From IMG/VR virus record IMGVR_UViG_3300040971_000377, positions 1-35,665 of that record: 35,665 nucleotides of DNA, one strand, 5' to 3'. The position numbers and the translations under genes were made by a program. How positions within the stretch are numbered: position 1 is the first letter of the stretch; each line of letters opens with the position of its first letter. Below are positions 1 through 35,665 of this stretch, piece after piece. This DNA is from a virus. Taxonomy: Duplodnaviria; Caudoviricetes. The notes under the pieces were generated by a model that was given only the letters and a program-made list of their open reading frames with translations, searched no databases and was not told the DNA's origin.

Positions 1-864
1 ATTGGAACTTCTCATTTTGCTTCGTGTTGCAAGACTGCTCGAGCATTTTTCAAATGGGCTCGTGCTGAATACCCTCGCATGTATAAGGATATTGATTTGA
101 ACTGGATCGCTTCAATTAAACCTCCTAAAGCGCGTAGTGAACAATCTGAAGTAAAGATCAGGGAATATTACGAGGTGGATGAAGTGATCAAGATGGCAAC
201 ATGCGAAGTGGGTACGATTATGCTCAAGCGGATGCAGGCAGCCGTTGCCTTTCTCTTTCTCTCTGGGATGAGGATCGGAGCATTTGTATCTTTGCCAATC
301 AAATGTGTGCGTTTAGATTCAATGGAAGTCTCTCAACTGCCAGCCATGGGAGTGAACACGAAAAATCACAAAGCAGCAGTAACAACGTTACTGAACATTC
401 CGGAGCTGGTGGAGGTGGTCAAGAATTGGGACGCATTTTTGCGAGGGCGGGTGCCTGATCATATTTTATGGTATGTGCCATTAACTCATGATCTACAGCC
501 GGCCGATGTCAATCCGACCAAGGAGCGGATTAAGACCAGGCAGGATAATTTCAGAGATGATCTGAAACAGCTCTGTGAGATTGCCGGCGTGAAGTATAAA
601 TCCGCTCATAAATTCAGACATGGCCACACAGTTTGGGCACTTAAACGAGCCAAAGATATGGGGGAGGTAAAAGCCATTTCACAGAATGTGATGCATGCTA
701 ATCTGGGAGTTACTGATGGGATTTATGGAGTTATGACGAGTGATGATGTGCATCAAACCATTGCAGGGTTATCCAATGTTAAAGTGGAGAGCTCTGCTGA
801 TAAAGACCTTCTCAATCAGGTTATCGCACTGCTGCAATCACAGGTAAAGCCAATAGCTGGGTAA
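1..864 (+). CDS. int: Tyrosine recombinase/phage integrase, 5'-truncated by the window edge
   Basis: The frame is open from base 1. Catalytic motifs: SGMRIG (R), TKN (K), HKFRH (HxxR), MH and GIYG (Y). Confidence 0.9.
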   Translation: MGTSHFASCCKTARAFFKWARAEYPRMYKDIDLNWIASIKPPKARSEQSEVKIREYYEVDEVIKMATCEVGTIMLKRMQAAVAFLFLSGMRIGAFVSLPIKCVRLDSMEVSQLPAMGVNTKNHKAAVTTLLNIPELVEVVKNWDAFLRGRVPDHILWYVPLTHDLQPADVNPTKERIKTRQDNFRDDLKQLCEIAGVKYKSAHKFRHGHTVWALKRAKDMGEVKAISQNVMHANLGVTDGIYGVMTSDDVHQTIAGLSNVKVESSADKDLLNQVIALLQSQVKPIAG

Positions 865-884
865 AATGTTTACGCATAAACATT
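865..884. promoter_or_regulatory. Variant parS-like palindrome AATGTTTACGCATAAACATT
   Basis: 17/20 match to the repeated palindrome. Two of the three changes are symmetric and keep the dyad. Confidence 0.55.
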
Positions 885-888
885 TCTA

Positions 889-973
889 ATGTTGCCCGGT
901 AGGACTACGAAGAGTCCGCACCGGGCAACATGTTCATTTATCCTAGTGATTAGGGAGTATCCTTGAACCAAGG
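889..973 (-). repeat. Two-hairpin element, copy A
   Basis: ATGTTGCCCGGT..GGACT..AGTCC..ACCGGGCAACAT hairpin plus GTGATTAGGGAG (946-957). Homologous to 2216-2299. Confidence 0.75.
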
Positions 974-993
974 TCTTTTTAATTAGAGAAAGG

Positions 994-1614
994 TTATATT
1001 TCTTGTGCATCTGTACATAAAATTTTTCTTGTGTTTCTGAAAGTACCATCTATAAAGTGAATTTTCAGTTTTACATAAATTAAACTATCTTCCTCATATT
1101 TATATTCTTTTGGCTCTTTGCCAACAACAGAATACTCTCTATTTGGAAAACTTGCTCTTATCGAAAACTCAAGAGGTTTAATTGTATTTGGCTCAATTGT
1201 TAATGGTTTTCCATCTGACAGATTATTATTTACTATAAAAACGATATCATTAAACATTTCCTCATTAGTAGAGAAAGTAGCTACTGAGTTTATATTTATT
1301 TGTTGGTTTCCTTTGAAAAAGTCATAGTCTATATTTTTTATTACGGCTATTGTTCCACCTAAATTTGTAAATTCCAATTTCACAGGACAATATACTTCAA
1401 AATAGTCCTTAGTTGGATCATTTCCAATAATTAAATAATCAGATCGATAAAAGCTACTAATCAAAATGTGAGGTCTTGAAAAAATAAATGCTGTGGCACT
1501 TAGACATATCGCAACGACACTAAAAACTAAGGATACAATGTCAATCCAGAGGCCTGCATTTTCTTTTCGATCTTTTTTTTCATTTTTATGTAAATTATCT
1601 GTGTTATCAGCCAT
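994..1614 (-). CDS. Hypothetical membrane-anchored protein (one N-terminal TM helix)
   Basis: AT-rich ORF. Likely start MADNTD at 1614 after AGGAAGAG; hydrophobic stretch WIDIVSLVFSVVAICLSATAFIF. Confidence 0.75.
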   Translation of the reverse strand: MADNTDNLHKNEKKDRKENAGLWIDIVSLVFSVVAICLSATAFIFSRPHILISSFYRSDYLIIGNDPTKDYFEVYCPVKLEFTNLGGTIAVIKNIDYDFFKGNQQININSVATFSTNEEMFNDIVFIVNNNLSDGKPLTIEPNTIKPLEFSIRASFPNREYSVVGKEPKEYKYEEDSLIYVKLKIHFIDGTFRNTRKILCTDAQEI

Positions 1615-1627
1615 TTTGTATCTCTTC

Positions 1628-1747
1628 CTAATTCTTGGCTTTACATTAGCCATTGGACATGGCCTTAGCCTTAGTATGTAACTATCATTCACCCTTGATT
1701 GGAGAGATCCTCGTTTGACCTTAAGACCCTCTGCCTGGCACGTAAAA
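1628..1747 (-). pseudogene. Decayed duplicate of the thermonuclease C-terminal domain
   Basis: 1628-1741 aligns ungapped to 2534-2647 (79/114 nt by hand count). Reads FYVPGRGS*GQTRISPIKGE**LHTKAKAMSNG*CKAKN versus YHVPGGGSYNVTKITPSKGERWFCTEAEAVANGWRKALN. Confidence 0.85.
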
Positions 1748-1782
1748 ATCCTATGTCTGAAAATGTTTTCAGGTAATCATTT

Positions 1783-2190
1783 TTACCTATTTTGATATGC
1801 CCATTCAATCCACCCGGCGAATTTTTCGGGGTCCCATACTCCTACGTGGCTGGGATTGGTCGGTATACCAGCTGGTACTATTCCGTTGGTATCCTTTAGT
1901 CTTATCCCTAGAATTCCCATTTTTTGATTAAGACTTTCTTGGATTTCCCATTGAACCCAACCACTTTTATATGTGTAATTTCCTATTAAAACAACCGTAA
2001 CAGATGCAGGTTTAATATATTCATCGCGTATGACTTGTTTAATGTAATATTCATTGGATGAATTAATTCTTTCATCGAGTTTGTGATTATAAAATTCGAA
2101 ACCATCAATAATATTCCTCAACCCAAGAAAGCCGTTTACTTTCAGCGTATCATCATGGTCATAACTAATAAAAATTCTGCGTTTTGTCAT
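1783..2190 (-). CDS. TIR-domain protein, ThsB/DUF1863 (MTH538)-like
   Basis: RIFISYDHDD, SVTVVLIG, WVQWEI (catalytic Glu), GILGIRL. Confidence 0.88.
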   Translation of the reverse strand: MTKRRIFISYDHDDTLKVNGFLGLRNIIDGFEFYNHKLDERINSSNEYYIKQVIRDEYIKPASVTVVLIGNYTYKSGWVQWEIQESLNQKMGILGIRLKDTNGIVPAGIPTNPSHVGVWDPEKFAGWIEWAYQNR

Positions 2191-2215
2191 AATAAATAGT
2201 CCTTTCAGATCGATT

Positions 2216-2299
2216 GCTGCCCGGTGTGGACTCGTCTTAGTCCGACCGGGCAGCTTGGATATTTAGCCTGGTGATTAGGGAGAATCAATGATCCAGGCT
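2216..2299 (-). repeat. Two-hairpin element, copy B
   Basis: GCTGCCCGGT..GGACT..AGTCC..ACCGGGCAGC, then AGCCTGG/CCAGGCT stem containing GTGATTAGGGAG (2271-2282). Confidence 0.75.
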
Positions 2300-2307
2300 G
2301 GCCATTG

Positions 2308-2520
2308 TTAACCTACTTTTTGATAGCGATATACATTCTTAATGCTGTTTGCAAAATATGTTCCTTTTGAAGTCGCGTTCATCAAGGCAGAGAATACGGA
2401 ATAGGGAACGGCAAAATATTGATAGATGCCTCCTCCAATGAATGCTATTTCTAGTGTTTTTGAATTGGTGTCATAACCAACAGACTCTAAATTGCTCGAA
2501 ATTACATGTGTTCTGACCAT
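2308..2520 (-). CDS. KTSC domain protein
   Basis: SSNLESVGYD..LEIAF..GGIYQY..VP..F..LM.A.SKGTYF...IK signature; RBS AAAGGAG. Confidence 0.92.
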   Translation of the reverse strand: MVRTHVISSNLESVGYDTNSKTLEIAFIGGGIYQYFAVPYSVFSALMNATSKGTYFANSIKNVYRYQKVG

Positions 2521-2533
2521 TTGATCTCCTTTC

Positions 2534-3742
2534 TCAATTTAATGCTTTTCGCCAGCCATTGGCCACAGCCTCGGCCTCAGTGCAGAACCATCGTTCACCT
2601 TTGCTTGGAGTGATCTTAGTCACGTTATAAGACCCTCCGCCTGGCACATGGTAAATCTTTACACCCTCGGAATTTATATTACCTTTGATCAAACACCCTG
2701 ATGGTGGTTCAGTGCATCCATTGGGGCACGATGACGCGGATGAGTTACCACCTTCAGATCCACTCACAACACCGGATTTGTTCGTGTTCAGGGTCGGAGT
2801 TGGTGGTACATATGGCTTGGCTGTTTTAGTTGGCATCCACAACCCAACCATATTGGCTTTTGCCGTTTGGTATGTCTTTTCAAATTGAGAATCGCAAGCA
2901 GTATCTGGAAGCCATGAACCGGATGAAGCATAGCCGGCGCGGACCATTTCGTTGTTGACGAAAACATCACCCACGAACACATAACGGAGAAGTCGGTCGT
3001 AACGATCAACTTCTGAAGTGTCTTTTACCAAAGTAACTTTTTTTTCATAAACCAGACTGCGGTTTAATTCGGTGGCTTCTGCATAACCTGCGGACCCGGT
3101 TTCAGGGGAATCCACACCAATGTATCTCAATGGGAATTCCTGGCCATCTATTTCAACGACAATTGTGTCACCATCCGTAATTCCTACTACTTTTGCAGTT
3201 TGCCGCTCGCTCGAAGCAGGTACGCAAGAAGCACCTACGGCTGCCGGCAGGGTTATGGTTGGGTCCATTACAACTGGTATAACCGCAGTATTTGTTTTTG
3301 TTGGCGCTTCGGTGGGGATGACTGGTGTGGATGTGATGGGGGCAATGGTATTCGTAGGGGTGGTTGTTTGTGATGGCAATGCCGCTTGTTGTGAGCCAGC
3401 CTGACCAAGTGCGTTTGTCACCCAGCATCCACCAATAAATATCACCAGCAGGCTCGCAACTACCCCGGCTTTTACCTTCTTAAGTCCCCAATAATGACCG
3501 CGGTCACTGAGCCTATTTTCGATAAAAACCGAGAGTTTGTGGATAAGGATCAATGCCGTTTGGAACAGCCATTTACCTGCTTTCCAGAGACCGATAAACA
3601 ACCATTTATAAAGCCAAATGACCCAGCCGATGGTTGCCCAATAAAGAGCGCGACCGCAGCCTTTACCAGACCCAGAGCCAGATGAAATAACAACGCCGGA
3701 GTTCTTTCCGGTGCGAACCCGATAATATCCCCGTACTGGCAT
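2534..3742 (-). CDS. Membrane-anchored thermonuclease (SNase) with T/P-rich linker and C-terminal Cys/His domain
   Basis: DGDTI, LRYIGVDSPE and DRYDRLLRYV SNase motifs; C-terminal CLIKGNI..IYHVPG..GERWFC..GWR. Confidence 0.9.
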   Translation of the reverse strand: MPVRGYYRVRTGKNSGVVISSGSGSGKGCGRALYWATIGWVIWLYKWLFIGLWKAGKWLFQTALILIHKLSVFIENRLSDRGHYWGLKKVKAGVVASLLVIFIGGCWVTNALGQAGSQQAALPSQTTTPTNTIAPITSTPVIPTEAPTKTNTAVIPVVMDPTITLPAAVGASCVPASSERQTAKVVGITDGDTIVVEIDGQEFPLRYIGVDSPETGSAGYAEATELNRSLVYEKKVTLVKDTSEVDRYDRLLRYVFVGDVFVNNEMVRAGYASSGSWLPDTACDSQFEKTYQTAKANMVGLWMPTKTAKPYVPPTPTLNTNKSGVVSGSEGGNSSASSCPNGCTEPPSGCLIKGNINSEGVKIYHVPGGGSYNVTKITPSKGERWFCTEAEAVANGWRKALN

Positions 3743-3824
3743 GCATTAACCCCTTATGTTTTTGATAAGTACAATTTTACATTAAATTTTTTTTAAAAAT
3801 CGATTTCTACGGTAGATTCTATCT

Positions 3825-3923
3825 TTACGGTCTATTAGTCTTGTTAGTTTCTTGGTTTGGTGGTGGTGGTGGAGGAGTTGTTGTAGTTTTTTGTTGTTCC
3901 TCAGCAATTAAGTAAATTTTCAT
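3825..3923 (-). CDS. 32-aa hexaproline peptide MKIYLIAEEQQKTTTTPPPPPPNQETNKTNRP
   Basis: Translated by hand; RBS AGGAG upstream; similar in layout to the adjacent peptide. Confidence 0.6.
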   Translation of the reverse strand: MKIYLIAEEQQKTTTTPPPPPPNQETNKTNRP

Positions 3924-3935
3924 ACTTTCTCCTGA

Positions 3936-4052
3936 TTAACCAAAAGATTTCGTCTCAGTGCTCGGCGGTGGTGGAGGAGGTGTTGATTTCGGTGAAGAAC
4001 CTGATGATGAAGTGTTTTCTTCAGAGCGAAATATTAAAATAGCCAAATTCAT
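3936..4052 (-). CDS. 38-aa hexaproline peptide MNLAILIFRSEENTSSSGSSPKSTPPPPPPSTETKSFG
   Basis: Translated by hand; RBS AAAGGA upstream; Pro run uses mixed codons. Confidence 0.6.
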   Translation of the reverse strand: MNLAILIFRSEENTSSSGSSPKSTPPPPPPSTETKSFG

Positions 4053-4108
4053 GTCATCATCCTTTCAAATATTTGCTATACTGGTCGGTATAGAACAAGG
4101 AGCTTAAA

Positions 4109-4603
4109 ATGAGTAAAGAGACTGATGAAAACTTTTCTTACCGTGCCTCGCTAGAAGATATAAAGGCAAATTATTTAAGACAATCTGATCGGATGATGAT
4201 GAGCAGAGATATTGCTAAAACTATTTTAACCTCTGCAACAGTGATTGTGTCTGTCCTTGGTGCTTTTACAGCCTATCGTAATGAAACTGTATCTTTTTCA
4301 CCTTTTCAATTAATCTTCATCATTACTGCTGCGTTGCTTTTTACTGTTCTTGTCCTAATTTGCGTATATCTTTTGTTGCCAGCACCATTTATGGGACCGA
4401 TAAAGGCAGATCAAGAAACGTACGAAACACAAGTCTTCGGTAAAAACGAACAAGATACTTTATTAATCCTTTTTTCAGCATACCTAAATGTTGTCAACCT
4501 AAACGCTAGAACAATCGAAACAAGAAACACATGGACAAAAATTGCCGGGGTGTTGCTGGTTTTATTAGTTGGTTGTTTGATGCTTTTTATTATTCTAAAA
4601 TAA
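4109..4603 (+). CDS. Three-TM membrane protein, architecture reminiscent of Pycsar-type TM effectors
   Basis: RBS AAGGAG. Amphipathic N-terminal helix, two TMs, a P-x-P-F loop, a helix and a C-terminal TM. The family call is tentative. Confidence 0.6.
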   Translation: MSKETDENFSYRASLEDIKANYLRQSDRMMMSRDIAKTILTSATVIVSVLGAFTAYRNETVSFSPFQLIFIITAALLFTVLVLICVYLLLPAPFMGPIKADQETYETQVFGKNEQDTLLILFSAYLNVVNLNARTIETRNTWTKIAGVLLVLLVGCLMLFIILK

Positions 4604-4607
4604 ATTA

Positions 4608-4627
4608 AATGTTTGCGCGCAAACATT
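4608..4627. promoter_or_regulatory. Perfect 20-bp palindrome AATGTTTGCGCGCAAACATT (parS-like)
   Basis: Exact dyad; recurs at 14191, 15794 and 34230. Confidence 0.75.
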
Positions 4628-4649
4628 AATATGACCAAATTAGTGTTAT

Positions 4650-5237
4650 TTATCTAATATTATCAAGACCACGCTTAAATACTTTGGCAAGATCTTCAGG
4701 ATATTCACCATTTATCTGGATTAGTATGTTGTCTTTAACATAAACCCAAGAGAAGAATAGCGATGATTGTTGACCTAAACCAACATAATACGACCTCATT
4801 GCTGACAGCCCACCTGGTGTAGAAAATGAGAATAATCTACCCCCACAATCAGTACAGAGTGAAGGAACCAAGAAGTGGATGCCTTCTTTGAATGTATTTG
4901 GAGCGACGCCAAGATCACCCGGATTTATTTTCGAAGGGCTCACATATTCAGCGCCGGCGGCATAGAGTGCACTTTCAGCTTGTTTGATGGTCCATTTTTC
5001 AAAAACCGGGGTAGCTGTGACTTCAGGAGTAGCAGTTGGTGTGATCGTAGGTGTGAATGTTGGAAGCGGCGTGAAAGTTGGATAGGGTGTGTAAGTAGGA
5101 TATGGGGTTAAGGTTGGTAGGGCTGTAAGGGTTTGAGCGACCGGCGTTTGAATGGCCGAGGGGGAAGGTTGGCACGCTGACACCAGCGCAGCAATAATGA
5201 GCAATATACAGATGCTAATATACCTGAATTTTTTCAA
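4650..5237 (-). CDS. Lipoprotein with T/P-rich (TPYPT/TPLPT) repeats
   Basis: Signal peptide with lipobox LVSA-C; TTG start after GGAGG. Confidence 0.85.
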   Translation of the reverse strand: MKKFRYISICILLIIAALVSACQPSPSAIQTPVAQTLTALPTLTPYPTYTPYPTFTPLPTFTPTITPTATPEVTATPVFEKWTIKQAESALYAAGAEYVSPSKINPGDLGVAPNTFKEGIHFLVPSLCTDCGGRLFSFSTPGGLSAMRSYYVGLGQQSSLFFSWVYVKDNILIQINGEYPEDLAKVFKRGLDNIR

Positions 5238-5308
5238 CGAACCCTCCTGGCATCAATTATTCAATTGTTCACAAAAGTATACAGTTTTGAAAATCTGGCA
5301 TTTCCCAC

Positions 5309-5337
5309 TTGTAATAATAGAACAAATTACCTATAAT
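5309..5337 (+). promoter_or_regulatory. Sigma70-like promoter pointing antisense into the repressor gene
   Basis: TTGTAA-N17-TATAAT. Overlaps operator-like TTGTAATAATAGAA and SOS-box-like TAGAACAAATTACCTA. Confidence 0.5.
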
Positions 5338-5389
5338 AGACGTGCCGATCCACCACCTGAAACGGGGCCATAATGAACTTAGAAAATTT

Positions 5390-5812
5390 CTATTCTTTCT
5401 TAATCTCCCAAAAACCATCAATCTCTTGGTATTTAGATGAAAAATTCGACAATATGCTATTGATTTTTTCTAAATCTTCGGGTGATGCATTTTCAGTTCC
5501 ATTATTCTCTTTGATGGATTTAATAGCGGATGACAATTCTTTCAAATCTCTAATCATCTCTTTCAAAGCCGTTGGCTCTGGGCTAGAAATACCCAAAACA
5601 TCATAGACTTCATTGCCATATTTTGCGATGAGTAAGTTGTATGTCCCTACATCAGGGGTTCTTTTAAGTTTTCCGTTATACCAGTTTGATAGAACTTGTT
5701 GGGAAATGCCAAGGTAGTCTGCAAAATCGGCTAAAGATTCCCTGCCAATACCTCTCCATTCGGCAAATTTAATCCTAATAAAATCTCTGAATGCAATTGG
5801 ATCGAATTCCAT
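5390..5812 (-). CDS. XRE-family HTH repressor (CI-like, no peptidase domain), probably leaderless
   Basis: SLADFADYLGISQQVLSNWYNG HTH. TG-T-TACAAT extended -10 lies 6 nt before the ATG at 5812. Confidence 0.85.
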   Translation of the reverse strand: MEFDPIAFRDFIRIKFAEWRGIGRESLADFADYLGISQQVLSNWYNGKLKRTPDVGTYNLLIAKYGNEVYDVLGISSPEPTALKEMIRDLKELSSAIKSIKENNGTENASPEDLEKINSILSNFSSKYQEIDGFWEIKKE

Positions 5813-5814
5813 AA

Positions 5815-5926
5815 TTGTATTGTAACAAATATGATTATTCATAAAAATACCTATTGACTTTCTCAAAATTAAGTTGTATTATTACAAATGTAATTGATAA
5901 ACAAACAAAGATTTGTAATAATGATC
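5815..5926. promoter_or_regulatory. Lysis/lysogeny switch: divergent promoters and operators
   Basis: Rightward TTGACT(5854)-N17-TATTAT(5877). Imperfect dyads TTGTATTGTAACAA (5815), TTGTATTATTACAA (5874) and partial TTGTAATAAT (5913). Confidence 0.7.
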
Positions 5927-5944
5927 TTAGGAAAAGGGTTTTCA

Positions 5945-6139
5945 ATGATGGATTCGCAAGATCGTTCAATTTGTGTCACTTTTTCACTAAAGTTAAGTGC
6001 TTTAAGCAAACTTGAACGGCTTATTATTGCCTCCGGCAAGAATCGCTCTGAGCTTTTGGCCTCCTGGATCGACAACTCTCTTGTTGGGGTTGACCTTGGA
6101 GCTGAGAAGCCGGCCGAGCTGGCCAAGGAGCCTACTTGA
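5945..6139 (+). CDS. Small ribbon-helix-helix DNA-binding protein in the Cro position
   Basis: VTFSL strand, a helix, then GKNRSELL; divergent from the repressor. Confidence 0.65.
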   Translation: MMDSQDRSICVTFSLKLSALSKLERLIIASGKNRSELLASWIDNSLVGVDLGAEKPAELAKEPT

Positions 6140-6359
6140 TCACGGGTCTCTGATATGTAAGTGGTTTGTTTTCATAGCAAGAGAATAGCACCAATAATCT
6201 GGTAAATCACATCCGGACGAATTCGGGTGTATTTAGGCTGCAAATAGGTCGAAAAAAGATAAATCCGGGTCGGAACCGGACAAACTAGAGCCCTTGCTCA
6301 TTCGGCGACAATAACGCCGATTTCGCAGGGCGCCCATAAAACGGGCGGGAGGAAAAAAG

Positions 6360-6635
6360 ATGGCAACTGAGCAACGGCCTTGGCCAAACAACGCAAGCTA
6401 TGTTCGTGATGATGGCGCAATTTTAGTAAGGGAGGTGATCATCCGCCTTGAAAAGATCACCAAAAACAAGGTGAATACAGAAGAAGAAATGGAATCAATT
6501 GCTGCAGAGGCTGTGAGTGACCTGAACATTTTTTTGCGTGCTTTAGAACGTGAGGGTGCGAAAACTAGCCCTGAAAACGAGTTGAAAAGCAGGATTGACC
6601 AATTTGGGCCAGTAATGGTTCTGGTCAACGCCTGA
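6360..6635 (+). CDS. Hypothetical early protein
   Basis: RBS GGAGG; 91-aa helical ORF. Confidence 0.7.
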   Translation: MATEQRPWPNNASYVRDDGAILVREVIIRLEKITKNKVNTEEEMESIAAEAVSDLNIFLRALEREGAKTSPENELKSRIDQFGPVMVLVNA

Positions 6636-6672
6636 TTTATCAAGATTCAAAACATCGACCCTTTGTGCGATC

Positions 6673-6735
6673 CCGGCTTCCCTAATGCCGGAGTAGCCCC
6701 CGGGTGGGAGGCAGTTCCTCCGCTAACCGCCCGGG
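6673..6735 (+). promoter_or_regulatory. Two-hairpin element, copy C (loop UUCCCUAAU)
   Basis: CCGGC-TTCCCTAAT-GCCGG followed by CCCGGGTGG..GAGG/CCTC..CCGCCCGGG. Confidence 0.5.
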
Positions 6736-6762
6736 TCCGAGGGAAGAAGAAAGGTGATAACG

Positions 6763-6867
6763 ATGAACATGATAGTGGCAAGGAAAACATTTTTCAGAGC
6801 GCTTTTTGATGGCGACTTCACCAATGCCGGCCGAATTTTGCGAATGGTTTTCGGATCTGCTTTATGA
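6763..6867 (+). CDS. 34-aa hypothetical peptide
   Basis: RBS AAAGGTGA; stop overlaps the next start (ATGA). Confidence 0.5.
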   Translation: MNMIVARKTFFRALFDGDFTNAGRILRMVFGSAL

Positions 6868-7079
6868 AAGTCTACCCGATCGCCCACAACGTGCGGAAAT
6901 GCAAGTGTGCAGACTGTAAGCATACCTTGTTGGCTGGCGAGGGCATTCAGCACCAATACCCGATGTTTCATGGCAATGGTCAATTCTTTTATGTATGCCC
7001 TCCTTGTGATGTGATCAGAGAGGCAACTGAAAAAAAGATCGTTGATGAATTTAAAGCGAGGTCAGATGGCAGCGAATAA
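6864..7079 (+). CDS. Small zinc-finger protein
   Basis: CADC and CPPC cysteine pairs. Confidence 0.7.
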   Translation: MKVYPIAHNVRKCKCADCKHTLLAGEGIQHQYPMFHGNGQFFYVCPPCDVIREATEKKIVDEFKARSDGSE

Positions 7080-7308
7080 TAACCTGATCCCCAAAAACAT
7101 TATGGATGAATTCAAGAGGCGGATGCAGGAAAGCCGCGGATATGACGCCAAACGGGCTGATGCAAGAAGGTTCGTTTACACCACCCTGACTGCCAGGTTT
7201 GGATCACCCTGGTGGGGCCTGAATAGAGAGAAATTATTAAGTGAGATGGAAATGGTTGAAGAGTCGTTTCGTAAGAATCCTGGAGATCAACCGGTCGTGA
7301 TGGGATAA
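7066..7308 (+). CDS. Hypothetical early protein
   Basis: RBS GAGG before MAANNN; overlaps the previous gene. Confidence 0.65.
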   Translation: MAANNNLIPKNIMDEFKRRMQESRGYDAKRADARRFVYTTLTARFGSPWWGLNREKLLSEMEMVEESFRKNPGDQPVVMG

Positions 7309-7316
7309 CCCATAAA

Positions 7317-7906
7317 CGGCTGCGCTGGTGGGGATGGTCTTTGATGCTCATATTCTCCTGCAGAGACCGAATAAATACCCTGGTAAGGCACCCAGGGTAC
7401 GCAACAAACGCTAACCCCAGCGCGGCCGAGCAGAAAGTCGGATGAGACCTACGTTTGACAGAACGTACCGACCTTTAACAATAGAGACCACAGTTTCAAA
7501 CCTGCAGTTGTGACAGCAGCTGCAGGTCCCCTGGACGGTGATTGACCGATTTTGCTGCACTCGGAGACCCCGACGAGCCCAGCACCTCGGCGGTGCAATC
7601 ATTCCCTTCGACACGGAACCGTCCACCTAATCTCTTTGCCACAGAATCATTAGGAGAGCCCGGCGCAAGTGTGGCACAAGTATGCCGGCGGGAGTGCTGA
7701 CCTGTTTACGCGACATGAGAATGCACTGTAGTCTGTAGAGCACAATAAATGCATGGCAGCCTGGAGAGACAGGCACACTAGGCCGGCCGATGGCTGAGAG
7801 GTTATATCCCTTCTGGAACAAGGCAAACCCTCAAGGCTGATCGTTCATCAAATGAAAGCCGGTCGCCTATCCCGGGGCAGGTTGCCCCCCTCAATCTGCC
7901 CCGGGA
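7317..7906 (+). ncRNA. Candidate large structured RNA (or cluster of RNAs), family unassigned
   Basis: About 600 nt with no credible ORF, tiled by nested stems (see findings). Strand inferred from the operon direction and G-U pairs. Confidence 0.6.
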
Positions 7907-7940
7907 GTTCTCTTACAAATAATTCCCACAGGAGACCCCT

Positions 7941-8363
7941 ATGTATCAAAAACACATCATGATTGGCAGACTTGGAAAAGACCCTGAAATGCGTTACACC
8001 CCTGCAGGGCAGCCGGTGGCATCCTTCCCTTTGGCTGCAGAACGTGTGTATTTGGATAAAGCCGGCAAGCAAGTTAAAGAGACGACCTGGTACTCGATCC
8101 GCGCATGGGGAAGTTTGGCAGAATCTTGCGACAAGCTGCTCACCAAAGGTCGGGCGGTGATGGTTGAAGGTCGGTTAAATATTGACCCTAAAACCGGAGG
8201 TCCTAAAATTTGGTTTGATGAAAGCCACAACCCACACGCCAATTTTGAGATCACTGCCAGTATAGTGAAGTTTCTTAACCCTACCACGACCCAAACAGGT
8301 GACCCGGTCTACATTTCTTTGGACGAACCAGAATCTGGAGATGGTTATGGAAATCCTGGCTAA
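7941..8363 (+). CDS. ssb: Single-stranded DNA-binding protein
   Basis: IGRLGKDPEMRYTPAG, ETTWY, KGRAVMVEGRL. Confidence 0.95.
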   Translation: MYQKHIMIGRLGKDPEMRYTPAGQPVASFPLAAERVYLDKAGKQVKETTWYSIRAWGSLAESCDKLLTKGRAVMVEGRLNIDPKTGGPKIWFDESHNPHANFEITASIVKFLNPTTTQTGDPVYISLDEPESGDGYGNPG

Positions 8364-8643
8364 ATCCTCCTCTGAAGAAAAATGGGCACTTGTAGAACTG
8401 GTGGGTTATCAACAATTCGCCGGTAATGTGTCAGATGAATCCATCAATGGAAAGCAATACATTCGCGTGGAGGTTCCAGAAACGAAAGTTCACAAAGCAT
8501 TTGATTGCAAGTTTGGTATTGAATCCGTCCACCACATCAGATACATCACTAAAGAACAGGCTGAAACCATCATCCGTCAAAGGGAGAGAGGGCGCTTTGC
8601 GCTCAATTTTTGCCAATTGGTGGCACTAGGTGCCAGATCATAA
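8341..8643 (+). CDS. Hypothetical phage protein (start approximate)
   Basis: WALVELVG..FAG.V....IRVEVP beta-rich ORF overlapping the ssb end. Confidence 0.7.
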   Translation: MVMEILAKSSSEEKWALVELVGYQQFAGNVSDESINGKQYIRVEVPETKVHKAFDCKFGIESVHHIRYITKEQAETIIRQRERGRFALNFCQLVALGARS

Positions 8644-8653
8644 ATGGCGTATC

Positions 8654-8678
8654 AACAGGCTCTTTAGCCTGTTTTTTT
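8654..8678 (+). terminator. Intrinsic terminator immediately upstream of parB
   Basis: AACAGGCT-CTTT-AGCCTGTT followed by a T run. Confidence 0.7.
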
Positions 8679-8693
8679 CAAAGGAGACCTCAA

Positions 8694-9890
8694 ATGAATG
8701 AAACACAATTAATAGGATTAGGACTTATCGATCCAAACCCATGGCAGACAAGACAAAATGAAGACCCTGCACATGTAGACGAGATTGCGCATTCAATCAA
8801 AGCCATGGGGATGATGCAAACCCCAACAGCAAGAAAAGTCGGAGATCGATTTCAACTTGTTTTTGGGCACACAAGACTAGCCGCTTATAAGCTGCTTGAA
8901 ACACTCGGGCAAGATGGGTATTCACACTTTCCATTAGTTATTCATGATCTCGATGATGAACAGATGGCCGTGGCTGCGTTTGAAGAAAATGAAAAACGCA
9001 GAGATTTGAACCCGGTCGACCGCGCGCGAGCTGTCAAGAAAATGCTTGAAGATTTCGAATGGACTCAGGAGATGGTCGCGGAGAAACTGCACATTGACCG
9101 CAGCGGCGTCTCCAACATGCTGCGAATGCTACGCCTTCCGCAGGATGTCTTAACAGCTGTAGCTGCCGGTGAATTGCCAGTACGGTCTGCCATGGCTTTG
9201 ATCCCTATTTTTGAGATCACCACCTCAGAGCAGGTGAAGCTTGAAGACCGTTTTGGAGAATCGCTCACAGACTTCATGAATGGCGCCAAGAAGGGCGAGG
9301 TCAACAGCGACGTGATCAGGGCTCGGGTTGATTTCTATATGAATTTCCTTCGACCGGAACCTGAGCAACTGCCATTCATAGATGGCTCTGAAACCGAAGC
9401 GCCAATGGTTGTCGAGAACGACATGATCACCGCCAATGATGAAGTATATGAACCTCCAGCGGCAGGTCAATTTGTTGAACCTCGGCCATCGATACCCACA
9501 GCAACACAAGTCCATATTGATGAATGGATGAATCATCCAAATGAAGAAGGTGAAGATGAACCTGAATCATCACTTCAACATGCAGCAGAATTTCCTGCTG
9601 CAGAAACTGACCCGGGATCTGACGAATCCTCTTTATTGAGTACTGAACAGGAAGTACAAGCGCCTCAACCTATGCCGGCTGCGAACCATCCAGTGGAAAA
9701 ACCGGCACTTGAGGAAATAAAAAAAGACCCCGAAGATCCGAATGCGATCTATTTGTCTGTTTCCTGGAAGACAAAAGGTGTGACTGTTTCTCTGCTTAAG
9801 CCTGGTTGGCCATCACCAAAGTTTCGATTTCTTAACATGTTGAAACTTGAATTGCTGCCAGGTGTCATCCGAGAAATGGAACAAGGCTGA
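8694..9890 (+). CDS. parB: ParB/Spo0J-family protein (PRTRC-associated) with acidic linker
   Basis: PNPWQTR, FGHTRLAA (GxxR box), ENEKRRDLNPVD, HTH TQEMVAEKLHIDRSGVSNMLRML; RBS AAGGAG. Confidence 0.92.
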   Translation: MNETQLIGLGLIDPNPWQTRQNEDPAHVDEIAHSIKAMGMMQTPTARKVGDRFQLVFGHTRLAAYKLLETLGQDGYSHFPLVIHDLDDEQMAVAAFEENEKRRDLNPVDRARAVKKMLEDFEWTQEMVAEKLHIDRSGVSNMLRMLRLPQDVLTAVAAGELPVRSAMALIPIFEITTSEQVKLEDRFGESLTDFMNGAKKGEVNSDVIRARVDFYMNFLRPEPEQLPFIDGSETEAPMVVENDMITANDEVYEPPAAGQFVEPRPSIPTATQVHIDEWMNHPNEEGEDEPESSLQHAAEFPAAETDPGSDESSLLSTEQEVQAPQPMPAANHPVEKPALEEIKKDPEDPNAIYLSVSWKTKGVTVSLLKPGWPSPKFRFLNMLKLELLPGVIREMEQG

Positions 9891-9891
9891 A

Positions 9892-10158
9892 ATGCAGGCT
9901 GCAAAAACAAACGAATCACTCCCGCTTTACCTCCTTTCTCTTGGAGAAAAGCGGGATGCACTCCAGGCTGCCATTGCCGAATTATCAGATAAAGACAAGG
10001 TACGAATAGAGACTATAGCAAGTGATCTGGTATCGGTTTTGAAAGCGAGACATCCGGGCGTGCAATTCACCAAAGAGAGCGCGTTTGAAGTGATTGCGAT
10101 GCTCGGCATATTTTTCAACAGGAGAATGAAAAATTATGAAATACAAAATCATGATTGA
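9892..10158 (+). CDS. Hypothetical protein within the PRTRC-type operon
   Basis: Starts 1 nt after the parB stop and overlaps the next gene. Confidence 0.65.
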   Translation: MQAAKTNESLPLYLLSLGEKRDALQAAIAELSDKDKVRIETIASDLVSVLKARHPGVQFTKESAFEVIAMLGIFFNRRMKNYEIQNHD

Positions 10159-10633
10159 AGGACAAGAGATAGAAATGCCGGAAGAAATTGCCGGCGACGA
10201 TGGAGCGTTGAAGAGCGCGCTATCACCTTACTTCCCGGGTGCTGCCAATGCCAAGTTCATCCGAACTGAGCCCAAAGATAACGTGATCACTGTGACGGTG
10301 GTCAAGCAGGCTGGTACGAAGGGATCTGGTGACGATGATGCTCTGCAGATTCTTGCTCACCTAGATGTTGCTCTTCCAGGTTCTTTGACGAGCCAGGTAC
10401 TAATCAAACTAATTGAAACTCCTGAAGGGATAAATCCGGTGGTTGCGCTCCATCGATCACTCGAAGGAAGAACGCTTAACCAGATGACGGTTGATCAGCT
10501 AATGGGACTGGATGATCAGATCGATGAAATCATTCAGTCTGGGTTGAAGGAAAAAATGGCTATCGATTCCAGTCTGGCATTGATCACCAAGATTGCCCCC
10601 ATCCCCTCAAAAGTAGTTGTAACAGGGTTCTAA
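10136..10633 (+). CDS. Ubiquitin-like protein (PRTRC protein C-like) with ~100-aa C-terminal extension
   Basis: LSPYFPGAANA and KQAGTKG (residues 57-63), matching the GTKG end typical of PRTRC C; operon context. Confidence 0.72.
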   Translation: MKYKIMIEGQEIEMPEEIAGDDGALKSALSPYFPGAANAKFIRTEPKDNVITVTVVKQAGTKGSGDDDALQILAHLDVALPGSLTSQVLIKLIETPEGINPVVALHRSLEGRTLNQMTVDQLMGLDDQIDEIIQSGLKEKMAIDSSLALITKIAPIPSKVVVTGF

Positions 10634-11490
10634 TGTCTGCAGTTTCTGAAAATCTTACTGCCTTTGAAGGTTTTGAGTTGGATTTCAGTTCAAGGGTACA
10701 GATATTAAAAAGTTTGAAATCTTTAGGATTTGAAGAAGTTTTGGGTCGTATCAATTCGATCCACAGCAGGATCAACGTCGTTATCACTGCAAAGCAAATG
10801 CACCTGAATAAAAACCCGGAATTGAAAACCCTGGCTTGTGCTTTTTCAGATGATGCATACTGTGAAAAAGTGGTTGAGATTCTTGCAGAAGAATTGCCAG
10901 TCATTGATCCACAGGAATATCTTGAGGATGGTAATTATTACCTTATGGCAGATATCGTTGGGATGAATGCCTGGCGCGAAGAAGAAGTTCAAGAATTAAT
11001 ATCTGATCCTGAAAACTATGGAAAAGATTTTAGCTTGACTGCCTTCCTTGAATTGATCAATTACGGAATCGACGATGACGAGCCTTGGAAAAATTGTATT
11101 GAGTATTTCAATTGGCCAATAGTTGCTCATTATGCAGTTAAATATGGTTTCGACCTTGACCACAACTACATCAAAAAGAGTTTACGCAAACACGGCGCAC
11201 CTGCTGAGGTTTATACGATGGTGATGTTGACCTTATTTCCTCCAGCCAACGATCTGCTTTGCATCACTGCAGACGATTGGGAGTGTGATCCAAGCTGCAT
11301 GGATGTGGAAATCACCACAGAAAACATCAGACTGCTGCGAAAACAATGGAAGCAAGCCCAGAAGCTCATTGAACAACTCGAGCCAGCCAGAGAATGGGTA
11401 GCAGAGAACCCCTGGTTTATTCCCATTTTGGGTGAGTGCCTGGAAAACAGCCAGAACAGAGAAAAGGAAAGGGTGAGGGTGCGAGTATGA
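10633..11490 (+). CDS. Acidic protein in the PRTRC protein F position
   Basis: Lies between the Ubl and E2 with coupled start/stop; assigned by synteny only. Confidence 0.55.
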   Translation: MSAVSENLTAFEGFELDFSSRVQILKSLKSLGFEEVLGRINSIHSRINVVITAKQMHLNKNPELKTLACAFSDDAYCEKVVEILAEELPVIDPQEYLEDGNYYLMADIVGMNAWREEEVQELISDPENYGKDFSLTAFLELINYGIDDDEPWKNCIEYFNWPIVAHYAVKYGFDLDHNYIKKSLRKHGAPAEVYTMVMLTLFPPANDLLCITADDWECDPSCMDVEITTENIRLLRKQWKQAQKLIEQLEPAREWVAENPWFIPILGECLENSQNREKERVRVRV

Positions 11491-12140
11491 ACGATCTGTT
11501 CTCTAATTCGCATGTCAGTGCAGCTGTTTACTTCACCGACCAGGGTCACTACATCTTTAAGTACAAAAGCCATGATCGGTTGATCACTAAGAACCTGAGA
11601 GCGCAGGAGGTATCTTCAGCTTTCACGCTTGAGACAATGGACAGCGGATGGATCACACCAGGAATTCAGCGGACAGGGTTCAATTCTCAGGGTGATTGGT
11701 TTGTTTATTATATGCCGGCGTGCAGGCTGAATCTGTACCTCGACGAATCCGGAACCAGATGGTGTGTTCCGATTCCACCCACTGTGTTGATCGGAGTTAA
11801 AAAAACCATTTATCTTTTCGCTATGGCCGGCACTTCCTTCGATCCAAAAGGGAAGGTTTACACGGCTCCATTCCCAAACATTCATTCAGATGGCAAGGTT
11901 TGCTGGGGGAAGAACCAGGCGCCGCAGGTTGACCCCAAAAAAGCAAAAGATGCATGGTTCCTTTTCTTCAACACTCCTTTCAACGGTGATCTTGCAGCCG
12001 ATAAATGTAAGAAGTTCCCAAAGGACGTGCGAGATTATCTGAAGTTTCTGGCCGGAAAGCAGACTTACCCCACCAATACCATGCGGGTTTGTTATGCCAG
12101 CTTGGACGGCCTGGTTGAACGATTGGTGGTGAAACAATGA
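11487..12140 (+). CDS. Prokaryotic E2 family D (PRTRC protein B-like)
   Basis: APFPNIHSDGKVCWG with catalytic Cys; FFNTPFN. Confidence 0.88.
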   Translation: MNDLFSNSHVSAAVYFTDQGHYIFKYKSHDRLITKNLRAQEVSSAFTLETMDSGWITPGIQRTGFNSQGDWFVYYMPACRLNLYLDESGTRWCVPIPPTVLIGVKKTIYLFAMAGTSFDPKGKVYTAPFPNIHSDGKVCWGKNQAPQVDPKKAKDAWFLFFNTPFNGDLAADKCKKFPKDVRDYLKFLAGKQTYPTNTMRVCYASLDGLVERLVVKQ

Positions 12141-12727
12141 TGAATAGTTTGGTCGACTATCGGGTTGCTGAACTCAATTTCAGACCTAGAGCTGGTTTTC
12201 TATATGATTATATTTTTGCAAGCAACGGAACCTTTGTCCACGCAAAAAACGATATTTTTGATGTAATCATGCCATTATCGATTATTCGCGAACAAGAGAA
12301 GATGGTCCGCGGACTAATGACGATTCATCCCTCGATCAAGCTTCCAAAGCTGGTGCCGGCAGAGGTTCTACGTTATTTAGTTCACATCAGCCGGCGAAAG
12401 ATTCCTAACGAAATTCTTTTCTACATCCGGTGGGTCAATGGGGAGTGGGAGATGGATATTCCACCCCAAAAGACAGGGCACGCCATAGTTCAGCCTCTTG
12501 AAGATGGTGAGTATGTGCCGATTGAGGTTCATTCCCACAACACCATGCCTGCGTTCTTTTCGAAAACTGATAATCGGGATGAGAACGGTCTGCGGATTTA
12601 CGGCGTACTGGGTAGGATGGACCGGGATGTTGTTGATTTCAAGTTGCGTATATCCATTTATGGTCATTATTCCGTTCTTCCATATCAATTAGTCTTTGAA
12701 TCGTTGCCAGAGGTCAAAAATGGATGA
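12137..12727 (+). CDS. JAB/JAMM metallo-isopeptidase (PRTRC protein A-like)
   Basis: PNE upstream Glu and EVHSHNTMPAFFSKTDNRDE (HxH-x7-S-xx-D). Confidence 0.92.
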   Translation: MMNSLVDYRVAELNFRPRAGFLYDYIFASNGTFVHAKNDIFDVIMPLSIIREQEKMVRGLMTIHPSIKLPKLVPAEVLRYLVHISRRKIPNEILFYIRWVNGEWEMDIPPQKTGHAIVQPLEDGEYVPIEVHSHNTMPAFFSKTDNRDENGLRIYGVLGRMDRDVVDFKLRISIYGHYSVLPYQLVFESLPEVKNG

Positions 12728-13526
12728 TTTCAACCTTGATTATATGAATGCACTGACTCTGCTGTTGCCGGCTGAGAATAGTGTCAAATTGTTCCTGGTT
12801 GGATGCGGAGGAACGGGGAGCTGGCTGGCTCCTGCGGTGGCCAGGGTCGGGAAGTTGCTAATTGAGAAGTTCAACAAAGAGGTCGAGATCACCTTTTTTG
12901 ATCCGGATTATGTGGAAGAGAAAAACATTTACCGCCAGAATTTCTGTGCTGCTGAGGTCGGTACGAATAAAGCTGAGGCGTTAGCCGATCGGTATGGTCA
13001 GGCTTGGGGAATAGAAATTGGTGCGATGGGTAAGAAGTTCGATAGAGGTTATGGTTTCGCTTCTGGTTCATCGGTCATTATTGGATGCGTCGATAATACG
13101 GATGCTAGAAAAAACATCAGTGATTATGTAAATGGGTGCTGCTGGTTGGATTGCGGAAACACCAAGAACTTTGGCCAAATATTGCTAGGTACAGGCAAGG
13201 GGCTTGAGAAAGCATTTGCCATCCCTGGTTATTGTGGAACCCTACCTTATCCACATGTGCAGCATCCTGAGCTCATTCAAAAAACACAATTCAACGAAAA
13301 ACCAAAAGCCAAGGGTGAAGAGCTCTCTTGCGCAGACATGGCTTTACAAGACAGCCAGGGGTTGGCGATCAACCAGCGCATGGCTGCTGAAGCGGCGGAC
13401 TACCTGGTGCGGATGTTGATCACGCGGGATCTGAAGAAATTCGCTACTTACATCGACCTGGAGAGCGGCACGACCAGGTCAAAATACATCACGGAGAAGG
13501 CGGTCAAGGGTTATGGAAAAGGTTAA
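12720..13526 (+). CDS. ThiF/E1-like activating enzyme (PRTRC ThiF)
   Basis: LVGCGGTGS, DPDYVEEKNIYRQNF, GCVDN..AR, WLDCGN, LSCAD, QGLAINQ. Confidence 0.93.
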   Translation: MDDFNLDYMNALTLLLPAENSVKLFLVGCGGTGSWLAPAVARVGKLLIEKFNKEVEITFFDPDYVEEKNIYRQNFCAAEVGTNKAEALADRYGQAWGIEIGAMGKKFDRGYGFASGSSVIIGCVDNTDARKNISDYVNGCCWLDCGNTKNFGQILLGTGKGLEKAFAIPGYCGTLPYPHVQHPELIQKTQFNEKPKAKGEELSCADMALQDSQGLAINQRMAAEAADYLVRMLITRDLKKFATYIDLESGTTRSKYITEKAVKGYGKG

Positions 13527-14436
13527 GTTTACTAGTGGGATGGTTCGAGAACTAAGAGGAGCTCCGTTGAGCTGCCTGATCCTCATGGCCATGGCTGGTC
13601 AGGCTGTCAGTGCTCAATACCTCGAGAGAAGTTCGGGTTATTCCGACAAGATCGTTGGCGCAGCATTGCTTTACCTTCAGGATCAGGGCTACATTACCCG
13701 CAATGAGCGGTATTCATGGCGTATAGCCATAAACGTCACTCAATTGCCTTTGATGACATTACCTGATGAAACCGAACCTGATATTCAGCCTCAGTCGGTG
13801 GAATCTGACCAACAGGAACCTAACAGCGAAATAACTGACACGACCCGGAATAATTCCGAGTCGGAGAATATCCGTGTCCTTACTAGTAGTAGTTCTATAG
13901 ATTTAACTAGTAAAGAATTAATAGATCTACCACTACTAGATGTTGCTGACCCGGAAAATCTCCGGGTCGCTGGAAATTTGGCGGCTTGTGACCGTTTTGG
14001 AATCAGGGAGCCCAAACGCAGTACGCTCAGCAAGCAGAAACACGTGACTTCAAGATTAATTTGTTTTCACTGCTGCACTGCGAAAGAAATAGCGCTGGCA
14101 ATCTGGCGTATCGAGAGGGATTGGAAGGTGAGGGAGGACTGGATTGATCCTTCAGAAAAAGAAGACTATTCGGAGTTTATCACTCCCGAAAATGTTTGCG
14201 CGCAAACATTAAGTGCTGATGATCTTGATCTCTGGCAGGCCACGCTTGATTCTGTGCGTTCAGAATTCAAGAAGGTGGAGTTTGATACCTGGTTGAAATC
14301 GGCGAAATTATGCGCGGTGGATGGTGACGGCTGGACCATCCGCACAGGGAATAGTCACGCAGCCGAGTGGATCAGGAAACATGCTCTCGGTGCGCTGCAA
14401 TCCGCGGCTGGGGTGACCATCAAGGTTGAGTGGTGA
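13513..14436 (+). CDS. Phage replication initiator: N-terminal wHTH, C-terminal DnaA N-terminal-like domain
   Basis: LWQATLDSVRSEFKKVEFDTWLKSAKL..NSHAAEWI resembles DnaA domain I; internal iterons. Confidence 0.8.
   Translation: MEKVKFTSGMVRELRGAPLSCLILMAMAGQAVSAQYLERSSGYSDKIVGAALLYLQDQGYITRNERYSWRIAINVTQLPLMTLPDETEPDIQPQSVESDQQEPNSEITDTTRNNSESENIRVLTSSSSIDLTSKELIDLPLLDVADPENLRVAGNLAACDRFGIREPKRSTLSKQKHVTSRLICFHCCTAKEIALAIWRIERDWKVREDWIDPSEKEDYSEFITPENVCAQTLSADDLDLWQATLDSVRSEFKKVEFDTWLKSAKLCAVDGDGWTIRTGNSHAAEWIRKHALGALQSAAGVTIKVEW
13842..13968. repeat. Putative replication origin: three CGGA-N5-TCCG dyads flanking an AT-rich segment
   Basis: CGGAATAATTCCG (13846), CGGAGAATATCCG (13862), GACCCGGAAAATCTCCGGGTC (13948). 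Confidence 0.65.
14191..14210. promoter_or_regulatory. parS-like palindrome inside the replication gene
   Basis: Exact AATGTTTGCGCGCAAACATT. Confidence 0.75.
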
Positions 14437-14447
14437 AGGGAGTTATC

Positions 14448-14666
14448 ATGGCTGAGAAAATTATTCATTGTTCAAACCCTCATTGTGAAAATGAAATTGC
14501 CTCTGTTGTTGAAATTGATGGCCGTGAATTGATTCACATAGGGGGTTTGCTGGTAACCAAGATTGATGGTGCATGCATTCGATGTGGGTTCAAATTTCGG
14601 TGGTCTGTTACCGACGAATTATTACGAAAAATTATTGAAAACATGCAAAAAAACAAAGAGTTTTAA
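14448..14666 (+). CDS. Small zinc-ribbon protein (Com-like), candidate late regulator
   Basis: CSNPHC and CIRC; last early gene; RBS AGGGAG. Confidence 0.65.
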   Translation: MAEKIIHCSNPHCENEIASVVEIDGRELIHIGGLLVTKIDGACIRCGFKFRWSVTDELLRKIIENMQKNKEF

Positions 14667-14731
14667 GCGCATATTCGAATTATTGTGCTAAACTAAATTA
14701 ACAATACGAATAAGTCCATCGCTGGAGTTTG

Positions 14732-14782
14732 TCGCCCGGCATTCACGATCAATTTGATCGAGGATGCCGGGCGATTTGCGTT
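14732..14782 (+). terminator. Long hairpin/terminator in the late-operon leader
   Basis: TCGCCCGGCAT..CGATCA/TGATCG..ATGCCGGGCGA followed by TTTGCGTT. Confidence 0.65.
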
Positions 14783-14807
14783 AAATCGATTAATCAAAAA
14801 GGAGTAG

Positions 14808-15281
14808 GTGATGAATTCAAAAATGGTTTTTGAAAAAGTTGGCAAGATTTTTAAATGGTTGGGTATCGGGATTTTGCTCTTGCTGATGATCCTTGCGATA
14901 TCTTCCCTGGTGTTGATGGCAATCGATAAAATCTTCCCGCAAGGGTGGAGTTTGGATGCTCAGTTATTTGTGATTTTAGTATCCATCGTCTTGTCTATTT
15001 CTTGGTCATTCACCCCAAAATTACGCGTGAAATTTGGTGAACTCGAGGCCAGCATAAAGGCCATTGTAAACCTCATTCTTATGATTATTCTTGCGGGGTT
15101 GATGTTCCTCTTCACATGCACAAACTGGAATCCGATCCCCGGCGTCGAATGTACGATCCAAGGCGCCAAAGAACTTGGTCTTTTAGTGTTTTATGCCGTA
15201 GCCGGTAATTACATTACTTATGGCATGACTGCTCCACCTGATGACGTCAAAGCCGCCAAAGCATCCAGGGCATCAGGGTAA
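14808..15281 (+). CDS. Four-TM membrane protein, holin-like
   Basis: Four hydrophobic segments, basic C-terminus, RBS AGGAG; first late gene. Confidence 0.55.
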   Translation: MMNSKMVFEKVGKIFKWLGIGILLLLMILAISSLVLMAIDKIFPQGWSLDAQLFVILVSIVLSISWSFTPKLRVKFGELEASIKAIVNLILMIILAGLMFLFTCTNWNPIPGVECTIQGAKELGLLVFYAVAGNYITYGMTAPPDDVKAAKASRASG

Positions 15282-15286
15282 TTCAG

Positions 15287-15601
15287 ATGACAGGCGCTGA
15301 AGGTATTCCATATACCGCATGGCAACAGGCTGTCTTTGTTGTTTTGTTTATCTGTGCCATCGTAATCCTACTAAATTGGCAATCCAAACAACAGGCAAAA
15401 TGGCAGGAATTCATTCAGCAACGCGACCAACAGTGGCAAGAATGGATGATGAAGACAAACTGTCAGACTGCAGATGCCATGGAACATGTCACCCAAGCAC
15501 TTGAGAAACTGTCGAAGAAGATTGATGCCCATGACGGCAAGGTTGAGTCACGAATCAATACAGCTATCACTGAGGTAAAGAGTTATCGAAAGAGAAGCTA
15601 A
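15287..15601 (+). CDS. Single-TM coiled-coil protein, holin-like
   Basis: TM AVFVVLFICAIVILL followed by a coiled coil. Confidence 0.55.
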   Translation: MTGAEGIPYTAWQQAVFVVLFICAIVILLNWQSKQQAKWQEFIQQRDQQWQEWMMKTNCQTADAMEHVTQALEKLSKKIDAHDGKVESRINTAITEVKSYRKRS

Positions 15602-15963
15602 TGCCTTCGTCACCAAAGAAACCATGTGCTTATCACGGTTGTCCTGAGTTAGTAAGCAAAGGTTACTGCGATAAGCACAAGAGCACAGCAAGGCAGACCA
15701 ACGATCAACATAAAGACTGGCAGAAACTATATGACACGCGACTTTGGAAACACATACGGATCAGGCAGCTCACCAAAGAACCTTGGTGCGCTGAATGTTT
15801 GCGCGCAAACATATACACACCAGCCACTGATGTGGATCATGTCAATCCTCACCGCGGTGATCCAAAGCTATTCTTCAAAGGTCCTTTCCAGTCTCTTTGT
15901 AAACCCTGCCATTCTAGAAAAACAATGCAAGAGATTAGGGGGAGGGGTGGCAAAAATGTTTGA
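15601..15963 (+). CDS. HNH endonuclease (terminase-associated, HK97 gp74-like)
   Basis: CAEC, ATDVDHVNPHRG, SLCKPCHSRKT. Confidence 0.93.
   Translation: MPSSPKKPCAYHGCPELVSKGYCDKHKSTARQTNDQHKDWQKLYDTRLWKHIRIRQLTKEPWCAECLRANIYTPATDVDHVNPHRGDPKLFFKGPFQSLCKPCHSRKTMQEIRGRGGKNV
15794..15812. promoter_or_regulatory. parS-like palindrome inside the HNH gene
   Basis: AATGTTTGCGCGCAAACAT (19 of 20). Confidence 0.72.
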
Positions 15964-16055
15964 GAGTGGGAGACAACAAGCGCGGTGGGTTAACAACACG
16001 AAAAAAATTCCCAATGTGAAAAATCGGGCAATTGAGCATGGCCGGAGGTATTCCA

Positions 16056-16664
16056 ATGCCGGCGCGTAAACCTGTGGATCTCCACAAACGACACAATACA
16101 AAAGCCGAAATAGCCGAGCGTAAAGAAGCTGAAGCTGCTTTGCATTCTGAGAGGGGACTATCTTTACTCCCCCCAAAAGCAATCAGAAAAGATAAAGTGG
16201 CAGCCGCTACCTGGCGTCGATTGATCAGAGAATATAGCCGGTTGGAAGCTGAGCTGATCTCCAGACTGGATTTTGACCTATTGGTCGATTACTGCAATGT
16301 CATGTCTCAGATTGATGAGCTCGATCACATGCGGACTAACTCGTATGAAGTCTGGCACTTCTTGAATGATCAGCGAAAGAAGTTCATTGAAGAAAAACAG
16401 TTCATCGAAGCTCTTGGGCTGGTTAAGGATATTCAGAAATCCTACGACGTGATCATCAAGATTGATGCCAGATTGGATGCCAAGAGAAAGCTTGTGTTCA
16501 GTATTCGGCAAAGCATGTTCATGACACCTAGAAGCCGATCTGGTGTAAAGCCATCTCAAGATCCGGAACAAACTGCTCCCAATGATCCGTTTGAAGCAAA
16601 GCTCAACGAACGTTTTCAGAAGGTTGCTGAAAAAGTTAATGGTGGTGCGGGTGACAACGGATGA
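16056..16664 (+). CDS. terS: Terminase small subunit (P27-like)
   Basis: MPARKP start with GGAGG; LLVDYC; FMTPRSRS; position. Confidence 0.85.
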   Translation: MPARKPVDLHKRHNTKAEIAERKEAEAALHSERGLSLLPPKAIRKDKVAAATWRRLIREYSRLEAELISRLDFDLLVDYCNVMSQIDELDHMRTNSYEVWHFLNDQRKKFIEEKQFIEALGLVKDIQKSYDVIIKIDARLDAKRKLVFSIRQSMFMTPRSRSGVKPSQDPEQTAPNDPFEAKLNERFQKVAEKVNGGAGDNG

Positions 16665-18313
16665 AGAGACTGATCAATTCCCTCCTCGTTTTTTTTATGC
16701 TGTGCTCCTTGATCGGAGTCGTGGCCATGTATGACCAGGAAAAAGCCGATTGGGCAGTTGAGTTTTTCAGCAGCTTAAAACACACTAAAGGCAAATACCA
16801 CGGGCAGCCTTTCAATTTGCTCCCCTGGGAAGAGAAGATCATCCGGGATGTATATGGCACGGTGAAGGAAGACGGCACCCGCCAGTATAAATATGTTTAC
16901 GTTGAGATCCCGAAAAAGAATGGCAAATCAGAACTGGGGGCTGCAGCTGCAGTCTATTCGCTTTATGGTGATAGTGAAATGGGCGGCGAGGTCTACAGCT
17001 GCGCAGGCAACCGGGAACAGGCGAGTATTGTTTTCGACGTGGCCAAAGAAATGGTCATGCAAAGCCCAGTGTTATTGAAACGGTCCAGGATCACTGGCTC
17101 AGACACAGGATCAACAAAAGCGATCTATGACCTGAAATCGAATTCAAAATATAAAGTCATTTCCGCTGAAGCATTCTCGAAACACGGCTACAACGTTTCA
17201 GGATGCATATTCGACGAGCTGCATGCCCAGCCCAATCGTAAGCTTTGGGATGTGATGACCCAATTCACCGGTGTCGGCAGAGAGCAACCACTCTGGTGGG
17301 TGCTCACAACTGCTGGTGAAGATCCCGATCGCGAATCAATTGGTTGGGAGATTCACGAATATGCGATGAAGATCCTTTCAGGCGAGGTCGTTGATCCGAC
17401 CTGGTATGTAACGATCTTCAGCTATGAAGGCGACGATATCTATAACGAAGAAAATTGGAAGCTTGCCAACCCTGGGCTCGGTCACAACCTCAAGATCGAG
17501 GACATGCGTGAAGACGCAGTTCGAGCCAAATATAACCTTGCCAACGAGAGGAACTTCCGGTGGCTCCGATTAAACCAATGGCCAACAACCAAGCTCAGCC
17601 CATGGCTGCAGCTCGATCTTTGGGACCAGACTATTGGAACGTGGACAATAGATGACCTCAAAGGGAAAATCTGTTTTCTTGGAATGGATCTCTCGAGTAC
17701 GACCGATCTAACAGCGTTATGTGCACTCTTCCCTCCTCAGGGAACTCAAATCGATTGGCGGGCTATCTGGAAGGGATTTATCCCGGCAGAAAACATGAAG
17801 GAAAGGACTGCGAAGGATCACGTTGACTATGACAAATTTGAACGCGCTGGTTCGATCATTCCAACACCAGGCAATGTTGTCGACTATACAGTGCTACTCA
17901 CCACAATCATGGAGTGGGTAGGCACATTCAGAATTCAAGAGATATGCCTGGATAGATCATTCGCTGCGATGTTGGTGCAAGAACTTGAAAAGAAAGATCT
18001 CGTTTGTGTTGATGTTCCCCAGACCTTCGCGGTCCTTACCAACCCGATGAATACTATCGAAACCTTGATGAAAACTCCCGGGAAATTCACACACGAAAAC
18101 AACCTGGCAGCCCGGTGGTGCTTTGGGAACACTTCAATCGCCAAGAATGGGAACGAGCAGATCAAGTATGTGAAGGAGCACCGCGGAAAAAGTGTGGTCA
18201 GGACCAAGCGGATTGACCTCACAGCAGCACTGGTGATCGCCATGGCCAGGGCTCAATACTTTGCTTTTCCTGTTGACCTGAGTGAAGCGATTAAGAAAGA
18301 GTGGAGTTTCTGA
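16661..18313 (+). CDS. terL: Terminase large subunit
   Basis: Walker A IPKKNGKS, Walker B IFDELH, LTTAG, GMDLSSTTD, RID nuclease motif. Confidence 0.96.
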   Translation: MKRLINSLLVFFMLCSLIGVVAMYDQEKADWAVEFFSSLKHTKGKYHGQPFNLLPWEEKIIRDVYGTVKEDGTRQYKYVYVEIPKKNGKSELGAAAAVYSLYGDSEMGGEVYSCAGNREQASIVFDVAKEMVMQSPVLLKRSRITGSDTGSTKAIYDLKSNSKYKVISAEAFSKHGYNVSGCIFDELHAQPNRKLWDVMTQFTGVGREQPLWWVLTTAGEDPDRESIGWEIHEYAMKILSGEVVDPTWYVTIFSYEGDDIYNEENWKLANPGLGHNLKIEDMREDAVRAKYNLANERNFRWLRLNQWPTTKLSPWLQLDLWDQTIGTWTIDDLKGKICFLGMDLSSTTDLTALCALFPPQGTQIDWRAIWKGFIPAENMKERTAKDHVDYDKFERAGSIIPTPGNVVDYTVLLTTIMEWVGTFRIQEICLDRSFAAMLVQELEKKDLVCVDVPQTFAVLTNPMNTIETLMKTPGKFTHENNLAARWCFGNTSIAKNGNEQIKYVKEHRGKSVVRTKRIDLTAALVIAMARAQYFAFPVDLSEAIKKEWSF

Positions 18314-18474
18314 TGCGTAAATACTTCGACGATATTTTGGTCGCGGTGGGAAGCTTGTTAATCGTTTATGCAACTTACAGAATTAGTCTGACCGCCGCAC
18401 TATATGTGGCTGGTTTTCTTTTGATTCTATTCGGGATACTCATCGGAATTAGCTGGAAGAAGGTAGAAAAATGA
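18313..18474 (+). CDS. 53-aa two-TM protein between terL and portal
   Basis: Translated by hand (MRKYFDDILVAVGSLLIVYATY...); overlaps both neighbours. Confidence 0.75.
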   Translation: MRKYFDDILVAVGSLLIVYATYRISLTAALYVAGFLLILFGILIGISWKKVEK

Positions 18475-19748
18475 TCATCCGAAACCTTGTTAACGCGGCT
18501 TTTCCAAATATTCCTGAAACTATGAACCTACCAGAATTGGTGCATTTCATGGGCATGAATAATTCATCAGGTCAGCTGGTGAACGAGGAAACCAGCAAGA
18601 CCCTGGCCACGGCATATCGAGCATTTAACGTGCTGTCAGATGATTACGCCAAGATGCCCTTGCAAACATTTTCCAGCAGGAGACCAGGAATTATCGATAG
18701 GGTTAGCCCTGATGCCAGGTTTCAAAACATTGCCTGGCTTTTGGAAGTTTCTCCTAACAGGTATATGACCCCATTCGTTTTCAAAAAAACTTTCATCATG
18801 GGGGCATTGGTCCATGGGGCGGGATTTATCTGGAAACCAATTCGGCAATTCGGCCAACGGAATGAGATGTTCTTGCTCAACCCTGCCACCACACACCCGG
18901 TTTACCGAGTCAACGACGGGAACCTCTGGTATCAAACCCAATTCAGCAGCGGTGAGATTGAGTACATCCCTGCGGTTGAGGTTTTCTCGCTGATTATCAA
19001 TTCATCTGATGGGGTTAGCGGTCGCGGGATCGTCACGTTCGCGCGCGAGACATTCGGCCGACAGTTAGGTGCACACACAACTCAAGCCAAGTTCTATGCC
19101 CAGGGATTGAACCCTGGGGGGTTGATCTGGATGTCTGGTGAAGCAGATAAAGCAGCCAAGAAAATCATCCGGGATGCCTACTCAGAGCAGATGAGCGGGA
19201 CGGATAATGCTTATCGCCTGGCCATCATGGATTCGAGAGTAACGAAATTTGAACAGATCACCATGAAGATGGTTGATGCCCAATTCCTGGAGCAGATCCA
19301 GGCAACGGATGTGGACATTGCCAAATTCTTTGGGATGCCCCTCTATAAGCTCAATATGGGGAAAGAGGCATACAACTCGAACGAACAGCAAAACCTGGAT
19401 TATCTGAACACGACCCTTGATCCATATCTGGTTCAAACGGAAGAGGGCGGCAGGATCAAGTGGCTGAGTGAAGACGAGCAAGCCTATATGTATCTGCGGT
19501 TCAATCGGGATGCCTTGCTGCGTACCGATGCAAAAACCAGAGCTGAAGTAATCGCGAAGCGAATTGGCAGTGGGGTGATGACTCTCAACGAAGGCAGACA
19601 GATCGATGATCTTTCAAGTTTCGATGGTGGAGATCGGTTCTTTATCCCAGCCAATTATGCAGTGGTTGAAGCCGATGGTGTTGTGGCTATTTCGAAACCA
19701 GAACCAAATGCACCAACAGATTGGAAAGGAGGTCTTAACGATGGGTAA
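18471..19748 (+). CDS. Portal protein, HK97 family
   Basis: DAQFLE, IAKFFGMP, SNEQQ, TLDPY, GVMTLNEGR. Confidence 0.95.
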   Translation: MIIRNLVNAAFPNIPETMNLPELVHFMGMNNSSGQLVNEETSKTLATAYRAFNVLSDDYAKMPLQTFSSRRPGIIDRVSPDARFQNIAWLLEVSPNRYMTPFVFKKTFIMGALVHGAGFIWKPIRQFGQRNEMFLLNPATTHPVYRVNDGNLWYQTQFSSGEIEYIPAVEVFSLIINSSDGVSGRGIVTFARETFGRQLGAHTTQAKFYAQGLNPGGLIWMSGEADKAAKKIIRDAYSEQMSGTDNAYRLAIMDSRVTKFEQITMKMVDAQFLEQIQATDVDIAKFFGMPLYKLNMGKEAYNSNEQQNLDYLNTTLDPYLVQTEEGGRIKWLSEDEQAYMYLRFNRDALLRTDAKTRAEVIAKRIGSGVMTLNEGRQIDDLSSFDGGDRFFIPANYAVVEADGVVAISKPEPNAPTDWKGGLNDG

Positions 19749-20535
19749 ACCGATCAGAGTAATCGAAGGATCAGCACAACCTCACGAGCGTTTCTGGACG
19801 TTCAGAGACCAGGCACAAAGCGAATCCGGAGAGGTGGAACTAGAACTCTTCGGGCCGATCAGTGAATATTCCTGGTGGGGAGACGAGATCACCCCGGCGC
19901 TATTCAAAAGCGATCTTCAGGAAAAGGGAGCTGGGAAACCGGTGACATTGCTTGTGAACTCGCCTGGCGGAGAAGTGATCGCTGCGAGTGTCATTCGGTC
20001 AATCCTGCAGGAGTACCCGGGGAAAGTGACCGCGGACATTGTGGGATTAGCGGCCAGCGCTGCGACTGTATTGGTCACTGGAGCTGATCACATCAGGATG
20101 CGTGAAAGCGCGTTGTTCATGATCCATGATCCCTCTGGACTTGCATGGGGAACCATCGACGAGATCAAGGCGTTTTTGGAAGTTCTAAAAACCGTCAAGG
20201 ATGGGATCGTTGATACCTATGAGACGAAAACCAAAATGGAGCGGGATAAATTGGCCAAGCTGATGACCGATGAAACATGGATGACCGCGCGTGAAGCCAA
20301 GGAATACGGTTTCATCGATGAGGTGGTCACCAGCAGCGTAAAGAAATCTGGATCTACTCCAATTCCAGCAGGGTTCACGAACTGCCTCAATTCTTATATG
20401 CATGTCCCGGAGTCGCTAAAACAACTTCTCAGCACTCCGGTTAATTCAAATCCGGTTGCACCTGTGCAGATTGAACCATCCGACGAAGAGCGGCGTCTGC
20501 GCAGTAAAGTCCAATTGCTGAAAGGAGCAAAATAA
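19741..20535 (+). CDS. ClpP-type head maturation protease
   Basis: VNSPGG, GLAASAA, FMIHDP, ETWMTA.EA..YGFID. Confidence 0.95.
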   Translation: MGKPIRVIEGSAQPHERFWTFRDQAQSESGEVELELFGPISEYSWWGDEITPALFKSDLQEKGAGKPVTLLVNSPGGEVIAASVIRSILQEYPGKVTADIVGLAASAATVLVTGADHIRMRESALFMIHDPSGLAWGTIDEIKAFLEVLKTVKDGIVDTYETKTKMERDKLAKLMTDETWMTAREAKEYGFIDEVVTSSVKKSGSTPIPAGFTNCLNSYMHVPESLKQLLSTPVNSNPVAPVQIEPSDEERRLRSKVQLLKGAK

Positions 20536-21791
20536 TGGATCTGAAAAAGTATTTCGACGCCGCTCAGGCGGCAAGCCAGAAGGTCATTGACAAAGCAAAC
20601 GAGATTGACACTCTCTTCAACGCTGATAAAACAGCCGACGCTTTGGCATTGGCCCCCGAATTGGAAAAGCTGAAAGAGGAAGCCAAAGCTACCAACCAGC
20701 TGTACATATCCATGCAGGCAGCCACTCATGGAACCGGTGATCCAGCACAGAAATTTGTTGCTGCAGGTGGTGATCCGGAACCGAAAGAGATCAAAGATCT
20801 GCGCAATAGCCCGATTTATATGGACTCGTTCTTCAAAGCCTTGAAGACTGGCGTATCGCCGAAGACCATTGGTAACGGGATTCATGGGGCTGAACCTTAT
20901 AAGGTGTTGATGGATGCACTCACTGAAACCGGCGGATCACCCGCTGGATCAGAGGGTGGGTTCTTGCTGCCGGTTGATTTTGACAACATGATCAACGAAT
21001 ACAAACGGCTGGCTGTGGACCTTTCACCCTACGTAAATGTGGAAGAGGTGACCGCTTACAGCGGCTGGAGAGCCTTTGAAGTCGCGGCTGCTGCCCTGCC
21101 GTTTGCTGAAATTACTGAAGCGGATTTTCCGTCAGGCGAGCGTGTGCCAGCAATGGAAAGCCCGACCTTCACAAAGGTGGAGTATGCTGTCAAGAAATAC
21201 GGTGGATATCTGCCCGTGGCGAGCGACTTATTCGCTGATACTCCCGCAGCGATCATGCAGTATCTTGCGCGATGGTGTGGCCGCAAGAAGAGCCTTACCA
21301 ACACCAGCCTGATCCTGGCGATCATGAACGCATTGACCCCGGTCAACGTTACTGACCATAAGACCATTTTCGCCGCAATTAAGACTGCATTAAATAAAAC
21401 CCTTGATCCTGCGATCTCCGTCACTGCAAAAATTTTCACTAATCAGACCGGATTTGATCTGCTTGATCAGATGGTAGATGGAACCGGACGCCCGCTTTTG
21501 GCACCTGATCCCACAAATGAAACAGTAAAGCGTTTCAAAGGACGTGAAGTGGTCGCATTAAGCGACGCCCAACAACCCAACCTAAGTACCAACACTTATA
21601 CCCCGATCCTGGTGGGGGATGGTCGCGAGATCGTAACTATGTTCAATCGGATGGCTGGGGAAATGTCAACCACGAATATTGGTGGGACAGCCTGGCGTAA
21701 CGACAACACTGAGATTAAGTACATTATGCGCTGCAATGCCAAACAGGTAGACGCGGCCGCGATGAAGTTGCTCAAGGTAACCCTGCCCTAA
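20535..21791 (+). CDS. Major capsid protein, HK97 fold
   Basis: Coiled-coil delta domain, GGFLLPVDF, DGTGRPLL; position. Confidence 0.95.
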   Translation: MDLKKYFDAAQAASQKVIDKANEIDTLFNADKTADALALAPELEKLKEEAKATNQLYISMQAATHGTGDPAQKFVAAGGDPEPKEIKDLRNSPIYMDSFFKALKTGVSPKTIGNGIHGAEPYKVLMDALTETGGSPAGSEGGFLLPVDFDNMINEYKRLAVDLSPYVNVEEVTAYSGWRAFEVAAAALPFAEITEADFPSGERVPAMESPTFTKVEYAVKKYGGYLPVASDLFADTPAAIMQYLARWCGRKKSLTNTSLILAIMNALTPVNVTDHKTIFAAIKTALNKTLDPAISVTAKIFTNQTGFDLLDQMVDGTGRPLLAPDPTNETVKRFKGREVVALSDAQQPNLSTNTYTPILVGDGREIVTMFNRMAGEMSTTNIGGTAWRNDNTEIKYIMRCNAKQVDAAAMKLLKVTLP

Positions 21792-21821
21792 TGTATTTTG
21801 GGTTCTTGTTTTGCGAATTTA

Positions 21822-21853
21822 TCTCTCAGGAGGGTCAGTTTCCTCCTGAGAGA
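21822..21853 (+). promoter_or_regulatory. Hairpin after the capsid gene
   Basis: TCTCTCAGGAGG..CCTCCTGAGAGA. Confidence 0.6.
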
Positions 21854-21872
21854 AGGTGGAAAGGATTACGGA

Positions 21873-22478
21873 ATGACTGATTATTCGACAACTAAAAACA
21901 GGATGGAGCAAGGTGGTGATGTTTGGTCAATCGATGGCGAACTCAAAATAAGCGCTGAAGCCTCTGTCACTGTTGAACAAGGTGCAACTATTGAAGGATT
22001 AACAGGTGCTACAACCTTCGCAAGTGCTGCGGAGGCTAAGGCTGGAACTGTCACAACTAAAGTGATTGCACCAAACACGTTGAAAGCTGCGATCGATGAC
22101 AAACTAGCGGCCATGCCTTGGAATGCCGCTATTGTGGTTGGATCTGAAGCAGAGAATGTAATCAATGTCACAATTCAGCTCAAGGATGTGGGTGGTGCAG
22201 ATTTGGCGGTTAGAGGGTCGGTGTTGGCTTATCTTTCAGATGATGCCAATGGCGACAGCATCGCGGGAACTGCTCCTTCCGGTGGTATTGCTGTTGGAAC
22301 TGACGGTATGGCAATCCCTATAGTGGCTGGTAAATGTGTGCAGTTGATCAGCGAGGTAGATGGTGACATTGATCTGGATATCGAAGAATCAGGTGAAGAC
22401 ACCTGGTATCTGGTCGTAGTCCTCCCGAATGGAAAATTGGTCGCCAGTGAAGCAATCGCTTTTGTCACAGAAGGGTAA
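21873..22478 (+). CDS. Putative head decoration/fibre protein
   Basis: N-terminal TKNRMEQGG..IDGELKI; directly follows the capsid gene. Confidence 0.6.
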   Translation: MTDYSTTKNRMEQGGDVWSIDGELKISAEASVTVEQGATIEGLTGATTFASAAEAKAGTVTTKVIAPNTLKAAIDDKLAAMPWNAAIVVGSEAENVINVTIQLKDVGGADLAVRGSVLAYLSDDANGDSIAGTAPSGGIAVGTDGMAIPIVAGKCVQLISEVDGDIDLDIEESGEDTWYLVVVLPNGKLVASEAIAFVTEG

Positions 22479-22484
22479 TGAACA

Positions 22485-22991
22485 ATGGCCAACATATTAA
22501 CTGAAAATGAAGCTGCAACAGTTCTGCGCTGCGATTCAACCGACGCCGATATGTTGGCCTTATTATCTTCGGTAGATGCATACATAAAGAATGCCACCGG
22601 GCATGATTGGGCATCCGACAGCCCTGTTATTCCAGAAGCGAAATCAGCAGCACGAATGCTGCTGGTGAAATGGCATGAAGACCCAGGAATGATGGGAAAT
22701 AGTGCTCCTGCGTTAGGATACGGTCTCTCGGCTTGTCTGGTGCAACTTGAAGCCATGGCTCTTAGGTATCGGAAATTCTTTGGCAGAAACGGCGCCGGGA
22801 GTATTCCTTTACCCGGCGCGTCGGTCGGAGACTCGGTTCAGTCTTTGATTGGACTGGTTGGTGCCACGGGTGATCAATCTGCTAATTTTGAGGAGATGAT
22901 CACGGTCTCTGATCAGATTCAACAGACCTCAGATGAAGATCTGTCTGCAAAAGCTTACCGTGTTTATGTTGTTCCTCTTTCTTCTTTGTGA
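22485..22991 (+). CDS. Head-tail connector (gp6-like) with C-terminal extension
   Basis: LRCD..D..LL..VDAYIKNATG..AKSAARMLLVKWHE. Confidence 0.8.
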   Translation: MANILTENEAATVLRCDSTDADMLALLSSVDAYIKNATGHDWASDSPVIPEAKSAARMLLVKWHEDPGMMGNSAPALGYGLSACLVQLEAMALRYRKFFGRNGAGSIPLPGASVGDSVQSLIGLVGATGDQSANFEEMITVSDQIQQTSDEDLSAKAYRVYVVPLSSL

Positions 22992-22998
22992 GGTTTGA

Positions 22999-23403
22999 AT
23001 GTTGATCAACGGAAAGCCATTCAACCCAGGTGAACTGAAAACCCCGATCGTTTTGGCAAAAAAGAAATTGTCAAAAGTTACTGGTGGTTTTCAGAAGATC
23101 GAATACGAGTTAATTGCAGAAACTAAAGCCAAATGGGTGAATGTTCATGGTCAGGAAGCATGGCTTGCAAATGCAAAAGGTGCAATCAAAGCAGCCACAA
23201 TCACGGTGCGATATCGATCTGACTTGGATGAAACGTGTGTGATCATGATCGGTATGACCGTTGAAGAAGTAATTGATGAGCAAGATGTTTTGACTGGATG
23301 GACTTTCACTGGTGGCGAGGTTTTTGAGATTATTTCGATGGACAACATTCAGCAATTAAATGAGTATATCGAGTTCAAGGTGAAAAGGGTTACGGCAGGC
23401 TGA
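22999..23403 (+). CDS. Head closure/head-tail adaptor
   Basis: NPGELKTPI, AKWVN..G.E, TITVRYR. Confidence 0.85.
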   Translation: MLINGKPFNPGELKTPIVLAKKKLSKVTGGFQKIEYELIAETKAKWVNVHGQEAWLANAKGAIKAATITVRYRSDLDETCVIMIGMTVEEVIDEQDVLTGWTFTGGEVFEIISMDNIQQLNEYIEFKVKRVTAG

Positions 23404-23807
23404 TGACTACTCAAACTCATGTAAAAACCAACGGTTTTGAGGAATACCTTGAAAAGATCGCCAAGGCAGGAACCAGCATAGATGCATCAGTGGATAAGGC
23501 ATTGTTGGCTGGCGGAGTGGTGATTCAGGATGAAATGATTGTTAAAACACCTCTTTTGACAGGTAACCTGGCTGATCACATTCAAATAAAGGGTCCGGAG
23601 CGGGATGGAAATTATCACAGTATTGAAGTTGGACTAATCCATGACGTCGCCTTTACTGATGCTGAAACAGCCCGATATGGGAATGCTCAGGAATATGGAT
23701 CGGTAAAAAATGAAGCTCACCCGTATATTCGCCCAGGCATGAAAACCGGTGGTCCGAAGGCAGTAAAAAAAATGAAAGAGTCATTGATTGAGGATGGTGC
23801 AATTTGA
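23403..23807 (+). CDS. HK97 gp10-family tail component
   Basis: TGNLADHI, QEYGS...AHPYIRP. Confidence 0.85.
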   Translation: MTTQTHVKTNGFEEYLEKIAKAGTSIDASVDKALLAGGVVIQDEMIVKTPLLTGNLADHIQIKGPERDGNYHSIEVGLIHDVAFTDAETARYGNAQEYGSVKNEAHPYIRPGMKTGGPKAVKKMKESLIEDGAI

Positions 23808-24154
23808 TCACGGTTTGGGAACGAACAGATTCAGCTTTGTTACCCCTGGGTGTACCTTATGCAGCCAGCAAGCTGCAGATCGAAACAGGAAGTGAGTACC
23901 CTGATCTGTTTATGGTTTATTTTTCGCTGCCAAGCATTCCAGAACAGCATGCAGACGACAAAGAGACTTTGCGGTCCTACACGATGCAAGTGAACATTTT
24001 TAGCCGTGATGGTTTGATCAACTTGCCTGATGTTGATGGAGCCATGAAGGCTGCCGGTTTCACCAAGAGAAATGTAATTGAGATTCCGCTTGACCAAGAA
24101 ACCGGCCACTATGGTTTAGGAACTGAATTCCTTTATTCTGAAAGTGAGGATTGA
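23804..24154 (+). CDS. Putative tail terminator protein
   Basis: Position; QVNIFS..AMKAAGF..ETGHY. Confidence 0.7.
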   Translation: MITVWERTDSALLPLGVPYAASKLQIETGSEYPDLFMVYFSLPSIPEQHADDKETLRSYTMQVNIFSRDGLINLPDVDGAMKAAGFTKRNVIEIPLDQETGHYGLGTEFLYSESED

Positions 24155-24155
24155 A

Positions 24156-25073
24156 ATGCCAGAACAAAATGAATACAAATCTGTAGTTGGTTTGGATCAG
24201 GTGCATGTTGCCCTGATCACTCAGGATGATGCCAGTGCGTATACCGCGGGTACACCTGAATATTTTGCGCCATCGCTTGAAGCAGTGGCTGAACCCGAGT
24301 CTTCTTTGGAGACCCAATATGCAGACAACATGCCTTTTGATGTTATGTCTTCAGAAGGTGTCACAAAGTTGACTCTGACCACTACAGCCATCCCTATAGA
24401 GGTTTTGGCAAAATATCTAGGCAAAGTCTTTGATACTGCCAGCGGCCGCCTATTTGACCAAGGTGGCAATGCCACACCTCCGGATGCTGCGCTTTCCTTC
24501 AGATCAATGAAATCGAACGGAAAGTACAAATATTTCCAATATTTGAAGGGAAAGTTCAGTGTCCCCAATGATGAAGCTGCCACCAAAGAAACCAAGGCAA
24601 CACCGAAGCCAGCAAAGATCATCTTCACGGCGATCAACACGGTGCACGAATTTGATCTTGGAGATATCACCAAAAGTGTGAAACGAATTGTGGGCGATGA
24701 AGACACAACCAATTTCAGCGGAACAGGATTCTTTACCCAGGTACAGGTTCCATCCATCACCACCCCGGCCGCTGTTGCACTTTCAAGTTCAGTGCCGGCT
24801 AATTCAGCCTCTGGTATTAGCAAAACTGCAGCTTTTACTTTAACCTTCAACAATGCCATGGATGCTGATGTGATCAATCGAATTGCGCTCCTGGATGACA
24901 CGCCTGCTTTGGTGAGTATTATCCCCACCCTTGATGCAACAAAAAAGATCGTCACTGTTGCACATGATGCGTTGGATGGCACTACTGCCCACACACTGGT
25001 CATTTCTGGCGCTACCGATATTTATGGTCAGGTGTTGGCCAACACACTCGTTAAATTCACCACGGCGGCATAA
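24156..25073 (+). CDS. Major tail protein (phi13-like) with C-terminal Ig-like domain
   Basis: VGLDQVHVA, QYADN, ALSFRSMKSNG..YLKGKF; C-terminal SSVPA..LTFNNAMD..FTTA. Confidence 0.9.
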   Translation: MPEQNEYKSVVGLDQVHVALITQDDASAYTAGTPEYFAPSLEAVAEPESSLETQYADNMPFDVMSSEGVTKLTLTTTAIPIEVLAKYLGKVFDTASGRLFDQGGNATPPDAALSFRSMKSNGKYKYFQYLKGKFSVPNDEAATKETKATPKPAKIIFTAINTVHEFDLGDITKSVKRIVGDEDTTNFSGTGFFTQVQVPSITTPAAVALSSSVPANSASGISKTAAFTLTFNNAMDADVINRIALLDDTPALVSIIPTLDATKKIVTVAHDALDGTTAHTLVISGATDIYGQVLANTLVKFTTAA

Positions 25074-25074
25074 G

Positions 25075-25586
25075 ATGGGCGCACCTATGGTGATCCACCT
25101 CTACAATTCCGAAGGTGAGGTTGAAAAGACCTTTACACAGACTTTTGTTCCATGGAAGATGCTCAAGGCTGCAGTAAAGCTTGCTGCAACCCTTAATAAG
25201 GATCAGCCAACAGAAGATGATATTGATGGCATTACCAATTTGGTGGTTTCTACTTTCCAGGGAAAGGTCACAAAAGATGAGTTGGATGCTGGGGCTGATC
25301 TTGCTGAAATGATGGCAGTGATGCGGCAAATCGTAGCAACCTCTAAAGCTATTAATTTAAACCCTACTCCACCTCCGGAGAAATAACGGTTCCGGAGGCG
25401 GAGGATGATGAAAAACTCATTGATGTATTGATCGACCTTGAGATTATTTTCATCAAGAATTTTAATTGGTCACTTAGAGATATTGATGAAACGGATGTTG
25501 AAAGCATGATTGATTTCATAAACCGCTTTGGTAACCAGGGCGCACCAAAAGTTCGTAAAGTTTTTTGTGACCAAATTGATTTTTAA
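25075..25586 (+). CDS. Tail assembly chaperone G (25075-25386) and G-T via -1 frameshift (to 25586)
   Basis: In-frame slippery T TTA AAC (25356-25362), hairpin CCTCCGGA/TCCGGAGG 9 nt downstream; the -1 frame is open to 25586 and encodes FNWSLRDIDETD. Confidence 0.85.
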
Positions 25587-25639
25587 ATTGTTTGAAAGGG
25601 GCGGTCCATCGGCCGCCCTAACAAAAATGGAGCTGTGGT

Positions 25640-27904
25640 ATGTCAGATAATAACCTGTCAGGGAAAGTAAGTCTTGATGTAACCGACTACAAAGCCGGTG
25701 TATCTGAGCTTAATCGACAGATCAGGGTTATTGAATCTGGTTTTCGTGCATCTGCAGCTGCCATGGGGGAGTGGGATAAAAACGCTACTGGTTTGGAGAT
25801 GCGTACTAAGGCTCTGACTTCACAGATTGACCTTCAAAAACAGAAAATTGCAGCACTTACCTCAGAATATGAGAAAGTGGTTGAAGAGAAGGGTGCTGAT
25901 AGCAGGGCTGCTCAGGAGCTGGAAATCAAGCTCAATAAGCAGAACGAAACGCTTGGCAAGATGACTGTTGAACTTGACCAAACAAATTCTGCTTTGGACA
26001 AAATGGGAGATGAATCAAAGAGTGCCGGCGGCAAGGTGCAAGACCTCGGTGAGAAACAAGAACAGACAGCACAGAAATCAGAATCATTCAAATCGGCTTT
26101 AAACGGAATGGTTGGTGGACTAAAAGCAACCTTGGTAGCAACTGCAGCCTTAGCGATTGCAGTGGTTGGACTTGCTGGCGGCATGGCCAAGATGGTGATG
26201 AGTTCTGCCAGTGCAGCTGACAACCTTGTAGAAATGTCTGCGAAAACTGGCATCTCTGTTGAGCGCCTTCAGGAATTGAGTTATATCGGAAAGCAAACCG
26301 GTACTGACCTAGAAACAGTCACTAGCGCAAATGCGCGACTGATTAGATCGATGGATTATGCAGCTCAAGGGACCGGGATACAAGCAGAAGCATTTAATAA
26401 ACTTGGAGTTTCTGTTGTTGATAGCAGTGGAAACCTAAGAAATAGTCAGACCGTATTTCAAGAGGCACTCACTAAATTGGGGGAAATGTCAAATGAAACC
26501 GAGAGAGATGCAGCTGCAATGGCTTTGTTTGGAAAGAGTGCTCAGGAGCTCAATCCACTAATCAAGACCAGTGCTGAAGAGCTTGGCGAAATGACTGAAT
26601 CAGCCCATGGATTTGGGGCAGTGATGTCCGACCAGGCAGTTTCAGGGTTAGCAGATTTAAACGACTTGCTAGATGGATTAAAAGATGGTTTACGGGGGAC
26701 GCTTGGTGAAATTTCTGCAGCTTTCCTTCCAGGAATAAAAGGTATGACCCCTGTGGTAAGTGGTTATATGAGGGATCTTGTTGAAATTGTTCAAGGTTCG
26801 AATGGCAACCTCGGTTCAATGGCCAGCGGAATCGGTGGTTTGCTTGGGAAAATCCTCAGTGATATTGCCGGGAAAGGCCCAGAAATGCTGCAAGGAGGGC
26901 TTGGAATGATTCAGGGGATCATGGATGCTCTGACGGAGAATTTACCAATCATGCTGCCGGCAGTGATCACCATGATACAAACCTTAGTGGGATTTATTGT
27001 ACAAAATATCCCCATGCTCATTGATGCGGGGGTGCAGATCCTGTTAATGCTCGTGACGAGTTTGATCAGTATGTTGCCAATGCTGCTCACTGCGGCTATT
27101 GAGATCATTGTTCAATTGGCTAACGGACTTTCAGAGGCATTGCCATCGTTGATCCCAGCCGTGGTGGGGATCATCATGCAATTGGTGTTGACTCTTGTTC
27201 AAAACATTCCAATGTTGATTACAGCAGCCCTACAGCTCATCATGGCGTTGGCCACTGGCTTAATTGCCGCGCTACCAGTGCTAATGGATATGCTGCCTAC
27301 GATCATGATCGAACTGGTCAACGGCCTTTTATTGAGCCTCCCAGAATTATTAGTGGCAGCAGTTCAAATCATCCTTACTCTTGCGTTGGGAATAATTGAA
27401 AATATCCCAAAAATGTTGGCCATGATGCCCCAGGTGATTGATGCCCTTGTCAAGGAATTTAAGAGCGATGCTTTCAAGGTAAAGATCAAATCAATGGGCG
27501 AAGATATCGTTCATGGTATCAGCGAAGGTTTCACCAAGGCTTGGGAAAATTTCAAAGCCCATTTTATGTCGAATTGGAATGAACTGGTGGATAAGGTAAA
27601 GGATTTGTTAGGGATTCATTCTCCCAGCACCGTGTTTGCGGAAATCGGCGTCAATATGGCTCTGGGTCTGGGTGGAGGATTCTCGAAACAAATGGCCAAT
27701 GTTACCCAACAGATCCAGAATGCAATGGCAGGAATTGCGGCAAATTCGACGATGGATGCCAATTTGAATGTAAATCAGAATGGTTCTGCAAACCAGCAGG
27801 TTGTTGGGCCGAAGGGCAATGTCTACCAGGCATTCTTCGAAACGTATAACGAAAATCAATTCAATAGATACCTTCGCCAAACGGAGATGCTCTATGGCTC
27901 GTGA
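25640..27904 (+). CDS. Tape measure protein
   Basis: 754 aa; coiled coil, amphipathic repeats, LGIHSPSTVF. Confidence 0.95.
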   Translation: MSDNNLSGKVSLDVTDYKAGVSELNRQIRVIESGFRASAAAMGEWDKNATGLEMRTKALTSQIDLQKQKIAALTSEYEKVVEEKGADSRAAQELEIKLNKQNETLGKMTVELDQTNSALDKMGDESKSAGGKVQDLGEKQEQTAQKSESFKSALNGMVGGLKATLVATAALAIAVVGLAGGMAKMVMSSASAADNLVEMSAKTGISVERLQELSYIGKQTGTDLETVTSANARLIRSMDYAAQGTGIQAEAFNKLGVSVVDSSGNLRNSQTVFQEALTKLGEMSNETERDAAAMALFGKSAQELNPLIKTSAEELGEMTESAHGFGAVMSDQAVSGLADLNDLLDGLKDGLRGTLGEISAAFLPGIKGMTPVVSGYMRDLVEIVQGSNGNLGSMASGIGGLLGKILSDIAGKGPEMLQGGLGMIQGIMDALTENLPIMLPAVITMIQTLVGFIVQNIPMLIDAGVQILLMLVTSLISMLPMLLTAAIEIIVQLANGLSEALPSLIPAVVGIIMQLVLTLVQNIPMLITAALQLIMALATGLIAALPVLMDMLPTIMIELVNGLLLSLPELLVAAVQIILTLALGIIENIPKMLAMMPQVIDALVKEFKSDAFKVKIKSMGEDIVHGISEGFTKAWENFKAHFMSNWNELVDKVKDLLGIHSPSTVFAEIGVNMALGLGGGFSKQMANVTQQIQNAMAGIAANSTMDANLNVNQNGSANQQVVGPKGNVYQAFFETYNENQFNRYLRQTEMLYGS

Positions 27905-28751
27905 ACAGGTCATCTGGGTCGATGCAGACGGTGGAGAACTCAATCTCAATGATTGGGTAAATTACATATGCACAAGGGATCAAAAAGGAGTTTGGGGGCC
28001 GCCTTTTTCGCTTCAGAGTTCTAAATCACCTTTATCTGAAGGAAGTCAATTTCGGGGAGTAATTGTAGGTGAACGTGGTGTTGATCTGAATCAGAAAATC
28101 AGGGGGACATCACGTGAAGAATTATTGACTCTATTACGTGATCTATCTCAACGGATGGACCCCTTAAAAGGTGAAGGCCAATTGAAGTTCATCAATGGTG
28201 CCGAAACACGAATTTTGTATTGCCGTCCAGAAGGATTAATGGACGTTACTGACAAAGGGATTATTGCAGAAACCATCCTATCTTTCACTGCGAATGATCC
28301 TTTTCTTTACGACGACGAGCCAGTAACTATTGTGTTTGAAACATCCGGTGTGGCAGGCACATTTTTTTCTTCAACATTCTTTCCGATGCACCTGACAAGG
28401 TCAATCGTTTATTCAACACAAGAGATTGATAACCCTGGTAATGCTGAAACTTACCCAGTTTGGACTATAGCCGGGCCTGGTATTTCGATCCAATTAACCA
28501 ATATTAGAACCGGGAAGGTAATCTCTCTCGGAAACCTTGAGTTATTTACAGGTCAAGAATTAATAATCGATACTCGAATAAGAAAAAAAACCGTGCAGTT
28601 GGATGGATTCAATGCATTCGAGTACCTTGCAGATCGTTCGTCTCTTTGGCAACTTTTACCAGGCCAGAACGACATCCAAATTGAGATGAGCGGTGCTGCA
28701 GCAGAATCCAGTGTGGAACTTCAATTCACTCCGAGGTTTGACTCAAAATGA
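27894..28751 (+). CDS. Distal tail protein (Dit-like)
   Basis: FTANDPFLY, NPGNAETYPVWTIAGP, WQLLPGQN. Confidence 0.85.
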   Translation: MAREQVIWVDADGGELNLNDWVNYICTRDQKGVWGPPFSLQSSKSPLSEGSQFRGVIVGERGVDLNQKIRGTSREELLTLLRDLSQRMDPLKGEGQLKFINGAETRILYCRPEGLMDVTDKGIIAETILSFTANDPFLYDDEPVTIVFETSGVAGTFFSSTFFPMHLTRSIVYSTQEIDNPGNAETYPVWTIAGPGISIQLTNIRTGKVISLGNLELFTGQELIIDTRIRKKTVQLDGFNAFEYLADRSSLWQLLPGQNDIQIEMSGAAAESSVELQFTPRFDSK

Positions 28752-29848
28752 GCTTATATGAAGCATTTGTTAGGGATGAAAACGGTAATCGTGTTGGGCA
28801 GATAACAGACTATTCCAATCTAACCTTTGTGCGAAGGTTTAATGCAGTAGGTACCTGGTCACTTGCATCAACACCTGAAGCACTTTCGATGCTTACAAAA
28901 AAAGGCGGCATAGAAGTCTATCGGAACGGTGAACCTCATTTCAGTGGTTTTGTTAGAAGATTCCATAATGAGAATGGATTGGAAATGGTCGTATCGGGAA
29001 AAAACGACTTGATGGTCGTTGAAAAACAATTAGCTTATCCAGTTCCGGGGGGTGCACCATTTTCAACTGATTATGATGTAAGAACGGGAATTGCCGAAAC
29101 AATAATTAAGCAATTTGTTGATGTCAATATTGGTCCAAATGCATTGCCTGCAAGAAGAGTTCCTGGTCTTTCTATCGAGACGGATTATGGGAGAGGAGGT
29201 ACCGTAACCGGAAGGGCGCGATTTGACAAATTATTAGAATTGATCTCCTCGCTCTCAATTAATGGTGGGATCGGCTTCAGGATCAGGAATCTTGTTTTCG
29301 AAACATTCATCCCTGAAGATAAAACCGGGACTATTGTTTTCTCTAAAGGATTGGGAACTCTTGGTGAATTTACATCTGATATAGAAGCCGGTCAAGCCAA
29401 TTACATCGTATGCGGCGGCAGCGGTGAAGGATCGGCACGCACTTTTGTTGAGGGGAGTAATTCAAGCTCAGTTTTAGAGTGGGGTCGTGTTGAATTCTTT
29501 TTAGATAAAGGTAACACCTCTTCAGCAGAAGAGTTAAATGCAGCGATTTTGGAAGAACTAACCAAACAAAAAGAAAAAATAACGATTACATTTTCGCCAT
29601 TGGGAACCGAGAACATGCGCCCAGTGGATGATTTTGATGTAGGTGATTGGGTTGCTTATGTAGAAGACGGGGTATCTACTTTTCACCAGGTGCGAGAAAT
29701 GAAAACTGTATTATCGGTGGACAAGGGGGAAGACATCACTTTGGCGATTGGGACTGATGGCGCCTCAAGTGATCTTAGTACCTATTCTAATATTTACTCA
29801 AGAGTCAGAGGTATTGATCAACGATTGAATGCTCAGGAGCGGAGGTAG
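28748..29848 (+). CDS. Tail hub protein (ReqiPepy6 gp37-like)
   Basis: RRFNAVGTWSL, GGSGEGSAR, GRVEFFLD, DFDVGDWV. Confidence 0.85.
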   Translation: MSLYEAFVRDENGNRVGQITDYSNLTFVRRFNAVGTWSLASTPEALSMLTKKGGIEVYRNGEPHFSGFVRRFHNENGLEMVVSGKNDLMVVEKQLAYPVPGGAPFSTDYDVRTGIAETIIKQFVDVNIGPNALPARRVPGLSIETDYGRGGTVTGRARFDKLLELISSLSINGGIGFRIRNLVFETFIPEDKTGTIVFSKGLGTLGEFTSDIEAGQANYIVCGGSGEGSARTFVEGSNSSSVLEWGRVEFFLDKGNTSSAEELNAAILEELTKQKEKITITFSPLGTENMRPVDDFDVGDWVAYVEDGVSTFHQVREMKTVLSVDKGEDITLAIGTDGASSDLSTYSNIYSRVRGIDQRLNAQERR

Positions 29849-29850
29849 AA

Positions 29851-31227
29851 ATGACTAGATATTACTATCCATTTGATTCTGGACCAGGTGCATCTGTTAT
29901 GACAGGGCAATGGTCGAGGATGGCACGGCTTTGGAAACCTGATGGTGTAATTTTTGGATTTGCGAATGAATATCAGGTTTACGCAGATAGTAGCGGAAAA
30001 CAAGTAAAGGTCAAAACAGGTGCGGTGTGGATTAAAGGTGGATACGCATACGACACTGCTGAAAACACTATCGCGTTGGCTTCAAATTCATCAGGTAACT
30101 CTCGTGTCGATATTATCGCTGCAGAGATTGACTGGGTGAACAATACAATGGGAATTGTGGCTATCACGGGAACACCAGGCATAACACCATCAGCACCGGC
30201 GCTCACTCAAACGGATGGCACTAAATGGCAGATTAAGCTTGCGCAGGTGATAGTAGCCAATGGTTATACCACCGTGGCTGCTGGAGATGTATCCGACTAT
30301 CGGTCTTATTGCCAACGCGGACAGATCAATATTTTAGGATTTCAACCCCCTGCGACCTCCGCCGGTGATTATGGTTTAGATAAAGCCGGTGATGGCGGGT
30401 TAAATTGGAAACAGTGGCAATTGGGTAAGGGTGAAAATGAAGAAAGCTCGAATCTATACAAAATGCCAGACAGATATTCTGGAGGTGGATTTAGGACTAA
30501 ATTATTAGTGCAAGCTATACCTTATTCATTGGATAACTGCGATGTGGCCTGGACAGCGAACGCCAATGTGACCCAGGCACAAGAGACTTCGCTTATGAAA
30601 GAAGGTGCAGCTGCACAAAAGCTCACCATCGCAGCGGCATTCACAACGGGAATCGCAGCGTACCACGCGATCTCGAGTGTGGATTTGCATCTTTATAAAA
30701 AAATCTATAAATGGATCAAATCAGATATTGCCACGAACGCCGGTGATCTTCAGCTTGTTTTGGATGATTCGGCGGGGTGTGTGAGCCCTGTAAAAACATT
30801 TGATGTGCCTGCACTGGCTGCCGGGGTGATGACCCTTTGTGAGTGGGATTGCGGAGATATGTCTGGAACAGCAGCCATAATCTCGGTAGGGTTGAAGGTT
30901 GCAGTGGATAAAGGCTCCCAGGTGGTGACGATTGACCAGATTTGTTTAACCGGGCAGTCTATTTTTGGAATTGAGGCTTTGGCAATTAACCCCGGTGATG
31001 ATCTTAATGCAGCGGTGTTTGGTACGCCACAATATTCTGCATTGACTACTCTGCGTTTCTTGAAACCAGTTGAAATTGAGATTTCAACGCCGGTTGTAGC
31101 AGCTGGAAGCCCATCGCCTGGAAGTTACTTGAAATTCAGGCTTAGCAGGAAGAATGATGCAAATGATACTCATGGAGCTGATGCGGCCATTATCTCGTCC
31201 ACGATCTATTATCCGGAGGCAGTGTAA
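29851..31227 (+). CDS. Minor tail/receptor-binding protein
   Basis: YYPFD N-terminus, RVDII, P.LTQ...WQI.LAQV; beta-rich C-terminus. Confidence 0.75.
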   Translation: MTRYYYPFDSGPGASVMTGQWSRMARLWKPDGVIFGFANEYQVYADSSGKQVKVKTGAVWIKGGYAYDTAENTIALASNSSGNSRVDIIAAEIDWVNNTMGIVAITGTPGITPSAPALTQTDGTKWQIKLAQVIVANGYTTVAAGDVSDYRSYCQRGQINILGFQPPATSAGDYGLDKAGDGGLNWKQWQLGKGENEESSNLYKMPDRYSGGGFRTKLLVQAIPYSLDNCDVAWTANANVTQAQETSLMKEGAAAQKLTIAAAFTTGIAAYHAISSVDLHLYKKIYKWIKSDIATNAGDLQLVLDDSAGCVSPVKTFDVPALAAGVMTLCEWDCGDMSGTAAIISVGLKVAVDKGSQVVTIDQICLTGQSIFGIEALAINPGDDLNAAVFGTPQYSALTTLRFLKPVEIEISTPVVAAGSPSPGSYLKFRLSRKNDANDTHGADAAIISSTIYYPEAV

Positions 31228-31988
31228 TGGGAGTTGCTTCTGGTGGTGCAATTACAAAAGCCAATGGACGCGAAATCCATACATTTTTGAGTTCTTCATC
31301 TTTAGTCGTGACTGAAGATTGCATGGCTAATATACTCATAGTTGGTGGAGGCGGAGGGGGAGTTTACGGCGGCGGAGGCGGTGGAGAAGTAAAGAAATTA
31401 TTCAATATTGGGTTGCACGCAGGTACTTATCCAGTTGTTGTCGGACAAGGAGGCGGTGCATCTTCAAACGGTGGGAGCTCCTCAATCAATTCGTTAACTG
31501 CTATTGGTGGGGGTAAGGGAGGTTCCAATTCAAACGGGTCTTCTGGTGGCAACGGTGGCGGTGGCGGCGGTTCTGGAAGTTTTGCTGGCGGTGCAGGTAC
31601 GGCAGGTTATCCGGGTGGGGGAAATACTAGTTCTGGTGGTGGTGGAGGTGGTGGTGCGGGTCAAGCAGGAGGCGTCGGGAACTCCTCGTTAGGGGGAAAA
31701 GGAGGAGACGGCGTTTATGATTCAATAACAGGCGCTTCAATTTGTTATGGAGGTGGTGGGAGTGGTGGAAACCAAACCGGCGTCAATGGATTAGCTGGGG
31801 GTGCAGGTGGTGGTGGCACTGGAAATAGGACAATAGCTGGAGGGGCAGGGACGAACGGATTAGGCGGTGGTTTGGGTGGAACTTGGGAGGTCGGACAAAA
31901 TGCCACTGGTGGTTCTGGTGTTGTAATTGTTAGTTTAGTTCCTGTTGGTGGAAATAATTTGTCAGATTCTGAAGAATCAATAATGTAG
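31227..31988 (+). CDS. Glycine-rich tail-associated protein
   Basis: VGGGGGG repeats; GGSGVVIV end. Confidence 0.8.
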   Translation: MGVASGGAITKANGREIHTFLSSSSLVVTEDCMANILIVGGGGGGVYGGGGGGEVKKLFNIGLHAGTYPVVVGQGGGASSNGGSSSINSLTAIGGGKGGSNSNGSSGGNGGGGGGSGSFAGGAGTAGYPGGGNTSSGGGGGGGAGQAGGVGNSSLGGKGGDGVYDSITGASICYGGGGSGGNQTGVNGLAGGAGGGGTGNRTIAGGAGTNGLGGGLGGTWEVGQNATGGSGVVIVSLVPVGGNNLSDSEESIM

Positions 31989-31992
31989 GAGG

Positions 31993-32033
31993 ATTGCGTA
32001 CGCTGGATGCTCATCCAGCGTACGCAATTTCTT
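31993..32033 (+). terminator. Terminator-like perfect inverted repeat
   Basis: ATTGCGTACGCTGGATG-CT-CATCCAGCGTACGCAAT followed by TTCTT. Confidence 0.7.
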
Positions 32034-32062
32034 ATTCAAGAAAGATATGAGGAAAAATTGCT

Positions 32063-33052
32063 ATGGGACTGAAATATTCAAGTTTTGCAATCAAGGGGAT
32101 TGATGTAAGTCTATATAATGGAATGATTGACTGGGATCAAGTGATCGCGTCAATTGATCCTGATTTTACGGCTATGCGTGCGGGTTATGGGATTGTGACC
32201 GACAATAAGTTTGTTGAAAACTGGATGAACTCAAAGTGTAAGATCAACCGCATGGTGTATTGGTATATGGACTATTATAGTCATATCAACGGTTGGACTG
32301 ATAAGAGATACACCGACACCGAATGGGGCGTAGCGCAGGCGCAAAAATGCTGGTCGCTGATAAAAGATGACTTCGAGGGTGTTGTATGGCTGGACATTGA
32401 GAGCAGCAGTCCGGCGTATGCAGATACAATCCAGAAAGTGGCTTCACGTGTTAACACAATCGCAAACGCTTTCCTCGTTGAAATTGACCGACTCTCGGAT
32501 AAGATGAATGGTGTCTACGCTTCAGTTGGGCAATTATCCCTATTCAATAGTGCTCTTAAAAAGCGTCCTCTTTGGGTGGCTTGGTACAACGAATATCAGA
32601 CACCTAACACCGTGATCGCAGCCTGTTGTAAGGCTGGCTGGACTGGAAAAGTGTTGATCTGGCAGTATGCAAGTCATGGAGATATTGATAGCAACGGCAC
32701 ACCGGATGGGTTGAGTGTTGGCACGCAATTGAAGGAATTAGACCTCAACGTGTGGATTGGAACCAACGCAGACTACACTGAAATGTGGGGTGATGTGATT
32801 GTCACACCCGAGGATGAGACACCGATTGACGAACCGGTCATTGAGCCTGTGGAGCAGTTTGTCACACGCATGGCAACGGCTAACCTGGCATTAAGGGCGC
32901 TCCCTTCGGTAAATTCTACACTGCTTGGCAGGTGGGGTATCTGGAGAAACGTCAACGTATCAAAGACGTTAGAACCAGGGGTTGGAAGTATCAAGGGCTG
33001 GGTAAAGGTGGAAGGGCAGGATGCTTATATGAGCGCGGATTGGCTGAAATAA
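32063..33052 (+). CDS. Endolysin: GH25 muramidase with SH3-like C-terminal domain
   Basis: GIDVSLYNG.IDW, WLDIE, LWVAWY, IWQY, ELDLN; NLALR.P..GWVKV..YMSADWL. Confidence 0.92.
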   Translation: MGLKYSSFAIKGIDVSLYNGMIDWDQVIASIDPDFTAMRAGYGIVTDNKFVENWMNSKCKINRMVYWYMDYYSHINGWTDKRYTDTEWGVAQAQKCWSLIKDDFEGVVWLDIESSSPAYADTIQKVASRVNTIANAFLVEIDRLSDKMNGVYASVGQLSLFNSALKKRPLWVAWYNEYQTPNTVIAACCKAGWTGKVLIWQYASHGDIDSNGTPDGLSVGTQLKELDLNVWIGTNADYTEMWGDVIVTPEDETPIDEPVIEPVEQFVTRMATANLALRALPSVNSTLLGRWGIWRNVNVSKTLEPGVGSIKGWVKVEGQDAYMSADWLK

Positions 33053-33095
33053 ATATCATAATATCGTCTCTCGCAAAGAAAACCATTTTTTATTC

Positions 33096-33124
33096 AAAAT
33101 CCCTCCGATCGGAGGGATTTTTTT
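33096..33124. terminator. Bidirectional terminator
   Basis: AAAATCCCTCCGATCGGAGGGATTTTTTT between convergent genes. Confidence 0.8.
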
Positions 33125-33434
33125 ATTCCAGGATATCGCGTAGAAGATTGGACTTTTCATGATGAATGTAGGGGGTGCCATTTACCTGGTCAAGAATAAG
33201 AATCCGGTTATTAAAATAAATATTACTTCCCTGCTTTTTCATCAATTCAATTACCTCGGCACGTGAAAGATCAACCTCTCTCGGATAGATTATCGTTTGG
33301 GTTGCTTCGACAAGATTGATCAAAGTATTGTCTGAGTTGAAATAGACCTTTGAAATTTCAGTGCGTATAAATTCAAAATTGGTCATCTGGTCAGGACAGG
33401 TTTTATTTGGATCGGGAATTGAGTGATAAACCAT
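33123..33434 (-). CDS. Small protein, DUF3892-like
   Basis: SRAEVIELMKKQG..Y..VNGTPYI pattern; RBS AGAGGAAG. The family call is tentative. Confidence 0.55.
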   Translation of the reverse strand: MVYHSIPDPNKTCPDQMTNFEFIRTEISKVYFNSDNTLINLVEATQTIIYPREVDLSRAEVIELMKKQGSNIYFNNRILILDQVNGTPYIHHEKSNLLRDILE

Positions 33435-33483
33435 GGCTTCCTCTTTGTTTTAAGTATCACTTCACAACTTGCGAGTTAGAATT

Positions 33484-33512
33484 ATTATAGATTATTTGTT
33501 CTATTTGGTGAA
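33484..33512 (-). promoter_or_regulatory. Promoter with SOS-box-like motif for the DUF3892-like gene
   Basis: Minus strand TTCACC-N17-TATAAT containing TAGAACAAATAATCTA; 21/23 identical to 5316-5338. Confidence 0.5.
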
Positions 33513-33515
33513 GAT

Positions 33516-34253
33516 ATGGAAAATATTGGGAATGCAACTCTGTTTATCGGGGACTGCCTTGAAGTCATGCCAACTCTCGAAGCTGGCAGTGTTGACCTGG
33601 TATTCGCAGATCTGCCATATGGTGTTACGGCCTGCGATTGGGATGTGATCATTCCGTTTGATCGATTGTGGGCGGAGTATGAAAGGGTCTTAAAGCCGGC
33701 TGGAACTGTGATTCTGACGGCCAGTCAACCATTCACCACCAAACTGATCAACAGCAAAATGGATTGGTTCAGATATGAGCTAATCTGGAAAAAGAATACG
33801 GTGACCGGGCATTTGAACTCAAAGTACCAACCTATGAGAGGGCATGAAAACATCTTAGTTTTCTCTCCGGTCAAGACCACGAAAATGACCTACCGGCCGC
33901 AGGGATTGGTGGCAGTGGATAGATGGAAGAAACCAGGACGGGCCAGGATTTACGGCAAACAAGCAGGTGAGATCAGGCATGTGAGGTGGGCGAACTTCCC
34001 CAGGTCTGTGTTGGAGTTTGCCTCCGAGACTGAGCACCGGCATCCAACTCAGAAACCGGTCGCGCTCCTAGCTTATTTGATCGAGACTTATTCCGCTCCT
34101 GGTGCTGTGGTTCTAGATAATACGATGGGAGTGGGGAGTACGGGGGTTGCTTCGCTGCAGGTTGGCAGGCGGTTCGTTGGTATCGAAATGGCCGAACAAT
34201 TTTTCAAAGTGGCTGTGGAGCGGATCAGGAATGTTTGCGCGCAAACATTTTAA
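33516..34253 (+). CDS. Orphan N6-A/N4-C DNA methyltransferase (beta class)
   Basis: GDCLEVM, ADLPYG, HPTQKP, VLDNTMGVGSTG. Confidence 0.93.
   Translation: MENIGNATLFIGDCLEVMPTLEAGSVDLVFADLPYGVTACDWDVIIPFDRLWAEYERVLKPAGTVILTASQPFTTKLINSKMDWFRYELIWKKNTVTGHLNSKYQPMRGHENILVFSPVKTTKMTYRPQGLVAVDRWKKPGRARIYGKQAGEIRHVRWANFPRSVLEFASETEHRHPTQKPVALLAYLIETYSAPGAVVLDNTMGVGSTGVASLQVGRRFVGIEMAEQFFKVAVERIRNVCAQTF
34230..34249. promoter_or_regulatory. parS-like palindrome at the 3' end of the methyltransferase gene
   Basis: Exact AATGTTTGCGCGCAAACATT. Confidence 0.75.
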
Positions 34254-34254
34254 A

Positions 34255-34285
34255 AGGTTTCGATAATTCGTGATTATCGAAACCT
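34255..34285. terminator. Inverted repeat between convergent genes
   Basis: AGGTTTCGATAAT-TCGTG-ATTATCGAAACCT. Confidence 0.6.
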
Positions 34286-34373
34286 AAAATTATCTATTTG
34301 TCTGCTAATAATTGTTACTTGAACTCAAAACCATACAAAATAACCCTCAAGCCTAAGCGCCGCGCTTTTGATG

Positions 34374-34895
34374 CTATTCACATGATCGATTATATTCAAA
34401 GTGGGCTCGAGGGTTCTTAATATATCTAGCTCTTGTAGTTCTTGCATTAAAAGCATCCTCAATCCATTTTTCTAATTCAGCTGCATCACTAGGGTAATTT
34501 ATTACTCTTGCATAACACTCAACATCATCCTTACCTTTAAGATTGTTATTTAATCTTTCGGGATAATACTGATCAAAACTTTTTAGCTTTATACCTAGTA
34601 AACCGTTAGGTGTTACTGTTTCCCCATTTCTTAGTGAGGCTTGAATTTCCCAATCAATATATCTTCTTGCCCATGTGCATTTACCCATCAATACAATGGT
34701 TACTGTAGAATCTTCAAGATATAACTGACGGATACGTCTCATTATGTAGTCTGAATCTGTGCTGTTTATGATGTCATCAGCCATACCAAGTGCTCTTGAA
34801 ATTAATATATTTTTGTCGTCATCGAATTTTGAAATAAAATCGTCGACTTCTTTTTGATCTGCATGGTGGTAAGAAATAAATACTTTATGGGTCAT
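34374..34895 (-). CDS. TIR-domain protein, ThsB/DUF1863-like
   Basis: HKVFISYHHAD, DSTVTIVLMG, RRYIDWEI (catalytic Glu), NGLLGI, WIEDAF. Confidence 0.92.
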   Translation of the reverse strand: MTHKVFISYHHADQKEVDDFISKFDDDKNILISRALGMADDIINSTDSDYIMRRIRQLYLEDSTVTIVLMGKCTWARRYIDWEIQASLRNGETVTPNGLLGIKLKSFDQYYPERLNNNLKGKDDVECYARVINYPSDAAELEKWIEDAFNARTTRARYIKNPRAHFEYNRSCE

Positions 34896-35665
34896 TTACT
34901 ATCTCCTTTAGCAATAGAACTAGTATCTTGATTGGAAAAGAAAAAATCAAGATTTTTGACCTTAGCTAATTCCGCAAAACCTCTTGAGTACTCAATTAGG
35001 TCCAAGCGTAATTTCTCTAAATCCTTTCTACATTCATTGTTTTGTTCCCAATTGTCCTCCCCATTGAATTGGTCTGATTTTTCATAATCGGATAATAATT
35101 TATGCCATTTACTCAATCTTGGTCTAATAACTTTGTTAAGCATTGATATTGCTAACATTTCTACTGTCATTAGTTCTTTTTCTGAAGAGGGATTCATCCC
35201 TTTGAGCAATTCGCGTGAAAGGTTGAAAAGACTAAACAGAGACGTAAGAGCCTCTCGAATTTTCCCCGAATCATTTTCAAGAGGTTGTGTTGTAATCCTA
35301 GTAATTGTCTCAATAAACAATGACCAGGCAACTTTCTTACTCGAGTTATCTACTACAAATGATAAGTCCGCGAACTGAGGGATATTTAGTGTTATTTTTT
35401 CTACAAAAATGTTTTTGCCAATCACTCTTTCAGATTCTAAAAGAGCCAGAAACATGATAAAGCCAAGAATAAATCCAATAATTGGTAGTTGATATGTTTT
35501 ATCAAGCTGTAAGGCTAATGAAAGTATATGTCCAAAATATGTGCAAATAATAATAAGAAGCATCAAAAAGGAGATCCTACTATGCTTCTTGTAATAAATT
35601 GGGTAAAAAATAATTGATGTCGCTAATACTAAAAACTCTGGCAATATATTTATTATTAGTCCCAT
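34892..35665 (-). CDS. Three-TM plus helical-domain protein coupled to the TIR gene (may extend beyond the window)
   Basis: N-terminal TMs; AWSLFIETITRITTQPL..REALTSLFSLF..LNKVIRPRLSKWH; ATGA overlap with the TIR start. Confidence 0.8.
   Translation of the reverse strand: MGLIINILPEFLVLATSIIFYPIYYKKHSRISFLMLLIIICTYFGHILSLALQLDKTYQLPIIGFILGFIMFLALLESERVIGKNIFVEKITLNIPQFADLSFVVDNSSKKVAWSLFIETITRITTQPLENDSGKIREALTSLFSLFNLSRELLKGMNPSSEKELMTVEMLAISMLNKVIRPRLSKWHKLLSDYEKSDQFNGEDNWEQNNECRKDLEKLRLDLIEYSRGFAELAKVKNLDFFFSNQDTSSIAKGDSK

Follow-up and report, generated by a model that had tools for sequence, protein, structure and literature searches.

Does the widest gap between the genes of this provirus hold one large noncoding RNA, or does it hold something else? 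The window analysed here (the whole stretch of 35,665 nt) is the whole provirus record, 94% complete, and its genes run from an integrase through a repressor-like HTH gene (5390-5866, - strand) and a rightward early operon to an HK97-type head and a siphovirus tail. We found that 7309-7940 (632 nt) is the widest gap among the 47 ORFs taken as genes. It is flanked by the following genes:

7066..7308, + strand: ORF of 80 aa, function unassigned, 12 homologues, no Pfam match
7941..8363, + strand: ssb (Pfam SSB), the first gene 3' of the array

Genes for ParB and the PRTRC proteins E2, JAB and ThiF (Pfam ParB, Prok-E2_D, Prok-JAB, ThiF) are located 3' of ssb. The closest provirus relatives, L030 and L031, belong to genomes whose titles read Anaerolineaceae and Chloroflexi bacterium, and from these relatives we infer that the host of the window is an Anaerolineaceae-type sludge bacterium.

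The first-pass annotation had proposed that 7317-7906 is an ORF-free region of ~600 nt, tiled with nested helices, and a candidate large phage ncRNA. All the stem halves that it named were found where it had placed them. On the + strand the 590 nt fold at -233.8 kcal/mol (z -5.32, 0/100 shuffled sequences as good), whereas the - strand gives z -1.46, with 9/100 shuffles as good. This difference agrees with the earlier remark that the mismatches are mostly G-U compatible on the + strand. Fixed 100-nt tiles did not single out the region: its own tiles gave z -2.0, +1.6 and -2.8, and 16/174 tiles elsewhere in the window reach -2. The region is indeed the largest intergenic gap, but it is not literally ORF-free, as four ORFs of 52-71 aa overlap it. 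In homologues, stops or frame changes interrupt these four, and no conserved protein is encoded. An antisense ORF at 7112-7351 was considered as a gene and rejected, being broken in L003 and L030.

As in the first pass, the region could be assigned to no Rfam family, with 0 matches at the gathering threshold in the window. An E-value scan of 7000-8100 against Rfam gave Chlorobi-1 as its best match (20.7 bits, - strand), and such scans of the window, L030, L031 and five further loci gave sub-threshold or tRNA matches only. ARAGORN found 0 tRNA/tmRNA genes in the window, a BLAST search of phages and plasmids with the region returned chance matches only, and no self-cleaving ribozyme core was found in the region. 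No description of these motifs was found in the mostly open-access literature covered.

To understand the architecture, we compared the region with arrays in related prophages, and found that it is a row of small units, about nine in all, that fold independently and can be swapped, not one large RNA. The units of the window are:

7317..7428, + strand: M1, a long stem with a 15-17-nt loop and compensatory pairs
7376..7411, + strand: F, a mobile hairpin cassette in the M1 junction
7437..7472, + strand: M2, a bulged hairpin with a GAGACC bulge and the loop UUGACAG (7455-7461)
7484..7527, + strand: M3, a second GAGACC and the hairpin 7500-7527 with the loop GUGACAG; z -6.07
7532..7628, + strand: B1, an acceptor-like stem, long arm, T-loop hairpin and ACC end
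7634..7742, + strand: C, a covarying 5-7-bp helix (7636-7642/7671-7677) crossing hairpin C2, then C3
7753..7774, + strand: D, a leader UGGCAG (a UGACAG variant), 5-bp stem and GAGAGA loop
7780..7869, + strand: B2, a second tRNA-like unit, long-arm tip with a CAU/UAU-UCCC loop, T-loop somewhat decayed
7870..7906, + strand: E, a promoterless copy of a ~45-nt Anaerolineaceae chromosomal hairpin gene, loop CCCCCCU

Related arrays are present in L003, L004 (=L033), L030, L031, L037, L041, L044, L066 and L087, with a partial array in L009 and a C-D unit in L180. Each of the 11 arrays listed has its own order and number of units, for example:

Window (+ strand): M1(F)-M2-M3-B-C-D-B-E
L003: M1-M2-M3-B-B-C-D-B-E-D-D
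L004: M1-M2-M3-F-B-E
L031: M1-M2-M3-B-E-other-B-other-D
L041: M1-M2-M3-E-B
L037: tRNA-D-B-C-D-B-tRNA-like-E-F
L044: tRNA-E-tRNA-C-D
L066: tRNA-B-D-tRNA-like-E
L087: E-M2-M3-B, two ORFs, then M1

Alignments end at unit borders (7317, 7366-7420, 7526-7538, 7623-7629, 7743-7751, 7775-7781, 7862-7867, 7905-7907), with few ends at variable tips (7604, 7660, 7712, 7768, 7802, 7836). Public contigs from 3/8 runs (X1, X6, X9) omit exactly F (7376-7411), and the contig of one run of the eight (X19) omits B1-C-D, 7531-7780, with 45 nt on its short side; runs X1 and X19 are labelled RNA-Seq, and their contigs are probably DNA. The true loci among matches of the IMG/VR pattern scans were 2/5 for M2, 2/3 for B2, 1/2 for B1 and 3/28 for the B pattern, model R2 found only G001 among 151 genomes of the order, and class-wide BLAST with the L037 array gave tRNA-Met matches and no new array.

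The nested helices proposed at first are therefore present within units of 22-110 nt, but none joins units. No conserved helix between units was seen among the related arrays, and M1 pairs with M2/M3 in 0/46 consensus pairs. The proposed stem CCTAAT/ATTAGG is poorly kept in relatives, and the conserved helix at that place is TGCCAC(7637)/GTGGCA(7671). Folding z is uneven among units (M1+F -4.6, M3 -6.07, E -5.4, B1 -3.9, B2 -1.1, C1-C2 +0.9, C3 +1.6), and C1-C2, C3 and B2 alone fold no better than shuffles, which counts against reading the region as an array. Covariation among homologues is seen unit by unit, in M1-M3, B, C-D and E. For M, B and C it comes from 5-11 related sequences with hand-set structures, and in such small sets it supports each helix without proving it.

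True tRNAs occur in the arrays of L037, L044 and L066, on the same strand as the units; the window has none. We read the region as structured, non-coding + strand RNA because of the covariation, the T-loop motifs and these same-strand tRNAs, so that part of the first proposal stands, whereas the single large RNA does not: gains, losses and changes of order affect the units independently, and in L087 two ORFs separate M1 from M2/M3. In its place are at least six uncatalogued small RNA motifs. The position before ssb and the PRTRC genes holds for the window but is not obligatory, since in L037, L066 and L087 the units directly follow the homologue of the 6360-6635 ORF. A conserved hairpin pair was also observed 5' of that gene (window 6195-6300; L037:628-716; L066:1159-1237; L087:856-917), and is possibly an early-operon leader element. 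A further conserved structured unit, G, and elements bounded by GUGACA-GGAGAGAC are found in L030:6540-6730, L031:6780-6990 and L009:1-130, not in the window.

M1 lies directly 3' of the homologue of the 80-aa ORF in 7/7 M1-bearing loci (window, L003, L004, L030, L031, L041, L087). Across the block M1-M3, 12/46 predicted pairs are changed on both sides in 6 sequences. The M1 loop ends in an invariant UUCUCCU, the reverse complement of an AGGAGAA ribosome-binding site, and it starts with CUCAU in 4/7 loci, which together with UUCUCCU forms the complement of a Shine-Dalgarno (SD) sequence plus AUG. The search for host targets of this loop gave 7 non-self matches, 5 of them at long ORF starts, which is indistinguishable from SD enrichment. 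No convincing target of the unit loops was found in the phage genome by a scan that had no control, and this also counts against the array reading. A pseudoknot between the M1 loop and the M2 bulge (CUCAU/AUGAG, covarying in L041) was dropped as unproven, since in L087 M1 and M2 are apart.

F is cleanly absent from the contigs X1, X6 and X9 and from L003, L031 and L041, and occupies another position in L004 and L037. The 3' half of F was also observed in another prophage, L045 (G261:C58:4854-4885), where it lies, apparently in frame, within a JAB-like PRTRC gene. Loops of the C-rich type recur upstream of the array:

6697..6738, + strand: E2, an upstream hairpin with a C-rich anti-SD-like loop; z -3.07 (+), -1.26 (-)

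E2 has counterparts in L037, L066 and L087; loops of this type read CCUCC, and that of L037 is CACCUCCUUA.

In M2 and M3, 7/21 pairs are changed on both sides in 7 sequences, and 95.1% are paired vs 88.9% in shuffles. In M3 alone, 5/10 pairs are changed on both sides, and in run X6 M2 carries the compensatory change A7451G together with T7466C. We compared the loops with host tRNAs, and found that the tRNA-Asp loop CUGUCAA of the host-family genome G196 is the exact complement of 7455-7461; the CUGUCAA stretch occurs in 3/5 genomes. Both M loops of L003 have switched together to UUACAG, which is the complement of a tRNA-Tyr loop. M2 of L041 and L087 has AGACA, which suits neither tRNA-Asp nor the P1 a1 site, and this argues against docking. 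The match of 6-7 nt between UGACAG and tRNA-Asp may be that of a generic kissing loop, because P1 c4 RNA has this word as its a1 target.

The D unit is widespread in phages. Its fixed 22-nt pattern was found at at least 120 IMG/VR loci (L098-L217), and ~510 stored stretches are estimated to carry it. Unannotated copies lie in phages of Ralstonia, cyanobacteria, Pasteurellaceae, Gordonia, Erwinia and Bacteroides; the arrays of L004 and L041 lack D. The free stem pair is kept in 105/108 copies, and among 18 unselected copies the variation is mostly A-to-G, with pairing kept by wobble. tRNAs lie nearby in 25/108 loci, and all of them (47/47) are on the D strand; none of the 47 is a tRNA-Asp. A tRNA follows D within 20 nt in 9/108 loci, often at 2-11 nt, and D often stands before a start. 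The search for cis complements of the D leader gave 0/102 upstream and 2/108 downstream, no enrichment, and Rfam on 20 D loci gave only tRNAs and one c4 RNA 570 nt away.

The B units have a tRNA-like scaffold. Their common anatomy (17 units) is a 5-7-bp closing stem, a long arm of 30-60 nt, a UUCRA-loop hairpin and an RCC(A/U) end. The UUCRA loop is present in 16/17 units, and the spacer between T-loop and RCC is 11 nt in 16/17, despite three T-stem subtypes. In tRNAs the spacer from the T-loop to the acceptor end is 12 nt, so that the B spacer is one base shorter; this and the decayed T-loop of B2 also count against the array reading. By script, RCC(A/U) follows 9-13 nt after the T-loop in 17/17 units, and a U precedes the G of the 5' end in 14/17. 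A U before a starting G and RCCA-like ends are determinants of RNase P. No cloverleaf with D and anticodon arms was detected by ARAGORN (0 genes in the window), and the B units have no Rfam tRNA match.

In B, 12/22 pairs covary in 11 sequences, with 87.7% of cells paired vs 78.0% in shuffles. Model R1 recovered B1 although it lay outside the training set (22 bits, E 0.011), and found unseen B members in L009 (50.8 bits) and G124 (43.4 bits); it had 0 matches in 100 of the 120 D loci and matched 2/151 family genomes. The long-arm tip GCCCCCCUC, with a C6 loop, is carried by 8/17 B units (L003, L004, L009, L030, L037 twice, L066, L087), which makes B a ready-made set of exchanged loops on a common scaffold. 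B1 and B2 of the window have other tips, without the C6 loop, which is a further count against the array reading.

In C-D, 5/21 pairs covary in 5 sequences, including the helix that crosses C2. As judged by eye, the C2-crossing helix is UUGCCAC/GUGGCA in the window; L180 has UCGCCAC/GUGGCGA, L044 has UGUCAC/GUGACA, and L169 possibly has UUGACAC/GUGUCA.

The C6 loop links the B tips to unit E. With a search pattern that fixed the loop, the E core was found in 59/151 host-family genomes, up to 3 per genome, against 2 control matches. The host loci are L276-L305, L042:1457-1568 and L306-L329 (e.g. G001:C27:301104-301119). The 31 host loci analysed each have one hairpin with a free stem. A sigma-70-like promoter lies directly 5' in 27/31 vs 0/31 on the other strand, and a U-tract 3' in 27/31 vs 10/31; 0/5 phage copies have a promoter. 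Among 27 sequences, 96 cells are changed on both sides vs 25.7 in shuffles, and 96.5 vs 71.6% are paired; the number of pairs with a double change is not above shuffles (107/500). The reading of E as a terminator was rejected, as the U-tract is weak or absent in the phage copies.

On these sequence features, the host E-type hairpin is a stand-alone RNA gene of ~45 nt, previously uncatalogued: a new conserved Anaerolineaceae chromosomal RNA gene that phages have copied. A 10-mer search gave further hairpin paralogues in all five genomes searched (12/24 loci read). Of these 24 loci, examined for a sense-strand complement of the C6 loop, 12 were the host hairpin genes, 5 were reversed prophage units and 7 were unrelated sites. 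The partner of the hairpin is probably a protein, because several paralogues share the loop and no conserved sense-strand complement was found. A C-run loop on a stable hairpin is known from 6C RNA, C-rich-loop sRNAs and sponges of the CsrB/RsmZ type. The E family shares the C-run loop with them and has several one-loop paralogues per genome, but E is a single 45-nt hairpin instead of two C-run hairpins, the family belongs to Chloroflexota, and Rfam gave 0 matches in 18 host loci.

Phage tRNAs add altered loops to these arrays. The initiator-type tRNA-Met of L037:1304-1377, L044:1428-1501 and L066:1780-1852 has the loop CCCAUAA (C33) in 3/3, and the host tRNA-Met loop is CUCAUAA in all 33 matches in 33 host loci; the phage loop is possibly a nuclease-evading or decoy variant. 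A tRNA-like gene in which a loop of at least 12 nt replaces the anticodon loop was observed at L037:1872-1953 and L066:2124-2204 (Rfam tRNA, 38.8 and 46.1 bits).

What would such a row do? Our preferred reading, with a probability of about one half, is that the promoterless array consists of RNA mimics: host tRNA-processing enzymes would cut them from the early transcript, and they would then sequester RNA-binding factors or RNAs of the host. Because one unit copies a host-family hairpin gene and two are tRNA-shaped, the row is likely a source of decoy RNAs. An early rightward promoter near 5854-5922 would transcribe the array, RNase P would cleave on the 5' side of every B unit, and trimming would follow at the RCC ends. 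The B units would serve as punctuation in the array and, like c4/CI RNAs, as stable scaffolds for an exchangeable loop. The C6 loop and the host hairpin RNA would compete for one partner, which is probably a protein. The UGACAG loops of M2, M3 and D would kiss the tRNA-Asp anticodon loop, and the UCUCCU/CCUCC loops would pair with ribosome-binding sites. Units may be swapped by recombination at short shared words, such as CCCUGG at unit starts and the D hairpins.

Phage RNA mimics have precedents in the Racr anti-CRISPR repeats and the pseudo-ToxI repeats. Like them, E is a host RNA element copied by a phage and removed from its native surroundings, but its source is an uncatalogued C6-loop hairpin instead of a CRISPR repeat or type III antitoxin, and here several mimics are stacked and shuffled. 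T4 species I RNA is a tRNA-like stable RNA in a phage tRNA cluster. In such clusters, too, one transcript mixes true tRNAs with units that have a tRNA-like acceptor and T-arm, as in L037, L044 and L066; most units here are not tRNAs, the window has none, and B has display loops. The phi80 M3 RNA is a further tRNA-like stable RNA of phage tRNA clusters, and plant t-elements are tRNA-like too, according to the part of PMC5499578 that treats them.

If the mimic reading is true, phages would carry arrays of RNA cargo in their early regions, much as they carry arrays of anti-defence proteins, and E would be direct bait for a host factor. More tentatively, and as a possibility that extends further, Anaerolineae prophages may keep an evolvable library of RNA decoys, in which an RNase P-matured tRNA-like scaffold with interchangeable loops, including the host hairpin loop, stands beside tRNA-Asp-docking hairpins and altered-loop initiator tRNAs. 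One early transcript would then neutralise several host RNA-based controls or tRNA-targeting defences.

The main rival of the decoy reading, which we consider somewhat unlikely, is that the units act only in cis and punctuate, protect or tune the early mRNA as RNase P/Z cut sites like t-elements, as 5' stabilisers or by folding back on ribosome-binding sites. The closeness of D to tRNAs and starts agrees with this, and the UCUCCU of M1 fits the ssb SD sequence AGGAGA in the window, L003, L004, L030, L031 and L041; t-elements provide a precedent in the relevant part of PMC5499578. However, cis action leaves unexplained the copy of a free-standing host hairpin gene with its loop on 8/17 B tips, and the gene-free stacking of so many units.

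The c4/CI RNAs (RF01695) are likewise small prophage RNAs of early operons with UGG...RCC ends and a G at +1. B or M1 could be processed antisense RNAs of this type, with the GAGACC-UGACAG hairpins as cis targets gating read-through into ssb and the PRTRC genes, but we regard this as unlikely. The UGG...RCC termini are common to B, P1 c4 and P4 CI, and M2/M3 share UGACAG with the P1 a1 site (PMC2864571). The sequence CUGUAAC between two B units in L003 complements the switched loops of the same array, an 8-nt match. Nevertheless, RF01695 had no match in G000 and none over the cut-off in five records, and it gives B no score; no sense-strand CTGTCA lies within 1.5 kb of M2 in the window, L004 or L030, and L041 has none. 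No cis target was found for B, a unit with a T-loop hairpin and an exchangeable long-arm tip that occurs in 1-3 copies per array. The c4/CI RNAs, named as RNase P substrates, have no T-loop as described in PMC5499578.

It is very unlikely that the features act at the DNA level, as single-stranded hairpins (STAXI/Frpo/ssi-like) or as recombination joints of the PeSL kind, and play no part as RNA. ssb and ParB do lie 3' of the array, and a promoter-like TTGACA-16-AACAAT is present at 7455-7482, but X1, X6, L003, L030 and L031 have C instead of the -10 T at 7482, and the G-U-compatible strand bias, the T-loops, the same-strand tRNAs and the arrays that lack a neighbouring ssb all speak against it. 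STAXI, which PMC2864571 in its relevant part describes as tandem pseudoknot repeats near ssb, has no Rfam match here. Shuffling of repeated early-region cassettes is known from the PeSLs of T4-type phages (PMC2839356, in the part on these cassettes), and breakpoints at cassettes are found here too; a PeSL is a promoter and terminator hairpin around genes, whereas the units here are promoterless and themselves the cargo.

Harder still to credit is that D and M2/M3 are nut/put-like antitermination signals of the early operon with the other units as passengers: the 5-bp stem and purine loop of D resemble boxB, and D occurs in phages of many hosts, but no N-like gene was identified, D is missing from the arrays of L004 and L041, and the features compared show no likeness to HK022 put as far as PMC9378689 describes it.

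GOLLD and ROOL are both in Rfam 15. One large folded RNA of their kind is the least credible alternative: the ~590 nt, prophage or tRNA context and z of -5.3 resemble ROOL (581 nt on average, in the relevant part of PMC5737381), but there is neither an Rfam match nor an inter-unit helix or multistem scaffold joining domains, up to 250 nt can be lost, and the separable units are reordered or split by ORFs, so that the reshuffling largely refutes it. In its working the row would partly resemble c4/CI (scaffold plus seed), phage RNA decoys and PeSL shuffling, but the units fail membership of c4, GOLLD/ROOL, tRNA, 6C, STAXI and PeSL.

Other genes of the provirus were also observed. The PRTRC-like set (ParB, E2_D, JAB, ThiF) is complete at 8610-13526 of the window, in a siphovirus early operon, and L002, L003 and L030 have a second ParB-like gene upstream. 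Two genes of the ThsB type with a TIR domain lie one at each end of the provirus (1783-2190 and 34374-34895, the latter on the - strand), and KTSC and SNase genes are also present.
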